Part shown: positions 1 through 64,000 of the stretch, piece by piece
How positions within the stretch are numbered: position 1 is the first letter of the stretch
Layout: every line of letters starts with the position of its first letter
Source of the DNA: Clostridia bacterium
Lineage (GTDB): Bacteria > Bacillota > Clostridia > Christensenellales > UBA1242
Reading direction: 5' to 3'
DNA: 64,000 nt
NCBI GenBank assembly: GCA_017453125.1
Contig: JAFTKS010000012.1
Span: 117,238-181,237 of the forward strand
Notes under the pieces: generated by a model
The model's database searches: none
Told to the model about the DNA's origin: nothing
What the model saw: the letters and a program-made list of their open reading frames with translations, nothing else
Made by a program: the position numbers and the translations under genes

Positions 1-1745
1 TCATTTTTAGCCTCAATTATAACTGGCTTTTTGCCTTTAAGATGCAAATCATAAGCAACTTCACAACCACTTAATCCTCCGCCTATTACAACTACATTAT
101 CACCAACAGTCTTTCCATTGAGATAATCAACAGTTTCAATTGCTCTTTCAATACCTGGCAAGCCAATCTTCTTTGCTTTTGAACCCGTAGCAACAACAAT
201 TTCATCTGCCTGAACTTGTTTCAAATCTGTAATTTCAGTATTAAATTTCACTTTTATTTTAAGTGCTTTTATCTGTCTTCTGAACCACTCTATTAGTTCT
301 TTATCTTTTTCTTTGAAATCTGGAGCAGCAGCTGAGATGAATATTCCTCCCAACTTGTCTGATTTCTCATAAATAGTTACATTGTGTCCTCTTAAGGTAA
401 GAATACGTGCTGTTTCCATTCCACCTATTCCACCACCGATTACAGCAATATTTTTCTTTTTCTTGGCTGGTTTATAATCATATTTTCCACCATCCATAGT
501 TTGTGGATTTAATGCACACCTAGCCATATGTGCTGTATCTCCTAGATGTCCAGCATTAGCAACACCTTTATAATGAGACATAACGAAACAAGCATTATGA
601 CAACAAATACACGGCATTATGTCTTCTTCCTTGCCTGCTTTCAATTTTGTTACCCAATGACTGTCAACCAAGAATTGTCTCGCAACACCCATTGCATCAA
701 TCTCTTTGTTTTTAATTGCATTTGAGGCAACAAGCGGAGTCATTTTTCCAGCACAAACTACAGGAATATCAACAAATTTTTTAATATGTGAACAATCCTC
801 AAGATTGCAATTCTGAGGCATATATACAGGAGGATGAGCCCAATACCAAGCATCATATGTTCCATTATCCGCATTAAGCATATCGTATCCAGCATCTTGC
901 AAATATTTAGCAGCCTTTTCACTTTCTGCCATATCCCTACCAACTTCCTTGTATTTCTCACCAGGAAGAGCACCTTGACAGAATCCTTTTGTTTTGCTTA
1001 CAACAGAGTACCTAACAGACACAGGATAATCATCACCACATTCAGCCTTGATAGCCTTTACAATTTCAACAGGAAATCTATATCTATTCTCAAAACTTCC
1101 ACCATAATTATCTTGTCTATGATTTGTATACTTAGTAGTAAATTGATCTAGCAAATATCCTTCGTGAACAGCGTGAACTTCTACACCATCTACGCCAGCT
1201 TCTTTGAGCATTTTTGACGTTCTTGCATAAGCATAGATAATGTCTTCAATTTCTTTTAATTTCATTTCTCTACACATTGCATTTTCTGCCCAACGTGAAG
1301 GAAGTTCACTTGGAGATGCTGTTAAATACGAAATATTAAAAATTGGTTTTAACAAGGCACCAAGAAACTTGTTTCTTAGCATAGGTACTAGTGCGTTTGG
1401 AATTGAAAAAGACCTTCCAAAACCAGCAGTTAATTGAACAAATAACTTTGCACCGGTTTTGTGAAATTCTTCCATGTATTTCTTTAATTTTTTAAACGCA
1501 CCTTTAGCCTTGTATAGCCATTGTCCACCTATTAAGTTTCTTAGAGGTGCTATACCAGGAATCACTAAACCAACATTGTTTTTTGCTAAATCCATAAAGA
1601 AATCAGCTGAATCCTTGTCAAAATGATGAGGCTCCATCCAACCAAATAATGATGTACCACCCATTGGACACAATACAATTCTATTTTTTATTTCAACATT
1701 ACCAATTTTCCAAGGTGTAAACAAAGGTTCATAATTTTTATTCAT
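1..1745 (-). CDS. Old Yellow Enzyme / 2-enoate (2,4-dienoyl-CoA) reductase family NADH:flavin oxidoreductase; C-terminus cut by the window edge
   Basis: Absent from the ORF track because it runs off the left edge. My translation from ATG 1745-1743 (AGGAGAG RBS just upstream) gives MNKNYEPLFTPWKIGNVEIKNRIVLCPMGG, HAVHEGYLLDQF, a Cys cluster PCICCHNAC...ARCALNP (4Fe-4S type) and IGGGIGGME (dinucleotide fold). Confidence 0.85.
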   Translation of the reverse strand, partial: MNKNYEPLFTPWKIGNVEIKNRIVLCPMGGTSLFGWMEPHHFDKDSADFFMDLAKNNVGLVIPGIAPLRNLIGGQWLYKAKGAFKKLKKYMEEFHKTGAKLFVQLTAGFGRSFSIPNALVPMLRNKFLGALLKPIFNISYLTASPSELPSRWAENAMCREMKLKEIEDIIYAYARTSKMLKEAGVDGVEVHAVHEGYLLDQFTTKYTNHRQDNYGGSFENRYRFPVEIVKAIKAECGDDYPVSVRYSVVSKTKGFCQGALPGEKYKEVGRDMAESEKAAKYLQDAGYDMLNADNGTYDAWYWAHPPVYMPQNCNLEDCSHIKKFVDIPVVCAGKMTPLVASNAIKNKEIDAMGVARQFLVDSHWVTKLKAGKEEDIMPCICCHNACFVMSHYKGVANAGHLGDTAHMARCALNPQTMDGGKYDYKPAKKKKNIAVIGGGIGGMETARILTLRGHNVTIYEKSDKLGGIFISAAAPDFKEKDKELIEWFRRQIKALKIKVKFNTEITDLKQVQADEIVVATGSKAKKIGLPGIERAIETVDYLNGKTVGDNVVVIGGGLSGCEVAYDLHLKGKKPVIIEAKN

Positions 1746-1940
1746 TTTTCTCTCCTATAAACAAAACGAGTTTGATAATTAAAAAATACAGACAATAAAA
1801 AGTAAGTTATTAATTGTATATTTATATTTTAATATTTTTTAAAAATTAAGTCAAACAAGAGATATTATATTAATTAAATACTCCCCTATATGTATGCAAT
1901 AAATAAATTTTATTATTTTTAATTTTTTTGTAAAAATTTA

Positions 1941-1969
1941 TTGACATATATCAATTTATTTGATAATAT
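1941..1969 (+). promoter_or_regulatory. sigma-A type promoter for the tRNA-Ala/tRNA-Ile pair
   Basis: TTGACA (1941-1946), 17-nt spacer, TAATAT (1964-1969); about 40 nt upstream of tRNA-Ala. Confidence 0.6.
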
Positions 1970-2011
1970 ATAAGAGCGTTCAATAATGAAAGCAACAATT
2001 AAATATGCTGT

Positions 2012-2088
2012 GGGGGTATAGCTCAGTTGGCTAGAGCACCTGCCTTGCAAGCAGGGGGTCAAGAGTTCAAGTCTCTTTATCTCCACCA
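2012..2088 (+). tRNA. tRNA-Ala (anticodon UGC), CCA encoded
   Basis: Hand-folded cloverleaf: GGGGGTA/TATCTCC acceptor with G3:U70, GCTC/GAGC D stem, CCTGC-CTTGCAA-GCAGG anticodon arm, AAGAG-TTCAAGT-CTCTT T arm, ACCA end; 77 nt. Confidence 0.95.
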
Positions 2089-2091
2089 CTT

Positions 2092-2168
2092 AGAGATGTA
2101 GCTCAGCAGGTTAGAGCACCACCCTGATAAGGTGGGGGTCGGTGGTTCGAGTCCACTCATCTCTACCA
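2092..2168 (+). tRNA. tRNA-Ile (anticodon GAU), CCA encoded
   Basis: AGAGATG/CATCTCT acceptor, GCTC/GAGC D stem, CCACC-CTGATAA-GGTGG anticodon arm, variable GGGTC, GGTGG-TTCGAGT-CCACT T arm, ACCA; 77 nt; starts 3 nt after tRNA-Ala. Confidence 0.93.
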
Positions 2169-2174
2169 TAAATT

Positions 2175-2199
2175 AACCAGTAATGATACTGGTTTTTTT
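2175..2199 (+). terminator. intrinsic terminator after tRNA-Ile
   Basis: AACCAGTA-ATGA-TACTGGTT stem-loop followed by a T run. Confidence 0.75.
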
Positions 2200-2381
2200 A
2201 TTTCCCCCACCTTAGCATTACACCTGTAATGCGTGTTGTTTACAACACATCAGGGTGCTCACCCTGCATCAACGATTGCAAAACTTGCTTTTGCATAAGT
2301 TGCGGGGTCGGTGTGTACTCGAGTCCTCGTCACTTCCGTGCCACTCGAGTGTAGCGAGTCCACTCATCTCTACCATAAATT

Positions 2382-2408
2382 AACCAGTAATTTATACTGG
2401 TTTTTTAT
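2382..2408 (+). terminator. second copy of the tRNA-Ile terminator inside repeat unit 2
   Basis: AACCAGTA-ATTTA-TACTGGTT plus T run. The stem is identical to 2175-2199; only the loop differs. Confidence 0.65.
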
Positions 2409-2608
2409 TTTCCCCACCTTAGCATTACACCTGTAATGCGTGTTGTTTACAACACATCAGGGTGCTCGCCCTGCATCACCGATTGCAAAACTTGCTTTTG
2501 CATAAGTGCGGGTTCGGTGTGTACTCGAGTCCTCGTCACTTCTGTGCCACTCGAGTGTTGCGAGTCCACTCATCTTTTTAATCTAATAATGCAAATTTGA
2601 TAAATAAA

Positions 2609-2641
2609 GAAAAAAGACATATCAAAGCAATATGTCTTTTT
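2609..2641. terminator. bidirectional intrinsic terminator (gltX on the minus strand, tRNA/repeat region on the plus strand)
   Basis: AGACATAT-CAAAGCA-ATATGTCT stem flanked by an A run (5') and a T run (3'). Confidence 0.75.
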
Positions 2642-2664
2642 ATCTAAAATTTAATGTAAATTTA

Positions 2665-4329
2665 CTATTTGAGTTTTTTCTTCAAAACGTCCAATCTATT
2701 AAACAATTCATCTTTTCCAAGTACACAGCAAATAGAATATAAATCTGGTGTATTTGTTTTGCCTGTGAATGCATATCTAACCAAATTACAGAACGCTGAC
2801 AAATTGCCATTGTATGCTTCAGGGTTAGCCTTATATGCTTTATTATCAGAACAGAATCCGTGTTTATCAGCCATCTTTTTCATTCTGTCAAACCATTCTT
2901 CTTTTGTCAACGTTTCTTCAAATAACACAATATAAGTATGCAATATTTTGTATATTAATTCATTGTCAATATTGATCAATTCTTTGAAATTAATATTAAG
3001 TTTTGAGAAGTCTTCAAACATATAATTATAATATTCTCTTACCATTGACCATTTGTAGATATCCTTTCTAGGTTTTTCTCCACCTCTTTCAATATCAAAA
3101 ACATTCATAGAATATTCTGGGTTCTTGGATAATAGTTCTGCAAATTCAGTGTCATATTCTTTTGCCCAAGCAAGTAACTGTTGATACACTTCTTTTGATG
3201 AAAGTCTAGATATATAATCTTTTGAAACATCATTAACTTTTACAATATCAAATACAGGATTTCCTGTATTAATTTTTTCTACAGCAAAAGGAAATTCTTT
3301 GTAATATTTATTAGGATTTTCTCTACGCCAATCTTCAAAGTCACTATTAAGAAGATTGAGCAAGTATTCTTTGACTGCAACAACTGGGTATCCATCTTGA
3401 ATATAGAATCTACAATCAGCCTCTGGGTCTTTTCTTTTGCTTAGTTTACGTTTTTTACCCTCTTCTGTTTTGCATATATTTGGAGTATGCAAATAAGGAA
3501 TCTCATCAAAGCCAAATGCCCTAAACAATTCAATATGACTCGCAACTGATTGGAACCAATCTTCTCCCCTAACTATAACAGTTGTTCCCATAAGTGTATC
3601 ATCAACAACGTGAGCAAATGCATATACAGGAATGCCATTATTTTTGATAAGGACTATATCTTTACCATTTTCACGAATTTTTCTCTTACCTTTAATCAAG
3701 TCGTCAAATTCCATTATTGCATTTGGATTACCCTTTGATAAAAGCCTCAATGCAAAAGGTTTTCCCATTGCAAGATTCTCTTCTATCTCCTCCAATGAGA
3801 TTTTTCTACAAGGGTCGTGATCAATTGTTGTATTATTGTTTTCTATCTCTTGTTCTCTTTTTGCAACTATATCTTCTTTGTCTTCGCATTTTTCACAGAA
3901 ACAAGGAAAAGCTCTGCCTTTTGCAACTAAATATTTGGCAAATGTTTGATAAATCTCAAGGCGTTCGCTTTGAACGTATGGACCATATATTCCCTTATCA
4001 TCGCGATTCCCTCTATACCCCTCATTTGGAACTATATCAAACTTCAAAATAGTATCGTACAATAAGTCTCCAGCATTCTCAATTTCACGTTTTTGATCGG
4101 TATCTTCCAATCTTAAATAAAAGACACTAGTTGGTTTTTTGCTAAGCATTTCGTGAGTAACACACTGAAAAAGACCTCCAATATGCAAATATCCTGTCGG
4201 ACTAGGTGCAAATCTTGTAACAACCGCATCTTTTAACAAATTTCTGCTAGGATATTTTTGGAAATATTTATTAATATTTTTATCTACATTCGGATATAGC
4301 ATCTCTGCCAGTTTATTATAGTCTAACAT
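2665..4329 (-). CDS. gltX: glutamate--tRNA ligase (long 554-aa form)
   Basis: Class I HIGH motif in RFAPSPTGYLHIGGL, KMSKS-type motif KLSKRK, and a FAHVVDD...VIVRGEDW core. Confidence 0.88.
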   Translation of the reverse strand: MLDYNKLAEMLYPNVDKNINKYFQKYPSRNLLKDAVVTRFAPSPTGYLHIGGLFQCVTHEMLSKKPTSVFYLRLEDTDQKREIENAGDLLYDTILKFDIVPNEGYRGNRDDKGIYGPYVQSERLEIYQTFAKYLVAKGRAFPCFCEKCEDKEDIVAKREQEIENNNTTIDHDPCRKISLEEIEENLAMGKPFALRLLSKGNPNAIMEFDDLIKGKRKIRENGKDIVLIKNNGIPVYAFAHVVDDTLMGTTVIVRGEDWFQSVASHIELFRAFGFDEIPYLHTPNICKTEEGKKRKLSKRKDPEADCRFYIQDGYPVVAVKEYLLNLLNSDFEDWRRENPNKYYKEFPFAVEKINTGNPVFDIVKVNDVSKDYISRLSSKEVYQQLLAWAKEYDTEFAELLSKNPEYSMNVFDIERGGEKPRKDIYKWSMVREYYNYMFEDFSKLNINFKELINIDNELIYKILHTYIVLFEETLTKEEWFDRMKKMADKHGFCSDNKAYKANPEAYNGNLSAFCNLVRYAFTGKTNTPDLYSICCVLGKDELFNRLDVLKKKLK

Positions 4330-4343
4330 TTTCTCTTCCTCTT

Positions 4344-5429
4344 TTAAATAACAACCTTATTTAATTTTTCCACATACGGCTCAAAAGTATCACTAATAAA
4401 GTTTTCTATAATTTTTATTGTTGCTTTTGTAGATGGATTCACAGTATTCAAATAACTTTCGTAATCAATACCATTCATTTGATCAAACTTATATTGGCTT
4501 ATAGTGTATATATCAAGAGCATTATAATTATACAAATAAGTATTTAATTTCTGCTCAAAAACACTTCTATCATAACACAATTCATTTAATGTCTCTTTGA
4601 CCTGTTGACCTAATTCTGAGGGATCAGAAAGATTATTCATTATAGTCTCCGAAACTTCTAGTCTTTCATCTAATAGGTCTAATAGATTAAAATCATTCTC
4701 CGAACCTACAACAACAGCCATATCACATACGCCATTTCTTCCAACTTGATAATTAAGAGCTTTGATATTTTCAAGATATACAATTCTAGAAACATCAATG
4801 TATGCTTTATCAACATAGATTTTGATATTTTCAGCAGTATGAATATCATAATTCTCTATAGCATATTTCAAATTCAAAGCGTGAAAATAATTAATAAAAT
4901 CAAATGATGCATCTATTACTTTGTTTAATTCAAACGAATATGAAGTAATAGTATATTCCATAATATTCGAAGCACCATTTTTCAAATCCACTCTAAAATC
5001 CTGATACTCATCTTTAAAATAGTCCAATGAGTTTTTAAGTGCTTTGACTTTATTATACAAAGAATTAGCCTCGTCTTTATCCATTGAACTGGCTTTTGTA
5101 TAAAACTTCTCATAGTTATTTTCATAATATTTGAAAATATTAGTAAGAATTTTCTGTTGGTAATCTAGAGCTTTGTATCGTTTTTCCAAATCGTTATTCT
5201 GATATTCATTTTCTGTAATAAGATATCTTGCATCATCAGGATAATATATTTTTATTGAGTTTGGCGACGAGGCATCTGCAAAAAATAGATTTTGTGCACC
5301 ACTTTTATACTCTGTTACCATAGTTTCATATAGGTTTTTCACATCTGTCAAATTTTTATCTTTACCACAACCAAATAATACAGCCACAGCCATCAATGGT
5401 AAAATTATTAAACTTAATAATCTTTTCAT
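4344..5429 (-). CDS. lipoprotein of unknown function
   Basis: Signal peptide with lipobox MKRLLSLIILPLMAVAVLFGC-GKD; RBS AGAGGGG; paralogous to the upstream gene. Confidence 0.7.
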   Translation of the reverse strand: MKRLLSLIILPLMAVAVLFGCGKDKNLTDVKNLYETMVTEYKSGAQNLFFADASSPNSIKIYYPDDARYLITENEYQNNDLEKRYKALDYQQKILTNIFKYYENNYEKFYTKASSMDKDEANSLYNKVKALKNSLDYFKDEYQDFRVDLKNGASNIMEYTITSYSFELNKVIDASFDFINYFHALNLKYAIENYDIHTAENIKIYVDKAYIDVSRIVYLENIKALNYQVGRNGVCDMAVVVGSENDFNLLDLLDERLEVSETIMNNLSDPSELGQQVKETLNELCYDRSVFEQKLNTYLYNYNALDIYTISQYKFDQMNGIDYESYLNTVNPSTKATIKIIENFISDTFEPYVEKLNKVVI

Positions 5430-5441
5430 AATACCCCTCTT

Positions 5442-6440
5442 TTAAAATCCTAAGACATTCAAAATATTGACAACTGCTTGTTTTGCTTTTTCATACACGG
5501 AATTGAGACCTCCGCCATCTGCCATATTATTCTTCTCTTGATTTTTGCTTGAGAATACATAATTCAATGTATCTTTGTAATTATTGTATAGTAGATTATA
5601 ACTACTCAAGAAATCATATTCAGAATATTCTGAAGTAAAAACATCAACATCATTTTGAACTTCACTAATTTTCTTTTCTACCATATACAAATCATTTGCA
5701 AAATCTGGTGCCTGGGTATCTGTTACTGATGATGATTTCAAAAGACTTCTTGCAAAAGCATCGCTCAATGCCATATTCAAATCTACTATGATATTATTAG
5801 AATAAATACTAACATCAATATAATCAAGCATACTTAAAACTAACGATGCACCTTTATTTAATGAAGTTCTATAGTCGGCATACAAAGAATTATATCTAGC
5901 AAGCAACATATCCATTTGAATTTCTTCGCCTTCTATATAATTCTGATACTTCATCAGTTCATCGATACGACTTTGTAAAGTTTCTAGACTTGAGTTGTAA
6001 TCTTTAATATTTCGTTTCAAAGCCTTCAATGTTTTACTATTAGCAAAATCTCCCTTGGTGTATGGCAAATAATACTCAATGATATCATCTAAATAACTAT
6101 CAGTCACAATATATGAATTATAAGTATAAACAACTACTCCACCCTCTCTTTCTCCAACAATTGGAGTGTCGCTTATAAGGTTGGCTCTTACCTCATGAAT
6201 TTTCTTCTCTGTATCTGTATCATTGCCAATTACTTTTTCTTCATTGCCATTGACATAATTCATACTTCTAAGATCTAACATTTTTTCACGAATACCAAGA
6301 GACTCTTTGTAATCAACCATTTCAGATAGATTATTATATGCCTGAACCTCATCTTTCTCTTTGAAGCAAAATGCCCAAACACAAAAACCTGTTACAAGTA
6401 CTACAGATAAAGCAACAATTATTTTAATCCAGAACTTCAC
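5442..6440 (-). CDS. N-terminally membrane-anchored protein of unknown function (paralog of 4344-5429)
   Basis: N-terminal TM helix IIVALSVVLVTGFCVWAFCF. Shares SLY..Y...LNKGAS.....L.Y with the lipoprotein (LKNGASNIMEYTI vs LNKGASLVLSMLDYI). Confidence 0.65.
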   Translation of the reverse strand: MKFWIKIIVALSVVLVTGFCVWAFCFKEKDEVQAYNNLSEMVDYKESLGIREKMLDLRSMNYVNGNEEKVIGNDTDTEKKIHEVRANLISDTPIVGEREGGVVVYTYNSYIVTDSYLDDIIEYYLPYTKGDFANSKTLKALKRNIKDYNSSLETLQSRIDELMKYQNYIEGEEIQMDMLLARYNSLYADYRTSLNKGASLVLSMLDYIDVSIYSNNIIVDLNMALSDAFARSLLKSSSVTDTQAPDFANDLYMVEKKISEVQNDVDVFTSEYSEYDFLSSYNLLYNNYKDTLNYVFSSKNQEKNNMADGGGLNSVYEKAKQAVVNILNVLGF

Positions 6441-6539
6441 AATATCGCTCCTTTAAATAATAATTAAATATATTTATATATATCTTATAATCACATTAAT
6501 GTTATCATAGAGAAAAACTTTAGTCAAACAAATAGCAAT

Positions 6540-7274
6540 TTAGTATATTACTTTTTTTAAAAAAAGCCCTTTAGCACTAATAGTTTTCCCTGCTTTGGTT
6601 CTATCACAAGAATGAATTATATCTTTTATTTGACATATATCAATCTTGCCCAATCCAACTTCTACCAAAGTTCCCATTATAATTCTAACCATATTATAAA
6701 GAAAACCATTACCTGTTATTGATAGAACATAGAGACAATCATCAAGTTTTGTTATTCCTATTTCATATATAGTTCTAACTTTATTTTTCACTTCCGTATT
6801 ACTCGAACAGAATGCAGAAAAATCCTTCTCCCCTAGAAATTCCTTACAAGCATCACGCATCGCTTGAATATTAACATTATATCCGATATTAGTTGCAAAT
6901 TTCTCATATACAGGTATTGTGCTTTCGCTTATATAAAAACAATAATTATAAGTTTTTCTTTTTGCAGAATATCTAGCGTGAAAATTCTCATCAACCCTTT
7001 CTACTGAAATAATACGTATATCTGAGGGCAACTGACTATTGGCATAACCCTTGACCCTATCTTCAACCAATTCTTTCTGAGTATCAAAATGACATACCTG
7101 CTCTATTGCTGAAACACCCGCATCTGTTCTTCCACTAGCAACTATTGATACCCTCTCTCCAACAACCTTTGACAAAACACTTTCTAAACATTCTTGAATT
7201 GTTTCTTTATTATTTTGTATTTGAAATCCACAATATTTCGAACCATCATAACTTATTTTAATTAAATATCTCAT
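6540..7274 (-). CDS. truA: tRNA pseudouridine(38-40) synthase TruA
   Basis: MRYLIKISYDGSKYCGFQIQ and the catalytic GRTDAGVSA motif; 244 aa. Confidence 0.92.
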   Translation of the reverse strand: MRYLIKISYDGSKYCGFQIQNNKETIQECLESVLSKVVGERVSIVASGRTDAGVSAIEQVCHFDTQKELVEDRVKGYANSQLPSDIRIISVERVDENFHARYSAKRKTYNYCFYISESTIPVYEKFATNIGYNVNIQAMRDACKEFLGEKDFSAFCSSNTEVKNKVRTIYEIGITKLDDCLYVLSITGNGFLYNMVRIIMGTLVEVGLGKIDICQIKDIIHSCDRTKAGKTISAKGLFLKKVIY

Positions 7275-7452
7275 TTTTACCTTCCGTCATAAGTATTTTA
7301 ATACAACTAAACAATTAATTCAATCTTTTTAATTGCTTTCAACAAAAATATCCCTCATTCTATGATTTTTATTACTATTTTTTGTTAATCATTTGACTAA
7401 AATTAAATAGAAGAATATACTAAAATTAGTTTGTTATAAAAGGAGAAAAATA

Positions 7453-10400
7453 GTGAAAAAAATAACTATTGACGGAAATACCGCCGCTGCCACCATTGCT
7501 TATCAAATGAGTGAAATTGCAGCAATTTATCCAATTACCCCTAGTAGCACTATGGCTGAACTATGTGATAGTTGGGCAAGCGAAAACAAAACAAATATTT
7601 TTGGAAACAAAGTAAAGGTTATCGAAATGCAGTCCGAAGGTGGTGCAAGTGGAACTCTTCACGGAAGTTTATGCTCTGGAGCACTTACAACTACATTCAC
7701 AGCTAGCCAAGGACTCCTTCTTATGATTCCTAATATGTACAAGATTGCCGGAGAACTTACTCCTTGCGTTATGCACGTGAGTGCGAGAGCACTTGCAACC
7801 CATGCTCTTTCTATATTTGGCGACCACTCAGACGTTATGAGTGTTAGACAAACTGGTTGGGCTATGCTTTGTTCTTCTAGTGTTCAAGAAGCAATGGATA
7901 TGGCACTTGTTGCTCACCTAGCAACGCTATCTTCAAGTGTTCCTTTTGTTCATTTCTTCGACGGATTTAGAACAAGTCACGAAATCAATACTATTGAAGA
8001 AATAGATATCGAAACAATTAAACACTTAGTTCCTTATGATAAAATAAGAGAATTCAAAGCTCGTGCACTTAACTCAAATAACCCACATCAACAAGGAACT
8101 GCTCAAAATCCAGACATTTATTTCCAAAATAGAGAAACTGCAAATGGTTACTACGATAAAACTCCAGCAATAGTTCAAGATTATATGAATAAGGTTGGAC
8201 AGATCACTGGTAGAAAATATAATATTTTTGATTATTATGGTGACCCTAATGCAGAAAACGTTATAGTTCTTATGGGAAGTGGCGCAACAACTGCTGAAGA
8301 AACTGTAAACTATTTAAATAAGAACTTCAATGCTAAAGTTGGTGTTGTAGTAGTTAGATTATACAGACCATTTGCTAGTAAAGCATTTGCTGAAGTTCTT
8401 CCAAAAACGGTTAAAAACATTGCAGTTCTTGATAGAACCAAAGAACCAGGAAGTGATGGAGAACCTTTATACAAAGATGTTGTTTGTGCTCTTGCTGAAA
8501 ACAATTTAGGAAATATCAGCGTTTATGGCGGAAGATACGGACTTGGAAGCAAAGAGTTTACACCAACTATGGTTAATGCTGTATTTGAAAACCTTCAATC
8601 AAATACTCCAAAAAACCACTTCACTGTTGGTATTGAAGACGACCTTACTCACACAAGTTTAAAAATAACAAAAAATATTTTCCCTAGTGACGAATCTGTG
8701 ACCGCCTGCAAATTCTATGGTTTCGGCGGAGACGGAACAGTTAGTGCCAATAAGAGTAGCATCAAAATTATTGGAAACAACACCGACCTTAATGGTCAAG
8801 CATACTTTGAATATGACAGCAAAAAGAGCGGAAGCGCAACAATTAGCCACTTGAGATTTGGAAAAAATAAAATTAACGAAAGCTATCTACTTGATAATAT
8901 CGATTTTGTTGCTGTTCATAAAGAGACATATGTAACAAAATATAACCTTCTTAATTTTGTAAAAGATAACGGAACACTTCTTTTGAATACAGGCTGGAAT
9001 CTTGAAGATTTGGAAACAATGCTACCAAATAGACTTAAGAAAGAAATCGCTAGCAAACATATCAAATTCTATACAATTGATGCCGATAAAATCGCTGGCG
9101 AAATTGGTCTTGGCAACAAAATAAACCTTGTAATGCAATCTGCATTCTTCAAATTAATTAACATAATTCCAATTGACACAGCCGTATCAGAAATGAAAAA
9201 ATACGCAGAAAAAAGCTATGGTAGCAAAGGTCAAGCAATTCTTGATATGAACTTCAAAGCAATCGATAGCGGTGTTAATAATATTACAGAGGTACACTAC
9301 CCTGAGTCCTGGAAAGACCTTGTAATTAATGACGAAAACACAATTGTTGGAGAACAAGAGTACTTTGAAAAAATTGTTAAACCTATAACAATGTTAGAGG
9401 GCAACAATCTTCCTGTAAGTGCATTTGACCCAAGAGGAATTGTTCCAACAAATACTGCAAAACTAGAAAAGCGTGGTGTTGCAACAGAACTTCCTTGCTG
9501 GAATAGCGAAAAATGTATTCAATGTAATATGTGTGCGTTTGTTTGTCCTCACGCAGCAATTAGACCTGTTCTTGTAAAAGAAGAAAATTTAAAAGACGCA
9601 CCAAAAACACTTCAAACCCCTAATGCAACAGGAGAACAAAACCTCAAATTTATTATGCAGGTAAGTAGCAAAGATTGTACAGGTTGTGGTGTTTGTGCAA
9701 GTGTTTGCCCAGCTAAAGAAAAAGCAATTACTATGGTTGAAGCACAAAACTTAATGGAACAAGAACATACTCATTATGAGTATTTAAACTCTATTCCACA
9801 CGAAAAAAGTGCTATATTCAAGCCTTCAACTGTAAAAGGTAGTCAGTACAATATGCCATACTTTGAATTCAGTGGTGCTTGTGCTGGTTGTGGAGAAACC
9901 CCTTACCTAAAAGTTATAAGCCAATTATTCGGTGATAAAATGATTATTGCCAATGCTACTGGTTGTTCTAGTATCTATGGAGGATCTTCCCCTACTTGCC
10001 CTTATGTAAAAGATGACAAAGGTCACGGAATTGCTTGGGCAAATAGCCTATTTGAAGACAATGCCGAATTTGGATACGGAATTAGAATGGGTCATAAAGT
10101 TCAACAAGAAGTACTAAGACAGAACTTAAATAAAATTTATGACAAAGAATATAATGAAGAATTAAACAATGCAATTGAAGAATACTTGTCTTGCGATAAT
10201 GTAACTAGACAAAGAGAACTTGCAGAAACCATTACAAGCAATTTGAATTCGATAAATGTTGAAGAAGATATGAAATTAATTAAAGAGGCAATTATCGCTA
10301 GCAAAGACAACTTCTCAAATCAATCTGTTTGGATTGTTGGTGGAGATGGCTGGGCTTATGATATTGGATATGGCGGACTTGATCACGTTCTTGCAAGTGG

Positions 10401-10971
10401 CGAGAATGTTAACATATTAGTTCTTGACACTGAAGTTTATAGTAACACAGGTGGTCAAGCAAGCAAATCAACCCCAATGGGTGCAGTTGCAAAATTTGCT
10501 AGTAATGGTAAGAGAACCAACAAGAAAGACCTTGGAATGATAGCTGCACAATACAAAGACGTATATGTTGCAAAAGTTGCTATGGGTGCTAATATGAATC
10601 AATTCCTAACAGCAATTCAAGAAGCCGAAAGTTATAACGGAGTATCAATCATTATCGCTTATGCTCCTTGTATCAACCACGGAATCAAAATGCAGAATAG
10701 TCAACTTGAACAAAAGAAAGCTGTTGAAAGCGGATATTGGCATTTGTATAGATACAACCCTCTTCTAAAAGAACAAGGCAAAAATCCATTCATTCTAGAT
10801 AGCAAAGAACCAACACTTGACTATACAGAATTCTTAAAAGGCGAAACTCGTTACAAGAGCTTACTTGCCAAGAATGAAGAACTTGCACTTGAACTATTTG
10901 AAGAATCTAAACAAAATGCTCTTGACACATACAATCACTATAAAGCCCTTGCTGAAAAATGTGATTTCTAA
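7453..10971 (+). CDS. nifJ: pyruvate:ferredoxin (flavodoxin) oxidoreductase, single-polypeptide PFOR
   Basis: 1172 aa, GTG start 7 nt after AAAGGAG. Two ferredoxin motifs CIQCNMCAFVCP and CTGCGVCASVCP; TPP motif GGDGWAYDIGYGGLDH. Confidence 0.95.
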   Translation: MKKITIDGNTAAATIAYQMSEIAAIYPITPSSTMAELCDSWASENKTNIFGNKVKVIEMQSEGGASGTLHGSLCSGALTTTFTASQGLLLMIPNMYKIAGELTPCVMHVSARALATHALSIFGDHSDVMSVRQTGWAMLCSSSVQEAMDMALVAHLATLSSSVPFVHFFDGFRTSHEINTIEEIDIETIKHLVPYDKIREFKARALNSNNPHQQGTAQNPDIYFQNRETANGYYDKTPAIVQDYMNKVGQITGRKYNIFDYYGDPNAENVIVLMGSGATTAEETVNYLNKNFNAKVGVVVVRLYRPFASKAFAEVLPKTVKNIAVLDRTKEPGSDGEPLYKDVVCALAENNLGNISVYGGRYGLGSKEFTPTMVNAVFENLQSNTPKNHFTVGIEDDLTHTSLKITKNIFPSDESVTACKFYGFGGDGTVSANKSSIKIIGNNTDLNGQAYFEYDSKKSGSATISHLRFGKNKINESYLLDNIDFVAVHKETYVTKYNLLNFVKDNGTLLLNTGWNLEDLETMLPNRLKKEIASKHIKFYTIDADKIAGEIGLGNKINLVMQSAFFKLINIIPIDTAVSEMKKYAEKSYGSKGQAILDMNFKAIDSGVNNITEVHYPESWKDLVINDENTIVGEQEYFEKIVKPITMLEGNNLPVSAFDPRGIVPTNTAKLEKRGVATELPCWNSEKCIQCNMCAFVCPHAAIRPVLVKEENLKDAPKTLQTPNATGEQNLKFIMQVSSKDCTGCGVCASVCPAKEKAITMVEAQNLMEQEHTHYEYLNSIPHEKSAIFKPSTVKGSQYNMPYFEFSGACAGCGETPYLKVISQLFGDKMIIANATGCSSIYGGSSPTCPYVKDDKGHGIAWANSLFEDNAEFGYGIRMGHKVQQEVLRQNLNKIYDKEYNEELNNAIEEYLSCDNVTRQRELAETITSNLNSINVEEDMKLIKEAIIASKDNFSNQSVWIVGGDGWAYDIGYGGLDHVLASGENVNILVLDTEVYSNTGGQASKSTPMGAVAKFASNGKRTNKKDLGMIAAQYKDVYVAKVAMGANMNQFLTAIQEAESYNGVSIIIAYAPCINHGIKMQNSQLEQKKAVESGYWHLYRYNPLLKEQGKNPFILDSKEPTLDYTEFLKGETRYKSLLAKNEELALELFEESKQNALDTYNHYKALAEKCDF

Positions 10972-10983
10972 CAAGAACTAAAA

Positions 10984-11015
10984 AAGAGACTAGTATGATC
11001 TAGCCTCTTTTTTTA
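10984..11015 (+). terminator. intrinsic terminator after PFOR
   Basis: AAGAGACTAG-TATGAT-CTAG(C)CTCTT stem followed by TTTTT. Confidence 0.65.
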
Positions 11016-11016
11016 T

Positions 11017-11058
11017 AAAAAAATACAAGACAAAATTTCAACAAACTCAGTCTTGTAT
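11017..11058 (-). terminator. intrinsic terminator after tkt
   Basis: On the minus strand, ATACAAGAC...GTCTTGTAT stem followed by a U run. Confidence 0.6.
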
Positions 11059-11174
11059 CTCACATTTGCTTTTTACAAATGTTTAAACTTGTAATGTTGA
11101 CAGATAATTTCCATTATATGTTCATTACACTATTATATTTTTCATTATTTTTTAAATTATACATTGGTTTTTAA

Positions 11175-13145
11175 TTATTCTTTATTTGCATTTATAACTT
11201 TTATAATTTCTTTTGAAATATCCTCAGGGGTAAGTTTGAATTTCTTATAAATATCGTCTGGCGTTGCACTTAGCCCAAATTCATCAACCCCAAAACATTT
11301 ACCAAACTTTCCTACATATTTATACCAACCACTAGTAGAACCCGCCTCAATCGAAAATACAGACTTAATACTAGGAGGAATGATTCCATCTCTATATTTT
11401 TGAGGCTGTTCATCAAAGATATCAACGCAAGGCATACTAACAACACGAATATTATAACCTTTCGATTCTAGTATTTTCTTGACATCAAGAGCCAAACTTA
11501 ACTCACTACCTGTAGCAATGATAATACCATTTATATTACCATTGTTTTCTTTTGCTACAATATATCCGCCCATCAAAGCATCTTTGATATTACATTCAAA
11601 CTCAGGCAATTTTTGTCTTGACAAAGCCAAAACAGAAGAACCTTGGTATGACAAGGCAGACACATACGAAGCAACAACTTCTTTCAAATTTGCAGGTCTG
11701 AATACATAAGTTTTTGGTATATTTCTAAGTCCCCACAATTGTTCACAAGATTGATGGGTCGCTCCATCTTCGCCTACTGCAATACTATCGTGAGTAAGGA
11801 CTGTAATCACTTTTTGATTCATAAGTGCTGTTAATCTCAATGCACTTTTTAAATAATCACTAAACACCATAAATGTACTCTGAACGGGAACAAGTCCGCC
11901 ATATAATGCAATTCCATTTGAAATAGTGCTCATACCAAATTCTCTGATACCGCATTTCAAATTGTTATTTCCAAAGTTATCATTTATAAATCCACTATCT
12001 TTTTGAATTGCTTTCGTACTTCCAAAAACATCTGCAGAAGCACAAATAATATTAGCATTTTTGCTAGCTAATGTATTTAATACAAGTCCACCTAGGTCTC
12101 TTCCTGACATACTCTCAGATATACCTAAAGTATTCAAACTTGAAAAATCAAATTCATTACTCAAATATTGATTTAACAACTTATAATCACCAGGATAATG
12201 CTTGCTATAAGCTTTCAATCTATCTTTAAAACTCTTTTTGATAGCAGTAAATCTTTTTCTTAAAAATACAAAATCTCTTAAAACATCTTTTCCTAAATCA
12301 AATGGTTGGGTGCTCACATTTAATTTTTCTCTTAATAAAGCCACATTTTCTTGACCTAAAACAGAACCGTGCGCCTTGTTTGAGTTTTCATAAACGCTTC
12401 CAAATCCAATTTTTGTATTTATCTTTATAAAACTAGGTTTTGAAGACATTTTTGCTTTCGATATTGCATTCGATATATCTTCGACATTATTGCCATCTTT
12501 CACTTCTATTACATTAAATCCAATGCTTTCGGCATATGCCTTGATATCCATATTCATTACATTCTGAGTACTTGCATCAAGAGTTACATTATTACAATCA
12601 TATAATACTATAAGTTTATTAAGTCCAAGAGTACCTGCCAAACTAAGAGCCTCAAAAGACACTCCTTCCATCAAACACCCCTCTCCAACAAGTGCATACG
12701 TATAATTATCAAAAAGAGTAATGTCAGGCTTATTAAACTTACTAGCCATTAATTTCTGAGCAAGAGCCATACCAACTGCAGTAGAAACACCCTGACCAAG
12801 AGGACCTGTGGTCGCATCAACGCCAGGAACAAGTCCATATTCAGGGTGTCCAGGAGTTATACTATCCAATTTTCTAAACGATTTCAAATCATCAAGCGTC
12901 AAATCAAAACCAAAAGCGTGAAGAGTTGCATAATATATACTACTTCCGTGTCCAGCAGACATAACAAATCTATCTCTAAATATATTTTTATCATCATCAG
13001 GAACTACATTCAAATGCTTTGAATACAAAGCATATAAAATTGGTGCACTGCTCAAAGCAATACCAGGATGTCCAGATTTTGCATTTTCAATCATATCAAC
13101 AGCAAGAATTCTTAGTGCATTTACATTTTTATTTTCCAAATTCAT
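11175..13145 (-). CDS. tkt: transketolase
   Basis: 656 aa; SGHPG, TPP-binding region GEGCLMEGVS, HDSIAVGEDGATHQ. Confidence 0.95.
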   Translation of the reverse strand: MNLENKNVNALRILAVDMIENAKSGHPGIALSSAPILYALYSKHLNVVPDDDKNIFRDRFVMSAGHGSSIYYATLHAFGFDLTLDDLKSFRKLDSITPGHPEYGLVPGVDATTGPLGQGVSTAVGMALAQKLMASKFNKPDITLFDNYTYALVGEGCLMEGVSFEALSLAGTLGLNKLIVLYDCNNVTLDASTQNVMNMDIKAYAESIGFNVIEVKDGNNVEDISNAISKAKMSSKPSFIKINTKIGFGSVYENSNKAHGSVLGQENVALLREKLNVSTQPFDLGKDVLRDFVFLRKRFTAIKKSFKDRLKAYSKHYPGDYKLLNQYLSNEFDFSSLNTLGISESMSGRDLGGLVLNTLASKNANIICASADVFGSTKAIQKDSGFINDNFGNNNLKCGIREFGMSTISNGIALYGGLVPVQSTFMVFSDYLKSALRLTALMNQKVITVLTHDSIAVGEDGATHQSCEQLWGLRNIPKTYVFRPANLKEVVASYVSALSYQGSSVLALSRQKLPEFECNIKDALMGGYIVAKENNGNINGIIIATGSELSLALDVKKILESKGYNIRVVSMPCVDIFDEQPQKYRDGIIPPSIKSVFSIEAGSTSGWYKYVGKFGKCFGVDEFGLSATPDDIYKKFKLTPEDISKEIIKVINANKE

Positions 13146-13159
13146 ATTTAATCACCTTT

Positions 13160-13663
13160 CTAAGAGTAAAACCTCAAAATTTGTTCTATTATACTCGTTT
13201 CTAATTGTTCCTCATTCATATTCAAGCAATCAATAGTCAGATCCGATATCTTCCTACAAATGAAATCCCTATCGTTAAAAACAGCCAAATTAAGTTCTTT
13301 TTCATTGTCTTGTATATTTTCTCTTTCTAATTCTAACACATATCTATCTTCATTTAATCTTAAATAAATAATAAGACAATTTTCCTGCACAACAGCCAAG
13401 GAACTTTCGTTATTTAAACTTGAATATTGAATATTAATTAATGTATTTTCGTATGTTGCCACTCTTTTTATAACTGAACGCTCTTCTTTCAAAATATATT
13501 CATGTCCACAAACTTGTTCAACTCGTAACAAATCCATCAATTCAAACTCAAGAATATCTTGAACGTTTGCATAAAACATATCCAATTTTATCGATAATTG
13601 CCTGCATATAGTTTCTGTAAGTTGTTTTGTAAGACCAACAATACATATATTTGACTTTGACAT
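13160..13663 (-). CDS. shikimate-kinase-like protein with degenerate P-loop
   Basis: Start moved to ATG 13663 (AAGGAGGG RBS). NICIVGLTKQLTETICRQLSIKLDMFYANVQDILE aligns with AroK [35 protein letters not shown], but GxxGxGKS/T is replaced by GLTKQLTE. Confidence 0.55.
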   Translation of the reverse strand: MSKSNICIVGLTKQLTETICRQLSIKLDMFYANVQDILEFELMDLLRVEQVCGHEYILKEERSVIKRVATYENTLINIQYSSLNNESSLAVVQENCLIIYLRLNEDRYVLELERENIQDNEKELNLAVFNDRDFICRKISDLTIDCLNMNEEQLETSIIEQILRFYS

Positions 13664-13722
13664 ATGCCCTCCTTCTGCAACTACTGCAATACAATTAACC
13701 AAATATCGCTTTTATTTTCTTT

Positions 13723-13751
13723 AGTATACTAGATAGTTGCATATTTTTCAA
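13723..13751 (-). promoter_or_regulatory. sigma-A type promoter for 13160-13663
   Basis: Minus strand TTGAAA (13751-13746), 17 nt, TATACT (13728-13723). Confidence 0.55.
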
Positions 13752-13789
13752 TCAATTTTGAAATAATCATCATATTAATTCAAAAACTT

Positions 13790-13828
13790 TTACAATTGTT
13801 TTACAACTTTTACAAAAAACAATTGTAA
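13790..13828 (-). terminator. inverted repeat, probable terminator of the patatin / MBL operon
   Basis: 10-bp arms TTACAATTGT (13790-13799) and ACAATTGTAA (13819-13828). On the minus strand it is followed by AAGTTTTT and lies just after the stop at 13834. Confidence 0.45.
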
Positions 13829-13833
13829 TTTCT

Positions 13834-14970
13834 TTATTTCAGGACATTTTGAGAATCAATATTTTTTTGAGCATTCTCTTGATATTGTCTATTTTGTATT
13901 ATAAATCTTCGATTTTTCCTAAACGTATAATAATATGGTTTTAGCATTAATAATAGCAAAACAACAATAGCAATTGAAGAATAAACAAAATAACTTACAA
14001 ACGAATAATCATCAATATTTTCTATAAAAGAAACATTAATTTTATCACCTAGTTCAAATACAACATTTCCCTTATCTTTTGTGGTATACAAGTTGTTAAA
14101 CAAATTTGTATCATTTTCTTGGTCGTATTCTAGAACTCTTTGCAGAGTTTTTATAGAAGGATGACCAAATGTATTTTCTCCTACACTTATACAAGCAAAT
14201 TCAGGAGACGTTGCCTGCAAAAATTGTTTACTTGTGGAATTATAACTACCATGGTGCGCAAATTTCAAAATATCAACATCTAATTCACTACTATACTTTT
14301 CTAAAACTACTTGTTCAATTTTTGACGACACATCACCTGTTAACAAAGCAGAAAAACCATTGTATTCAAGTTTTATTATAGGACTATATTCATTTGTTGA
14401 ATTGAAATGAGTATCAAGAGTTGGAGCAAGCCAGTTTAATTCCGTATTACCCACTTTTAACTGCAAACCCTCTGAATTTACCCTAGTATCTATATTGTGA
14501 GTTGATGCATATTCTATAATTTCATCAAAAGTATTATTAGATTCCATAGAAGACAAATCTTCATATGTAGAAATATTAGGAGGTCTAAAAAAGACATCAA
14601 TATTGAAATTTTTCATCAAACTTAAAACATTCGCACTATGATCGGTATCAATATGAGTCAACACCAAATAATTAATAGTTTTTGTTTTATCTAGTACAAG
14701 ATTTTCCAAATAATAAGTTAATTTTTGGTTATACTCTTGAGTTCCACTATCTACGAGCATTACCTCTCCATTGTCAAATTTAATGGCAATCGCATCACCT
14801 TGTCCAACATCTAAAAAATGAATCTCTGTATTATTATTAAATTCGTAATTCGGATTTAAAAGCAAGAAAACAGATAGTGTTTTATGAAAAAAGTTAGAAA
14901 AAAGAATTGCTAAAATAACAATTATATAAATTGTATTAATCACTCTTCTTCCTTGTACAACTTCTTTCAT
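13834..14970 (-). CDS. ComEC/Rec2-related metallo-beta-lactamase-fold membrane protein (stand-alone C-terminal-domain type)
   Basis: N-terminal TM; HFLDVGQGDAIAI, LVLTHIDTDHSANV and KFAHHGS motifs typical of the ComEC MBL domain; C-terminal TM. Confidence 0.75.
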   Translation of the reverse strand: MKEVVQGRRVINTIYIIVILAILFSNFFHKTLSVFLLLNPNYEFNNNTEIHFLDVGQGDAIAIKFDNGEVMLVDSGTQEYNQKLTYYLENLVLDKTKTINYLVLTHIDTDHSANVLSLMKNFNIDVFFRPPNISTYEDLSSMESNNTFDEIIEYASTHNIDTRVNSEGLQLKVGNTELNWLAPTLDTHFNSTNEYSPIIKLEYNGFSALLTGDVSSKIEQVVLEKYSSELDVDILKFAHHGSYNSTSKQFLQATSPEFACISVGENTFGHPSIKTLQRVLEYDQENDTNLFNNLYTTKDKGNVVFELGDKINVSFIENIDDYSFVSYFVYSSIAIVVLLLLMLKPYYYTFRKNRRFIIQNRQYQENAQKNIDSQNVLK

Positions 14971-15809
14971 TTTCTCTTTGCTTTAAAACCCCACCAATGT
15001 TTCTTAATTTTCTTTCTTTTCAAAAGTTCTTTAATTTGTGGCATCATAGACTTCGTTGCTCGATAACCCTCTTCAATCATTTCAAGCATTCCATCCATTT
15101 TTGAAGCACGAAATCTTTTAAGGTCTGGTTTTATAATTAAATCGGAATTTAAATAACCTTTTATGGCATTACTTTTCATCATTATATCAACACTAGCCAT
15201 AATCAAATCAAAATATTTAGTTGAATCTGTACCATTTCCCCTTGTTGAGTTAATATCAACAGAAATGACAGCATCGCAACCAAGTTTTCTCAAAACATCA
15301 GCTGGAATAGTATTCTGCAAACCTCCATCAAAGAGCAACTTATCCTCAAACTCAACCGCGTGAAAAACCGTAGGCACAGCACAACTACCAGCCAAAGCCT
15401 TTGAAAGATTACCTTCAGTAATATCTACCTCATTACCCGACTTCATATCAACTGCTACTGCACAAAAAGGTGTTTTCAAATCCTTGATATCAATGTCTCC
15501 AACTACTTTTTTCACAATTTCTTCAATAGCATCTGTAGGGCTTGGAACAAGAGGAAGCTTACTTTTTCTAATATCTTTTAATTTTAAATTAGTAGCAATT
15601 TCTTGCATTTGGTCACTACTCAAACCATATGCCAACATTGCTCCCATAACAGAACCAATAGATGTTCCCGCTATATAATCAAACGTAATTCCCTCTTCTT
15701 CAAAAGCACGAACACAACCAATTAAGGCAAAACCTCTAGCACCACCACCGCCAAAAGCAAGTCCAACTTTTTTAAATTTTTTTAATTTTGGAGCAACTAA
15801 TATTTCCAT
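14967..15809 (-). CDS. patatin-like phospholipase
   Basis: Start moved to ATG 15809 (AGAGGA RBS). GGGGARG oxyanion motif, GTSIGS (GxSxG) and DGG motif. Its TGA stop overlaps the ATG of the downstream MBL gene (ATGA). Confidence 0.85.
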   Translation of the reverse strand: MEILVAPKLKKFKKVGLAFGGGGARGFALIGCVRAFEEEGITFDYIAGTSIGSVMGAMLAYGLSSDQMQEIATNLKLKDIRKSKLPLVPSPTDAIEEIVKKVVGDIDIKDLKTPFCAVAVDMKSGNEVDITEGNLSKALAGSCAVPTVFHAVEFEDKLLFDGGLQNTIPADVLRKLGCDAVISVDINSTRGNGTDSTKYFDLIMASVDIMMKSNAIKGYLNSDLIIKPDLKRFRASKMDGMLEMIEEGYRATKSMMPQIKELLKRKKIKKHWWGFKAKRK

Positions 15810-15978
15810 AAAATCCTCTATAATTCTAGACTTATTTATACATATTATACACTTATTTTGTATCAACACAAAACATTTTTCATAGTAAGAGATGCAATTG
15901 TAATTTAAAAATAAAAACCATCAAAAAAATTATAGACAAATATTTTTAATAATTGTAAACTAACTAAGAGGTGATACT

Positions 15979-16656
15979 ATGTTTATAATTACAAAAAATT
16001 GGTATGAAAAATTAAAAAACGTTTTTGACACGCAAGAATATAAAGATTTAGAAAAATGGTTAAATGTAGAATACCAATCTAAAACAATATATCCTGCACC
16101 AGAAAAAGTATTTAATGCATTAAATCTAGTCAAATTTGATGAAATAAAAGTTGTAATTATTGGTCAAGACCCATACCACAACCCAAAGCAAGCACACGGA
16201 CTTTCTTTTTCTGTAGAAGAAGATATAAACATTCCCCCATCTTTGCAAAACATATATAAAGAACTGCATAATGACATAGGCTGTTATATTCCAAATAACG
16301 GAAACTTAACAAAATGGGCAAAACAAGGAGTGTTGTTATTAAACAGTGTTTTGACTGTGGAAAAAAACAAACCCAATAGCCACAAAGGCAAAGGTTGGGA
16401 AAAAGTTACTACAGAAATAATAAATTTAATAAATAAACGCGAGTCCCCTGTAATATTCTTACTATGGGGAGGAAATGCAAAGTCTCTTGGAAAAAATATT
16501 GATACAAATAAACACTACGTACTAACAAGCGTACATCCAAGCCCAATGAGTGCAAATCAAGGTGGATGGTTTGGAAATAATCATTTTAGCAAAACAAATA
16601 AAATTTTGAAAGAATTAGGAAAACCTGAAATTGATTGGCAAATAGAAAACAAATAG
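15979..16656 (+). CDS. ung: uracil-DNA glycosylase
   Basis: GQDPYH and HPSPMSA family-1 UDG motifs; 225 aa. Confidence 0.93.
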   Translation: MFIITKNWYEKLKNVFDTQEYKDLEKWLNVEYQSKTIYPAPEKVFNALNLVKFDEIKVVIIGQDPYHNPKQAHGLSFSVEEDINIPPSLQNIYKELHNDIGCYIPNNGNLTKWAKQGVLLLNSVLTVEKNKPNSHKGKGWEKVTTEIINLINKRESPVIFLLWGGNAKSLGKNIDTNKHYVLTSVHPSPMSANQGGWFGNNHFSKTNKILKELGKPEIDWQIENK

Positions 16657-16678
16657 GAAGAGATCCTTCCTATTTTTT
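16655..16678 (+). terminator. intrinsic terminator after ung
   Basis: AGGAAG-AGATC-CTTCCT stem followed by TTTTTT. Confidence 0.65.
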
Positions 16679-16747
16679 AATTAGGTATTTACAAAAGAAT
16701 CAAATAATAGTAAAATATATGTAAGTAATTTTGAAAGGAGCAATACT

Positions 16748-17332
16748 ATGAATTTTTTACTAGGAATATTTGTAGATGCCATTTTGCCAATCATTATCAT
16801 CGCATTAGCAATCACAGCATCAATAATATTATTTAAGTATTTAAGAAAAAATTTTGATAAGCCAATCAACAATGTTCCTACAGCATCTCCTAATGCAAAA
16901 GTAAAATTGAAATCACATTATTGCACAGAAGAGGAAATGAGATTTTTAGACGCACTCCACAAAGCACTGCCAAGAGAATGTATTTCATTTCCAAGAGTTG
17001 GCGTATCACAATTAATAGAGCCAAAAGATAATATGAATGACTACAAGGCAATAGCAGATAAGTTTGTAGACATTGTTGTATTTCTCAGAAAAGATATGAA
17101 ACCCATACTAGTGATAGACCTATATCAATCAAGTCCAGTAGCACAACAATTAAAAAAATTTGACGAAAATATTACAAACGTTTTAAAGTCAGCAAAAATA
17201 CCAATCATACACAAACAACTTCAAGAAGAATACAAAATAGATGAATTAACTATAGAAATACTAAACAATCTAGACTCATCAACATTAACATATTTGAAGA
17301 CAATATCCATAGGAGCATTTGACAAGAAGTAG
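16748..17332 (+). CDS. membrane-anchored DUF2726-like (restriction-endonuclease-fold) protein
   Basis: N-terminal TM, then TEEEMRFLDALHKALPRECISFPRVGVSQLI...FVDIVVF...PILVIDL, which matches my memory of the DUF2726 pattern. Confidence 0.5.
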   Translation: MNFLLGIFVDAILPIIIIALAITASIILFKYLRKNFDKPINNVPTASPNAKVKLKSHYCTEEEMRFLDALHKALPRECISFPRVGVSQLIEPKDNMNDYKAIADKFVDIVVFLRKDMKPILVIDLYQSSPVAQQLKKFDENITNVLKSAKIPIIHKQLQEEYKIDELTIEILNNLDSSTLTYLKTISIGAFDKK

Positions 17333-17349
17333 TCACTTCTTGTCTTTTT
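17321..17349 (+). terminator. intrinsic terminator after 16748-17332
   Basis: GACAAGAAGT-AGTC-ACTTCTTGTC stem plus TTTTT; overlaps the stop codon. Confidence 0.7.
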
Positions 17350-17365
17350 CTTTCATTTATCAACA

Positions 17366-18694
17366 TTATGTATCGATAATATTATTTATAAAATTTAATA
17401 CTTTTTGAGCAATTTTATTGCAATCACTTTTTGAATTACTTTCAACATACAATCTAATCACAGGTTCAGTTCCACTTGGTCTTAGAACTATTCTACAATT
17501 TTCATATTGATTTTTAAGCTCTAATAAATACTTCTTTATACAAATATTATTATCAAAATCTTCACGTAACTTCGAATCAATATTTATATTTTTAATTAAA
17601 CTAAAATAATAATTAATATCATTAATCTGTTCAATAAACCCTAACCCACATTTGAAATATATTTCCAAGAATAGCAATGAAGATAGCAGAGCATCACAAG
17701 AATGATTAAACTCTAATAAACATATATGTCCTGATGGTTCACCACCCAATGACAACTTATTCTCCTTCAACACCTTAATTACATTCTTGTCCCCAACATC
17801 ACTTCGTAATACATTTATATTTTTCTTCTTTAGTGACTCCACTAACCCTTCATTAGTCATTATAGTTCCAACAATATTCATATTATTAGTTTTCATCGTG
17901 TCTTTCATATACAGAGCAAACAAATATATCAAATCATCGCCTGTCAAAACTCTACCATCATTTAATACAATTCTTATCCTATCGCCATCTCCATCAAAAG
18001 CAATTCCTAAATTTGCACCATTCTTTTGCACCGCATTTACCAAATTTTCTATATGTTCTGCTCCACAATTGTCATTTATATGGTCACCATTATTTTCACT
18101 AGCAATTCTTACAACCTCAATTCCCAGTGATTCATATGTGATTGGAGCAATCAGATAATTAGCTCCATTTGCACAATCTACAACAACTTTTATATCTCTA
18201 TTTTTTATTGTAGAAAATTTTTCATATAAGAAATTTATATACTGCTCTCTAAGAGTTATATCATATCTAACATGGCCTTTATGCGTAGATTTATGCAAAG
18301 ATGACAAAAAGCCCTTCTTTTCAATAATATCTTCTATATTTTTACTTAATTTAAAGCCGTTACTATCAAAAATTTTGATACCATTATAACTGGCATCATT
18401 ATGTGATGCAGTAATCATTATTCCCATACCAAAATTTTGCTTTTCTACAATAAAGCTAATAACAGGTGTAGGAACAATTCCTATAATAGTGACATTCACT
18501 CCATAATCAATTATACCTGTTATCAAAGCATACATAATTAGATCTGAACTATTTCTAGTATCCTTTCCTATAAGAACATTCTTAATGTTATTCTCACTAC
18601 AATATATCCCTATACCCTTACCTATATTATAAGAAAGTTGACTATCAATACCTTTATCAACAATACCCCTTATACCATCAGTCCCAAAAAACAT
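17366..18694 (-). CDS. glmM: phosphoglucosamine mutase
   Basis: MFFGTDGIRG, active-site TASHNDASYNGIK and GDGDR metal loop; 442 aa. Confidence 0.92.
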   Translation of the reverse strand: MFFGTDGIRGIVDKGIDSQLSYNIGKGIGIYCSENNIKNVLIGKDTRNSSDLIMYALITGIIDYGVNVTIIGIVPTPVISFIVEKQNFGMGIMITASHNDASYNGIKIFDSNGFKLSKNIEDIIEKKGFLSSLHKSTHKGHVRYDITLREQYINFLYEKFSTIKNRDIKVVVDCANGANYLIAPITYESLGIEVVRIASENNGDHINDNCGAEHIENLVNAVQKNGANLGIAFDGDGDRIRIVLNDGRVLTGDDLIYLFALYMKDTMKTNNMNIVGTIMTNEGLVESLKKKNINVLRSDVGDKNVIKVLKENKLSLGGEPSGHICLLEFNHSCDALLSSLLFLEIYFKCGLGFIEQINDINYYFSLIKNINIDSKLREDFDNNICIKKYLLELKNQYENCRIVLRPSGTEPVIRLYVESNSKSDCNKIAQKVLNFINNIIDT

Positions 18695-18727
18695 AAAAAA
18701 CCTCCAACATAATTTTATATGTTGGAG
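18695..18727 (-). terminator. terminator-like hairpin between trxB and glmM that contains the glmM Shine-Dalgarno
   Basis: Minus strand CTCCAACATA-loop-TATGTTGGAG, then G TTTTTT, then directly ATG of glmM. Confidence 0.6.
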
Positions 18728-18766
18728 TAATTTTTAATGTTATTATTTTTAATTGATGCAATAAAA

Positions 18767-19639
18767 TCAATATGATTTAGACAAATATTTTATTACTTCA
18801 GTTGCAGCAATTGCACCATCGCTACACGCAGTAATTATTTGTCTCAAGGTTTTATATCTCACATCCCCTGCCACAAACACACTATCAATATTGGTATGCA
18901 TATTTTCATCAGAAACGATATAACCATCTTTACAAGTAATGAAATCTTTATACAAATCTAAATTTGTCTTTCGTCCCAAACAAACAAAAATAGCGTCAGT
19001 ATTAATTTTTGTTTCCTTCAATGTGTTCATATCCTTTATTGTGATACTTTCAACAAAACCTGTTCCATTTATATCAATAATTTGTGAATTGGAATAAACC
19101 TTATGTCTAACAGATTTATATGAGTCTTGATAATCCACAACAATTAGATTATCCGTAAGCCCTTCAAGATATTCAACTGAACTTTTTCCTAACATACCAT
19201 TAGTAACAACAACTATGTTTTTTTGTTTATAAAGAGCACCATCACAAATTGCACAATAGCTCAAGCCCTTGAACCTATACTCTTCTTCTTTAGGTATATT
19301 TAACTTATTTACACTTTGTCCAGATGCTATTATTAATGCTTTGTATTTTATAGAAGTTTTGCCACAATCTATAATCTTTTTGTCATAATCAATTGAGTTT
19401 ATGTTTAAAAAGTCTATATTTACACCTAAATTCATTACTTGTGTCATTATTTTTTGAATTAGTTCATTTCCAGAAATTTTATTAAAACCAGGATAATTCT
19501 CAACTATATCTAGAGTGGCTGTAGTACCACCAAGAACACCATTTTCTATTATCATTACAGACTTATTTGCTCTTGCCAAATACAGCCCAGCAGTAAGTCC
19601 TGCAACACCACTGCCAATTACAACACAATCATAAATCAT
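18767..19639 (-). CDS. trxB: thioredoxin-disulfide reductase
   Basis: Start moved to ATG 19639 (AGGAGA RBS). VIGSGVAGLTAG FAD fold, redox-active CAICDG. Confidence 0.9.
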   Translation of the reverse strand: MIYDCVVIGSGVAGLTAGLYLARANKSVMIIENGVLGGTTATLDIVENYPGFNKISGNELIQKIMTQVMNLGVNIDFLNINSIDYDKKIIDCGKTSIKYKALIIASGQSVNKLNIPKEEEYRFKGLSYCAICDGALYKQKNIVVVTNGMLGKSSVEYLEGLTDNLIVVDYQDSYKSVRHKVYSNSQIIDINGTGFVESITIKDMNTLKETKINTDAIFVCLGRKTNLDLYKDFITCKDGYIVSDENMHTNIDSVFVAGDVRYKTLRQIITACSDGAIAATEVIKYLSKSY

Positions 19640-19710
19640 ATTATATCTCCTATCACTATCAAGTGTAGCACACAATATTATTTTTTACAAATACTATTTA
19701 AATTTTCATT

Positions 19711-19747
19711 AAAAAAAATAAAAAGCTGACAACTATTATATCAGCTT
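19711..19747 (-). terminator. intrinsic terminator ending the S10-spc-alpha superoperon
   Basis: Minus strand AGCTGA...TCAGCT stem followed by TTTTTATTTTTTTT, 17 nt after the rplQ stop. Confidence 0.7.
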
Positions 19748-19763
19748 TTATATTTACACGGAA

Positions 19764-20267
19764 TTAAACTAACTCGATAATTGCCATTTCAGCGTTATCG
19801 CCGTTTCTTGTACCCATCTTAATGATTCTAGTGTATCCACCACCGATTCCATTGTCTTCTTTTCTCTTTGCATATTTAGGAGCATAGATATTGAAGATTT
19901 TTTCAATCAATGGATGTTTAATATCTTCAGTACGCTTAATGAAATCAGCTTTTGATTCTTTCTCAGCTCTTACTTCTTGAATATCATAAAGTTTGCTCAT
20001 CATATCTCTTCTAGCAGCCAATTTCTTAGGACCATCGTTAACAACTTCTTTTTGAGACTTAACGCCCTTTGCATCAACAACAGTTTTATTAACCTTAACA
20101 ACATCTTCATAAGTATTGATAGCTTTAGTAATGATCTTTTCAACATAAGATCTCAATTCTTTAGCTTTTTCTAATGTTGTTTCAATTTTTCCATACCAAA
20201 GAAGATTTGTAGCTAGACTACGCAATACAGCAATTCTTTCGTCTGTAGGTCTATTTAATTTTCTCAT
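19764..20267 (-). CDS. rplQ: 50S ribosomal protein L17 (long form, 167 aa)
   Basis: MRKLNRPTDERIAVLRSLATNLL...; last gene after rpoA. Confidence 0.93.
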   Translation of the reverse strand: MRKLNRPTDERIAVLRSLATNLLWYGKIETTLEKAKELRSYVEKIITKAINTYEDVVKVNKTVVDAKGVKSQKEVVNDGPKKLAARRDMMSKLYDIQEVRAEKESKADFIKRTEDIKHPLIEKIFNIYAPKYAKRKEDNGIGGGYTRIIKMGTRNGDNAEMAIIELV

Positions 20268-20287
20268 TATACAAATTCTCCCTTATA

Positions 20288-21241
20288 TTATTCTTCATCG
20301 TTTCTTAATGACAAACCAAAGCTTTGAAGTTTTGCAGCAACTTCTTCAAGTGAGCGTTTACCAAGGTTCTTAACCTTAGCAAGGTCACTTTCAGATTTTT
20401 TAGTTAAATCTGCAACAGTATTAATACCAGCTCTCTTCAAGCAATTGAAACTTCTAACAGAAAGGTCAATATCTTCTATAGTCATTTCAAGAACTTTTGT
20501 TTGTTTGTCTTCTTCTCTGCAAACCAAAATGTCCATTTGCGCCATACTTTCAACAAGATCAACAAATAATCCGATATGGTCTTGGATTAACTTTCCAGAA
20601 AGAGAAATTACTTCTCTAGAAGAAAGAGTTCCGTTAGTTTCAACTTCGATAGTCAACTTATCATAGTCGATATTCTGACCAACACGTGTATTTTGAACAT
20701 AATAGTTTACTTTCTTAACTGGTGTAAATATAGAATCGATTGCGATATATCCGATTGGAGAATCATCTTTTTTGTTAGCGTCAGCAGGAACATATCCTCT
20801 ACCTCTACCAACAAATACTTCCAATTCAAATTTAGCACCATCATCAAGTGAGCATATATGAAGTTCTGGATTCAAGATTTCTACCAAATCATTTGGTTCA
20901 AAATCTGCAGCAGTAACTTCGCCTGCGCCATATTTATTGATTCTAAGAATAGTTGTGAAATCTTTGGAAGTATCAAAACTCTTAACTGCCAAATTCTTGA
21001 TATTCAATACAATATCAACAACATCTTCCGAAACGCCAGAGATTGTTGAGAATTCGTGTTGAACACCATTAATTTTGATACCAATTGGAGCTGCACCAGG
21101 AAGAGCAGACAACAATACTCTTCTTAGACAGTTTCCTAATGTAATACCAAATCCTCTATCTAATGGTTCAACAACGAATCTAGCAAAACATCCGTTATCG
21201 GTTTCTTCACAAGTAATTCTAGGCTTTTCAATTTCCATCAT
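20288..21241 (-). CDS. rpoA: DNA-directed RNA polymerase subunit alpha
   Basis: Start moved to ATG 21241 (GAGGA RBS). MMEIEKPRI..., GNCLRRVLLS, C-terminal domain with SVRSFNCLKRAGI. Confidence 0.95.
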   Translation of the reverse strand: MMEIEKPRITCEETDNGCFARFVVEPLDRGFGITLGNCLRRVLLSALPGAAPIGIKINGVQHEFSTISGVSEDVVDIVLNIKNLAVKSFDTSKDFTTILRINKYGAGEVTAADFEPNDLVEILNPELHICSLDDGAKFELEVFVGRGRGYVPADANKKDDSPIGYIAIDSIFTPVKKVNYYVQNTRVGQNIDYDKLTIEVETNGTLSSREVISLSGKLIQDHIGLFVDLVESMAQMDILVCREEDKQTKVLEMTIEDIDLSVRSFNCLKRAGINTVADLTKKSESDLAKVKNLGKRSLEEVAAKLQSFGLSLRNDEE

Positions 21242-21272
21242 AAGAAATTTCCTCACTTTTGAAATTTATTTA

Positions 21273-21896
21273 TTATTTAGAGTACAACTCTATAATTAGA
21301 TGTTCACGGATATTCAAGTCAATATCATCTCTTTGTGGAAGAGCATTGATCTTGCCTGTTAATTTCTCAGCGTTGAATTCCAACCACTTTGGCATAACGC
21401 ATTTAACATCTTTCAATTCTTTGAACATAGGAAGTTCTTTCTTATTCTCTTTGATTGCGATAACATCGTCAACTTTAACTTGGTAGCTAGGAATATTAAC
21501 TGTTCTGCCGTTAACAGTAATATGTCCGTGGTTAACGATTTGTCTACTTTCTTTTCTAGATGCACCGATACCCATTCTATATACAACGTTATCAAGTCTT
21601 CTTTCTAGCATAGAAAGCATATTTTCACCGACAATACCAGTTCTTTGGTTGTTAGCAACTTCATAGTAGTGTCTGAATTGTTTTTCAAGCAAGCCATAAG
21701 CTTTTTTAACTTTTTGTTTTTCTCTTAATTGTAGACTATATTCTGTAGCCTTCTTTCTAGCTGCGCCGTGAACACCAGGAACATTTGGTCTTCTTTCCAT
21801 AGCACATTTCTTAGAAGTACATCTTTCGCCTTTAAGGAAAAGTTTACATCCTTCACGACGACAAATTCTACAATCTGCACCTGTATATTTTGCCAT
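21273..21896 (-). CDS. rpsD: 30S ribosomal protein S4 (Cys-containing form)
   Basis: [31 protein letters not shown]...; alpha-operon synteny. Confidence 0.95.
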
Positions 21897-21918
21897 ACTA
21901 TATATATTTCTCCTTTAA

Positions 21919-22314
21919 TTATATTCTTCTGCGCTTTGGTGGGCGACAACCGTTATGAGGTATTGGTGATACGTCTTTGATAAGTGTAATATCAAGACCT
22001 GCTGTTTGAAGTGCTCTAATAGCAGTTTCTCTACCATTACCTGGACCCTTTACATAAACTTCAACAGATTTAATACCTTGTTCTCTTGCACTCTTACCTG
22101 CAATTTCAGAAGCTTGTTGAGCAGCATAAGGTGTACTTTTTCTAGAACCGCTAAGTCCTAGGCTACCAGCACTACTCCAAGCAACTGCGTTACCAGCATT
22201 ATCTGTAATAGTAATAATTGTATTATTGAAAGAAGCGTTTATGTATGCAGCACCTTTGTCTAAATTCTTAGTTACTTTTTTCTTTTTTGTAACCTTACTT
22301 TTTGTAACAGCCAT
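21919..22314 (-). CDS. rpsK: 30S ribosomal protein S11
   Basis: ...[16 protein letters not shown]..., C-terminal [12 protein letters not shown]. Confidence 0.96.
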
Positions 22315-22335
22315 TTACTTTCTCCTTAACAGATT

Positions 22336-22716
22336 TTACTTATTCTTCTCTTTCTTGGACTTAGAAACAGTTTTCTTAGGACCTTTTCTAGTTCTAGCGT
22401 TTTGTTTAGTATTTTGACCACGTACAGGAAGGTTCTTTCTGTGACGAATTCCACGATAACAACCAATTTCTTGTAGTCTTTTGATATTCAAAGAAACTTC
22501 TCTTTGAAGGTCACCTTCAACAACACAGTTCTTCTCAATGTAAGTTCTGATTTTTCCAACTTCTTCTTCAGTCAAATCTTTTACACGAGTATCTGGGTTA
22601 ATTTTAGTTTCTTTCAAAATTTGATTAGCAGTTTGTCTACCAATACCGTAGATATAAGTTAGACCTATTTCTACTCTTTTCTCGTTTGGTAAATCAATTC
22701 CAGCAATACGAGCCAT
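22336..22716 (-). CDS. rpsM: 30S ribosomal protein S13
   Basis: [26 protein letters not shown]... Confidence 0.96.
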
Positions 22717-22939
22717 TTAATTTCCTCCATAAAAATTTCTATAAAATTAAATAATTTGAAAGTTATCTTTCAATGTGTCCTTGAGACACTCAAAGCATAA
22801 TTATATGCTTTCGAGAAAGGCTCCAACACTAGTCTTTCTCTATATATAAACGCAAGATAAGAATTTTGCCGCGACTTATCTCACAATTATTTTCAAAGTC
22901 TGAACTCAAAATGAGTATTAAAATATAACCATATATTAA
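22717..22939 (-). promoter_or_regulatory. about 220-nt structured 5' leader of rpsM-rpsK-rpsD-rpoA-rplQ
   Basis: Between the promoter at 22940-22968 and the rpsM ATG. Minus-strand hairpins GATAAG...CTTATC, GAGAAAG...CTTTCTC, AAGCATA...TATGCTT and GTGTC-TCAAG-GACAC. Confidence 0.45.
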
Positions 22940-22968
22940 ATTATATCATAATTATAAATAATTTTCAA
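22940..22968 (-). promoter_or_regulatory. internal sigma-A promoter upstream of rpsM
   Basis: Minus strand TTGAAA (22968-22963), 17 nt, TATAAT (22945-22940). Confidence 0.65.
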
Positions 22969-22995
22969 TACTCTAGACTTGAATTTAGGTCTAAA

Positions 22996-23112
22996 TTAGC
23001 CTTGTCTTTGTTTGTGTTTAGGATATTTTGAACAAATAACCATAACTGTGCCATTTCTCTTAATGATTTTGCAACTATCACACATTTTCTTAACTGATGG
23101 TCTTACTTTCAT
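22996..23112 (-). CDS. rpmJ: 50S ribosomal protein L36 (Zn form)
   Basis: Below the ORF-track cutoff. My translation is [38 protein letters not shown]; sits between infA and rpsM as expected. Confidence 0.95.
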
Positions 23113-23124
23113 AACTTTACTCTC

Positions 23125-23352
23125 CTAATTTTTGTTTTTTAATCTCCAAATAATTCGACCTTTAGTCAAATCGTAGAGCGACATTTCTACTTTAACTTGG
23201 TCACCTACTAAAATTCGAATGTTGTTAAGATGCAATTTACCTGACAAATATGCAGTAATAATAAATCCATTTGATAATTGCACTTTGAAATTTGCATTAC
23301 GCAATACTTCAACAACAACACCTTCTGTTTCTACAACATCTGTTTTTGACAC
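23125..23352 (-). CDS. infA: translation initiation factor IF-1
   Basis: The track start is a TTG 1 nt after AGGAGG. GTG at 23352 is 10 nt from the RBS and gives (M)[25 protein letters not shown], matching the IF-1 N-terminus. Confidence 0.9.
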
Positions 23353-23366
23353 AAACAACAAGCCTC

Positions 23367-23633
23367 CTATTTGACTCTAGATTTATTGTAATTATTTAAA
23401 AATTTTTTCACAAGTGCGTTATCGGCATTGCTTATATCAAGCTCAACCTTTTCACTTTTGCATAATAAATGTAGATGTTTTTTATTTTTCTTCTTTGGGT
23501 TTTCAATGGTTCTGGTATCACCATTAATTAAAAATGCATACTCATTATCTTCATTCAAAATAATAAATATTTCGCCTTTTTCTCTTCCAGCAGTAGCCAA
23601 AACCACCGCTCCAGCACTAAAATATTCTTTCAT
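23367..23633 (-). CDS. KOW-domain RNA-binding protein (YbzG-like, conserved between map and infA)
   Basis: Start moved to ATG 23633 (AAGGTGA RBS). [22 protein letters not shown]-like motif; position as in the Bacillus adk-map-ybzG-infA cluster. Confidence 0.7.
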
Positions 23634-23643
23634 AAATCTCACC

Positions 23644-24390
23644 TTAAAGTGTTAATATATCAACACCATCATCAGTAATCAAAACTGTATTTTCATAATG
23701 TGCTGAAGGCTGTCCGTCTCTTGTTTTGCAGGTCCAACCATCTGATAAAAATACAACATGCCTATCACCCATATTTACCATTGGTTCTATTGCAATAACA
23801 GAATTTGTGTTAAGCCTAGGGCCTCCGCCCGCTCTACCATAATTAGGAACTTGAGGATCCTCGTGTAATTCCCTACCAACACCATGACCAACTAGTTCTC
23901 TTACGATAGAATATCCATTCTTTTCTACAAAAGTCTGTATTCTGTTGGAGATATCTCCTACATAAGCACCGCTCTTTAAACCTTTTATACCTTCAAAGAA
24001 GCTTTGTTCTGTAATTTTTATTAGTCTTTTAACTTTTGAATCAATTTTCCCTACAGGGAATGTTCTAGCAGCATCTCCGTGAAAACCTTTGTATTTGGCT
24101 CCAACATCAACACTAATAATATCCCCTTCCTTAAGGATAATCTCTTCACTAGGAATACCGTGAACTATTGTATCATTAACTGATGCACAAATAGTTGCAG
24201 GATATCCGCAATAGTTTTTGAAGGAAGGAATCGCTCCTTGAGACTTGATATAATCAAAAGCAATTTTATCAAGTTCTTTTGTAGAAATTCCTACCTTAAT
24301 ACTATTTTCAACAACTTTAAGTGTATCTCTTGTAATCCTACATGCTTCACGCATAAGTTCGATTTCTTCTTGAGATTTTGTCTTAATCAT
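23644..24390 (-). CDS. map: type I methionine aminopeptidase
   Basis: The homology-supported start MIKTKSQEEIELMREA (ATG 24390) overlaps the adk stop (ATGATTAA). Metal-ligand context DVGAKYKGFHGD...HGVG...EP. Confidence 0.9.
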   Translation of the reverse strand: MIKTKSQEEIELMREACRITRDTLKVVENSIKVGISTKELDKIAFDYIKSQGAIPSFKNYCGYPATICASVNDTIVHGIPSEEIILKEGDIISVDVGAKYKGFHGDAARTFPVGKIDSKVKRLIKITEQSFFEGIKGLKSGAYVGDISNRIQTFVEKNGYSIVRELVGHGVGRELHEDPQVPNYGRAGGGPRLNTNSVIAIEPMVNMGDRHVVFLSDGWTCKTRDGQPSAHYENTVLITDDGVDILTL

Positions 24391-25018
24391 TGTTTTTTGC
24401 ACCATTGTCTAAAACATTCTTGACAAGAGCATATGTGCTTTCGACATCATCTGCTGCATCAATCTTATTAAAGACACCTTTTTGTTTGAAAAATTCAATA
24501 AGTTCTTGTGAAACTGCTTGTTTTTGAAGTCTTACTTTGATAACTTCTGGTTTATCATCATCACGTATATAAACTTCGCCACCACATTTTTCACATTTTC
24601 CATCAACCATCCAATCTAAAGATGTTGGTTGACTACATTTGCTACACATTCTTCTACTTGAAAGTCTAGCAATAATTTTTTCTTCACTCAAATCAATCAT
24701 AAGAGCGATATCAACATCTGTAATAGTTTCCAAAAATTTAGCTTGACTAAGATTTCTTGGGTAACCATCTAGAATAAATCCATTCTTACAATCATCTTGA
24801 GCTAGTCTATCTGCGACAAGTTTATTTGTTAATTCCTCAGGAACTAACTCACCATTGTCAATATATGATTTAGCAATTTTGCCAAGTTCAGTATTATTTT
24901 TTATATTGGTTCTAAAAATTTCGCCAGTAGAAATATGAGGTAAGCCGAATCTGGCACTAATCAAACCTGCTTGTGTGCCTTTACCACTACCTACTGGTCC
25001 TAATAAAATCAATCTCAT
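24383..25018 (-). CDS. adk: adenylate kinase (Zn-lid form)
   Basis: P-loop GPVGSGKGTQ; lid CSKC...CEKCGG. Confidence 0.95.
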   Translation of the reverse strand: MRLILLGPVGSGKGTQAGLISARFGLPHISTGEIFRTNIKNNTELGKIAKSYIDNGELVPEELTNKLVADRLAQDDCKNGFILDGYPRNLSQAKFLETITDVDIALMIDLSEEKIIARLSSRRMCSKCSQPTSLDWMVDGKCEKCGGEVYIRDDDKPEVIKVRLQKQAVSQELIEFFKQKGVFNKIDAADDVESTYALVKNVLDNGAKNND

Positions 25019-25036
25019 TTATTTCCTCTTTCATTC

Positions 25037-26341
25037 TTATTTTAAAAAGCCTTTGTAACTTCTCATAAGCATTTGAGCTTCAAGAGACTTGTCAAATTCA
25101 AGGGCTACGCTAACAACGATCAATAATCCAGTAGCACTAAATGCGCCAACTAGAGTACCACCAATTGATTTGAATAACAAACTTGGAATAATCGCAATAA
25201 TGGATAAGAATATTGCTCCAAATAAGGTTATTCTATTAGAAATCTTCTTTAGATATTCTGCAGTTGGTTTTCCTGGTCTAATACCTGGAATAAATCCACC
25301 GTTCTGTTGAATATTCTTTGAGATATCTTCTGGATTGAATGTAACTTGAGTCCAGAAATATGCAAAGAATGTAATAAGTAATCCAACAAGGACAATATAT
25401 ACCCAACTACCAGTTCCTAACCATTTACTATACCATTGATAGAAACTACTTTCTGCAGTATCAACGAAGATACTAATAATTAATTGTGGAAAAGATAGAA
25501 GCGACATAGCAAATATTATTGGCATAACGCCAGTAGCATTTACTCTGATAGGAATATATGTGCTTTGACCGCCATACATCTTTCTACCTTTAATTTGTTT
25601 TGCATATTGAACAGGAACCTTTCTTTCTGAGCCATCAATCCAAACAATAAAGCCGAATATTAGGATTAATGCTAAGATGAATAGTCCTAATTCTGTAAGG
25701 CTACCCATATCACCATTGAAAATATTTGTAAAGTTTGTCAAAAGTGAAGTAGCAGCTGTAGATAAGATACCTACGAAAATAAGCAATGACTGACCATTAG
25801 TAATACCTAGTTCAGTAATTTTTTCACCAATCCAATAAGTAAACATTGACCCAGCAATTAGAATTAGAGTAACAATAGCTCCAACCAACCAAGTTGGCAA
25901 AGCAAAACCAGAACCTAATGTAGATTCTTTAAGAACGCCTTCAAAACTGATAACAATCGCAACAGCTTGAGCAATAGCAAGAACTAGAGCAGCAATCTTT
26001 GTATAGAATGCAATTCTTTTCTTACCCTCATCACCTAGTTTTGAAAGTCTTTCAAGACTAGGAATAGCAATAGTTAAAAGCTGGATAATGATAGACGCAC
26101 TAATATATGGAGATATACCAAGGGCTAATATTGAGCCATTTTGTAACGCTCCACCACTAATGGAACTAAGTAGTCCCAAGAAACCTTCGTCACTAGAAAC
26201 CTGTGCTGCAAACGAACTAGCGTCTACACCAGGCACAGGAATCCAACATCCTAGTCTATAAATCAAAACTAGAAGAATTGTTAGAAGGATTTTATTTCTA
26301 ATTTCTTTTACTTTTAATGCATTGATAAAATTCTTAAACAT
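25037..26341 (-). CDS. secY: preprotein translocase subunit SecY
   Basis: 434 aa, multi-TM; ...LALGISPYISASIIIQLL...; spc-operon position. Confidence 0.95.
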   Translation of the reverse strand: MFKNFINALKVKEIRNKILLTILLVLIYRLGCWIPVPGVDASSFAAQVSSDEGFLGLLSSISGGALQNGSILALGISPYISASIIIQLLTIAIPSLERLSKLGDEGKKRIAFYTKIAALVLAIAQAVAIVISFEGVLKESTLGSGFALPTWLVGAIVTLILIAGSMFTYWIGEKITELGITNGQSLLIFVGILSTAATSLLTNFTNIFNGDMGSLTELGLFILALILIFGFIVWIDGSERKVPVQYAKQIKGRKMYGGQSTYIPIRVNATGVMPIIFAMSLLSFPQLIISIFVDTAESSFYQWYSKWLGTGSWVYIVLVGLLITFFAYFWTQVTFNPEDISKNIQQNGGFIPGIRPGKPTAEYLKKISNRITLFGAIFLSIIAIIPSLLFKSIGGTLVGAFSATGLLIVVSVALEFDKSLEAQMLMRSYKGFLK

Positions 26342-26787
26342 TATAATACCTCGGCTTTTCCACCAGCCTTAGTGATTTTTTGTATAGCAGTTTCAGAAAA
26401 TTTAGCTGCCTTAACAGTAAGATTTTTCTCTAAATTTCCATTACCTAATACTTTCAATCCATAAGGGGCAACTTTACTAATTATATTTTTCTCTTTTAGT
26501 AATTCAACTGTAACAACAGTATTATCAGCGAAGTTATTTAAATCTTCTACATTGATAACGTTATAAACTTTATCAAAGTTTTTGTTGTTGAAGCCTCTTC
26601 TAGGTAGTTTTCTAATAAGTGGCATTTGACCACCCTCGAATCCTGGACGAACACCACCGCCACTACGAGAGTTTTGTCCTTTAGTACCTTTTCCGCTAGT
26701 CTTTCCTAGACCAGAACCGATACCTCTTCCCAATCTCTTTGCCTTTGGTGTTGAATTAGGTGCAGGAGCAATTTGATGTAACTTCAT
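26341..26787 (-). CDS. rplO: 50S ribosomal protein L15
   Basis: [12 protein letters not shown]...[19 protein letters not shown]. Confidence 0.95.
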
Positions 26788-26798
26788 AATTTTGCCTC

Positions 26799-27032
26799 CT
26801 AGATTTCCTCTACACGAACAAGGTGTTTGATTTTAAAAATCATACCTCTAACAGCCTGATTATCAGGAAGTTCGTTAGATGAATTTAGTTTGTTTAATCC
26901 TAGAGCTGTAACAGTTCTTTTTTGGTCTTTTGAGAATCCAATAGGACTTTTTACAAGAACTACTCTAAGTTTCTTTTCTTTTTTTGCAACTTTTGTAGTG
27001 GTTGTTGCTTTATTTGTCTTAGTTTCTGCCAT
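26799..27032 (-). CDS. rpmD: 50S ribosomal protein L30 (with K/T-rich N-terminal extension)
   Basis: [25 protein letters not shown] core, preceded by [21 protein letters not shown]. Confidence 0.92.
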
Positions 27033-27042
27033 AAAACACCCC

Positions 27043-27603
27043 TTACAAAATTTCCTCTACAGTTTTTCCACGAAGTGCTGCGATTTCTTCTTTGCTTCTT
27101 AATTGCATTAATCCATCAAGAGTAGCTCTAACACAGTTGATTTTGTTTCTTGAACCATAAGTTTTTGCAGTAATATCTTTGATTCCGCAAAGTTCAACAA
27201 CTGGTCTAACTGAACCACCAGCAATAACTCCTGTACCTTCTTTAGCTGGTAAAAGTTTTACCATAGAAGTACCGAATTTTCCGATAACTTCGTGAGGGAT
27301 AGTAGTTCCCTCAAGTGGAATGCTAACCATATGCTTCTTAGCACTCATAGTAGCCTTATCAATAGCATTTGGAACTTCAGCAGCCTTACCTGTACCTACT
27401 CCAACCTTACCATTCTTATCACCAGCAACTACAAGGGCTGAGAATCTCATATTTCTACCACCCTTAACAACTTTAGTTATACGATTAACGTCAACTAATT
27501 TGCTAGCAATTGGATCAACTTCTTTATTGAAAGACTTTTTATCATTATGATTTCTATTGCCACCTTTTCTTTCAAATGGCTTCTTTTCAGTATTTTGTTG
27601 CAT
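27043..27603 (-). CDS. rpsE: 30S ribosomal protein S5
   Basis: [26 protein letters not shown]... Confidence 0.95.
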
Positions 27604-27614
27604 ATAAACACCTC

Positions 27615-27983
27615 TTAAAACTCAAGACCAGCATCTCTAGCGCCGTCAGCAACTGCCTTAACTCTACCAGTATATTGATATCCAGCTCTGTCAAATACAA
27701 CAGCCTTGATACCTTTACTCATAGCGTTTTTAGCAATAGTTTGTCCAACAATAAATGCTGCTTCCTGTTTGGTTTTTCCTTCAATAGATTTAGCAATGTT
27801 TTTATCCATTGTTGATGCAGATGCTAGTGTAACACCCTTAACATCATCAATAACTTGAGCGTAAATGTTGTTTAGGCTCCTAAAAACATTAAGTCTTGGT
27901 CTTTCAGGGGTTCCTGAAATTTTTGCTCTAACACGTTGTGCACGCATTTTTCTATCTTCATTTTTATTAATATTCTTTATCAT
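27615..27983 (-). CDS. rplR: 50S ribosomal protein L18
   Basis: ...[20 protein letters not shown]...[26 protein letters not shown]. Confidence 0.95.
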
Positions 27984-27994
27984 AACCCTAACCT

Positions 27995-28531
27995 CTACTT
28001 CTTACCGCTCTTAACTTCTTTACGAACGATTACTTCGTCTGTGTAACTGATTCCGTAAGCGTGGTATGGCTCTACAGGCTTAATATCTCTAATTTTAGCT
28101 GCAAATTGTCCAACTAACTCTTTGTCGATACCAGCAACTTTGATTGTAGTTTTGTCACAAGAAAGTGTGATACCTGGGATAGCTTTTACAACTACAGGAT
28201 GAGAGAATCCAATATTCAATAATAAATCTTGACCTTGTTGAGCAAGTTTATAACCAACACCATTAACATTCAAAGACTTTTCAAAACCTTTGCTAACACC
28301 TTCAACCATATTAGCAATAAGTTGTCTATAAAGACCATGATAAGCTCTGTATTGAGTCTCTGTGTTGTTATTAAGAACCTTAACAGTAGAACCTTCTACA
28401 ACAACTTCAATTTTTGGATTAATTTCTCTGCTTAGAGAACCCTTAGGACCGGTAACAGATACAACTGAATTGTTAACTGTAACATTAACACCAGCAGGTA
28501 TTTCAATAGGATTTCTTCCAATTCTACTCAT
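27995..28531 (-). CDS. rplF: 50S ribosomal protein L6
   Basis: [19 protein letters not shown]... Confidence 0.95.
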
Positions 28532-28543
28532 ATCTAATACCTC

Positions 28544-28927
28544 CTACCATACATAAGCAAGCACTTCGCCACCAACACCTAGTTTACGTGCTTCCCTATC
28601 AGTAATAATTCCTTTGTTAGTAGAAATAATTGCAATACCAAGGCCATTGATAACCTTTGGCAATTCTTCTACGCCAGCGTAAATTCTAAGACCTGGTTTA
28701 GAAATTCTCTTAAGTCCTTGAATTACTTTGTTATCTTTGAAATCGATAACGATATTTGCATTAATGCCCTCACCTTCAACTTTGTATGAAGCGATATAAC
28801 CTTCATTCATAAGAAGTTCAGCGATAGCAACTTTTGTTTTAGATACAGGAACGGAAACATTCTTATGCTTAGCATTCAAGGCATTTCTCATTCTTGTTAA
28901 CATATCTGCGATTGGATCTATAGTCAT
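28544..28927 (-). CDS. rpsH: 30S ribosomal protein S8
   Basis: Start moved to ATG 28927 (AAGGAGG RBS): [16 protein letters not shown]... Confidence 0.95.
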
Positions 28928-28944
28928 CTTAATATTTCCTCCTT

Positions 28945-29130
28945 TTACCAACTTGATTTCTTAACACCAGGAATCTCACCTTTGTAAGCAAGTTCCCTAA
29001 AACATACTCTGCAAATTCCATACTTTCTTAGAACAGAATGTGGACGTCCACAAATTTTGCAACGAGTATATTCACGTGTTGAGAATTTTTGAACTTTTTG
29101 TTGTTTATTTAATAATGCTTTTCTAGCCAT
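28945..29130 (-). CDS. rpsN: 30S ribosomal protein S14, type Z (zinc form, 61 aa)
   Basis: CKICGRP...CRVCFRE Cys4; ends ...GVKKSSW. Confidence 0.95.
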
Positions 29131-29147
29131 AATTATCTCCTAACCTC

Positions 29148-29699
29148 CTACTTCTTGAAAGGCATACCTAGTTTTGAAAGAACTAGTCTAGCCTCATCAT
29201 CAGATTTAGCGGAAGTAACAATTACAATATCCAAGCCACGGATTTTGTCGATTTTTTCATAACTAATTTCTGGGAAAACTAGTTGCTCAGTAAGACCTAG
29301 AGCATAGTTTCCTCTACCATCAAAAGACTTTTTAGAAACACCTTGGAAGTCTCTTAGTCTAGGTAGTGCAATAGAGATAAGTTTATCTAAGAATTCGTAC
29401 ATATGGTCGCCTCTAAGAGTAACCTTTGCACCAATCTTCATACCTTCTCTAATCTTGAAGTTAGCAATTGATTTTTTAGCTGTAGTAGTAATAGGTTTTT
29501 GACCTGTAATAACAGCCAATTCTTCAACAGCTTTATTGAAAGCTTGAGAATTATCTTTAACATCACCAAGACCACGGCTAACGATAACTTTCTCTAGCTT
29601 AGGAACTTGATTAACGTTCTTATAACCCTTTTCTTTCATAATAGCAGGAACTACTTCTTCAAGATAAAGTTTATGTAATCTATTCATTTCTTTAGCCAT
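29148..29699 (-). CDS. rplE: 50S ribosomal protein L5
   Basis: ...[35 protein letters not shown]... Confidence 0.95.
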
Positions 29700-29710
29700 T
29701 GTATTTCCTC

Positions 29711-30313
29711 CTATTTACTCTCTACTTTTTTAGTAGTTGTTGATTTTTTTGCAGTAGACTTAGTAGCAGTAGCAGATTTGGTAGTTTTCTCTGCAGTTGC
29801 TTTTGTAGTCTTAGTTGCAGGTTTTTCTGCTGTAGTCTTGGTAGTAGACTTTTTAGCAGTAGATGCAGTAGACTTAGTCTCTACTTTTTTAGTTTCTTCT
29901 TTCTTAGCTACTGGTTTTTTCTCAGCAGTAGTTGTTTTTGTTGTGGTTGCCTTGGTAGTAGTTTTAGTAGCTGTTTTCTTAGTTTCTTTCTTAACAGCTG
30001 TATCTAAATTAGCACCACATTTTTTACATTGACGAACTTTCTTTCCATCAACGATTTCATTATTAATTCTTGTAGCCTTATTACAAACAGGACAAACAAC
30101 TTGAACGTTACTAACGTGAATTTTGCCTTCCTTTTTAATAATGCCACCCTTATCATTGGCACTTCTAGGTTTCTTGTGCTTAGAAATAATGTTAACACCT
30201 GCTACTACAACGGAGTTGTCAGTAGGTTGTGCAACAAGCACTTTACCAGTTTTGCCTTTATCTTTACCAGCAATAACAAGAACTGTATCGCCTTTCTTAA
30301 CATTTAATGACAT
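29711..30313 (-). CDS. rplX: 50S ribosomal protein L24 with Cys4 ribbon and about 95-aa K/T/A-rich C-terminal tail (200 aa)
   Basis: KOW core [21 protein letters not shown]; CPVC...CKKC where Bacillus L24 has no Cys; tail of KTT/TKK/AEK low-complexity repeats. Confidence 0.92.
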
Positions 30314-30324
30314 ATTTAATCTCC

Positions 30325-30693
30325 TTATAATACTTCAGGTGCAAGGGAAATTATTTTCATAAAGCCTTTATCTCTAAGTTCTCTTGCGATTGGTCCAAAG
30401 ATACGAGTACCTTTTGGCATTTTTTGATTATCAATAATTACAGCGGCATTGTCGTCGAATTTAACGTAAGAACCGTCTGGTCTAGAAACTCCCTTAGAAG
30501 TTCTAACGATAACAGCTTTAACAACATCACCCTTCTTAACTGCTCCACCTGGAGTTGCAGTTTTAACAGAAGCAACGATAATGTCACCGATGTTACCACT
30601 TCTACGGAATGAGCCACCCAAAATTCTAATACACATAATTCTCTTAGCGCCACTATTGTCGGCTACTTTTAATATTGTTTGAGGTTGTACCAT
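30325..30693 (-). CDS. rplN: 50S ribosomal protein L14
   Basis: [23 protein letters not shown]... Confidence 0.96.
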
Positions 30694-30704
30694 AATTTTT
30701 CTCC

Positions 30705-30965
30705 TTATTTAGCCCTTTCTACGATTCTCACTAATCTAAAGTATTTATCTTTACTTAGTGGACGAGTTTCCATAATTTCTACAATGTCACCGATATTGCA
30801 CTCGTTTTTCTCATCGTGTGCTTTAAATTTCTTTGTAGTTTTGTATACTTTGCCGTATAGTGGATGTCTTTTATCTGATTCTACAGCAACAGTAATTGTT
30901 TTGTCCATTTTGTTACTAACAACAACGCCCATTCTAGTACGTCTGTCATTTCTTTCAACTGTCAT
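30705..30965 (-). CDS. rpsQ: 30S ribosomal protein S17
   Basis: ...[19 protein letters not shown]...HPLYGK... Confidence 0.95.
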
Positions 30966-30988
30966 ATCTTAAATCCTCCTATACGAAA

Positions 30989-31195
30989 TTAGGCATTAGC
31001 CTTTTTATTTAATTCTCTTTCAGTCAAAATTGTCTTAATTCTAGCAATATCCTTCTTAACGAAATTTAATTGCATAGGATTAGCAAGTTGTCCAGTAGCA
31101 TTTGAAAAACGAAGATTGAATAATTCTTGTTTCAATGACTTCAACTTTGACTCAAGTTCTTCGTTAGTCATATCTTTTAAGTTTTTAGCTTTCAT
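30989..31195 (-). CDS. rpmC: 50S ribosomal protein L29
   Basis: ...[28 protein letters not shown]... Confidence 0.94.
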
Positions 31196-31632
31196 TATTC
31201 GTTACCACCTTCTTCAGTTTCTTTTTCTTTCATAACGAATTTAGTCTTACAAGGTAATTTGTGACCAGCTAGTCTCATAGCCTCTCTAGCTTGTTCCTCA
31301 GATACACCATCAAGTTCGAATAGAACTCTACCTGGCTTAACAACAGCTACCCAGAACTCTGGAGCGCCCTTACCTTTACCCATACGAGTACCGATAGGCT
31401 TCTTAGAAACTGGTTTCTGAGGGAATACGTTTATCCAAACTCTTCCGCCTCTTTTTGTGAAACGGTTGATAGCAACTCTGGCAGCTTCAAGTTGATTAGC
31501 GGTTAACCAACAAGGTTCTGTTGCAACAAGACCATAAGTACCGTAAGCAATAACGTTACCACGAGTAGCCTTACCTTTCATTCTTCCTCTAAATTGTTTT
31601 CTTCTTGTAACTCTTCTAGGCATCATTAACAT
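31195..31632 (-). CDS. rplP: 50S ribosomal protein L16
   Basis: [20 protein letters not shown]...; GGAGGTGA RBS 6 nt upstream. Confidence 0.95.
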
Positions 31633-32312
31633 AGTGCGTCACCTCCAACTTCTGAAGTAGAGTCTGATGTAACTGCCTTTTTGTTTAAGATTTCGCCTTT
31701 GCAAATCCAAACTTTAACACCGATTACACCAAATGTAGTATGAGCTTCATAAGTAGCATAATCGATATCAGCTCTGATTGTATGAAGAGGAAGTCTTCCT
31801 TCGTGATAGTGTTCGCTTCTAGCGATTTCAGCACCATCAAGTCTACCACTTACCATAATTTTACAACCAGTAGCACCTGCTTTCATAACTCTTTGCATAG
31901 CTTGTTTCATAGCTCTTCTGAAGCTAGCTCTCTTCTCAAGTTGAAGAGCGATAGATTCAGCAACCAACTCTGCATCAAGGTCAGGTCTCTTAACTTCTTT
32001 AATATTAATGCTAATATTTTTGTTCTTGCTAATTTTAGCAATATCATTCTTTAATTCTTCAACACCAGCACCCTTCATACCAATAACGATACCAGGTTTA
32101 GATGTATAAATATCTACGGTTAGACGATTAACAGTTCTTTCAATAATAATCTTTGAAATACCGTTTCCAGCGTGTTTTTTATTAATAAATTTTCTAATCT
32201 TATTGTCTTCAATAAGATAATCAGAGAAATCCTTTTTATTAGCAATCCAAGAAGAACTCCATTCTTTATTAACGCCAACTCTTAAACCGTGTGGATTAAC
32301 TTTTTGTCCCAT
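31626..32312 (-). CDS. rpsC: 30S ribosomal protein S3
   Basis: [18 protein letters not shown]... Confidence 0.96.
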
Positions 32313-32330
32313 AATTCTTTTCTTGCTCCT

Positions 32331-32720
32331 TTACTTTTTTAGAGTGTCTAACACGATTGTGATATGACAATTTCTTTTAATAATTGTATCAACTCCACCT
32401 CTTCCTCTAAAAGAAACTCTTTTAAAAGAAGGTGCTTGATTTGCATATGCTTCAGCAACAATTAGTTCGTCCTTGTTAAGACCTTGATTGTTTTCAGCAT
32501 TAGCCATAGCTGAGCATAAAACTTTCTTAACTACGATTGAAGCAGTGCTAGGAGTAATATCTAGTATAGCACAAGCTTCAACAGCAGATTTGTTCTTGAT
32601 AATATCAAGTAATCTTTTTGCTTTTGGGGCACCCATTCTAACGTATCTAGCAGTAGCAGTAGGACGAGTGTCTCTATTTTCTAATCTTTTTGCAGATTTT
32701 TCTTTCATTCTCTTAGCCAT
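32331..32720 (-). CDS. rplV: 50S ribosomal protein L22
   Basis: ...ARYVRMGAPKAKRLLDIIKNKS...; S10-operon order. Confidence 0.94.
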   Translation of the reverse strand: MAKRMKEKSAKRLENRDTRPTATARYVRMGAPKAKRLLDIIKNKSAVEACAILDITPSTASIVVKKVLCSAMANAENNQGLNKDELIVAEAYANQAPSFKRVSFRGRGGVDTIIKRNCHITIVLDTLKK

Positions 32721-32733
32721 TGTTTATCTCTCC

Positions 32734-33006
32734 TTACTTCTTTGCCTTGTCACTGCCGTGGCCTCTATAAGTTCTAGTTGGAGCGAATTCACCAAGTTTA
32801 TGACCAATCATATCAATTGTACAATAAACAGGAATATGTTTCATACCATTGTGAACTGCGATTGTGTGTCCAACGAACTCAGGGTAAATAGTTGAAGATC
32901 TACTCCAAGCTTTTAGAACTTGTTTTTTGCCCTCAGCGTTTAATTTCTCTACTCTTTTGAATAACCTTTCTTCAACATAAGGTTTTTTCTTTAATGATCT
33001 ACTCAT
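32734..33006 (-). CDS. rpsS: 30S ribosomal protein S19
   Basis: [11 protein letters not shown]...[16 protein letters not shown]. Confidence 0.96.
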
Positions 33007-33019
33007 ACCTTATACACTC

Positions 33020-33847
33020 CTAATTAGCACGCTTAATAATAAGTTTGCTAGATTGTTTTTTAGTGTTTCTAGTTTTCTTACCAAGAGCAGGTTTACCCCA
33101 AGGAGTAAGTGGAGATTTTCTTCCAACAGGACATTTACCTTCACCACCACCGTGTGGGTGATCACAAGGGTTCATAACACTACCACGAACAGTAGGACGA
33201 ACACCCATATGTCTAGTTCTACCTGCTTTACCGATAGAAACTATTTCGTGTTCAAGATTGCCAACTTGACCAATTGTAGCTTTACAATTAGCAAGAACCA
33301 ATCTCATCTCGCCAGAAGGTAATTTGATAGTTGCATATTTACCTTCTTTAGCCATAAGTCTTGCTTCCATACCAGCAGACCTAACTATTTGACCACCATT
33401 TCCTGGAGTCAATTCAATATTGTGGATAACTGCACCAACCGGCATATCCTTAAGTTCAAGAGCGTTACCAACTTTGATTTCAGCAGTAGCACCGCTCATA
33501 ACAGTATCACCAACGTTTAATCCAAGAGGAGCAAGGATATATCTCTTTTCACCATCAGCATATGATAGTAATGCGATATAAGCACTTCTGTTTGGATCAT
33601 ATTCGATACCAACAACTTTAGCAGGAATTCCATCTTTGTCTCTTCTAAAGTCGATAATTCTATATTTTACTCTGTTACCACCACCTCTGTGTCTAACAGT
33701 AATTCTGCCTTGATTATTTCTACCAGCGTTCTTCTTTTTCTCAACCAAAAGAGATTTTTCAGGAGTCTTTTTGGTAACTTCTTCGAAAGAAGCTGTAGTA
33801 TAAAATCTTCTTGCAGGAGATGTTGCTTTATATGTTTTAATAGCCAT
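33020..33847 (-). CDS. rplB: 50S ribosomal protein L2
   Basis: [14 protein letters not shown]...[17 protein letters not shown]...HPHGGGEGK. Confidence 0.97.
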
Positions 33848-33871
33848 TATAATATCCTCCTAACCTTAATC

Positions 33872-34162
33872 CTATGATAGACTCTCGAAGAACTCGATTG
33901 CTTTACTATCAGCAGTTAAAGTTACATATGCTTTTTTATAATCGCTTCTATAACCTTGAGTCTTTCCTTGTCTTTTTAGTTTTCCATTAACATTTACAGT
34001 GTTAACTGACTTAACTTTAACACCAAATATCTCTTCAATAGCCTTCTTAATTTCAGACTTGTTAGCGCTCTTATCAACAACAAATGCATATTTTTTGTTT
34101 GCGATTTCAGCGTAAGTCTTTTCACTTAAAATAGGCTTCTTTATAATATCAAATGATCTCAT
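33872..34162 (-). CDS. rplW: 50S ribosomal protein L23
   Basis: ...[12 protein letters not shown]...[27 protein letters not shown]. Confidence 0.94.
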
Positions 34163-34788
34163 TATGCCTTATAAGCCTCCTCTATTGATTTGATAGCATC
34201 TGCTGTTACAATCAATTTGTCGCATTTAACAATATCATAAACGCTTAACAATTCAGAATTTGTAACTTCTACTGCAGAAAGGTTTCCGCTTGCTCTAAGA
34301 ACATTTTCATTCTCACCCTTAATAACAACAACTGCTGTTTTGTCAATTCCAAGATTTTTAAGAACCTCAACCATTGATTTTGTTTTAGCATCTTTGATAT
34401 CAAGATTTTCAAGAACAACAAGTTCTTTGTCTGCAAGTTTAGTACTGATTGCACTTCTGAATGCAACTCTCTTTGCTTCTTTGTTAACTTTCTTAGAGAA
34501 ATCTCTTGGCTTTGGTGCAAAAGCTACACCACCACCTCTCCATTGTGGAGCTTTGGTTGAGCCTTGTCTTGCTCTACCAGTTCCTTTCTGTCTCCATGGT
34601 TTCTTAGCATGTCCTCTAACTTCTGATCTAGTTAAAGCACTCTTTGTACCTTGACGGAGATTAGCCAAATGTGCAACAACAACTTGATGAATCAATGCTT
34701 CGTTATATTCTTGTTTGAATACTGAATCATTAAGTTTAATAGTGCCACATTCTTGACCTAAAATATTTAGTAATTTTGTGCTTGCCAT
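34162..34788 (-). CDS. rplD: 50S ribosomal protein L4
   Basis: ...[16 protein letters not shown]... Confidence 0.95.
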
Positions 34789-34802
34789 TATTCTCTATCT
34801 CC

Positions 34803-35441
34803 TTATCCATTTACTTTAACTGCTGACTTAACAGAAACTAGACTACCTTTAGCACCTGGAATAGCACCTTTGATAAGTAGAATATTTCTATCTGCATCAA
34901 CTTTAACTACTTTTAAATTTTGAACGGTAACTTTTTCATTACCCCATCTACCAGCCATTTTCTTTCCTTTGAAAACTTTTGCAGGGAAAGTATTAGCACC
35001 AATAGAACCAACGTGTCTATGTACTGGACCATTACCGTGAGTCATTCTGTGTCTATGGAAATTCCATTTTGCGATAGTACCACTGAAACCGTGACCCTTA
35101 GAAGTACCGCAAACGTCAACCATATCGCCTTCTGCGAAGATATCACAAGCAATCTTATCGCCTAGTTTGTATTCACTAGCATTATCCAATTTAAATTCTT
35201 TAAGATATTTCTTAGCAGAGATTTCTGCTTTCTTTAGCGTTCCAAGCATAGGTTTGTTTAGAAGTTGTTCTCTAACATCACCGAATGCAAGTTGAACTGC
35301 ACTATATCCATCGTTCTCAACTGTTTTAATTTGAGAAACGAAACAAGGACCTGCCTCAACAACTGTAACAGGGACAACTAAGCCATTGTTATCGAATATT
35401 TGAGTCATACCAAGTTTTTTGCCTAATATTGCTTTTTTCAT
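34803..35441 (-). CDS. rplC: 50S ribosomal protein L3
   Basis: MKKAILGKKLGMTQIFDNNG... Confidence 0.96.
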   Translation of the reverse strand: MKKAILGKKLGMTQIFDNNGLVVPVTVVEAGPCFVSQIKTVENDGYSAVQLAFGDVREQLLNKPMLGTLKKAEISAKKYLKEFKLDNASEYKLGDKIACDIFAEGDMVDVCGTSKGHGFSGTIAKWNFHRHRMTHGNGPVHRHVGSIGANTFPAKVFKGKKMAGRWGNEKVTVQNLKVVKVDADRNILLIKGAIPGAKGSLVSVKSAVKVNG

Positions 35442-35464
35442 TGTTAATTAATCCTCCCTATTAC

Positions 35465-35773
35465 TTAAAGTTTAATATTGATGTCTACACCTGCAGGAAG
35501 TTCCAACTTCATAAGAGCATCAACTGCCTTTGCTGAAGGACTGTAAATATCAATTAGTCTTTTATGTGTTCTAAGTTCGAACTGCTCACGACTATCTTTG
35601 TATTTGTGAGTAGCACGAAGTATTGTAACCACTTCTTTATTTGTAGGAAGTGGAATTGGACCACTAATCTTTGCACCAAACTTAAGAGCAGTATCAACGA
35701 TTCTCTTACTAGCTACATCAATTAGGTTGTGGTCGAATGCATTTAATTTAATTCTAATTTTTTGTGTTGCCAT
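35465..35773 (-). CDS. rpsJ: 30S ribosomal protein S10
   Basis: [19 protein letters not shown]...; AAAGGAGA RBS; first gene of the operon. Confidence 0.96.
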
Positions 35774-36064
35774 TAATTTTTCTCCTTTAATTAATTTGCC
35801 TAAGAACCTTTCTTATGCATATAGTGAGATAAAGCAAAGAATTACCAAAACCCCTCTTCAGAACTTATATCCATCATTCAAAAGTAGATTTCATATACAC
35901 ATTCTAACACTTTACCGTGTGTTCACTAGCCGTAATCAAAAAAAATATGCAAGTTCTTAGTCGTTTACAATCTATTGCGTAAACACTCCAAAAATGTAAA
36001 TTATCCCTATAATTCGGCATTTTATCGGGTAACTTTACATCGCACAATATATTACAGCATAGTT

Positions 36065-36093
36065 ATTTTACCTTAAAAATGCCTTAAAGTCAA
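36065..36093 (-). promoter_or_regulatory. sigma-A promoter of the S10 operon
   Basis: Minus strand TTGACT (36093-36088), 17 nt, TAAAAT (36070-36065). Implies a leader of about 280 nt before rpsJ. Confidence 0.55.
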
Positions 36094-36233
36094 CACTTTT
36101 TCGAAAAAAAATTATTTTTTTTAAAATTAAAAATTCTTTTAAAATTTTGTTTAAAAATAATATTAAAAATTTTAAATTTTCTTATATATTTATAATGTTA
36201 TATATATAATATTATTTATTATGTTTACATATA

Positions 36234-36267
36234 GATAAAAAAAGGATTCCGACAAATCAGAATCCCC
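36234..36267 (-). terminator. intrinsic terminator after 36274-36471
   Basis: Minus strand GGATTC-loop-GAATCC stem followed by TTTTTTT. Confidence 0.65.
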
Positions 36268-36273
36268 TAATCA

Positions 36274-36471
36274 TTACTTTAGATTTTCGTTAAGTTTCTC
36301 AACCATAAGATTTACATCAACCCCGTGAACAGCAGCAGCCTCTTCCAATGTTTCCATTTGGCTCATTGGGCAATGAACACACCCCATACCAAAACCTTTA
36401 AGAATAGCCTCAGCATTAGGATTGATTTTCAATGCTTCACCAATAGTTGTTCCCTTATTAACTTTTGCCAT
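36274..36471 (-). CDS. DUF1858 / hybrid-cluster-protein-associated redox disulfide domain protein (65 aa)
   Basis: ...TIGEALKINPNAEAILKGFGMGCVHCPMSQMETLEEAAAVHGVD..., the CxxC-containing pattern I recall for this family. Confidence 0.7.
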   Translation of the reverse strand: MAKVNKGTTIGEALKINPNAEAILKGFGMGCVHCPMSQMETLEEAAAVHGVDVNLMVEKLNENLK

Positions 36472-36529
36472 AATTGTCTCCTTTATTGTATAACAAATAA
36501 ATTATATCATATTTGTAAAATATTTCAAA

Positions 36530-37468
36530 TCAATTTAATCGATTACCACAATTTATACAAATTTTAGAATTCGGATTGTTTTGTTTTTTACAAACCCGAC
36601 ATATCAAAAATTGTTGATTGTTTTGGGTTTTTGGCTTATTTTGCATAGTACCCACATTGGACTTATTTTCTGTTGCCAACAACACTTCAATTTTTGGTGT
36701 ATTAATAGTATTTTTTTCTATCAAAGAATTAACATTAAAGCCCGATACCCGCTGTTGTCTTCGAGACATATATTCATTAACCTTTGGCTGATATTTTTTT
36801 GAAAACTTAATAGAATTAAGTGTTATATTCGTAACAAACAAACCAGCCTTATCCAAAGCATCTTGCATAGATTCATTCACAATGCTTTCTGCATATTCTT
36901 GATTATTTAGTAGCACTTCAGTTGGTATTTTATTTTTTTGAATAATATAATTTATCTTATTCCCAATAATCAACCCGATATGTTTCTCAATTTTTTTGGT
37001 AGTTATTTTCCCCTTTTTGATTACGAGTAGTTTTATCAAAGAACTTGAGTCAATCACCCTAACAGAACATCTTCCTTCCAAACACCCCTTAATCTTTCCC
37101 AATTCACCATTTTTCACTTTGAATGGAATATCCGAATAAAAAGAAAATTTTTTAAACTCCGATAAATTAACACAATAAATATCTGCTCGAATCTTTCTAT
37201 GTGAAGTTCCAAATCCATCTTTTGATTTTATCCTATCAAAGACCTCAGGAAGAGACTCTTTATTGATTTTATACTTTCCCGAAGTAACTATGTCACATAG
37301 TCTATTTTTCACAACAATAGCACAAGTATAACCATCTCTAACTAAAATATTTTTATTAAAAAATAAATACTTTTTGTTTTTTAAATAAGAAACAATATGT
37401 TCGTCATCTTGACCACCACAATCAATGTTTTTATTAAATATTTCTTTTAGTCTCTTTATTATTCCCAT
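36530..37468 (-). CDS. SPFH-domain, YdjI-like protein with C-terminal zinc ribbon
   Basis: Core alignable by eye to B. subtilis YdjI (ADIYCVNLSEFKKFSF... vs AEVLFVNTKEFTVRW...). C-terminal CRVCKKQ...CINCGNRL. Confidence 0.5.
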   Translation of the reverse strand: MGIIKRLKEIFNKNIDCGGQDDEHIVSYLKNKKYLFFNKNILVRDGYTCAIVVKNRLCDIVTSGKYKINKESLPEVFDRIKSKDGFGTSHRKIRADIYCVNLSEFKKFSFYSDIPFKVKNGELGKIKGCLEGRCSVRVIDSSSLIKLLVIKKGKITTKKIEKHIGLIIGNKINYIIQKNKIPTEVLLNNQEYAESIVNESMQDALDKAGLFVTNITLNSIKFSKKYQPKVNEYMSRRQQRVSGFNVNSLIEKNTINTPKIEVLLATENKSNVGTMQNKPKTQNNQQFLICRVCKKQNNPNSKICINCGNRLN

Positions 37469-37591
37469 ATGATAATTTTAACACATTAAACAATTTATTA
37501 CAAATTATTGACTAAAGTATTAATCTTTTTCAGCATAAAGAGCAGTATTATTGTAATATACATTAAATATAAATCCCAAATGGAGTAAAGT

Positions 37592-38323
37592 ATGTATACA
37601 TTATCTGAAATCATATCTTCACCAGTCATAAGCCTATTTGAATGTGAATATCAAGGAACAATAACAAACTTATTATTTGATTCAAAACTAAAAAAATGCA
37701 AATACGCTTGCGTTGTAAACGAGTCAGACGGCATAGCAAAAACAATAAAAACAAGTGATTTTTACATAGTTGGCAAAAATTGTACGTTTATAAAAAACGA
37801 ATCCTATGTCGACCTTAATATTGATAATTCTCCCTACCAAAACAATTGCACAAGTATCATACACTTAAATGTTTTTGATACTGATGGAAATTATTACGGA
37901 GTAAGTAAAGACATTAATTTAGACGAAAATTTCAATATTCTAAATATTGTTCTTGACAATGACAAAATTATTTCTGAAAAAGAAATATGCAATATTGGAA
38001 AAACAATTATCCTACTCAACAAAAACAACTTTAATTTAAACAAATTTAAACCAAAACAGAAAATAAAAATCAATTCCAACACAAATACAAAAGTTGTTGT
38101 ATTAAACGAAAAAAAACCATCTACTCTTACACATAAACCAAACAACCCTATTAATAAAATTACCACAGATTCTCGGTTTTTGTTTGGCAGAAAACTTAAT
38201 AAAACCATAGTTTCTTCTAACGGAGAAATTATTGCAAAATCTGGTTCTATAATAACCAAAAATATTCTTTCCAAAGCAAGCATCTACGGAAAGACACTTG
38301 AATTAACTAGATTTAGTAGTTAA
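37592..38323 (+). CDS. hypothetical protein, possible PRC-barrel repeats
   Basis: LSEIISSPVISLFECEYQGTITNLLFDSKLKKCKYACVV resembles the PRC-barrel (YlmC/YmxH-like) pattern; weak call. Confidence 0.35.
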   Translation: MYTLSEIISSPVISLFECEYQGTITNLLFDSKLKKCKYACVVNESDGIAKTIKTSDFYIVGKNCTFIKNESYVDLNIDNSPYQNNCTSIIHLNVFDTDGNYYGVSKDINLDENFNILNIVLDNDKIISEKEICNIGKTIILLNKNNFNLNKFKPKQKIKINSNTNTKVVVLNEKKPSTLTHKPNNPINKITTDSRFLFGRKLNKTIVSSNGEIIAKSGSIITKNILSKASIYGKTLELTRFSS

Positions 38324-38356
38324 AAAAAATATCCAAAATTAATTTGGATATTTTTT
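38322..38356. terminator. bidirectional terminator between convergent genes
   Basis: A run, ATATCCAAAATT/AATTTGGATAT near-perfect palindrome, then T run. Confidence 0.7.
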
Positions 38357-38361
38357 ATTCA

Positions 38362-40395
38362 TTATTTCTTTAGATTCTTAGCAGAACTCAACAAACTTTG
38401 AAGAGATGTCTTTTTCTTAGGAGCCTCTGCTGGTTGTTCTTCTTTCTTTTCTTCCTCTACAGGCTCTTCAACTTTTTCCTCAGTCTCTACTGGAGTTTCT
38501 TCTTTCTTTTCTTGTTCTTCTGCATTTTTTGCTAATTCTTCAGCTTTTTGTTGTTTCTCTTCATCTGCTATATTCTGTTGAAGGTTTGAGAATGTTTTGA
38601 ATGGGTTTGCCTCATTATCTGCAGCAACTCTAGCCCTTTCATTGATTTCTTCAATTTCTTTTGCGTATTCAGAATTAGCTTTATTAACTTCTTTAAGTTT
38701 TGCAAGAAGTTCATTTTCCTCTTGTTTCATCTTGTCATCACGTTTGTCAGTTGAAACAATTGCGGCAATTGTATTCTTTTGCTCTTCAATCTTCTCTTCT
38801 TGCTCTTCTTCGTACTCTTCAAGTTTACGTTTCTTTTTCTTATCACTAACTCTTTGTCTGAATTCAGGAGTATTGAAGTAATCTCTAACGTTATTGATTG
38901 CCTCAATTTCTGCAATTCTAACCTTAATATCTTGTTCAAGCTTAGAGATATATTCTTGTTTTGCCTTAATATCAGCATCTTGGTCAGCAACAAGAAGTGT
39001 CATTTTATCAATTTCTTCTTGAAGAATTCTTGCTCTTTCTTCTTTTTCTTTCAAGATTGGTTCTTGTTGAGATTGAAGAGATTTGTTAATTTCACCCCAT
39101 ACTTTATTGGAGTAATTTCTACACTCACTCATCATATTCTCTTCAACTTGAGCCTTCTTTTCTTTGATTTCTGCAGTCAATTGTGCAATATCCTGCTCCA
39201 TCTCTTGTTGTTGTTTTGTAAAGTTGATTTGAGCATATTCATAGTCTTTTTCAAGTTGTTGTTGTTTTTGTTGCTCTTCGTTATATCTTTTCTTCAAGTA
39301 GTTAGCCTCAATCTTTACTGAAGTAGCATTCAATTGTTCATTAATTGATGCCATATTTTCTCTAACTGCTTGAGACTTTCTTTCATAATCCTTGGTAACT
39401 TCATCGAATTTCTTCTGATAGTTAAACATTTCTGTTTCTTTAGAATTGATTCTTTCAGTCATTCCACGCTTGAAATTGAAGTATCTTTCACCTTCTGACA
39501 TTGCTCTATCTAGAAGTAACGCACTCTCAACACCAACTGGTTCGAAATTGAAGTTCTCAAAGTGATTGGCATTCATTTCAGCTTCTTCAGCTTCTTTTTG
39601 TTCTTGAAGTGCTCTCTTCTCTAGATATTCTTGAAGTACAGGGATTGCCTCTCTGATTTCTTTCGCATCGAATAATACTTCATAATCAACGAATGAAGGC
39701 ATAGTTGAACAAGCTTTGTTTAGGTATCTTTCAAACTCGTGAAATTCATAATAAAGGTCAGCATATCGGCTAGATTCCATCAACTTTAGGAAAGTAACGA
39801 TAAACATACCAATAAATAAATAAACCAATGGGAATAACAAAACTTGGAACCAAACTGTTAATTCAACAGCAGGAGCATCAATACCCTCACCCATATACAT
39901 AGGATAAGCACAAATAAGATTCGCAAGCACTGTCAAAGCAGAAACCATAATAGTAATAAATAGTACAGTATTAGAAATATTCTTATAAGAACTACTTCTT
40001 GTTGGTTGGTCAATACAAGTTACAGAATTAATATATTCGCTAGGCTGTCTATCTCTATTAAGCATATATTCAGTCCAACAATATCTCAAAGTCTTTGGAA
40101 CTTGTTTGAATTTTTGGTTAACCTCTACAAGATTATCCTCATTTATAAACGGATTTTTCTTAAAGTATCTATTGAATCCAGATACACATCTAAGAAGCCT
40201 AGTTTCATAAGTTCTTGAAATAAGTATAATACAAACCACAATACCTATGATAAAAAAAGCAAGTGATACAAAGAATATTGTTTGAAAACCTGAAGTTAAA
40301 CCTTCTGATGATGCAAATTGTCCAATTTGTGAAAACAAATTCAAAATAGTATCAAACAAATTATTTGCTGCCAACATTTCAAATGCATTTAACAT
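38362..40395 (-). CDS. 3-TM membrane protein with about 470-aa E/K/Q-rich coiled-coil tail, unknown function
   Basis: Hydrophobic segments FFVSLAFFIIGIVVCIILI, VLFITIMVSALTVLANLICAY and VWFQVLLFPLVYLFIGMFIVTFL, then heptad-like charged sequence to the C-terminus. Confidence 0.7.
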   Translation of the reverse strand: MLNAFEMLAANNLFDTILNLFSQIGQFASSEGLTSGFQTIFFVSLAFFIIGIVVCIILISRTYETRLLRCVSGFNRYFKKNPFINEDNLVEVNQKFKQVPKTLRYCWTEYMLNRDRQPSEYINSVTCIDQPTRSSSYKNISNTVLFITIMVSALTVLANLICAYPMYMGEGIDAPAVELTVWFQVLLFPLVYLFIGMFIVTFLKLMESSRYADLYYEFHEFERYLNKACSTMPSFVDYEVLFDAKEIREAIPVLQEYLEKRALQEQKEAEEAEMNANHFENFNFEPVGVESALLLDRAMSEGERYFNFKRGMTERINSKETEMFNYQKKFDEVTKDYERKSQAVRENMASINEQLNATSVKIEANYLKKRYNEEQQKQQQLEKDYEYAQINFTKQQQEMEQDIAQLTAEIKEKKAQVEENMMSECRNYSNKVWGEINKSLQSQQEPILKEKEERARILQEEIDKMTLLVADQDADIKAKQEYISKLEQDIKVRIAEIEAINNVRDYFNTPEFRQRVSDKKKKRKLEEYEEEQEEKIEEQKNTIAAIVSTDKRDDKMKQEENELLAKLKEVNKANSEYAKEIEEINERARVAADNEANPFKTFSNLQQNIADEEKQQKAEELAKNAEEQEKKEETPVETEEKVEEPVEEEKKEEQPAEAPKKKTSLQSLLSSAKNLKK

Positions 40396-40430
40396 ATGTT
40401 TCTCCTAATTTCATTTTTCATTATGACTAT

Positions 40431-40462
40431 ATTATATCATATACTTTATTATTTATCTAATA
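40431..40462 (-). promoter_or_regulatory. extended -10 promoter for 38362-40395
   Basis: Minus strand TTAGAT, 16 nt, TGATATAAT, in the 91-bp gap after addA. Confidence 0.5.
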
Positions 40463-40486
40463 AAATGAACACACTTTTAAAAAATT

Positions 40487-43400
40487 TTAACCAACTTCTA
40501 TAAGTTTCCCCAATGCAAATGAATACAAATATTTATGATTCACTTTTTTCCCTGTTGCATCAGAAAAAGCCTTGCTATAAAGGTCTAATTGAAGGGAATA
40601 TTCGGAAATAAGTACTTTTTCAGAAACACCTCTATTTGTTTTAAAATCAATTATACAAACATCATAGGGTTTTTCAACTATTAAATCAATTACGCCCTGC
40701 ACAATCACCTTAGTATTATTATCGGTAGATTTAACCAATTTATTATAATTTTCGCAAAGTAAAAATTGTTTTTCTCTCCATACTGCAGTAGATTCTTTGA
40801 TTAAAGGTGCTATAACTTCAATCGCTTTAAGAACATCTTCTTTTCTTATAAATTTCTGAAGAGATTCTTCAATTTTACCTTCCGCCACCAACCTAGATAT
40901 CAAAGACTCCACTTCTTGCATTGATTCATTATAACAAACTTCTTGCATAACTGTGTGATAAGCTGTTCCAAGTTTCAAAAAATCAATCGAACTATTCCCG
41001 TCTTGCTTATCAATCAGTCGTGACGAATAAGATAGATTCTCATAATCCACCTCTTCCCTAAGTATATTTGTAACAGTATTTTTGATTGCAACAGAAGATG
41101 TTTCAATATTTGTTGCATAGCATTGCTCCAACTTCTTGACAACACCATCATCAACAGCAGATATAATAATATCATTCTTCTTTTCTTCTTGCAAATCCTC
41201 GAAGTCATCTTGAGAATATATTCTAACTTTAGTTACATTTGAACACCCTTCATTTAAGACAAATTCAGATTTGCTCAAAAACAAATCAATATCAGACCTT
41301 TCCACCGCCCTTAGAATCATTTCATAATAATTTCTCATTGAATAGATAGGTTTGCGTTTTAGAGTATGCAACTTCTCCAAATTAAACGTACCAATCAAAG
41401 ACAATTGTTCTTTTGGTCTTGTCATTGCTACATATAGAAGTCTAATTTCTTCATCAATTTCTGATTTTATATTGTTTAATTTACAAGCACTTCTAATAAT
41501 TGTTTCACTCAATACCCTCTTCGTACTATCTATACTTTTGAGACCAACACCAAATTCTCCATTTATAACAATATCGCTACTATCCTTGTTTAATTGAAAC
41601 CTCTTTCCTAAGCCTCCTAGAATTACAGCAGGATACTCAAGCCCTTTGCTGTGATGTATTGTACAAATTTCCACAGCATTACCCTCAGTACCAACCCCTT
41701 GCAAAACAGATTCCTTTGAAACAAATTCCAAATATTCCAGAAACTTATCAAGACTATATTTATAATTATCATTATCAGCCAGTCTTATAAACTCTATAAT
41801 ATTGCTTTCTCGCTTTGTTCCGTCTTTTTGACACAGGAATTTATTTATAATATCAAACTCAGTTATTACATAATGCAAATAATCCCTAAGCGTCATTGTA
41901 AGCAATCTTTTTCTACTATCGTCTACAAATGCAAAAAACTCACTTATTTTTTCACATATGCTTTCGTTTCCTGAGTACGACTTAACACAATTATAAAACT
42001 TTTCGTTAATACCAACCCTTCTAATCTCCAATAATTCATCATCAGAAACATTAAACAAATTCTTCAATACTGTAGAAAGAGCAACATCGTCTTGATAATT
42101 AGAAATTGTTTTTAAAATATTTATTAAAAGCACAATTTCCATTGATGAGAAGAAATCACTTGTAACAGATGCCTTGATAGGAATCTGCAAACCAATGAGA
42201 AGATTTGTTAATTTTTTTACAAAATCCCCTCTCTTTCTAAGTATGATAGCAATATCTCCGTAATCAAAATTTTGACCATTTTCTTTTTTCGTTTGAAGAA
42301 GACGCAAAATTTCTTTGGCAATCAACTGCGCCTCCAATTCATCTCTATCATCAAGTTCTTTGCTATCATTAATGATATTTAGTTGCACACTACAATCTTT
42401 GTATTCTTTGCAAGATTCAAATCTTGCATCGTTCCTATAATCAATCCCAATAGTTTGAGAAGTTATTATATTATCAAAAACACTATTTGCAAATTCAAGT
42501 ATATTCCTATCACTTCTATAGTTTTTATTGAAATTGATAAGCTTACCTTGATCTGAATGCGAAAAATCATTATACTTTGACACAAAAATTTTTGGAGAAG
42601 ATTGCCTAAACGCATATATACTCTGCTTAACATCTCCAATCATATAATAATTATTTCCCGATACCATCTTCAAAAGAATAGCCTCTTGCTTATCATTGAT
42701 ATCTTGATACTCATCAACAAATACATACTTATATTGCTCCATTAGTGCATTGCGTATTTGTTCCGACTCAAGAAGTTTTAGCATCTTTGTTTCCAAATCA
42801 TTAAAGTCTAAAACATTCTTTTTCTTTTTTAAAGACGAATATTCTTTTTCTAATTCTTCTGTAACTTCCAATAACTTTTCAACATTGTTTCTCGCCTTGA
42901 GGATATTATTTACAATATCTTCTAATGTTTCTGCACCAAAATCTTCTTTTATACTTTTAAAGTACTCTGTAAATAACCCATTAAAAAATTCAAGTTCTTC
43001 ACAAAAAACTTGCTCATCAACATCTGCGTTTTTAGACATTGTTGGCTTGTTTGGAAAGGACGTTTCATTCAATAATTTAATCGCCATTTCGTTTGTTGAT
43101 GCTGTTGTAAAAGCATTAATAAACTGATACTTCAATTCTAAGAAGTTTTCGTATTTTGCGTAACCACTCGAACTTGCAATCTTTTTAAGTCTCACAATAT
43201 CTGAAGAAAGAGACAAAAACAATTGTCTGTAATGTTCAAGAATATAATCACAAGCAGAGTTTTGATTGATATCAAGATGATAACTGCCTTGCAAAAACTT
43301 CTCTTTCCACGACAAATAATCAACTTTTGCAAGTTTGTACTCGTACATTTGTAGTATCATTTTTTTCAAGCTTACATCATTTCTTTTTGAATTGTAACAT

Positions 43401-43882
43401 TCATACAAGTCAAAAAATGTTTCATCAGAAGAGAAAATGTATTTATTTATAATATTTTTCAGAGCAACATCAAGCAAATACTTTTGTTCTTTGTCTATAA
43501 GCAATCCAAAGTCAGGACTCTCTTCAACTTCATAAAAATACTTGACCAAAAGTTTTCTGCATATTGCGTGCAATGTTCCAATCTCAGCATTGTCAAGTTT
43601 CTCCAATTGCTCTTTGAGAAAAGCTCCTTTGTCCTGGTCAACCTCAGAAACAAGAGAAGATATTTCATTGTAGAGTCTTAGTCTAATTTCGCTTGCCGCA
43701 GCATTTGTATAGGTTACCACCAAAAGAGATGTAACAGGAACCCTCTCTTCAAGTAATATTTTTACTAATTTTTGAATCATTGTAGAAGTCTTTCCTGAAC
43801 CTGCGGACGCAGAAACAAGAACATTACTACCAGTTGATTCCAAAAACACTTTCTGTTCTTCATTTGGCTCAAACTTTGCCAC
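40487..43882 (-). CDS. addA: ATP-dependent helicase/nuclease subunit A (AddA)
   Basis: UvrD-type motif I VSASAGSGKTS, FVDEYQD, and a C-terminal RecB-type nuclease (GVIDLIV...IIDFKTN); 1131 aa. Confidence 0.92.
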   Translation of the reverse strand: MAKFEPNEEQKVFLESTGSNVLVSASAGSGKTSTMIQKLVKILLEERVPVTSLLVVTYTNAAASEIRLRLYNEISSLVSEVDQDKGAFLKEQLEKLDNAEIGTLHAICRKLLVKYFYEVEESPDFGLLIDKEQKYLLDVALKNIINKYIFSSDETFFDLYECYNSKRNDVSLKKMILQMYEYKLAKVDYLSWKEKFLQGSYHLDINQNSACDYILEHYRQLFLSLSSDIVRLKKIASSSGYAKYENFLELKYQFINAFTTASTNEMAIKLLNETSFPNKPTMSKNADVDEQVFCEELEFFNGLFTEYFKSIKEDFGAETLEDIVNNILKARNNVEKLLEVTEELEKEYSSLKKKKNVLDFNDLETKMLKLLESEQIRNALMEQYKYVFVDEYQDINDKQEAILLKMVSGNNYYMIGDVKQSIYAFRQSSPKIFVSKYNDFSHSDQGKLINFNKNYRSDRNILEFANSVFDNIITSQTIGIDYRNDARFESCKEYKDCSVQLNIINDSKELDDRDELEAQLIAKEILRLLQTKKENGQNFDYGDIAIILRKRGDFVKKLTNLLIGLQIPIKASVTSDFFSSMEIVLLINILKTISNYQDDVALSTVLKNLFNVSDDELLEIRRVGINEKFYNCVKSYSGNESICEKISEFFAFVDDSRKRLLTMTLRDYLHYVITEFDIINKFLCQKDGTKRESNIIEFIRLADNDNYKYSLDKFLEYLEFVSKESVLQGVGTEGNAVEICTIHHSKGLEYPAVILGGLGKRFQLNKDSSDIVINGEFGVGLKSIDSTKRVLSETIIRSACKLNNIKSEIDEEIRLLYVAMTRPKEQLSLIGTFNLEKLHTLKRKPIYSMRNYYEMILRAVERSDIDLFLSKSEFVLNEGCSNVTKVRIYSQDDFEDLQEEKKNDIIISAVDDGVVKKLEQCYATNIETSSVAIKNTVTNILREEVDYENLSYSSRLIDKQDGNSSIDFLKLGTAYHTVMQEVCYNESMQEVESLISRLVAEGKIEESLQKFIRKEDVLKAIEVIAPLIKESTAVWREKQFLLCENYNKLVKSTDNNTKVIVQGVIDLIVEKPYDVCIIDFKTNRGVSEKVLISEYSLQLDLYSKAFSDATGKKVNHKYLYSFALGKLIEVG

Positions 43883-46800
43883 AACCCTCTCCTAATTCTT
43901 TTAATTTTTGAATATTTGCAACATCTTGTACGTGGTTATCGTTATTATTAGCATATCCACACATTGCCTTGAATGAGCAATAGTCACAAGTTCTTTTCCC
44001 CGACTCTTCCAATGGGAACGGGGTTATGTCTCCAGTCTTAATTCTTGAAATAGACTTCTTCACCTGTTTCATTGCAAAGTCCAATAGATAATCAAAATCC
44101 TCTTTCTCAAGACAAAGATTCTTATAATAGGAAGAACTATACAATTTCCCCGTCGATGTGGTTTTGAGATTCAATGTTTTGCTTTTATAATTCTCTTGTG
44201 AAAGATTACAATCAAGACTCAGAATATTTGATTCGTCTCTTAACATAACACCACTGAATCTATATGAATCTTCTTGTCCAAATTTATTTGATATCGGCAA
44301 ATAAAACGCACCCTTTGCAGACAACTTTTGCTTATCCTCAAAAGCCTTTGCATATACTAATAATTGCAACTTTTTCCCCGACAACACATCGTTGAAATTT
44401 TTAAAACTATTGTCACCAGTTTTGTAATCTATTACAACAAAACCATCTTGAGTCGCATCAATTCTATCTATGAATCCTTTGAGATTAACACCATCTACGT
44501 TTAGAATTTTGTCAAACTTATACTCACAATACAAAGGCTTGAACGCACTACTTGCTATCTCATCACAAATAGCATCGAGAATCCTATCAAGTTCTTTGAA
44601 TAATGATTTTACCACATAAACATTCTCAACATTATCCTTTCTATCACAATATTGTTCTTTTCCAAGAACTTGCGTCAAACACTTTGCTCCCAATGTTTGA
44701 ACTTGCTCCTTATCATAATTCAGAGCAATAATTTTAGGAACAACAAAGCTCAATACTTCGTGCAAGATATTTCCAATATCCACTTGTTTGATTTCATTGT
44801 TATTGCTTTCTTCCAGCCTTAGTCCATATTTTACAAAATGCATATATGGGCACTTGTTAAAACATTCTAATTGGCTAACACTAGTATTTCCTGACACAAA
44901 AAAATCATTTTTATCCAGCATCTTTTTTTCTGGCAGAGCATTAATTTGAGCTATGAAATTTTTTGTCTTCTCATCTGCAAAGTAATACATAGACGCAATT
45001 AATTTTCTATAACTCTCAAACTCATTATAAATATCCCATTGTGTCAAATACTTAATAAGATTATTAGATAAAATCTCCCTGTTAAAATTATTGAAAACAA
45101 TATTATTACTATCAAGTTCTCTATTATTAAAATCAATAACAGAAAGAAATCCCGAACAATTCTTAGGTTCAATTTTTAAGATTTTTGAAATAGAATTGGT
45201 AAAATTATTTGCAAATAATTTACCTTCCATATTATTTAACGGATAAGTTAAAACCAATTCTTTTTCAAACTTAAATATTAATTCAAATAATTTAAACACC
45301 TTTCTAGCATTAAGCATTGCAACGGTCGGAGTCAACCTTTTTGCATTTGGAAGTCTTGCCAATTCTTCATCAGTGACTAGTCCATTATCCAATTTTTGTT
45401 TAGGCAGTTTTCCATCATTATTTCCAAGTACATACAAATAGTCTTTGTTTGTTATGTAACTAGCATTAAAGTCTGCAATAAACAAAGTGTTACTTGTTAT
45501 TGGAGGCATACTTATGCTAGTTGACTCAAAATACGCCTTATATATCTCTAGGAATTCAGCAAAATCCATCTCTATATTGCCAAAAACTCCTACAAAATCA
45601 CGATTAATACTCTCAAATTTATTTGGAACTTGATCAAAGACTCGTTTTTCAACAACAGAAAGACCTTCCCTAAATCCAATACTTCTATTTAAAATATAGT
45701 AAAATAATTGCTCCAACTCTTCTATGTAAGTAGACACTTTTCGTTGTGATTTGTTTTCTTTGATTGATTTAATAATAGAAACAAATTCTTTGAGTTCATC
45801 AGGCATTTTCTCTACTCTGGATATACACATATCCGACACTGCCCCAATTTTCTGAAGATAAGAATCGTATTCCAATATATCATCTGCAAAACCAAGAAGT
45901 GGTGACTTGATTACACTACTAAAGTCTGTATACTTATAATCCCCTTCTATAATCTTACAAATATCAAAAAACAACCTAATTATATAATTATCAATCAAAG
46001 ACTTGCTCTCATCTATATAAAATGGAATTGTATATTTTGATAGTTCATCAATTAAAAGTGTCTTATAATCTGAAAGCGATGGTAATACGATAGCAAAATC
46101 ATCAAAGCCAAGACTTTTATCTTTCACTTTGCCATAAATATCCGCGACCACAAATTTGACTTCATCATAAATATTATTGAATGAATCGATAGTAATAGAT
46201 ATGTTTTTATCATCTATCTCTTTAGGAGAATAAGACAAAACCTGTTCTGACAATTTATTAATATTGTCTTTTTTATAAGCTACCAATTTTGTAATTTTAT
46301 AATCAAGACCGTCACTTTTAAAAAGTTCAATTAAATCATAATAAACCTTGTGATTATATATATTTGAATTTGCAGAATTTTTACCATAAGTACAAGATAA
46401 ATAAACACCATCGCTAAACTTAGCAAGTTTCAAAATAATCTCATACATAATTCTTGTAAAATCTTCAAATTCTAGAAAATAAAAGATTGTATTTGAAAAA
46501 GTATTTTTATCAATTAAATCTGCAAAAACTTTCAATTGATTAAAGCTATCAGTATATTCGTTTTGAAGATATTTTTCATATTCAGTATAGACAAACTTAA
46601 TATCTTTTTGCTTTAGATTCGCAATAGAAGATGAATCATCTACATATATTTGCTCAGGAGAAACATTACAACTCTTGTAAAAACAAATAGTTTCAAATAA
46701 AGAACTAGCAAAACCAATAAAAGATGTGGCTTTTTTGAACGCAACTAGACTATCTCTATTTTGTTCCAATATTCTTTTTACAACAGCCACTCCCGATTGC

Positions 46801-47045
46801 TTTGAAAGAATCTTTTTGGAAGTTCCTGTTAAATATTTTTTTGAAAGTCTTGAAAGTGATATTACGTTAATATCAAAAAAACACTTCTCTCCCGTTTCGG
46901 AAAAAAGTTTTTGTTCTATACTAAACTGACTTCTATCAGGCGCTATTATAATATGATTTTTTGACTTATCTCTATTTTTGAGAAGTGAAAAAATATAATC
47001 GTTATTTATCTGATTACTTCTACCTGCAATAATATTTATATCCAC
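43869..47045 (-). CDS. addB: helicase/nuclease subunit B (AddB/RexB type)
   Basis: Overlaps addA by 14 nt. The N-terminus has no Walker A (IIAGRSNQINN). C-terminal nuclease GFIDRID...VIDYKTG and Fe-S cysteines CFNKCPYMHF...CDYCSFKAMC. Confidence 0.88.
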   Translation of the reverse strand: MDINIIAGRSNQINNDYIFSLLKNRDKSKNHIIIAPDRSQFSIEQKLFSETGEKCFFDINVISLSRLSKKYLTGTSKKILSKQSGVAVVKRILEQNRDSLVAFKKATSFIGFASSLFETICFYKSCNVSPEQIYVDDSSSIANLKQKDIKFVYTEYEKYLQNEYTDSFNQLKVFADLIDKNTFSNTIFYFLEFEDFTRIMYEIILKLAKFSDGVYLSCTYGKNSANSNIYNHKVYYDLIELFKSDGLDYKITKLVAYKKDNINKLSEQVLSYSPKEIDDKNISITIDSFNNIYDEVKFVVADIYGKVKDKSLGFDDFAIVLPSLSDYKTLLIDELSKYTIPFYIDESKSLIDNYIIRLFFDICKIIEGDYKYTDFSSVIKSPLLGFADDILEYDSYLQKIGAVSDMCISRVEKMPDELKEFVSIIKSIKENKSQRKVSTYIEELEQLFYYILNRSIGFREGLSVVEKRVFDQVPNKFESINRDFVGVFGNIEMDFAEFLEIYKAYFESTSISMPPITSNTLFIADFNASYITNKDYLYVLGNNDGKLPKQKLDNGLVTDEELARLPNAKRLTPTVAMLNARKVFKLFELIFKFEKELVLTYPLNNMEGKLFANNFTNSISKILKIEPKNCSGFLSVIDFNNRELDSNNIVFNNFNREILSNNLIKYLTQWDIYNEFESYRKLIASMYYFADEKTKNFIAQINALPEKKMLDKNDFFVSGNTSVSQLECFNKCPYMHFVKYGLRLEESNNNEIKQVDIGNILHEVLSFVVPKIIALNYDKEQVQTLGAKCLTQVLGKEQYCDRKDNVENVYVVKSLFKELDRILDAICDEIASSAFKPLYCEYKFDKILNVDGVNLKGFIDRIDATQDGFVVIDYKTGDNSFKNFNDVLSGKKLQLLVYAKAFEDKQKLSAKGAFYLPISNKFGQEDSYRFSGVMLRDESNILSLDCNLSQENYKSKTLNLKTTSTGKLYSSSYYKNLCLEKEDFDYLLDFAMKQVKKSISRIKTGDITPFPLEESGKRTCDYCSFKAMCGYANNNDNHVQDVANIQKLKELGEGCGKV

Positions 47046-47114
47046 AGACTTTCTCCTTGTGGATATTGTAACAAAATACTACTATTTTTTCAACTTTTCT
47101 AACCTTTATTATAT

Positions 47115-47351
47115 TTAATTTTTCAATTTTCTTTTTAACAAATTTAATTCATTATTCAATAGTTCTATTTGTCTTAAATACTTTTCTTCCACTCGAACTT
47201 CGGTGGATTTTTTGATAAGCTTTATCAATCCACTCATAAGACTCAAAATATCATCGTCAGACACAATATCACAATTACTTGGAAACTTGAGTATTTTGAT
47301 TTGAAAATAAAATATTCCTTTGCAGAATTTGTTTGGTTTTAATTTCTTCAT
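47115..47351 (-). CDS. hypothetical small protein (78 aa)
   Basis: ORF only; C-terminal coiled-coil-like LRQIELLNNELNLLKRKLK; no recognisable domain. Confidence 0.35.
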   Translation of the reverse strand: MKKLKPNKFCKGIFYFQIKILKFPSNCDIVSDDDILSLMSGLIKLIKKSTEVRVEEKYLRQIELLNNELNLLKRKLKN

Positions 47352-47435
47352 ATTTAATAATTCCCCACTTTCATATAATTAAAACCTCTTTCATATAATC
47401 TAATTAATATTATATTACTTTGAAAAGGACTGATT

Positions 47436-48389
47436 ATGAAAAGAAATTTTTTACATTTTTTAAGCCAAGAAAATGCAATTTTAAATATCAATGGGCAAAG
47501 TATAGGTATTATTGACCAGCAACTATCACCACAAATCGATATAATTAGCAATACTCAAAGTTTCTTTGTTACATACGAACCTATTAGCGAAAAGCAACAA
47601 GCTATGCCTTATACATTTGTTTTAAACACACAAAACACACCTCAAAGCAATAACGAATATATCAAAATTATTCCATTCCCAAACAATCATTACGATATTA
47701 TAATGAATCCTTTTTATTATTATCAAATATCTCAATCTCAAATATTATTTAATGACACGATTGGAAAATTCTTCATCTCTATCACGTCTGACACAAGTTC
47801 ACATATAACAATCTATAGCGGAGCATCAATAGTATTCTCCCTCAATACTATTGCATTAATAGATGCCATAGTGAAACAAAAAAAAGATTATCTTATAATT
47901 GAAGGAATTATAGATTCAGACACATATCAATTAATTATTATTGATACAAATAATTTTTCAATTGTACATAATAATATTGCCCACTCAGTTGAAGAAGATA
48001 ATTATCACATCACCTCTTTCAAAAAACTTAACACTATTTGCAAACACGCTGAAATATGTACATTTGAGTTTGATAAAAAACAAAAAGATAAATACTATGT
48101 TTACGAAGACAAGTCTATAGACATTAATCCCGCTCTTATACCTCTAGCATTTTTGCAATGTATATCTATTGGAGACGAGGTAAAAGCAATGTCTTTTTTA
48201 TCCGACAACTTGAGTAATACAAACATAACACAATTACAAGGATATTTCGGAGAGATAAAGGACATATTTATAAATAGGCATAGTATTACTCCACATCGCC
48301 AAAACTATACTATCAACTCAACACGAATGAGGAATTATAATTTCATTATTGATAATCAGAAAATTACAGATATTGAGGAAGTGTTTTAA
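47436..48389 (+). CDS. hypothetical protein (317 aa)
   Basis: Long ORF with normal codon composition for this window; no motif recognised. Confidence 0.55.
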   Translation: MKRNFLHFLSQENAILNINGQSIGIIDQQLSPQIDIISNTQSFFVTYEPISEKQQAMPYTFVLNTQNTPQSNNEYIKIIPFPNNHYDIIMNPFYYYQISQSQILFNDTIGKFFISITSDTSSHITIYSGASIVFSLNTIALIDAIVKQKKDYLIIEGIIDSDTYQLIIIDTNNFSIVHNNIAHSVEEDNYHITSFKKLNTICKHAEICTFEFDKKQKDKYYVYEDKSIDINPALIPLAFLQCISIGDEVKAMSFLSDNLSNTNITQLQGYFGEIKDIFINRHSITPHRQNYTINSTRMRNYNFIIDNQKITDIEEVF

Positions 48390-48465
48390 ATTCAAACAAA
48401 ATATTCTTGGATATTTTGCATAATTGGTATATACTAATTAAAAATACAAATTCAAGGAAATCATT

Positions 48466-49167
48466 GTGGACATATACCAAATAATTGCAATCATAGCAGT
48501 AGTAATATTATTATTTATTATCGTTGTGCTTACTAGTAGAACTAGGATTATAAAGACTTATAATAAATATATGAAGATAGACAATTATCATAACCTAACA
48601 GGAGAACAACTAGCATATGTTGCCAAGAAGTTCTTAGACTTACCAAACCTGAAATTTGCATTAACAAAACAAAAACTCGGCGACGCATATATTCCTAGTC
48701 AAAATGTAATGTTAATCAGCGAAGAGGTTTGCAAAACCGCATCTCTGGCATCTCTGACAATTGTGTCTCACGAGTTTGGACACGCTCTTCAACACAAACA
48801 AAATAACGTTCTATTTTATATAACTATGCTACTTGGGAAAATTACAAGAATCACAAATAGATTTATTACCCCACTTTTAATTGTCGGAACTGCTTTGTTT
48901 GCTTTTCAATACCCTGCACTAGAATCAGGTTACACAATTTTGATAATTGCTGGTTGTTTATTTTTAGCACACGTATTTCATAAAATAATCACTATTCCAC
49001 TTGAATATGATGCTAGCAGAAAAGCACTTAAATTTTTAAAAGAAAACAATTTGCTTTCCAGCAAAGAATTAAAGCGTGCAAAAAAGCTACTTGGAATTGC
49101 TGCACAAACCTACATTGCAGGACTTCTTGATAACATATTTATCTTTAATATAAAAAGGAAAAAATAA
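48466..49167 (+). CDS. membrane zinc metallopeptidase (Zn_peptidase_2 / YpfJ-unrelated neutral peptidase family), copy 1
   Basis: GTG start; N-terminal TM; HEFGHALQ zincin motif; C-terminal TMs and EYDAS. Confidence 0.75.
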   Translation: MDIYQIIAIIAVVILLFIIVVLTSRTRIIKTYNKYMKIDNYHNLTGEQLAYVAKKFLDLPNLKFALTKQKLGDAYIPSQNVMLISEEVCKTASLASLTIVSHEFGHALQHKQNNVLFYITMLLGKITRITNRFITPLLIVGTALFAFQYPALESGYTILIIAGCLFLAHVFHKIITIPLEYDASRKALKFLKENNLLSSKELKRAKKLLGIAAQTYIAGLLDNIFIFNIKRKK

Positions 49168-49871
49168 TGTATTTTAATTATTATATGATGGGAATTATTG
49201 TTCTTCCCGGTATATTGCTGGCAATATACGCTCAATCAAAAGTGAATTTAACCTTTCACAAATATAGCAATATAGGATCGCATTTTGGTAAAACAGCTAG
49301 CGAAATTGCAAGATTATTTCTTGACCAAGCGGGCTTATATCATATTCAAGTTGTTAGAACAAGAGGCAGTTTGACCGACCATTATAATCATAGAAAAAAT
49401 ATAATTGCACTTAGCGAAGATGTCTATGATAGCACATCGATTTCTGCAATTGGCGTTGCTTGCCATGAGGTTGGCCACGCCCTTCAATACAAATCAAACT
49501 ATATTCCAATTAAATTTAGAAATGTTATTATTCCTGTATGTAATTTTGCAAACAATTTATTATGGATAACAATTGTCCTAGGAGTACTTTTCTACTATAC
49601 AAATTTAGGAAATATATTTTTATGGATTGGAATATCTGTATTTGTTCTATCGGTTCTTTTGAACCTTGTTACCCTACCCGTTGAATACAACGCTAGTAGA
49701 AGAGCAGTAATCCTACTTTCAAAAAGTGAAATATTCAACCCAGAAGAAATTTCTGCTACAAAAGAAGTCTTGAATTCCGCTGCCCTTACCTATGTTGCAA
49801 GTTTCATTATTTCAGTATTAAACCTACTTAGACTTTTGATAGTTTTATTTGGAAACAGAAGAAATGATTAA
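49167..49871 (+). CDS. membrane zinc metallopeptidase, copy 2 (tandem paralog)
   Basis: HEVGHALQ, VEYNASRRA. Same architecture as copy 1; its start overlaps the copy 1 stop. Confidence 0.75.
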   Translation: MYFNYYMMGIIVLPGILLAIYAQSKVNLTFHKYSNIGSHFGKTASEIARLFLDQAGLYHIQVVRTRGSLTDHYNHRKNIIALSEDVYDSTSISAIGVACHEVGHALQYKSNYIPIKFRNVIIPVCNFANNLLWITIVLGVLFYYTNLGNIFLWIGISVFVLSVLLNLVTLPVEYNASRRAVILLSKSEIFNPEEISATKEVLNSAALTYVASFIISVLNLLRLLIVLFGNRRND

Positions 49872-49910
49872 AAAAATTATAAGGCAAAATATTCTGCCTT
49901 ATAATTTTTT
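49870..49910. terminator. bidirectional terminator
   Basis: AATTATAAGGCA-loop-TGCCTTATAATT stem flanked by A and T runs, between convergent genes. Confidence 0.75.
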
Positions 49911-50229
49911 AAGGTTCTATATTTGTTATACAAACACCCGCATTCTTTCCATTCATAACACTTATCCCATTTGCCTTGCAAAGTCCATCTTTATTAAACA
50001 AACACTCTGCACCACACTCTATCGACATACTTCTATTATGTCTAAACGGGTGAATATCTGGTGCAGTTTCAAACATATCTCTGCTAATATCCTGTCTTTG
50101 CTCCTCAACTATTTTATTAGACTTTTCAAAAGTAGCACATTCACAATTTCTAGCTACCTTTATCCCCTTACTAATACAAGCACATCTATCATTATACTTA
50201 CAATCCATTTTTTTGCATTTCAAATCCAT
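49909..50229 (-). CDS. DUF1540-like Cys-rich protein
   Basis: Start moved to ATG 50229 (AGAGGTGA RBS). Duplicated C..C....C.C pattern MDLKCKKMDCKYNDRCACIS and IECGAECLFNKDGLCKA. Confidence 0.6.
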   Translation of the reverse strand: MDLKCKKMDCKYNDRCACISKGIKVARNCECATFEKSNKIVEEQRQDISRDMFETAPDIHPFRHNRSMSIECGAECLFNKDGLCKANGISVMNGKNAGVCITNIEP

Positions 50230-50312
50230 ATTATTCACCTCTATAATATTTTTGTACAATTTACAATCAAAATATTCATACTTAATCGATTATAATTACA
50301 ATAACTAAATAG

Positions 50313-50341
50313 TTGACAAAATAAATATAAAATCTTAAAAT
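50313..50341 (+). promoter_or_regulatory. sigma-A promoter for rplI
   Basis: TTGACA (50313-50318), 17 nt, TAAAAT (50336-50341). Confidence 0.6.
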
Positions 50342-50367
50342 ATAGAAAAAATAAAGGGAGCATACAT

Positions 50368-50808
50368 ATGAAAGTAGTTTTACTCAAAGACCTCAAAGGC
50401 AAAGGAAAGAAAGGAGATATAATCAACATTTCAGATGGTTATGCACTCAACTTTCTAATACCTCAGGGAATCGCAAAGGCTGGAACTTCTTCAAATCTTA
50501 ATGAAGCTAATCAAGCCAAAGAAGCCAAGGCTTATCACGATGAGCAGACACGCCTTCAAGCAGTAGATATGAAAGGCAAAATTGAAAACATTCAACTAAA
50601 GCTTAAAGTCAAATGTGGAGCAACAGGCAAAGTATTTGGTTCAATTACAAATAAAGAAATATCTGATGAATTAACCAAACAAGGATTAAATATTGACAAG
50701 AAAAAAATTGAAACATCTGTAATAAAGACCACAGGAAACTTTGACATAAAAGTTAGGCTTCACCCTACAGTTGTTGCAAACCTAAAAGTTGAAATCATAG
50801 CAGAATAA
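50368..50808 (+). CDS. rplI: 50S ribosomal protein L9
   Basis: [36 protein letters not shown]... Confidence 0.95.
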
Positions 50809-50832
50809 GAATCTTTTCTAAGATTCTTTTTT
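50807..50832 (+). terminator. intrinsic terminator after rplI
   Basis: AAGAATCTT-TTCT-AAGATTCTT stem plus TTTT. Confidence 0.7.
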
Positions 50833-50842
50833 CTTGTCAATC

Positions 50843-50878
50843 AAAAAAAATGAACCACTCAATATGGTTCATTTTTTT
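50843..50878. terminator. bidirectional terminator (ends rplJL on the minus strand)
   Basis: A run, TGAACCA...TGGTTCA stem, T run. Confidence 0.7.
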
Positions 50879-50899
50879 AACTAAATGGATAAACTCTAA

Positions 50900-51271
50900 T
50901 TACTTAAGTTCTACAGTAGCGCCAGCTTCTTTCAACTTAGCTTCGATTTCTTTTGCTTCTTCAGCAGGAACGTTTTCTTTTAGGTTCTTTGGAGCTCCAT
51001 CAACAAGAGCTTTTGCCTCACCAAGACCAAGACCAGTAAGTTCTTTAACAATCTTGATAACTGCAATTTTATTAGCACCAGCGTCTTTAAGAACTACTGT
51101 GAATTCGCTCTTCTCTTCAGCTGCAGCAGCAGGAGCACCAGCAGCGCCCATAACAGCAACAGGAGCAGCAGCACTAACACCAAATTCTTCCTCTAACATT
51201 TTTACTAGTTCACTTACTTCCATAACAGAAAGTTTCTTAATTTCTTCAACAAATGATTTTAAATCAGCCAT
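50900..51271 (-). CDS. rplL: 50S ribosomal protein L7/L12
   Basis: ...[29 protein letters not shown]...[19 protein letters not shown]... Confidence 0.96.
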
Positions 51272-51306
51272 TTTAATTTCTCCTTAAATTTTTATTTTTA
51301 TTTATT

Positions 51307-51795
51307 TTAATTTTGCTTCTCAGCGATAGCATTTAATGCTCTAGCAAAAGCTGCAACTGGAGCATTAAGAGTTCCAAGCAACATAGCAACAAGAACATCT
51401 TTAGAAGGTATCTTAGACAATTCTTCAACTTGTGCTTGATTCATAATTTTGCCATTAACAATTCCGAACTTTACAGCCATTTTGTCAAGGTCTTTTGCGT
51501 GCTTGCAGAATACTCTAGCAGGAGCAACTTCATCTTCAGAATAAGCAATAGCAGTAGTACCTTCGAACATTTTTGGATCATAGTCAGTATAACCAAGATC
51601 GTTAAGTGCTCTAACAAGAAGTCTGTTCTTGAAAACTTTGTATTTTACATTGTTCTCTCTGAACTCTTTTCTCATTGAAGTATCTTCTGCAACTGTAATT
51701 CCACGATAATCTACGAAAATCATAGATTTAGCTTCTTTCAACTCAGCTTTGATATTCTCAACAAGTTCTTTCTTTAATTCTAAATTAGCGCTCAA
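51307..51795 (-). CDS. rplJ: 50S ribosomal protein L10
   Basis: The track ATG (51810) sits inside GGAGGA. TTG at 51795, 7 nt after GGAGGA, gives (M)SANLELKKELVENIK...IFVDYRGITVAE, colinear with Bacillus L10. Confidence 0.9.
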   Translation of the reverse strand: MSANLELKKELVENIKAELKEAKSMIFVDYRGITVAEDTSMRKEFRENNVKYKVFKNRLLVRALNDLGYTDYDPKMFEGTTAIAYSEDEVAPARVFCKHAKDLDKMAVKFGIVNGKIMNQAQVEELSKIPSKDVLVAMLLGTLNAPVAAFARALNAIAEKQN

Positions 51796-51957
51796 AATAT
51801 TGTCCTCCATTAGTTATTTGAAAACAAAACACCTTATGCCCTAATAGTAGCATAAGGTGACCAAATTCATAATCAACTAATTCACTACCTCGGCAAGTGC
51901 TTTCGCGTTATGACAAATGTCTCTTGCTGTCTTAGGTGCATCAATATTCTATTTTCG
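51796..51957 (-). promoter_or_regulatory. L10 (rplJ) leader with intrinsic attenuator
   Basis: Leader between the consensus promoter and rplJ. Minus strand has ...CCUAAGACAGCAAGAG...CGCGAAAGCACUUGCCGAGGUAG... and a CACCTTATGC/GCATAAGGTG hairpin (51830-51859) followed by TTTTGTTTT. Resembles the Firmicute L10 leader as I remember it. Confidence 0.6.
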
Positions 51958-51963
51958 TTTGTT

Positions 51964-51992
51964 ATTATATATTATTTAATCTGCTTTGTCAA
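51964..51992 (-). promoter_or_regulatory. consensus sigma-A promoter of rplJ-rplL
   Basis: Minus strand TTGACA (51992-51987), 17 nt, TATAAT (51969-51964). Confidence 0.7.
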
Positions 51993-52055
51993 TACTTTTT
52001 TGACATTTATTCTATCTTTTCTAATAACTTTATATACCAAATACAATTTCGTATT

Positions 52056-53630
52056 TTAGTTGTCGATTTCAACAAATTCATCATATGTAATTACTTTGTC
52101 AAATGCCTTCTTGTCTGTAATTTTGATAATTCTATTACATACAGTTTGCATAAGTTCTTGGTCGTGTGATGTAAGAAGAAGATTTCCTTTGTAATTTATA
52201 AGTCCTTTGTTTAGAGCAGTAATACTTTCAAGATCCAAGTGGTTTGTTGGTTCATCAAATATAAGCAAGTTTCCAGATGTTAACATCATCTTAGCAAGCA
52301 TACATCTAACCTTCTCCCCTCCACTTATAACTTTTGCCTTTTTCATTCCCTCTTCTCCCGAGAATAACATTCTTCCCAACCAAGAACGAACGAATGTTTG
52401 TTCCTTTTCTTTTGAGAATTGAGCAAGCCAATCTACAAGAGACAAATCACATCCATCAAAGAAAGAATTGAAGTTTTGAGGAAGATAAGAATATGTTATT
52501 GTTTTTCCCCACTTTATGCTACCTGTATAATCTTTATCTTCACCTGCAAGTATATTAAATAGTGCACTAAGAGTTGTCGTCTTATCACTTACAAAACCAA
52601 TCTTATCGCCTTTGTTTACAGTAAAAGAAACATTTTCAAAAACACCTTTTTTAGTTAAATTCTCAACAATTAAAATATCGTTACCCGCTTCTCTTTCCAT
52701 AGCAAAATTGATGTATGGATATTTTCTATTACTTGGCTTAATATCGTTAAGAGTAAGTTTTTCAAGTTCTTTCTTTCTGCTAGTTGCCTGTCTACTTTTA
52801 CTTGCATTAGCAGAGAACCTAGCAATAAACTCTTGCAATTCTTTTGCCCTAGCTTCCATCTTTTTATTCTCTTCTTTTTGTTGACGAAGAAGCAATTGGC
52901 TTGTCTCATACCAGAAATCGTAGTTTCCTAGATATATATTGATTTTACCATAGTCTACATCGCAAATATGAGTACAAACATTGTTTAAAAAGTGTCTATT
53001 GTGCGAAACTATTATAAGAATATTTTCAAAATTAATAAGATAATCCTCAAGCCATTTAACCGTTTTTATATCAAGGTTATTTGTAGGCTCGTCAAGTATC
53101 AAGATATCAGGATTTCCAAATAGCGCTTGAGCAAGAAGAACTTTTACCTTAATAGGCGCATCAAGAGTTCCCATCATTGCATAATGCAAAGATGGATCTA
53201 CACCAATTCCATTTAGAAGTGTACTAGCATCACTCTCTGCTTCCCAACCACCAAGTTCTGCAAATTCGCCCTCAAGTTCAGCTGCTCGCATTCCGTCTTC
53301 TTCTGTGAAATCAGGTTTAGCATACAACTCATCTTTTAATTTCATTATCTCTATAAGTCTTTTATGTCCTTGAAGAACCGTATCCATTACTGTGTAATCG
53401 TTAAAAGCTTCTTGGTTCTGATTAAGAACAGACATTCTCTCCCCTGGAGACACGACAACCTCGCCCTTTTGTGGTTGTAATGCGCCAGAAAGAACTTTTA
53501 GGAATGTAGACTTTCCTGCACCATTAGCACCAATTACACCATAGCAATTACCTTTTGTAAACTTCAAATTAACTTCATCAAATAATTTATTACTACCGAA
53601 TTGCACACAAACATTATTTACTTGAATCAT
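52056..53630 (-). CDS. ABC-F family ATPase, YbiT-like subfamily
   Basis: Start moved to ATG 53630 (AAAGGTGG RBS). Colinear by eye with E. coli YbiT (QFGSNKLF...GANGAGKSTF..., SRFSANASKSRQATSR linker). Two Walker A/B plus LSGGE cassettes, no TM. Confidence 0.88.
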   Translation of the reverse strand: MIQVNNVCVQFGSNKLFDEVNLKFTKGNCYGVIGANGAGKSTFLKVLSGALQPQKGEVVVSPGERMSVLNQNQEAFNDYTVMDTVLQGHKRLIEIMKLKDELYAKPDFTEEDGMRAAELEGEFAELGGWEAESDASTLLNGIGVDPSLHYAMMGTLDAPIKVKVLLAQALFGNPDILILDEPTNNLDIKTVKWLEDYLINFENILIIVSHNRHFLNNVCTHICDVDYGKINIYLGNYDFWYETSQLLLRQQKEENKKMEARAKELQEFIARFSANASKSRQATSRKKELEKLTLNDIKPSNRKYPYINFAMEREAGNDILIVENLTKKGVFENVSFTVNKGDKIGFVSDKTTTLSALFNILAGEDKDYTGSIKWGKTITYSYLPQNFNSFFDGCDLSLVDWLAQFSKEKEQTFVRSWLGRMLFSGEEGMKKAKVISGGEKVRCMLAKMMLTSGNLLIFDEPTNHLDLESITALNKGLINYKGNLLLTSHDQELMQTVCNRIIKITDKKAFDKVITYDEFVEIDN

Positions 53631-53691
53631 AAAAACCACCTTTACAAGAAAAAAACAATTCATTCAAGAAATTGTTCCTTTTATTATTTAT

Positions 53692-53720
53692 AGTTTACCG
53701 AAACAATGTAAAATTGTCAA
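53692..53720 (-). promoter_or_regulatory. promoter of the ABC-F gene
   Basis: Minus strand TTGACA (53720-53715), 17 nt, TAAACT (53697-53692). Confidence 0.5.
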
Positions 53721-53769
53721 GACAAAGCCCGATATATCGGATTTTTTATTAAATTAACTTAATACTTCA

Positions 53770-53798
53770 TTGATTATCATAAATTTTTGTGTTATACT
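53770..53798 (+). promoter_or_regulatory. extended -10 promoter of orphan paralog 1
   Basis: TTGATT, 17 nt (ending TGT), TATACT. Confidence 0.55.
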
Positions 53799-53901
53799 AA
53801 ATATAGAGTTTATGATTGCATTATTAATAATAAACATATATTTTTTAATTATGCAGTTACAACTTAAATTAAAATAAAAATAAATTAAGGAACAAAAATC
53901 A

Positions 53902-54438
53902 ATGAACCAAGCACAGAAAACAACACAAGAAAATAGAGATTTGGCACAAAGAATATATACTAAATTTCCATCTTTTAAAACAAACAAAGATGGTTTAGTA
54001 AACATTTACTCCTTTATCAATGCTATAGAAGAATTACGTCATAATACAGTTATGTATGTAGCAAAAAAGGAATTACACGATTGCTTAATAAAAGATTCTA
54101 AATTATATGACATATTATTAAACCTTCATAAACAATGGTCAGCAAACCATCATATCGATACAAAAATTAGCTTTGAACTGGGCCGACAATTGTATGATGA
54201 TCCTACAGAGGCAAAATTTGGAGATGAACATCATTTGGTTATAGACCAGACTAACCCTAAAGCACAACAATTTGAAAAAGAATTGACTCAAACTCTAAAT
54301 TTCGCAATTGACATTAATAAAAACCCAGAAATCGCTCAAATTGTAAAAAACTCAATTGAAAAAGAGTATCAAAGACAACGTCGCATTGAAGAGGCGGACA
54401 CTATTAGCGAAAATAGCAGATTTGGCGGTCAAAATTAA
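53902..54438 (+). CDS. orphan protein, paralog 1 of 3 (178 aa)
   Basis: No known motif. Shares NPKAQQFEKELTQTLNFAIDINKNPE with paralog 3 (DPMYAQYVNVLTKIEEFAIDPEVNN). Own promoter and terminator. Confidence 0.65.
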   Translation: MNQAQKTTQENRDLAQRIYTKFPSFKTNKDGLVNIYSFINAIEELRHNTVMYVAKKELHDCLIKDSKLYDILLNLHKQWSANHHIDTKISFELGRQLYDDPTEAKFGDEHHLVIDQTNPKAQQFEKELTQTLNFAIDINKNPEIAQIVKNSIEKEYQRQRRIEEADTISENSRFGGQN

Positions 54439-54445
54439 TAACACA

Positions 54446-54478
54446 AGAATATCTGAATTCCTCAGATATTCTTTTTTT
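54446..54478 (+). terminator. intrinsic terminator after paralog 1
   Basis: AGAATATCTGA-ATTCC-TCAGATATTCT stem plus TTTTTT. Confidence 0.75.
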
Positions 54479-54528
54479 GACTACAAAACCCCTAAACAAA
54501 GGCATAAAACAAAATTTTTAAATACCTA

Positions 54529-54557
54529 TTGAAATTTAAAGAAAAATATGTTATACT
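54529..54557 (+). promoter_or_regulatory. extended -10 promoter of orphan paralog 2
   Basis: TTGAAA, 17 nt (ending TGT), TATACT. Confidence 0.6.
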
Positions 54558-54583
54558 AAGCATATATTCAAAGGGGGATTGGT

Positions 54584-55261
54584 ATGAATATGAAAACACA
54601 AAAAGAGAAAAATTTAGAAATTATTAATGAATATAATAAAAATAGAAAACCAAATACATCTGTTTTTGCTAGAGTTCCAGATATTGTAAAATATGCTGAG
54701 AGACAAAATGCAGTATATTCACTGCTTGAAAATGGAAACCCTATTAATTTTGAAGATGTACATTTATTAAGTACAGAAGTTAAATACCCTACTAAAAAAG
54801 TTTACGATAAGAAAACAAACAAACTAATTATGCAACCTGTTGATCAATCAAAACTTTTAGGATTCCTTTCTTCTATTATTGAGACTAATACAACAGAAGG
54901 TTCTGCACCAGAATATGTTCTATATCCAGAGACACCTGTTTACAAACAATTAAATCAACTTCTACATGCATTTAAAGCAGAACCAGTAGTTCAAAGTTCT
55001 CGTTTTATGAAAGAAGACAAACTTGTTCACGCTGCTAGACTTGGAGATATCGCTGGTCAAGCAGACCCTACTCTTATTATGGTAGAATCAGGAAGTTCAG
55101 AGCACAAAATGCTAACTGCACTACTTGAAAAAACAATTTCAAGTTGTCCATCTATTAAGATTGACTATAAAAAAAGAGATACTTTGAATAATGAAGAAAA
55201 TACAAATGAAGAACTTGATGACAATTACGAAACAATTTTAGAAATTGTTAAAGGCCATTAA
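54584..55261 (+). CDS. orphan protein, paralog 2 of 3 (225 aa)
   Basis: VDQSKLLGFLSSIIETNTTEGS...YPETPVYKQLNQLLHAFKAEP aligns with paralog 3; RBS AAGGGGGA. Confidence 0.7.
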   Translation: MNMKTQKEKNLEIINEYNKNRKPNTSVFARVPDIVKYAERQNAVYSLLENGNPINFEDVHLLSTEVKYPTKKVYDKKTNKLIMQPVDQSKLLGFLSSIIETNTTEGSAPEYVLYPETPVYKQLNQLLHAFKAEPVVQSSRFMKEDKLVHAARLGDIAGQADPTLIMVESGSSEHKMLTALLEKTISSCPSIKIDYKKRDTLNNEENTNEELDDNYETILEIVKGH

Positions 55262-55268
55262 GATACAA

Positions 55269-55296
55269 AGTACATCAATTTTGATGTACTTTTTTA
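55269..55296 (+). terminator. intrinsic terminator after paralog 2
   Basis: AGTACATCAA-TT-TTGATGTACT stem plus TTTTT. Confidence 0.75.
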
Positions 55297-55486
55297 TTTT
55301 TATAACCGCAACTCTCTGTATAAATATTCATAATCTAAAATTACTTTGTCTACTTAACTTTAAACTATTTGAGTATTTAAACACAAAGAAATATTAATTT
55401 AAACAAATATAAAATGTATTTTCATAAAGTTTGCCACATAATGATACATTTTTTAGCAAAATATAGTAATTTTTTAATAACCCCTA

Positions 55487-55515
55487 TTGTAATTTAAATT
55501 TTAATATGATATAAT
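55487..55515 (+). promoter_or_regulatory. extended -10 promoter of orphan paralog 3
   Basis: TTGTAA, 17 nt (ending TGA), TATAAT. Confidence 0.6.
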
Positions 55516-55546
55516 ATAAATATTAAAAACAAAGGGGATTGGAAAA

Positions 55547-56158
55547 ATGAAAAATAATGTACAAAAATATTTAGAGAATAAAAACACTAAAGACAATGCA
55601 CTTTTTATGGGAGACCCAAACGATATTGCTAGAGCATCACTAGAAGACGCATATGCAAAACTAGCAGCAGGAAAGAAAATTAGTCGTACTCAAGTTCCTC
55701 AATTAAGAATTCCTGTAAAGCCAGACAATGTCTTTGTTCCAAAGACTACACTTAAAGGCGAAATTTATGGTTTTACTATCGACAAAGCAGCCTACTTGGA
55801 ATTTTTAACTCAAACACTAATTGCTACAGTAAACCCAGAAAGCAATTATTCACAAAGAGTATATAAAGGAACACAATTTTACAAAGAATGTATGACTCTT
55901 AAAAAGGCTTTAACTGAAGGTCCTGCATATCTTGAACCAAATGGAGAAGTTTTCGGAACTCATATTAGAACAAAAGGAGGATTTTCTAATGCTCCTATAG
56001 CATTATCAAAAGAAGATCCTATGTACGCTCAATATGTTAATGTTCTAACAAAGATTGAAGAGTTTGCAATTGATCCAGAAGTCAACAATATCACAAACCC
56101 ACAACAAGATTTTGCTGAAATGTACAAAGAAATTCTAGATGAAATGAGAACCAATTAA
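55547..56158 (+). CDS. orphan protein, paralog 3 of 3 (203 aa)
   Basis: IDKAAYLEFLTQTLIATVNPES...YKGTQFYKECMTLKKALTEGP; RBS AAGGGGA. Confidence 0.7.
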   Translation: MKNNVQKYLENKNTKDNALFMGDPNDIARASLEDAYAKLAAGKKISRTQVPQLRIPVKPDNVFVPKTTLKGEIYGFTIDKAAYLEFLTQTLIATVNPESNYSQRVYKGTQFYKECMTLKKALTEGPAYLEPNGEVFGTHIRTKGGFSNAPIALSKEDPMYAQYVNVLTKIEEFAIDPEVNNITNPQQDFAEMYKEILDEMRTN

Positions 56159-56164
56159 AAAGTA

Positions 56165-56192
56165 AAGACACATTTTACAATGTGTCTTTTTT
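56165..56192 (+). terminator. intrinsic terminator after paralog 3
   Basis: AAGACACATT-TTAC-AATGTGTCTT stem plus TTTT. Confidence 0.75.
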
Positions 56193-56228
56193 ATTTTTAT
56201 AACCCCAAGATTGTTTGTTTTTACAAAC

Positions 56229-56256
56229 AAAAAAACGACAATAAATGTCGTTTTTT
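56229..56256 (-). terminator. intrinsic terminator after rplA
   Basis: Minus strand ACGACA-TTTAT-TGTCGT stem followed by TTTTTTT. Confidence 0.65.
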
Positions 56257-56937
56257 TTAGTATTGAACTCTAATTCCAGGACCCATTGTGCTAGAAACAG
56301 AAACAGATTTGATATAAGTTCCTTTTGCAGCTGCTGGTTTAGCTTTGATCAAAGCTTCCATAACAGTTGTCAAGTTCTCATTTAATTTTTCAGCACCGAA
56401 AGAAACTTTACCGATCATAACGTGAACAATATTGTTCTTGTCAAGTCTGTACTCAACTTTACCAGCTTTAATTTCAGCAATTGCTTTTGCTAAATCTGTA
56501 GTAACAGTTCCGCTCTTTGGATTTGGCATAAGACCCTTTGGACCAAGAACCTTAGCAATTCTACCAATAACAGGCATCATATCTGGTGTTGTTACACAGA
56601 CATCGAATCCAAACCAGTTCTGAGACATAATCTTTGTAACCATATCTTCAGCACCTACGAAATCTGCTCCTGCTTTAGTTGCGATATCAGCATTATCACC
56701 TTTTGCGAATACCAAAATCTTCTTTGTTTTACCAGTTCCATGAGGAAGTACAACAACTCCTCTAACTTGTTGATCAGCGTTTCTTCCGTCAACGCCAAGT
56801 TTTACGTGAAGTTCAACTGTTTCGTCAAACTTTGCACTTGCAGTTTTTACTGCAAGATCTAGAGCTTCTGCAACAGAATATTGAGTAGACTTGTCTACCA
56901 ATTTTGCAGCCTCTGTGTATCTCTTACCTTTCTTCAT
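56257..56937 (-). CDS. rplA: 50S ribosomal protein L1
   Basis: [20 protein letters not shown]...[14 protein letters not shown]... Confidence 0.96.
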
Positions 56938-56994
56938 AATTTTCTTCTCCTTGTGGTTTTAATGAATAAATTAAAAGATTTTTTATTCTCCCAC

Positions 56995-57423
56995 TTAATC
57001 AATAACTGTAACACCCATACTTCTGCAAGTACCCTCGATCATACTCATAGCTGTATCAAGGTTAGCTGCATTAAGGTCAGGCATTTTTAGTTCTGCAATT
57101 TCTTTAATTTGTGCTTTTGTAATTTTAGCAACTTTAGTCTTAATTGAATTTGCAGATCCACTCTCGATTCCACAAGCTTTCTTAATTAGAACAGCTGCTG
57201 GTGGAGTCTTAAGCACGAATGTAAATGATCTATCAGCATAGATAGTAACAACAACTGGAATAATAAGTCCTGCTTTGTCTGCAGTCTTCTCATTGAAGTC
57301 TTTTGTGAAAGATGGAATATTAATTCCATAAGGTCCCAACGAACTTCCTACTGGTGGAGCTGCTGTAGCCTTTCCTGCTGGTAATTGCAATTTTACAACT
57401 GCGGTAATCTTTTTCTCTGCCAT
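56995..57423 (-). CDS. rplK: 50S ribosomal protein L11
   Basis: Start moved to ATG 57423 (GGAGGA RBS): [26 protein letters not shown]... Confidence 0.96.
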
Positions 57424-57532
57424 TTTTATCCTCCTGCCAATCATTTGGCAATGTGGTCTAAGTGAAATGCATTACTATAGATTTACATTTCTCCCACTAT
57501 ATTTTAAATAGACAAGTCTATATAAAATCAAA

Positions 57533-58222
57533 TTAATCAAATTTTCTAACTTGGTCAAGATTCAAATCAACTGGAGTATCTCTTCCAAACATCTCAACCA
57601 TAACTTTACATTTAAGGTTCTCTTTATCAACTGAGATAACTGTTCCAACAAAGCCATTTAATGCTCCGTCAAGAACCTCAACCTTATCATTCTCTGCAAT
57701 AGATACATCAACAACGGTATTTTTCTCAAGTCTCATTTTTCTAATTTCTTCTTCTGTAAGATGAAGAGGACGACCCTTAGGTCCAACGAAACCTGTAATG
57801 CCACGAGTACGAGTAACGGCGTGCCAAATATCGTCACCATAAATCATCTTTACCATAATATAACCTGGCATAACTTTTCTGGAAACTATTTTTTGTTTGC
57901 CGTTTTTCTCTTCAACAACATCTTCCATAGGAATAACAATGTCAAAAATTCTTTCTTGCAAATTATATTTTTCTTTTACAATTTCTAGATTCTCTTTTGC
58001 AACATTTTCATATCCTGAGAAAGTATGCAACACATACCATTTAGCATTCTCAATTGCTTCATCTACTTTAACTTCTGTAGTATCGTCAATTAAATTTTCC
58101 TTTGTAGAAGTAGTCTGTACAGCATCAATGGCTTGTTCACTAATACTTGCTTCCTGAACTTCTTCTACAGGATTCTCAATTTGCTCAACAGCTACAGAAT
58201 CCAACATTTCTTCGTTTTCCAT
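57533..58222 (-). CDS. nusG: transcription termination/antitermination factor NusG with acidic N-terminal extension
   Basis: Start moved to ATG 58222 (AAGGAGA RBS). NGN domain starts at KWYVLHTFSGYENV after about 60 acidic residues; C-terminal KOW GFVGTVISVD. Confidence 0.9.
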   Translation of the reverse strand: MENEEMLDSVAVEQIENPVEEVQEASISEQAIDAVQTTSTKENLIDDTTEVKVDEAIENAKWYVLHTFSGYENVAKENLEIVKEKYNLQERIFDIVIPMEDVVEEKNGKQKIVSRKVMPGYIMVKMIYGDDIWHAVTRTRGITGFVGPKGRPLHLTEEEIRKMRLEKNTVVDVSIAENDKVEVLDGALNGFVGTVISVDKENLKCKVMVEMFGRDTPVDLNLDQVRKFD

Positions 58223-58246
58223 CGAAACGCTCTCCTTGTTCAAATT

Positions 58247-58615
58247 TTATGGTAATAACAAATCATAAACTAAACTAAATAATTTGTCTACACCAAAAAG
58301 CAAGAGTGTACATATAGCCACTACAGCAATAACAACCAAAGTATTCTTAACAACCTTTCCAAAAGATGGTTTAGATACCTTTTTAAGTTCACTCATTACT
58401 TCAGAAGCTTTTTTCTTTAGGCTTTTCTTTTCTTTCTTTTGTTTGTTTTTAGCCTTATCTTTTCCACTGGCTTTAGTATTCTTCACATCAGTTTTCTCTT
58501 GAGAGGTCTTCTTCGATTCTTTCTTTGAAGATTTCTTTTCAACTGAAGCTTGCTCAACATCTGGTTGAATAACTTCTACTTCTTCGCTAGTAGTCTGTAC
58601 CTTCTTTTTTGCCAT
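58247..58615 (-). CDS. secE: preprotein translocase subunit SecE with K-rich N-terminal extension
   Basis: C-terminal ...SELKKVSKPSFGKVVKNTLVVIAVVAICTLLLFGVD is the canonical SecE TM region, preceded by about 65 Lys/Ser/Glu-rich residues. Conserved rpmG-secE-nusG order. Confidence 0.85.
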   Translation of the reverse strand: MAKKKVQTTSEEVEVIQPDVEQASVEKKSSKKESKKTSQEKTDVKNTKASGKDKAKNKQKKEKKSLKKKASEVMSELKKVSKPSFGKVVKNTLVVIAVVAICTLLLFGVDKLFSLVYDLLLP

Positions 58616-58642
58616 ATTTCATTAATCCTTCTAAATAATAAA

Positions 58643-58792
58643 TTATTTGGTCTCTTTATGAACTGTATGCTTTTTGCAGAATTTGCAGTATTTTTTTACT
58701 TCAATTCTATCTGGATCATTTTTCTTGTTTTTCTGACTGTCGTAGTTTCTTTGTTTACATTCAGTACAAGCAATAATAATATTATCTCTCAT
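58643..58792 (-). CDS. rpmG: 50S ribosomal protein L33 (Zn form)
   Basis: Below the ORF-track cutoff. My translation is [49 protein letters not shown]. Confidence 0.93.
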
Positions 58793-58825
58793 ATTTATCT
58801 CCTTGCAATTAGTCTTAGCCTATTA

Positions 58826-58854
58826 ATTTTAACATAGGTAAGTAATATTGTCAA
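58826..58854 (-). promoter_or_regulatory. sigma-A promoter of rpmG-secE-nusG(-rplKA)
   Basis: Minus strand TTGACA (58854-58849), 17 nt ending TGT, TAAAAT (58831-58826). Confidence 0.65.
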
Positions 58855-59088
58855 TGCGTATTTGCACAATAAAAAATAGAGCCTTTGCAACTCCACTATC
58901 TTTATGCTATAAATAATATACTATATAATATCAAAAAAATCAAGTCTTTTATTGAATTTTTTAAAGTATTTCCTAAAAAAATTTTTTTATTCTTGTTTTG
59001 TCATTAATAAGAACATCATTCTATTAAATTCTAGTTTTTATTTAATCGACAAAATGGAATATTGAAATGAAAAATCTATTTCTCATAT

Positions 59089-59124
59089 AAAAAGAAAAGA
59101 GATGAAGAATAGTCCTTCATCTCT
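59089..59124 (-). terminator. intrinsic terminator after 59136-60638
   Basis: Minus strand AGAGATGAAG-loop-CTTCATCTCT stem followed by TTTCTTTTT. Confidence 0.7.
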
Positions 59125-59135
59125 TTATAGAATCA

Positions 59136-60638
59136 TCATCTTTCCATTTCGTCCATTTGCATTTCACGCATTTGCTGTTCTCTTGCGAGTTGTTCACGTG
59201 TTTTTGCATTCATAATATCCATTTGTTTATCTTTCCTCTCTCGTTCTCTTGCAAGAACACTATAAACAGAATCCGACCTAGTTGTTCCTTGATAATTATC
59301 TTCCATTACAGAAGCTTCTTTGAATTTTTCTAGTCGTTTTATTCTATCTTTTAGTGAAGTAACGGCAATTTCCCCCTCTGCTTCAGGAGTATCAATAGCC
59401 TGACTTCTAGACGTATCAACCACTTTGCTAGATGTTTGAGGCTGGCTCGTTTGATGATTGTCTTTAAACACACTATAAAACGACTCTTGAGCAACAGATT
59501 CTCTAGGTTGTTGTGTTTGTTCAGGTTCTTTTTTCTTGTCAAGCATATCTTTTATATACTCGCTCTCTTTGCTCATTTTTTGTTCCTGTGTTGAGTTTTG
59601 AGATGTCTGTTGTGATTCTTCTTTTTTCTGCTGTGGCTGTTCAGATTCTTTTGTTTTTGGTGATTTGACAGCATTTACTATTTGTTCAACACTAGATTTA
59701 CTTTCATACACTTGCTCTTCTTCGTGAGCATTTTTCTCATCAAGAAGTTCTTCAACTTTCTCCCTATCAGACTTCTCAAGCATATTAAGAGCCTTAGATT
59801 CATACCTATCATTTAACTTGTTTACACTATCAACAAAAGTCTCTAAAGAAGCGGAAATTTCTTTGTTATATGCTTGTTCTTGTTGTTCAAATTCTGGTTT
59901 CGTTCCAGAAACTTCCTCTATACATTTATCTAATAATTCATTAAGAGTTTTGTAATTTTTCTCTTGAAGAAAGACATTCTCAATAAGACTATGTTGCTTA
60001 TTAAAATTATCTAAAATGGTTCTAGCAAAAGCACTATCTAATTTTGTTAAAGCTGAAATTCTAGCAGTAAAATACTTACCATACGCATCTAAAAACTTTT
60101 CATCTAAAAGTTTATCGAGAAGCAATGAATATTGTTTTTTTGCAAGAATAAAACTATCTTCATTTTCCAAATCATCAATTAATTTTCTCTCTCGTCCCTC
60201 ATCATCAGAATCATCATCTTCATCAAGAGATATATTAAACTTGGAATATGTTGCCTCTATAAAATTATCAACTTCTTCATTAAAATCTTCAAGTTTTGTT
60301 TTGATTGTATTTTGTAGATATCCATTAATTTTCTCTACATCTTCAAGCAAAAACAATGTAGCGGACGCACTTTTTCCATTATGAGTTTTTGAATCAAACA
60401 ATAATTCAAAAACCAATTCTCCATAACCAAGAAGATTTCCAACGCAGAATACAGAATTTCCAAAAGACGTTTTCTTAACTTTATCGAGTTTAACTAGTTC
60501 TTCTACAATTTGAGATGCAATAGTATAATTACCGTCATCATCATAAGTGCCAAGAAGATTATTCTTGATAACATCAATTTTCTCAGTCACAAAGTTGTCT
60601 TGAGTTATTTTTCTTGTTAACTTTCCATTCTTAGGCAT
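59136..60638 (-). CDS. orphan acidic/Gln-rich protein (about 500 aa)
   Basis: The track start is a TTG without RBS; ATG 60638 is preferred. N-terminal half globular, C-terminal half E/Q/K/S low complexity; no motif recognised. Confidence 0.6.
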   Translation of the reverse strand: MPKNGKLTRKITQDNFVTEKIDVIKNNLLGTYDDDGNYTIASQIVEELVKLDKVKKTSFGNSVFCVGNLLGYGELVFELLFDSKTHNGKSASATLFLLEDVEKINGYLQNTIKTKLEDFNEEVDNFIEATYSKFNISLDEDDDSDDEGRERKLIDDLENEDSFILAKKQYSLLLDKLLDEKFLDAYGKYFTARISALTKLDSAFARTILDNFNKQHSLIENVFLQEKNYKTLNELLDKCIEEVSGTKPEFEQQEQAYNKEISASLETFVDSVNKLNDRYESKALNMLEKSDREKVEELLDEKNAHEEEQVYESKSSVEQIVNAVKSPKTKESEQPQQKKEESQQTSQNSTQEQKMSKESEYIKDMLDKKKEPEQTQQPRESVAQESFYSVFKDNHQTSQPQTSSKVVDTSRSQAIDTPEAEGEIAVTSLKDRIKRLEKFKEASVMEDNYQGTTRSDSVYSVLARERERKDKQMDIMNAKTREQLAREQQMREMQMDEMER

Positions 60639-60744
60639 ACAGCACCCCACATATATTTTCAATAAAATAATAAAAACTTTCAAAATATATTAATTATTTA
60701 CAAATTAATTATAACATAGACCTTGAAAAATGAAAAATAAAATA

Positions 60745-60778
60745 TATAAAAAAAGAAACTAAATTGCTTTAGTTTCTT
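60745..60778 (-). terminator. intrinsic terminator after tuf
   Basis: Minus strand AGAAACTAAA-GCAA-TTTAGTTTCT stem followed by a U run. Confidence 0.75.
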
Positions 60779-60789
60779 TTTAGTTAAAA

Positions 60790-61992
60790 TTACTCAATAA
60801 TAGCACTAACTACGCCTGAGCCAACTGTTCTACCACCCTCACGGATAGCGAAACGAAGTCCTTGCTCGATAGCAATAGGAGTAATAAGTTTGATAGTCAT
60901 TCTAACGTTATCACCAGGCATTACCATTTCAACTCCCTCTGGAAGTTCGATAGTACCAGTAACGTCAGTAGTTCTGAAGTAGAATTGTGGTCTGTAACCA
61001 TTGAAGAATGGAGTATGACGACCACCCTCTTCTTTCTTTAGAACGTAAACTTCAGCTGTGAAGTGAGTATGAGGAGCGATAGTAGCAGGTTTACAAAGAA
61101 CTTGACCTCTTTCGATTTCATTTCTTTGAACGCCTCTTAGAAGCAATCCTACGTTATCACCAGCTTGAGCTTGGTCAAGCATCTTACGGAACATTTCTAC
61201 ACCAGTAATAACTGTAGAAAGTTTTGAACCCATACCAACGATTTCAACTGTATCACCAACTTTAACAGTACCTCTTTCTACTCTACCTGTAGCAACTGTA
61301 CCACGACCAGTGATTGTGAATACGTCTTCAACTGGCATAAGGAATGGTTTGTCAGTTTCTCTTTCTGGCTCTGGAATATAAGAGTCAAGAGCTTCCATAA
61401 GTTCGTTAATTGGAGCACAAGCAGGATCATCTACTTTACCCTCTTTAGCAGCTTCAAGAGCTTTAAGAGCAGAACCCTTAATAATTGGAGTTTTGTCTCC
61501 TGGGAAACCGTACTCAGTTAGAAGATCTCTGATTTCCATTTCAACAAGTTCAAGAAGTTCAGGATCGTTAACTTGGTCAGTTTTGTTCATAAATACAACA
61601 ATGTATGGAACACCAACTTGTCTAGCAAGAAGAATGTGTTCTCTTGTTTGAGGCATTGGACCATCTGTAGATGCAACTACAAGGATAGCTCCGTCCATTT
61701 GTGCAGCACCAGTAATCATATTCTTAACATAGTCTGCGTGTCCTGGACAGTCAACGTGAGCATAGTGTCTCTTTTCTGATTCGTATTCTACGTGAGAAGT
61801 ATTGATTGTAATACCTCTTTGTCTCTCTTCTGGAGCTTTATCAATAGCACCGTAGTCCATTGCAAGGGCTTTTCCTTGAGCAGCAAGTGTCATTGTAATA
61901 GCAGCAGTAAGAGTAGTTTTGCCGTGGTCAACGTGGCCAATAGTACCAACGTTAACGTGAGGCTTGGTTCTTTCATATTTAGCTTTAGCCAT
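60790..61992 (-). CDS. tuf: elongation factor Tu
   Basis: [28 protein letters not shown]...DCPGHADY...NKTD; 400 aa. Confidence 0.98.
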
Positions 61993-62022
61993 TTTTTATT
62001 ATCCTCCTAAAAATTTTATACT

Positions 62023-64000
62023 TTAAGCCTTTTTATCCCCGATAACTTTATCGGAAATGTTTTTTGGAACCTCCAAATAATGAGAGAATTCCATACTGAA
62101 AGTTCCACGACCTTGAGTAAGTCCACGAAGATCTGTTGCATAACCGAACATTTCTCCAAGTGGAATTTCTGCGTGAATAACTTGAGTACCGTTACGCAAA
62201 TCTGTGCCACTTAGCACTCCACGACGACGAGTAATATTACCCATAACATCGCCTAGATAATCATCAGGTGTCTCTACTTCGACCTTCATAATAGGTTCAA
62301 GAAGGACTGGATCTGCCTTTCTTGCACCTTCTTTGAATGCCATAGAACCTGCAATCTTATATGCCATTTCTGATGAGTCTACATCGTGATAAGAACCATC
62401 AAAAAGCGTAACCATAAAGTCTACGGTTTCAAATCCAGCAATAACACCATTTTGTTTTGCCTCTTGAATACCGTTGTCGATAGCTGGAATGTATTCCTTA
62501 GGAATAGCACCACCAACAATCTTATTCTCGAATTTATAACCTTCGCCTGGTTGTAATGGAGTAAGTTTAACCCAACAATGACCGTATTGTCCACGACCAC
62601 CAGATTGTTTAATATACTTACCTTCAACTTCAACTTCTTTTCTAATAGTTTCTCTGTAAGCAACTTGAGGAGCACCAACGTTACAATCAACTTTGAATTC
62701 TCTCTTAAGTCTATCTACTATAATTTCAAGGTGAAGCTCACCCATACCAGCAATAATTGTTTGACCAGTTTCTTGGTCTGTATAAGTTTTGAATGTAGGA
62801 TCTTCTTCTGCAAGTTTTACAAGAGCGATAATCATCTTCTCTTGGTCTTGTTTTGTTTTAGGTTCAATAGCAACTCTAATAACAGGTTCTGGGAAATCCA
62901 TACTTTCAAGAATAATTGGCTTGTTTTCTGCACAAAGTGTATCACCAGTAGTTGTATCTTTTAGACCTACGATAGCGATAATTTCACCAGCATAAGCCTC
63001 ATTAATTTCTTCACGGTGATTAGCGTGCATACGGATAAGACGTCCAATTCTTTCTTTTCTATCCTTACAAGTATTATATACATAGCTACCAGCAGATAAT
63101 ACTCCAGAATATATACGGAAGAATGTAAGTCTTCCAACATAAGGGTCTGACATAATCTTGAATGCAAGACCTGCAAAAGGTTCTTCATCAGAACTATGTC
63201 TTTCTTCTTCAATATCAGTATTTGGTTTTTTACCTTTGATTGCTTCGATGTCTGTAGGTGCTGGCATATAGTCAACAATAGCATCTAACAATTTTTGAAT
63301 ACCTTTGTTTTTGAAAGATGTTCCACAAACTACAGGATTGATTTTTCCTGCAATAGTACCTTTTCTGATACCACGCTTGATTTCTTCAATTGTAAGCTCT
63401 CCAGTTTCAAAGAACTTCTCCATAAGTTCGTCATCTTGTTCAGCAGCAGTTTCTACAAGTTTTTCTCTAAAAGATTCTGCCTTTGCTCTATATTCTTCAG
63501 GAATTTCAACAACCTCAAAATCTTGTCCCTTATCATCGTGATAAAGAGTAGCATTCATCTCAACAAGGTCGATAATTCCTCTAAATTCATCAGCTTCTCC
63601 AATTGGAAGTTGAATTGGAACAGCATTAGAATTAAGTCTTTTTCTCATACTTTCAACAACTTTCTCAAAGTTAGCGTCGTTGATATCCATCTTATTAACA
63701 TAAGCCATTCTTGGAACGTTATATTTATCAGCAAGTCTCCAGTTTGTTTCACTTTGAGCCTCAACGCCTGCTCTTGCACTAAATACAGCAACAGCACCAT
63801 CAAGAACTTTCAAACTTCTATTAACCTCAACTGTGAAGTCAACGTGTCCAGGAGTGTCAATAATGTTAATTTGATGATTTTTCCACATACAAGTAGTAGC
63901 AGCACTAGTAATAGTAATACCTCTTTCTTGTTCTTGAGCCATCCAGTCCATAGTAGCTTCGCCCTCGTGAACCTCGCCCAATTTGTGAGTTTTTCCTGTA
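62023..64000 (-). CDS. fusA: elongation factor G, N-terminus beyond the window edge
   Basis: The frame stays open to position 64000 (...[30 protein letters not shown]), so the track Met at 63981 is internal. [12 protein letters not shown]. Confidence 0.97.

Follow-up and report, generated by a model that had tools for sequence, protein, structure and literature searches.

A putative structured RNA element built from tRNA-Ile sequence directly downstream of the tRNA-Ile gene in uncultured Clostridia

Introduction

What is the GC-rich tandem repeat that begins within the tRNA-Ile(GAU) gene of this clostridial contig and continues behind it? A preliminary description of the 64,000-nucleotide stretch of DNA analysed here (the window) set two readings side by side: stacked scars of integration at a tRNA attachment site, or a family of structured small RNAs derived from the tRNA. 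The second is supported by homologues at the same site, compensatory changes in their helices and an excess of G·U over A·C pairs. The first did not hold as the main explanation. From comparative sequence analysis, we consider it probable that both units represent one conserved structured non-coding RNA element, specific to certain lineages, assembled from tRNA-Ile sequence and present here in tandem.

Results

The repeat and its surroundings

TRF finds a tandem repeat at 2148–2575 with a period of 207 bp, 2.1 copies, 95% matches and a score of 782, in agreement with the two tandem units of about 207 bp derived from tRNA-Ile that had been described. The repeat starts inside the tRNA gene, and each unit holds a terminator copy, visible as terminator-like hairpins with T runs at 2175–2194 and 2382–2402. 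The 21-nt tRNA end (2148–2168) is found again at 2355–2375 and, truncated, in a third copy ending at 2575; CGAGTCCACTCATCT has three exact occurrences in 64 kb (2148, 2355 and 2561), and three or more matches were seen in no shuffle. Seven substitutions and three indel columns separate unit 1 from unit 2, close to the ten or so differences noted before, and A2261 against G2468 converts a U-A pair into U·G in the CAGGGTG/CACCCTG stem, again as described. The hairpin coordinates given earlier were all reproduced, and a recount of 2204–2375 gave 88 G+C in 172 (51.2%, previously about 51%) against 32.4% for the window. Single-unit folds beat shuffles with z = −4.3 and −4.4 on the plus strand and −3.9 on the minus strand.

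The flanking genes are as previously identified: gltX (GltX, 2665–4329, minus strand) and an Oxidored_FMN/Pyr_redox_2 protein, the OYE reductase. The earlier remark that no integrase lies nearby extends to integrases and transposases within about 17 kb. The entire 918-bp intergenic region recurs with 0 mismatches in two other metagenome assemblies (loci L001 and L002). The tRNA operon promoter (Table 1) is the sole strong promoter upstream of the units and has equivalents in L024 and L012. At the far end, the hairpin between the array and gltX is likely to be a bidirectional terminator, judging from its sequence.

Table 1. Features of the tRNA operon and of the array that follows it.
Feature	Position	Strand	Basis and sequence
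Promoter, tRNA-Ala/tRNA-Ile operon	1941..1969	+	TTGACA-17-TAATAT, TG upstream
tRNA-Ala(TGC)	2012..2088	+	ARAGORN, Rfam
tRNA-Ile(GAT)	2092..2168	+	ARAGORN, Rfam; last 21 nt (2148-2168) are the first repeat-boundary copy
T1, intrinsic terminator of the tRNA operon, opens unit 1	2175..2203	+	AACCAGTA/TACTGGTT stem and T run
A1, 5′ strand of P1	2204..2214	+	CCCCCACCTTA, reverse complement of tRNA-Ile TAAGGTGGGGG (positions 36-46)
Hairpin H1	2215..2232	+	fold; 6/7 pairs covary across lineages
Hairpin H2	2233..2248	+	fold; 6/7 pairs covary across lineages
A2 and P3	2249..2266	+	invariant ATCAGGGTG paired with sense copy CACCCTG
Mini-hairpin H3′	2268..2276	+	ATC-AAC-GAT, read by eye
Hairpin H4	2278..2294	+	fold, covariation alignment
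S2, 3′ strand of P1	2295..2313	+	sense copy of tRNA positions 35-52 (ATAAGTTGCGGGGTCGGTG)
Ta, two-tier hairpin at T-loop position	2317..2350	+	5′ strand T-loop-derived; covariation
tRNA-Ile 3′ end (last 21 nt, T loop to CCA), exact copy	2355..2375	+	closes unit 1, opens unit 2
T2, terminator copy	2382..2408	+	sequence; hairpin 2382-2402
Unit 2 core (A1, H1, H2, A2/P3, H3′, H4, S2)	2408..2519	+	covariance model 2408-2517, 95.4 bits
Ta hairpin of unit 2	2523..2556	+	fold, coordinates
Third, truncated tRNA 3′-end copy, end of array	2561..2575	+	CGAGTCCACTCATCT, then TTTTTAAT
Hairpin flanked by A and T runs, separating the array from the 3′ end of convergent gltX	2610..2641	.	sequence

Sense and antisense tRNA segments form a six-helix junction

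A1 and A2 are reverse complements of the anticodon arm that pair with sense copies, closing a six-helix junction (P1, H1, H2, P3, H3′ and H4). P1 and P3 thus consist of sense copies of the anticodon-arm/variable region of the tRNA paired with antisense copies. A1 pairs with 2296–2307 in the predicted fold; in the P3 arm, A2 is the antisense of tRNA positions 28–36, anticodon included, and CACCCTG the sense of 28–34. The junction is followed by the two-tier Ta hairpin, then by a single-stranded tail identical to the last 21 nt of the local tRNA including CCA, and finally by an intrinsic terminator. The units have neither a 5′ acceptor strand nor a D arm, with interruptions in both the anticodon loop and the T loop.

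This anatomy revises the preliminary description, of which the hairpin coordinates, the Ta stem and the missing 5′ acceptor and D arm stand, with the antisense segments overlooked. The 5′ CCACC, read there as a sense piece of the tRNA, fits better as part of the antisense copy A1. The third hairpin, taken for a mere insertion, is itself tRNA-derived, and the palindromic antisense-sense build had also been missed.

Parts of the fold vary among relatives. H3′ has counterparts, also read by eye, of the form ATT..AAT, ATAC..GTAT or longer. The T-stem closing the Ta insertion is not kept in L017 (GCTTT vs CCATT), and Tb is a weak hairpin in some lineages, with two competing pairings. In L024 the tRNA 3′ end is rebuilt as a duplex, TGGTAGAGATGAGTG pairing with CACTCATCTCTACCA. 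Iterated sense and antisense tRNA fragments also make up the M0 module (L024 and L008) and Ta, and several terminators are built from tRNA fragments: T1 of L012 (ACCCTGAT/ATCAGGGT), T1 of L028 and the terminator of L031.

No ORF in the units is conserved across lineages. A 41-aa Cys-rich ORF (2229–2354) was rejected: its ATG lies within the H1 stem and is missing in L012, L005, L017 and L024, and reading frames differ between the two units.

Homologues occupy the same site in related lineages

A homologous element was found directly 3′ of the same tRNA-Ile gene in at least ten diverged lineages of an uncultured Clostridia clade, those reached through gltX having GltX identities of 71–84%; all loci are metagenome assemblies. 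Homologues co-oriented with tRNA-Ile(GAT) occur in L005/6, L008, L009/10/11/16, L012, L013, L017, L021, L024/25 and L028, and L026/27 carry a decaying copy. In an outgroup at 56% GltX identity the tRNA pair is present and the element absent. Each genome has one element locus, and no mobile copies turned up in any search. A copy that has lost its tRNA neighbour is 5′-truncated and has a mutated A2. Loci hold one, two or about 2.6 copies, numbers that are not fully secure because contigs L003, L004, L010/L016, L021, L025 and L030 break in or beside the repeats. Unit identity is 82–95% within a locus and 43–79% between loci. The window, L009, L012, L024 and L028 all repeat the 21 nt from C56 to A76, and L017 repeats 19 of the 21. 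Repeats of this kind, sharply bounded and reaching from the T loop to CCA, drive local tandem duplication.

The surroundings of the element are not constant. Gene content around tRNA-Ile differs from lineage to lineage, the downstream neighbours of the element differ in every lineage with no co-oriented downstream gene conserved, and the position is convergent and intergenic in most. PHROG has no counterpart for the small ORFs that follow the element in L017. When GTDB genomes and JGI metagenomes were scanned with three-anchor patterns, genuine matches were few (L012, L013, L015/L016 and L017), the exact anchors probably under-sampling the family; matches in L014 and L018 were discarded as chance hits inside coding DNA.

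Helices covary and one strand is favoured

RNAalifold recovers P1, H1, H2, P3 and H4. In a model-based alignment, 95.2% of cells are paired and 15 of 29 pairs have changed on both sides (41 cells), a covariation reached by 0 of 500 shuffles, with slid controls pairing only 23–54%; these controls ignore kinship and cover only about 13 sequences. The Ta hairpin behaves similarly (94.9% of cells paired, 4 of 9 pairs covarying, 0 of 500 shuffles). The homologues keep every helix through compensatory changes. L013 shows covariation in cis in distal P1 too, between CATACCCC and GGGGTATG. Moreover, the unpaired junction nucleotides are invariant across the alignment. Compensatory helix changes beyond shuffled and slid controls, kinship ignored, are the generic mark of a conserved structured RNA, and the element carries it. 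The short perfect hairpins could nevertheless be kept in part by quasi-palindrome template-switch mutation and not by selection.

On the plus strand, nine G·U pairs were counted against two A·C, the latter in a degenerate terminal unit; the excess is modest, amounting to roughly seven independent events against two. The asymmetry points to a single functional strand, predicted to be that of the tRNA. An intrinsic terminator of the plus strand stands after the tRNA and after every full unit.

Proposed transcription and duplication of the units

Transcription of the plus strand would start at the strong promoter of the tRNA operon and read through its weak, AT-rich terminator. No promoter was found between T1 and the units; transcription of the units would therefore depend on read-through, and their RNA may be released during tRNA processing. 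Indirect pointers to such transcription are the orientation of the units, their terminators, the G·U bias and the strong tRNA promoter ahead of them. The duplication itself probably arose by recent local unequal recombination between direct repeats of about 55 nt, comprising the tRNA 3′ end and the terminator, and appears to have occurred independently in two other lineages.

If the RNA is real, it represents a structured family absent from Rfam with an unusual origin in sense and antisense pieces of the adjacent tRNA gene, and with a 3′ tail that remains the same as the 3′ end of that tRNA although the tRNA differs from lineage to lineage. Local duplication and fold-back would then have turned a tRNA gene into a new structured RNA, a concrete example of such an origin, and the element would be a testable candidate for base-pairing recognition of one specific tRNA.

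Alternative explanations for the array

The array might instead be functionless palindromic DNA with a stack of terminators, produced by fold-back or template-switch errors beside a highly transcribed tRNA operon that runs head-on to most genes. Copies of the tRNA in both orientations would have been perfected into hairpins by quasi-palindrome correction, and would serve at most as extra terminators or 3′-end stabilisers shielding the convergent gltX. Such a history would suit an element made wholly of iterated sense and antisense tRNA fragments, its convergent intergenic location in most lineages, the opposition of the tRNA operon to most genes (from GC skew and gene orientation) and the variable tandem copy number. 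We nevertheless judge it unlikely, because the same multi-helix architecture and helix lengths persist from 84% down to 71% GltX identity, a distance at which neutral sequence would have lost the architecture through indels. The invariant unpaired junction nucleotides also argue against it, as does the G·U over A·C asymmetry, which suggests one functional strand; this strand, inferred from GC skew, is the leading-strand template and not the lagging-strand template exposed as ssDNA. H1, H2 and H4 have no T runs, so they are not terminators.

Integration by a T-loop-crossing tyrosine integrase, which would have inserted tRNA 3′ ends together with terminators, could have left stacked attachment scars or a miniature non-autonomous (CIME-like) element, with units that are remnants but could still be mobilised in trans. 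For tRNA-targeting integrases an identity block from the T loop to CCA is expected (PMC4383910), and the block here has exactly this extent. In L012 and L017 the 3′-end copies have unrelated terminators, as if from two molecules; the variable gene content around the tRNA resembles a recombination hot spot; and L006 and L017 each have a chimeric tRNA-Ile gene that combines 5′ AGAGATG and 3′ CATTCCT, possibly through misassembly, since the lineages share about 60 identical nt of tRNA core. The neighbouring genes, however, are housekeeping genes, with no phage gene any more than an integrase or transposase within about 17 kb. No match came from phages, plasmids or 2.9 million viral contigs: a blastn search with both units found nothing in 50,697 phage and 72,556 plasmid records, and scanning the viral contigs for exact strings or patterns yielded at most chance matches in coding DNA (L019 and L020).

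Other observations bear on the same point. Each genome has a single locus, and no empty site was seen among the examined lineages with readable DNA 3′ of tRNA-Ile. The element has diverged to the same order as host gltX, which fits vertical descent, and the right-hand copy in L017 carries the 'donor' acceptor variant and not a displaced host one. Finally, integration leaves the covariation in six or more helices unexplained. Attachment scars are thus also improbable as the source of the array. As in tRNA attachment sites and genomic islands, there is a direct repeat running exactly from the T loop to CCA, whose copy restores the gene and brings a terminator, together with tandem arrays and variable flanking gene content. 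The units differ in being gene-free and only about 200–391 bp long, in the lack of an integrase, empty attB, free attP or mobile copy, and in a covarying multi-helix interior with antisense tRNA pieces. If the element is a real RNA, it also cautions programs that find genomic islands against reading every repeated tRNA 3′ fragment after a tRNA gene as an integration scar.

Least credible, at very low probability, is a folded-ssDNA recombination site like integron attC or CTX-phage attP(+), in which annealed copies would mimic the duplex tRNA gene for a host or helper recombinase that swaps strands with the real gene, yielding tandem arrays and turnover of flanking genes: the fold does rebuild a duplex version of the anticodon-arm region and, in L024, of the tRNA 3′ end, structure is more conserved than sequence, and arrays and neighbours vary, but no associated recombinase or mobile copy was found, attC-type R/L boxes are not conserved, the terminal inverted repeat is confined to the L024/L026 type, and inheritance of the element appears vertical, at a single locus.

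Comparison with known RNA families

The structured RNA favoured here corresponds to no family in Rfam 15: the units stay below every gathering threshold, and the matches in the window are the two tRNAs. A minus-strand match to HPnc0260 (51 bits in the window and 62 in L008, threshold 59) covers the tRNA 3′ half and AT-rich flank and was judged to be driven by tRNA sequence; a sub-threshold YrlA match likewise comes from tRNA sequence. ARAGORN found no tRNA or tmRNA within the units, and neither it nor the Rfam tRNA model found a tRNA or tRNA pseudogene in 2169–2600; for tmRNA, two-piece forms included, neither ARAGORN nor Rfam gave a match. A T-box was dismissed, with no match even at E-values up to 10 and with terminators and convergent or unrelated genes following the element, and a riboswitch in general for want of a conserved co-oriented downstream gene. 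Hammerhead-type or other ribozymes would require conserved unpaired core nucleotides between the arms, which are not there, and have no Rfam match. The alignment has no conserved GTTRRRY/RYYYAAC boxes and no recombinase gene lies nearby, which counts against an integron attC; IS110/IS1111 bridge or seek RNAs were set aside, there being no transposase in any locus and the guide-like segments being cis-paired and not in internal loops. We found no description of such an element in the literature.

Partial likenesses exist. Small RNAs are known from the spacers and trailers of tRNA operons, for instance 3′ETS-leuZ of E. coli. Like these, the units are co-oriented trailer sequence at the 3′ side of a tRNA operon, have no promoter of their own and are predicted to be released by processing; unlike these, they lie beyond an intrinsic terminator, are far larger and more structured, are made of tRNA sequence and have no evident mRNA or sRNA target. 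With tmRNA, YrlA/Y RNA, viral tRNA-like structures, T-box leaders and external guide sequences (EGS) of RNase P they share tRNA-derived sequence ending in ACCA and complementarity to the anticodon (AUC-A) and the 5′ acceptor strand, and the tail has the format of a bacterial EGS, 12 nt plus ACCA. They lack, however, the acceptor stem, D arm and intact T loop, do not lie upstream of a co-oriented gene and match none of the tRNA, tmRNA, YrlA and T-box models of Rfam.

Bipartite guides (H/ACA pockets, trans-hammerheads and the loops of IS110 bridge RNA) resemble the units in having two antisense arms that flank hairpins and jointly cover a contiguous target of 17–20 nt, here the anticodon arm; they differ from the units, which have no box motifs, catalytic-core nucleotides or recombinase/RNP gene and mask their arms in cis with sense copies. 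There is also a likeness to orphan GC-rich structured RNA candidates found by comparative genomics in AT-rich intergenic regions (PMC2864571, PMC8040213). The element is similarly a GC-rich island in AT-rich DNA, shows covariation and belongs to a narrow clade of uncultured gut-type Clostridia; its palindromic build from the neighbouring tRNA and its tandem duplication are unusual, and it has no match in Rfam 15.

A possible interaction with tRNA-Ile

We tentatively suggest, from complementarity, that the unit RNA may be a binder directed at tRNA-Ile that serves as a sponge, as a sensor or to guide processing. The arms next to the junction, CCCACCUU and AUCAGGGUG, are invariant and would act through complementarity to the whole anticodon stem-loop, and the tRNA-identical 3′ tail through complementarity to the 5′ acceptor strand; arms and tail could together engage tRNA-Ile, its precursor or its halves, with the internal sense strands as a mask in cis. 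In a more specific and more doubtful version, arms split by H1/H2, the EGS-format tail and a cis lid might capture unfolded pre-tRNA-Ile or anticodon-cleaved halves, and such capture could make the RNA a sponge, a repair splint or a natural RNase P guide. An RNA of this sort would define a previously unseen class, derived from the tRNA gene itself and devoted to the regulation or quality control of one tRNA.

In every intact unit, 9–10 of the 10 nucleotides of ATCAGGGTG are identical to the tRNA antisense, with a degenerate partner in cis. Structured RNAs commonly have invariant pairs close to a junction, and such pairs do not by themselves point to trans-pairing. Cofolding predicts a unit–tRNA heterodimer 28–32 kcal/mol more stable than the separate folds, an energy that overstates the chance of binding because mature tRNA is tightly folded and modified. 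The anticodon arm of tRNA-Ile is identical in all lineages and therefore yields no covariation signal for trans-pairing. The match to the tRNA is dispensable in distal P1, as seen in L013, and no partner protein or regulated gene is evident. In most lineages nothing serves as a 5′ acceptor partner, so the tail is not a true tRNA-like domain. Over its 21 nt it follows the local acceptor variant, CATCTCT, CATTCCT or CATTCCA, and does so even where both flanking terminators are unrelated (L012 and L017).

A repeated, hairpin-rich element follows tRNA-Ile

Tandem Repeats Finder returned one array that starts within tRNA-Ile and extends 3' of it, comprising units 1 and 2, the tandem copies of a hairpin-rich element. 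The 15-mer CGAGTCCACTCATCT has only three sites in the 64 kb (2148, 2355 and 2561), a number reached in 0 shuffles. Our recounts agree with the preliminary description of the units: 88 of 172 nucleotides of the unit block are G+C, compared with 32.4% for the window; the hairpins lie where it had placed them; terminator copies are found at 2175 and 2382; A2261 differs from G2468 in the second unit; and the roughly ten differences claimed between units comprise 7 substitutions and 3 indels. The units fold far more stably than shuffled sequences (z ~ -4.3). The 918-bp intergenic region is identical in two other assemblies, and in other contigs the assembly breaks inside unit 2.

Features of the window and of related loci (GltX, identity of the neighbouring gene product to that of the window lineage)
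Feature	Sequence	Position	Strand	Description
Tandem array	window	2148-2575		period 207, 2.1 copies, 95% matches, score 782
tRNA-Ala(TGC)	window	2012-2088		ARAGORN, Rfam
tRNA-Ile(GAT)	window	2092-2168		ARAGORN, Rfam
361-aa protein	window	4344-5429	-	between truA and gltX
332-aa protein	window	5442-6440	-	between truA and gltX
Ribosomal protein L10 leader	window	51817-51954	-	RF00557, 67 bits; ordinary feature
Terminator	L031 (outgroup)	9514-9560		stem ATGAGTG/CACTCAT, from tRNA 3' end
Terminator T1	L012	5603-5626		stem ACCCTGAT/ATCAGGGT, from anticodon arm
Terminator T1	L028	7485-7510		GACC-ATAA-GGTC
Element homolog	L005/L006			GltX 84%; single unit without 3' domain
Element homolog	L008			GltX 81%; single unit
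Element homolog	L021			GltX 79%; cut by contig end
Element homolog	L009/L010/L011/L016			GltX 76%; 2 units and truncated third, period 218
Element homolog	L013			GltX 72%; core only
Element homolog	L024/L025			GltX 72%; 2 long units, period 391
Element homolog	L028			GltX 71%; single unit between copies of 57-bp direct repeat
Element homolog	L012, L017			from pattern scan; single unit each, each with its own different terminator
Element homolog	L026/L027			GltX 71%; 5'-truncated, ATCAGGTTG mutated, no tRNA adjoining

Relatives of this genome, an uncultured Clostridia MAG, were reached through GltX homologs and by scanning GTDB genomes and metagenomes for sequence patterns. With the exception of L026/L027, the homologs lie directly 3' of the same tRNA-Ala/tRNA-Ile pair. 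The element is absent from the outgroup (GltX 56%), although the tRNA pair is present there. A covariance model trained on 12 cores hits each unit once and has no further match in the window. Unit identity is 82-95% within a locus versus 43-79% between loci. The window, L009 and L024 have thus each duplicated the unit locally and independently, the plausible cause being unequal recombination between the repeats that comprise tRNA 3' end and terminator. In L029, an 82% relative, the 835 bp of contig beyond gltX hold no tRNA pair, and a (GCAA)n tetranucleotide repeat occupies the contig end (7470-7500).

The fold is conserved by covariation

RNAalifold recovered core helices P1, H1, H2, P3 and H4. 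In the model-based alignment, 95.2% of cells are paired and both sides have changed in 15 of 29 pairs (41 cells), values reached in 0 of 500 shuffles; sliding the partners as a control lowers pairing to 23-54%. Stems H1 and H2 stay paired although their sequences are unrelated between lineages, the mini-hairpin H3' covaries (ATC/GAT, ATT/AAT, ATAC/GTAT), and the H4 extension does likewise. The 3' domain contains Ta, a two-tier hairpin with outer stems CTCGAG/CTCGAG, TTCGGG/CCCGAA, CTCGGG/CCCGAG and CTCGC/GCGAG; its inner hairpin covaries and its internal loop is constant. In Ta, 94.9% of cells are paired and 4 of 9 pairs covary, values matched in 0 of 500 shuffles. The domain has a second, weaker hairpin, Tb. 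Read on the tRNA strand, G.U outnumbers A.C by 9 to 2. No ORF is conserved across the homologs.

Sense and antisense tRNA pieces build the junction

Besides sense tRNA pieces, the element holds antisense ones, which the preliminary anatomy had overlooked. Two stretches of the tRNA recur as reverse complements: TAAGGTGGGGG as CCCCCACCTTA, a match extended to 20 nt in L005 (AACCACCGACCCCCACCTTA), and CCACCCTGAT, anticodon included, as ATCAGGGTG(G). Sense copies, CACCCTG(Y)AT and ATAAGGTGGGGGTCGGTG, serve as their pairing partners, and a six-helix junction results whose hairpins are inserted at the anticodon-loop position on both strands. L024, L026 and L008 carry M0, an additional upstream antisense-hairpin-sense module; the L024 element starts with TGGTAGAGATGAGTG, antisense of the tRNA 3' end. 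ATCAGGGTG is invariant across all intact units, its cis partner degenerate. In L013, distal P1 covaries away from the tRNA sequence, which indicates that P1 is a real cis helix and that sequence is constrained only in the junction-proximal arms. The 21-nt tail equals the local tRNA 3' end in every case (CATCTCT, CATTCCT or CATTCCA), even between unrelated flanking terminators.

A probably selected structure, most likely RNA

The earlier structured-RNA reading is supported: the data fit a structure on the tRNA strand that is passed on vertically and kept by selection, most likely in the form of RNA. Fold-back DNA evolving neutrally, perhaps serving as a terminator, would suit the iterated sense/antisense make-up but is at odds with the strand bias, the long-term retention of architecture and the invariance of unpaired junction bases. 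The other early reading, stacked attachment-site scars (att scar/CIME), accounts for the variable neighbourhood and for the sharp T-loop-to-CCA identity block, as tRNA-targeting integration would leave (PMC4383910). It is largely not supported, however: covariation stays unexplained, no integrase was found in the neighbourhood, the units match no phage, plasmid or virus, and the loci examined include no empty site. That the element is a recombination site working as folded single-stranded DNA, in the manner of attC or CTX attP, is a remote possibility; neither a recombinase nor a mobile copy was found.

We class the element as a candidate orphan structured RNA, located in the trailer of a tRNA operon and unusual in its origin from the tRNA itself. 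No Rfam family matches it, the identities tRNA, tmRNA, T-box and YrlA were rejected, and a literature search found no description. Its complementarity to tRNA-Ile is suggestive of a possible function; cofolding, which ignores tRNA tertiary structure and modifications, favours a heterodimer by 28-32 kcal/mol.

Transcription and terminators

The tRNA operon's own promoter is the only strong one. None was found ahead of the units, so their transcription would need read-through of T1, the terminator right after tRNA-Ile (in the window an AT-rich 8-bp stem). Each full unit is followed by a same-strand terminator. In L031, L012 and L028, the terminator right after tRNA-Ile is built from tRNA-like sequence; for the L031 trailer two alternative pairings are conceivable, one with the 3' strand of the tRNA and one with that of the terminator itself. 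The direct-repeat motif AAAATTGTGAACGAATTGTGAA(CGAAAC) follows terminators behind tRNA 3'-end copies (L012 5644-5665 and 5926-5953; L017 443-470), flanks the element on both sides in L012 and does not occur in the window; it may serve to bind a protein or belong to an older, longer repeat unit. Downstream of the L008 element, a long AT-rich non-coding stretch (7990-8350) without Rfam match has two sequences that resemble promoters; behind each comes a short structured segment with a T run at its end, a possible small RNA.

Genomic setting

The tRNA-Ile genes of L006 (5586-5662) and L017 (63-139) have mismatched acceptor stems (5' AGAGATG, 3' CATTCCT), giving A3xC70 and G4.U69; L005 and L006 do not differ in GltX, yet the L005 stem is matched (AGGAATG/CATTCCT). 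The mismatch reflects either inter-lineage recombination within the tRNA gene or a chimeric assembly joined across the ~60 nt of conserved tRNA core, and these chimeric genes may be assembly artefacts. GC skew on the + strand stays negative over the whole 6-kb profile, and the - strand carries most of the window's long ORFs (1-64000); the tRNA operon, with its strong promoter, is thus probably head-on to replication, an unusual orientation for tRNA genes in Firmicutes. The 361- and 332-aa proteins have no significant Pfam match and keep their position in all relatives examined. An OYE/Pyr_redox reductase gene (window 1-1746) adjoins the tRNA promoter in the window's lineage, with a 119-aa HTH gene beyond it (L001 10717-11076); in L009 such an HTH gene (9043-9402) takes the reductase's place. 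Both flanks of the tRNA pair have thus seen turnover of gene content.

Follow-up and report, generated by a model that had tools for sequence, protein, structure and literature searches.

What are the three orphan genes that lie between rplA and rplJ in an uncultured Clostridia bacterium, are they related to one another, and does their place among translation genes bear on what they do? The host is a Christensenellales-like organism of the ruminant gut with a GC content of ~32%, and the genes fall in a 64-kb stretch of its DNA, the whole of which we call the window.

The orphan genes and their setting

The three open reading frames, whose coordinates and lengths had been given correctly in the initial annotation, are listed with their flanking signals in Table 1. 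We number the genes 1 to 3 and their products P1 to P3. All three lie on the + strand, each is monocistronic, and the neighboring genes are transcribed in the opposite direction. For gene 2 the start that is homologous to those of P3 and P0004 (a relative described below) is the ATG at 54590 (MKTQ..., 223 aa), in agreement with the NCBI annotation.

One flank of the orphan interval is formed by rplA, rplK, nusG and secE, and the other by an ABC-F gene, an L10 leader, rplJ and rplL, so that the genes are indeed embedded among ribosomal protein genes with an ABC-F gene adjoining, as first described. The canonical secE-nusG-rplKA-rplJL order is retained in part, in that rpmG-secE-nusG-rplK-rplA and L10 leader-rplJ-rplL are internally ordered as usual. 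However, the rplA-rplJ junction, which is usually short, is here split by the ABC-F gene, which lies on the same strand, and by the three orphan genes, which lie on the other, and rplL is not followed by rpoBC. The interval 53664-56256 probably represents lineage-specific material that fills the space separating the rplKA operon from the ABC-F/L10 leader-rplJL unit. The base composition and codon usage of the interval are native-like, or adapted better than average. A search around it for inverted repeats that might form mobile-element borders returned nothing meaningful, only AT-rich background, and the window has no tRNAs other than those at 2012-2168. Three contigs of the same species, each from a different sample, cover the interval, L001 and L098 completely and L097 partly, and every ORF that they cover is intact.

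Table 1. Positions in the window of the orphan genes and their putative expression signals
Feature	Position	Strand	Remarks
Gene 1 candidate sigma-A promoter	53770..53798	+	TTGATT-17-TATACT, TG-extended; 9/12; weakest of the three
Gene 1 (P1), 178 aa	53902..54438	+	Singleton orphan, outside the P2/P3 family
Gene 1 intrinsic terminator	54445..54480	+	12-bp stem, 5-nt loop, U-run; ΔG -13.7 kcal/mol, z -5.4
Gene 2 cassette promoter	54525..54565	+	T-tract, then CCTATTGAAATTTAAAG...TATGTTATACT; -35 TTGAAA, 17-nt spacer, TG-extended -10
Gene 2 conserved Shine-Dalgarno block AAGGGGGATTGG	54571..54582	+	
Gene 2 (P2), 225 aa from first ATG	54584..55261	+	Founding family member
Gene 2 intrinsic terminator, 11-bp stem and conserved tail CTTTTTTATTTTTATAACCGCAA	55267..55311	+	ΔG -12.3 kcal/mol, z -6.5
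Gene 3 cassette promoter	55483..55523	+	TTTTTTAATAACCCC, then CCTATTGTAATTTAAAT...TATGATATAAT; -35 TTGTAA, 17-nt spacer, TG-extended consensus -10
Gene 3 conserved Shine-Dalgarno block AAAGGGGATTGG	55531..55542	+	
Gene 3 (P3), 203 aa	55547..56158	+	Diverged paralogue of P2
Gene 3 intrinsic terminator, 11-bp stem and tail CTTTTTTATTTTTATAACCCCAA, same tail as gene 2	56164..56208	+	ΔG -11.4 kcal/mol, z -4.9

Relationships of the encoded proteins

The initial annotation had taken the three proteins to be mutually homologous. For P2 and P3 this is upheld. BLASTP aligned them with 30% identity over 136 aa of the N-terminal part (E = 0.003), and Smith-Waterman alignment gave a score of 76, compared with 33.6 ± 5.1 for shuffled sequences (z = 8.3, with 0 of 500 shuffles as good); both pairs of peptides originally quoted lie inside the alignment. 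The identity over the full MAFFT alignment is 25%. These values point to a homology that is weak but real.

P1 failed every such comparison. BLASTP gave no alignment with P3 at E ≤ 100 and E = 1.1 with P2, while Smith-Waterman z values against P2 and P3 were 1.2-2.0, a level reached by 28-59 of 500 shuffles. Comparison with the family profile by hhalign gave a probability of 0.6%, and the family HMM did not match P1 even at E ≤ 10. The segment on which a relationship between P1 and P3 had been proposed is the best local alignment of the two, yet its score is equaled in 28 of 500 shuffles. With the promoter likewise at background (below), P1 was rejected as a member of the family, and the proposal is not supported. 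Judged by sequence, gene 1 adjoins genes 2 and 3 but is not related to them and is a singleton orphan; its singleton status, which rests on a word-indexed search, is less secure. P1 is soluble, predicted to be mostly helical, with pI 6.2 and ordinary codon usage; it has no relatives in IMG/VR, and AlphaFold2 gave an unusable model (pLDDT 53).

An exhaustive HMMER profile search, covering 1.84 billion cluster representatives that stand for ~15 billion proteins, yielded P2, P3 and just one other homologue, P0004 (E = 2.7e-27), with Smith-Waterman z = 48 against P2 and 5.1 against P3. Word-indexed searches of 5.8 billion clusters with P1, P2 and P3 returned only the queries themselves. The family profile found zero relatives in GTDB genomes, JGI metagenomes and IMG/VR, and tblastn gave zero matches for P1, P2, P3 and P0004 among 50,697 phage records and for P2 among 72,556 plasmid records. 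Further copies or pseudogenes were sought with the family HMM in six-frame translations of the window and of the P0004 locus (L002), and none was found; local alignments to the 55312-55486 spacer, where a decayed third copy might lie, were no better than those of shuffles. Nor did hhalign detect internal duplication between the N- and C-terminal halves of the family.

The curated libraries (Pfam, NCBIfam, PHROGs and PADLOC) gave noise only for P1-P3 and P0004 (Leo1 at E = 0.035, eS8 at 0.074, PDC-S09 at 0.008; in PHROGs, E ≥ 0.007 throughout), and neither Pfam nor NCBIfam placed an RNA-binding or other known domain in P2 or P3. Thus the search for a well-characterized family, among the checks first recommended, produced nothing significant by HMMER or in the curated libraries. 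Queried with the individual proteins and with profiles, the PDB gave only a weak match of the three-sequence profile to I-CreI, discussed below. AlphaFold2 on P2, with P3 as the alignment, gave an unusable model (pLDDT 47), for which Foldseek found nothing in the PDB at E ≤ 0.001.

At an identity of 25-39%, and in two organisms, P2, P3 and P0004 have retained their reading frame, their length and the positions of the hydrophobic core. The invariant columns of their alignment are hydrophobic, aromatic, proline or glycine, plus one aspartate and one glutamate, and conserved catalytic-type residues are lacking among the three sequences. The family proteins are slightly acidic (pI 5.6-6.0). P1-P3 have neither a transmembrane segment nor a signal-peptide-like N-terminus, as had been noted, the top Kyte-Doolittle 19-residue window being below 1.0. 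The conclusion that emerges from these searches is that P2, P3 and P0004 represent an undescribed and very narrowly distributed ORFan family, with three members in two organisms. The suggestion of an undescribed family therefore stands in respect of the searches, with P1 removed from it.

A conserved expression cassette

The cassette common to genes 2 and 3 comprises a T-tract, CTATTGnAATTTA at the -35 position, an extended -10 of the TATGnTATAAT type, the ribosome binding site CAAAGGGGATTGG and a terminator tail. The flanking non-coding similarity previously reported for these two modules is confirmed, at 76% in the 41-nt promoter block, 92% in the 12-nt RBS block and 22/23 nt in the terminator tail, and their exact shared motifs occur at only those two places in the window. 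The module 2 promoter matches that of module 3 at 31/41 positions and that of the P0004 copy at 30/41, the best matches in the window. A pattern defining the cassette (CTATTGnAATTTA ... TATGnTATAmT ... GGGGATTGG, then ATGAAAA) is found upstream of P2, P3 and P0004, and is absent elsewhere in the window and from 80 related loci. Fourteen matches to the cassette DNA pattern in JGI metagenomes were rejected as chance; half lie in GGGGATT repeat tracts, and none is followed by a related ORF.

An extended -10 promoter had been assigned to each gene, and promoter-like sites are present at 53770-53798, 54529-54557 and 55487-55515, all with TG ahead of the -10 element. The scores are 10/12 plus TG for modules 2 and 3 and 11/12 plus TG for the P0004 copy, and on sequence criteria these three have the TTGACA-like -35, 17-nt spacer and TRTGnTATAAT-like -10 of a sigma-A-type promoter. 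The assignment does not hold equally for gene 1. Its score of 9/12 is common in shuffled sequence (19 sites, compared with 15.8 expected), and its 24/41 match to the module 2 promoter is background, equaled by 35 sites in the window. Promoter-like hexamers in the AT-rich interval are not more frequent than in its shuffles.

Each gene does have its own terminator, in the form of a perfect 11-12 bp hairpin and U-run after the stop codon, with ΔG of -11.4 to -13.7 kcal/mol and z of -4.9 to -6.5 (0 of 200 shuffles as good). The scan gave seven terminator-like sites, compared with 0.8 expected from shuffles. In modules 2 and 3 the stems differ in sequence and the pairing is kept through compensatory changes.

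P0004 comes from another uncultured bacterium, where a single copy of the cassette lies at an unrelated locus, with gatCA on one side and a class-I aminoacyl-tRNA synthetase (trpS) and a peptide-chain release factor on the other. It has the same promoter, Shine-Dalgarno sequence and N-terminus as P2 and P3, and like them is oriented opposite to its neighbors. Promoter identity among the copies is 27-31/41 nt, compared with 40-55% at the nucleotide level over the greater part of the coding sequence. The expression signals are thus more conserved than the proteins, P0004 included, which argues for selection on expression. This also supports, for genes 2 and 3, the idea that whole modules were duplicated, and these genes are paralogues that arose by tandem duplication of the complete cassette. 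The two-locus distribution may reflect vertical descent with relocation, or horizontal transfer.

The codon adaptation index is 0.73 for P2, 0.66 for P3 and 0.56 for P1. Most ribosomal-protein genes in the reference set have values of 0.70-0.78, and most other genes values of about 0.47-0.60. Leave-one-out log-odds for P2, P3 and P1 are +0.01, -0.05 and -0.19; the highly expressed set gives +0.15 ± 0.08 and the remaining genes -0.23 ± 0.14. The codon usage of P2 and P3 is therefore intermediate between ordinary and ribosomal-protein genes; it is a moderate signal and not ribosomal-protein-like. Where we speak of a strong promoter or an abundant protein, the basis is this signal together with the consensus matches. 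The leader of ~20-30 nt is too short for a regulatory element of riboswitch size, and there is no conserved operator between the -35 and -10 elements of the cassette promoters.

The nature of the family

We favor the reading that P2 and P3 belong to a narrow ORFan family of soluble, probably non-enzymatic proteins, carrying strong constitutive signals and amplified in tandem beside one unrelated singleton, and consider it probably correct. The duplicated unit consists of a T-tract or UP-like region, the -35, a TRTG-type extended -10, leader, strong Shine-Dalgarno sequence, ORF, intrinsic terminator and tail. With near-consensus sigma-A signals, a short leader and no operator, it would be suited to constitutive expression at an above-average to high level. 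The product is predicted to be a soluble cytoplasmic protein of ~200 aa, with a mixed α/β pattern in the low-confidence model and a fast-evolving surface. We expect it to have a stoichiometric role, in binding or structure, as opposed to an enzymatic one, because the invariant residues are of the hydrophobic, aromatic, proline and glycine kind with a single aspartate and glutamate; the term non-enzymatic refers to the lack of conserved polar residues among three sequences. The place among translation genes would be an accident of local rearrangement, with no functional link.

Adjacent, diverged, small soluble paralogues with strain-level variation are a feature of tandem arrays of immunity and other conflict proteins in Firmicutes and Bacteroidota. 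P2 and P3 resemble these in being adjacent, diverged, small, soluble, non-enzymatic-looking and strain-variable. Could the family be a fast-evolving binding protein for inter-bacterial or phage conflict, of immunity, inhibitor or decoy type, imported from an unsampled element or bacterium and then amplified? Same-species strains have about 21 variable sites in 19.4 kb, of which 8 are in P2 and 6 of these change an amino acid; among the three genes only P2 varies, with six distinct allele sequences compared with one each for P1 and P3. Such a concentration would fit a conflict protein, as would an identity of only about 25-30% between neighbors, the restriction to two hosts, the different loci in those hosts and the orientation of both copies opposite to their neighbors. 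Recent reviews, moreover, present import from unsampled sources as a major origin of bacterial ORFans (PMC13012023, PMC12315717). However, the P2 polymorphisms might stem from one or two imported recombination tracts, and their non-synonymous/synonymous balance is about neutral. There is no toxin, integrase, tRNA or terminal repeat near the P2/P3 or P0004 loci, no match in PADLOC, PHROGs, phage genomes, plasmids or IMG/VR, and composition and codon usage are native-like or better adapted. Conflict arrays are operon-like, whereas P2 and P3 each have their own promoter and terminator and number only two, with no secretion-system genes or Imm/SUKH match. We therefore regard a conflict function as rather unlikely. 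Two classes were rejected: a toxin-antitoxin or polymorphic-toxin immunity module (no adjacent toxin, monocistronic genes, only noise in Pfam and PADLOC), and phage or mobile-element cargo (no homologues in the phage records or viral contigs, none of P2 in the plasmid records, and no integrase, tRNA target or terminal repeats). A more far-reaching proposal, of a portable self-sufficient high-expression unit that is mobile among housekeeping loci of gut Christensenellales-like bacteria, amplified in situ and encoding an abundant, fast-evolving cytoplasmic protein of new fold with a conflict or translation-modulating role, seems to us distinctly unlikely.

The position of the genes had been thought suggestive of a translation-related role, in which P2 and P3 would be abundant lineage-specific factors acting with the ribosome, the ABC-F protein or other translation components. 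Apart from their place between rplA and ABC-F/rplJ, this would accord with the abundance suggested by expression signals and codon usage, and with the location of P0004 between gatCA and the synthetase and release factor genes. We examined 80 related GTDB loci with ABC-F relatives of 59-71% identity. The ABC-F gene lies beside rplA/rplK/nusG in 0/80 and near rplJ-rplL in 1/80 (L027), and no homologue of P1-P3 is present in any, so that the co-occurrence with ABC-F or the rplA/rplJ junction proposed as a check was not seen. Since the adjacency is not conserved and homologues are lacking there, a translation role is unsupported. Furthermore, genes 2 and 3 are each transcribed from the opposite strand as a separate unit that ends in its own terminator; their proteins are slightly acidic with no RNA-binding domain; and one would look for a core translation partner in more than two organisms. 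The neighbors at the two family loci are ribosomal-protein, ABC-F, gatCA, arsR-type and tRNA-synthetase genes, with zero gene families in common. We read the presence of translation genes at both as probable coincidence and not as evidence, because there are only two loci and such genes are common in genomes. On this evidence a translation factor is very unlikely.

Homing-endonuclease genes are self-contained units that settle in the spaces between conserved genes. The cassette, standing alone among conserved housekeeping genes at two separate loci, might recall a decayed or domesticated free-standing LAGLIDADG-type enzyme. The three-sequence profile aligns weakly, over ~60 residues, with I-CreI residues 31-91 (E = 0.047 with the best of the engineered variants and 0.45 with a chain named as wild type; hhalign probability 27%). 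The best of these scores is inflated because the PDB holds many I-CreI variants. No other LAGLIDADG protein was matched, P2, P3 and P0004 singly miss I-CreI, and the Pfam LAGLIDADG models give nothing at E ≤ 10 for any member. I-CreI has the LAGLIDADG motif and a catalytic acidic residue, and the family has neither: the alignment shows no conserved acidic or Gly-rich motif, the helix with its terminal acidic residue is not conserved (columns E/P/P, G/E/N and S/S/N), the segment aligned to the I-CreI β-hairpin is helical in the poor P2 model, and the two-domain repeat is not found. After hhalign, the motif check and the secondary-structure comparison, the match was rejected as chance, and such an origin is extremely improbable.

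Equally hard to credit is the view that these are chance ORFs or decaying relics in AT-rich DNA with fortuitous promoter- and terminator-like sequences: a lack of homologues that is total for P1 and nearly so for P2 and P3, hexamers at shuffle frequency and low-confidence structure predictions would fit it, but with an estimated ~8% stop codons in random sequence of like composition, 178-225 open codons at a given start have an estimated p of ~4e-7 or less, and against it also stand the conserved frame, length and core of the three proteins, promoter and Shine-Dalgarno sequences kept across two organisms, hairpins placed exactly after the stops with compensatory stem changes, and ORFs intact in every strain seen.

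A probably established ORFan family

The family resembles bacterial ORFans as portrayed in two reviews (PMC12315717; PMC13012023), in having no homologue beyond a very narrow lineage, AT-rich sequence, a length of ~200 aa and the label 'hypothetical protein'. Like theirs, its origin may lie in import, rapid divergence or de novo emergence. It differs from typical ORFans in being a three-member family with a conserved near-consensus cassette, above-average codon adaptation and tandem duplication, and these properties point to a gene that is established and expressed rather than to a proto-gene. There is no functional lead, and thus no bearing on a major open question. Should expression match what the signals suggest, the protein would be abundant and without relatives beyond two uncultured gut bacteria. 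The family would then be a small, clean example of an established ORFan in which the cassette is under stronger constraint than the protein, and a test case for ORFan amplification and relocation. It also offers a compact near-consensus promoter, Shine-Dalgarno and terminator unit from a Christensenellales-like lineage that is poor in genetic tools.

The Orphan Genes and Their Setting

The initial annotation described three orphan genes, and their ORFs were found exactly at the positions it assigned, all on the + strand. We call their products P1, P2 and P3. Nearly all other genes of the window are carried by the - strand, and the GC skew of the + strand is negative; the P1-P3 genes are thus antiparallel to their neighbors and probably transcribed against replication. 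Strong expression signals are not commonly seen on genes that, like these, lie head-on to the replication direction implied by the skew.

Coordinates of the orphan genes, their putative signals and their neighbors in the window
Feature	Position	Strand	Remarks
L10 leader	51817-51954	-	Rfam RF00557, 67 bits; then rplJ, rplL
ABC-F ATPase	52056-53663	-	Upstream neighbor; NCBIfam PRK15064-type, E = 1e-184
P1 promoter, candidate	53770-53798	+	9/12, level also seen in shuffled sequence
P1 ORF	53902-54438	+	178 aa
P2 promoter, putative	54529-54557	+	TTGAAA-17-TATACT, 10/12, TG before -10
P2 ORF	54584-55261	+	225 aa
Tail of module 2	55289-55311	+	After cassette terminator
P3 promoter, putative	55487-55515	+	TTGTAA-17-TATAAT, 10/12, TG before -10
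P3 ORF	55547-56158	+	203 aa
Tail of module 3	56186-56208	+	After cassette terminator
rplA	56257-56937	-	Downstream neighbor; then rplK, nusG, secE

The classical gene order is locally rearranged around the ABC-F and rplL genes; rplL is not followed by rpoBC, and rplI and addAB-like genes are found there instead. NusG (57533-58243, -) carries an acidic N-terminal extension of ~67 aa, with the NusG model beginning at residue 68. Three further ORFs could not be placed in a family, encoding an acidic, low-complexity protein of 515 aa between rpmG/secE and tuf (59136-60683, -), a protein of 317 aa (47436-48389, +) and a Cys-rich protein of 116 aa (49909-50259, -). None gave an NCBIfam match, nor did the equivalent genes on a contig from another sample (L001) give a Pfam family. 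Two adjacent Zn_peptidase_2 (PF04298) paralogues of 233 and 234 aa occupy 48466-49871 (+), the first stop codon and second start codon overlapping by one base. The ABC-F and P1 genes diverge, and their AT-rich 5' regions (53672-53697 and 53870-53895) resemble each other, both ending in the RBS AAGGAACAA. These form a 26-nt inverted repeat with 81% complementarity, which may be due to chance, its level being similar to that of other AT-rich repeats in the interval.

Homology Among the Three Proteins

All three proteins had been proposed to be mutually homologous. This holds for P2 and P3, which are 30% identical over 136 aa (BLASTP, E = 0.003), an alignment that contains both of the P2-P3 peptide pairs originally quoted. 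Their Smith-Waterman score of 76 compares with 33.6 ± 5.1 for shuffled sequences, and was reached by none of 500 shuffles. The proposal fails for P1. BLASTP gave no alignment with P3 at E ≤ 100 and only E = 1.1 with P2, the shuffle z-scores of P1 were 1.2-2.0, hhalign against the family profile gave a probability of 0.6%, and the family HMM had no match to P1 at E ≤ 10. The P1-P3 segment quoted as evidence of homology is indeed the best local alignment, but its score was equalled by 28 of 500 shuffles. The P1 promoter matches the P2 cassette promoter at 24/41 positions, a background level attained by 35 sites in the window. As judged by these comparisons, homology among the three orphan proteins is limited to P2 and P3.

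Expression Signals and a Duplicated Cassette

Each gene was thought to have its own promoter and terminator. The terminators are well supported for all three. Within 6 nt of each stop codon lies a perfect hairpin of 11-12 bp followed by a U-run, with free energies for P1, P2 and P3 of -13.7, -12.3 and -11.4 kcal/mol (z = -5.4, -6.5 and -4.9); 0/200 shuffles folded as well, and a scan found seven terminator-like sites where 0.8 were expected. Putative promoters are supported by sequence for P2 and P3. The P1 site is at the level of shuffled sequence, the scan giving 19 sites against 15.8 expected in shuffles. The P2 and P3 sites are the two best sigma-70-type matches of the interval, each ~30 nt 5' of the start codon. 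The sequence TATGnTATAAT is a TRTG extended -10 element, typical of Gram-positive sigma-A promoters. The predicted transcript leaders of only ~20-30 nt leave no room for an element the size of a riboswitch, and none was found in the orphan-gene leaders by an Rfam search.

Genes 2 and 3 lie in cassettes (modules 2 and 3) comprising promoter, SD, ORF, terminator and tail, and the suggestion that whole expression modules were duplicated is borne out for this pair. The modules share a 41-nt promoter block (76% identity), an SD block AA(A)GGGG(G)ATTGG, which differs from the AGGAG/GGAGG sites of other genes, and a 23-nt post-terminator tail, CTTTTTTATTTTTATAACCsCAA, identical at 22/23 positions. 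The terminator stems differ in sequence, with perfect pairing in both. No exact copies of the module motifs occur elsewhere within the 64-kb window. The identity of the tails exceeds what a U-run needs, and a similar TTTTTTAATAACCCC (55470-55484) lies directly 5' of the P3 promoter.

Distribution of the Family

In 5.8 billion protein clusters, word-indexed searches, the one type of cluster search applied to P1, returned nothing beyond the queries themselves, which a 'Clostridia bacterium' MAG lists as hypothetical proteins IJW59_04000, IJW59_04005 and IJW59_04010. When 1.84 billion representatives were searched exhaustively with an HMMER profile, a single homologue of P2 and P3 was added, P0004 (221 aa, E = 2.7e-27), in keeping with the proposal of a previously undescribed family. 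GTDB (one genome per species), JGI metagenomes and IMG/VR gave no genuine match to the family profile or the cassette DNA pattern, and tblastn against phages and plasmids was negative.

P0004 comes from a second uncultured bacterium, on a contig from a different run (L002, 6.4 kb, ~32% GC). Its gene is flanked by gatC/gatA and an ArsR-type regulator on one side, and by class-I aminoacyl-tRNA synthetase and release-factor genes on the other. Like the P1-P3 genes, it (3364-4029 of L002) runs against the housekeeping genes around it.

The upstream region of the P0004 gene reads AACTATTGAAATTTAT...TATGGTATAAT...CAAAGGGGATTGGAATTATGAAAACACAAAAAGA, and shares with that of P2 the -35 context, the extended -10 (11/12 plus TG in P0004), the SD and the first codons. 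The tail motif is absent from the L002 copy. The promoters of the three cassettes agree with one another at 27-31 of 41 nt. For the P2-P3 (31/41) and P2-L002 (30/41) pairs, no other window site does as well; for the L002 promoter, an unrelated window site scores 28/41 against 27/41 for module 3. The coding sequences are mostly 40-55% identical in nucleotides, and the proteins 39% (P2-P0004) and 24-30% (P2-P3). Since gene conversion between organisms is impossible, this conservation argues that the expression signals of the cassettes are under purifying selection, and gives indirect evidence for expression of the family.

Properties of the Proteins

Neither a signal peptide nor a transmembrane segment is present in P1-P3, whose highest Kyte-Doolittle 19-residue windows reach 0.34-0.99 and whose pI values are 5.6-6.2. 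Most positions invariant in P2, P3 and P0004 hold hydrophobic or aromatic residues, Pro or Gly. A few are polar (K4, N24, K67, T117, N202), E12 and D87 are the only acidic ones, and the alignment lacks a conserved His or Cys and a conserved acidic cluster. From this pattern we infer that the proteins are not enzymes and serve in binding or structure.

Codon usage suggests that P2 and P3 are expressed above the average, if not extremely. Relative to the ribosomal protein and EF-Tu genes of the window, CAI is 0.73 for P2, 0.66 for P3 and 0.56 for P1, where most reference genes have 0.70-0.78 and most others 0.47-0.60. Leave-one-out log-odds of +0.01 (P2) and -0.05 (P3) are lower than those of the highly expressed genes (+0.15 ± 0.08) and higher than those of the remainder (-0.23 ± 0.14); P1, at -0.19, is ordinary.

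AlphaFold2 models were unusable (pLDDT 47 for P2, modelled from an alignment with P3, and 53 for P1 alone), and Foldseek with the P2 model returned nothing meaningful. The three-member profile weakly matches the LAGLIDADG homing endonuclease I-CreI (E = 0.047-0.55; hhalign probability 27%). We read this likeness as chance. The matches are confined to I-CreI and its many engineered variants, which inflate a best-of-many score, and single family sequences do not reproduce them. No Pfam LAGLIDADG model matches the family, the alignment has neither a LAGLIDADG-like motif nor a conserved acidic residue of that kind, there is no internal repeat, and the I-CreI beta-hairpin aligns to a stretch that is helical in the (poor) P2 model.

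Variation Between Strains

Contigs of the same species from other samples are 99.9% identical to the window, and every covered ORF is intact. Some 21 sites vary in 19.4 kb, eight of them inside the 678-bp P2 coding sequence, where a Poisson estimate predicts ~0.7. Six of the eight are non-synonymous (R21K, D33G, K36E, K72R, T78K and E116D), and five more variable sites lie just 5' of the P2 promoter (54485-54510). This variation spans 54485-54931 in the P2-matching contigs L001, L098 and L099. P1 and P3 are invariant between strains; the database holds six distinct sequences of P2 and one each of P1 and P3. As the P2 sites are linked, they may reflect the import of one or two recombination tracts just as well as diversifying selection. 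In L099 (954 nt, from another study), positions 1-434 match window 54531-54964 at 99.5%, and are followed by a methyltransferase gene of the rsmG/gidB-like type in the opposite orientation; either the contig was assembled chimerically or it carries a P2 copy that has been truncated and relocated.

Relation to the ABC-F Gene and Translation

A link to translation had been considered because of the neighboring genes, and co-occurrence with the ABC-F gene or the rplA/rplJ junction was proposed as a check. ABC-F relatives of up to ~70% identity occur in Christensenellales-like MAGs (among them Ca. Onthoplasma, Alloclostridium, Scatosoma and Coproplasma). Among 80 ABC-F loci from GTDB, fetched with flanks of up to 10 kb per side, none contained a homologue of P1, P2, P3 or P0004, and in none did ABC-F adjoin rplA, rplK or nusG; rplJ-rplL lay near it in one (L027). 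The arrangement of the orphan genes among ribosomal protein operons beside ABC-F is thus a local feature particular to this lineage. Translation genes adjoin both family loci, but with only two loci, and about a tenth of genes translation-related by our estimate, this was not counted as evidence. The translation link is thus left without support.

Discussion

Three real, independently signalled orphan genes emerge from the analysis, two of them complete-cassette duplicates, though without the three-way homology; of the interpretation placed upon them, the undescribed family and the selected expression signals stand and the translation link is unsupported. For bacterial ORFans in general, origin, by import or rapid divergence, and function are open questions (PMC12315717; PMC13012023), and the same alternatives of origin apply to P2 and P3.

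The most likely account combines a P2/P3 ORFan family, an unrelated P1 and a lineage-specific rearrangement. P2 and P3 would represent an established ORFan family of extremely narrow distribution, the pair having arisen by tandem duplication, with P1 as an unrelated singleton orphan beside them. Their location in the rplA-rplJ gap would be the outcome of the rearrangement, and the family product would be a soluble, probably abundant, non-enzymatic protein.
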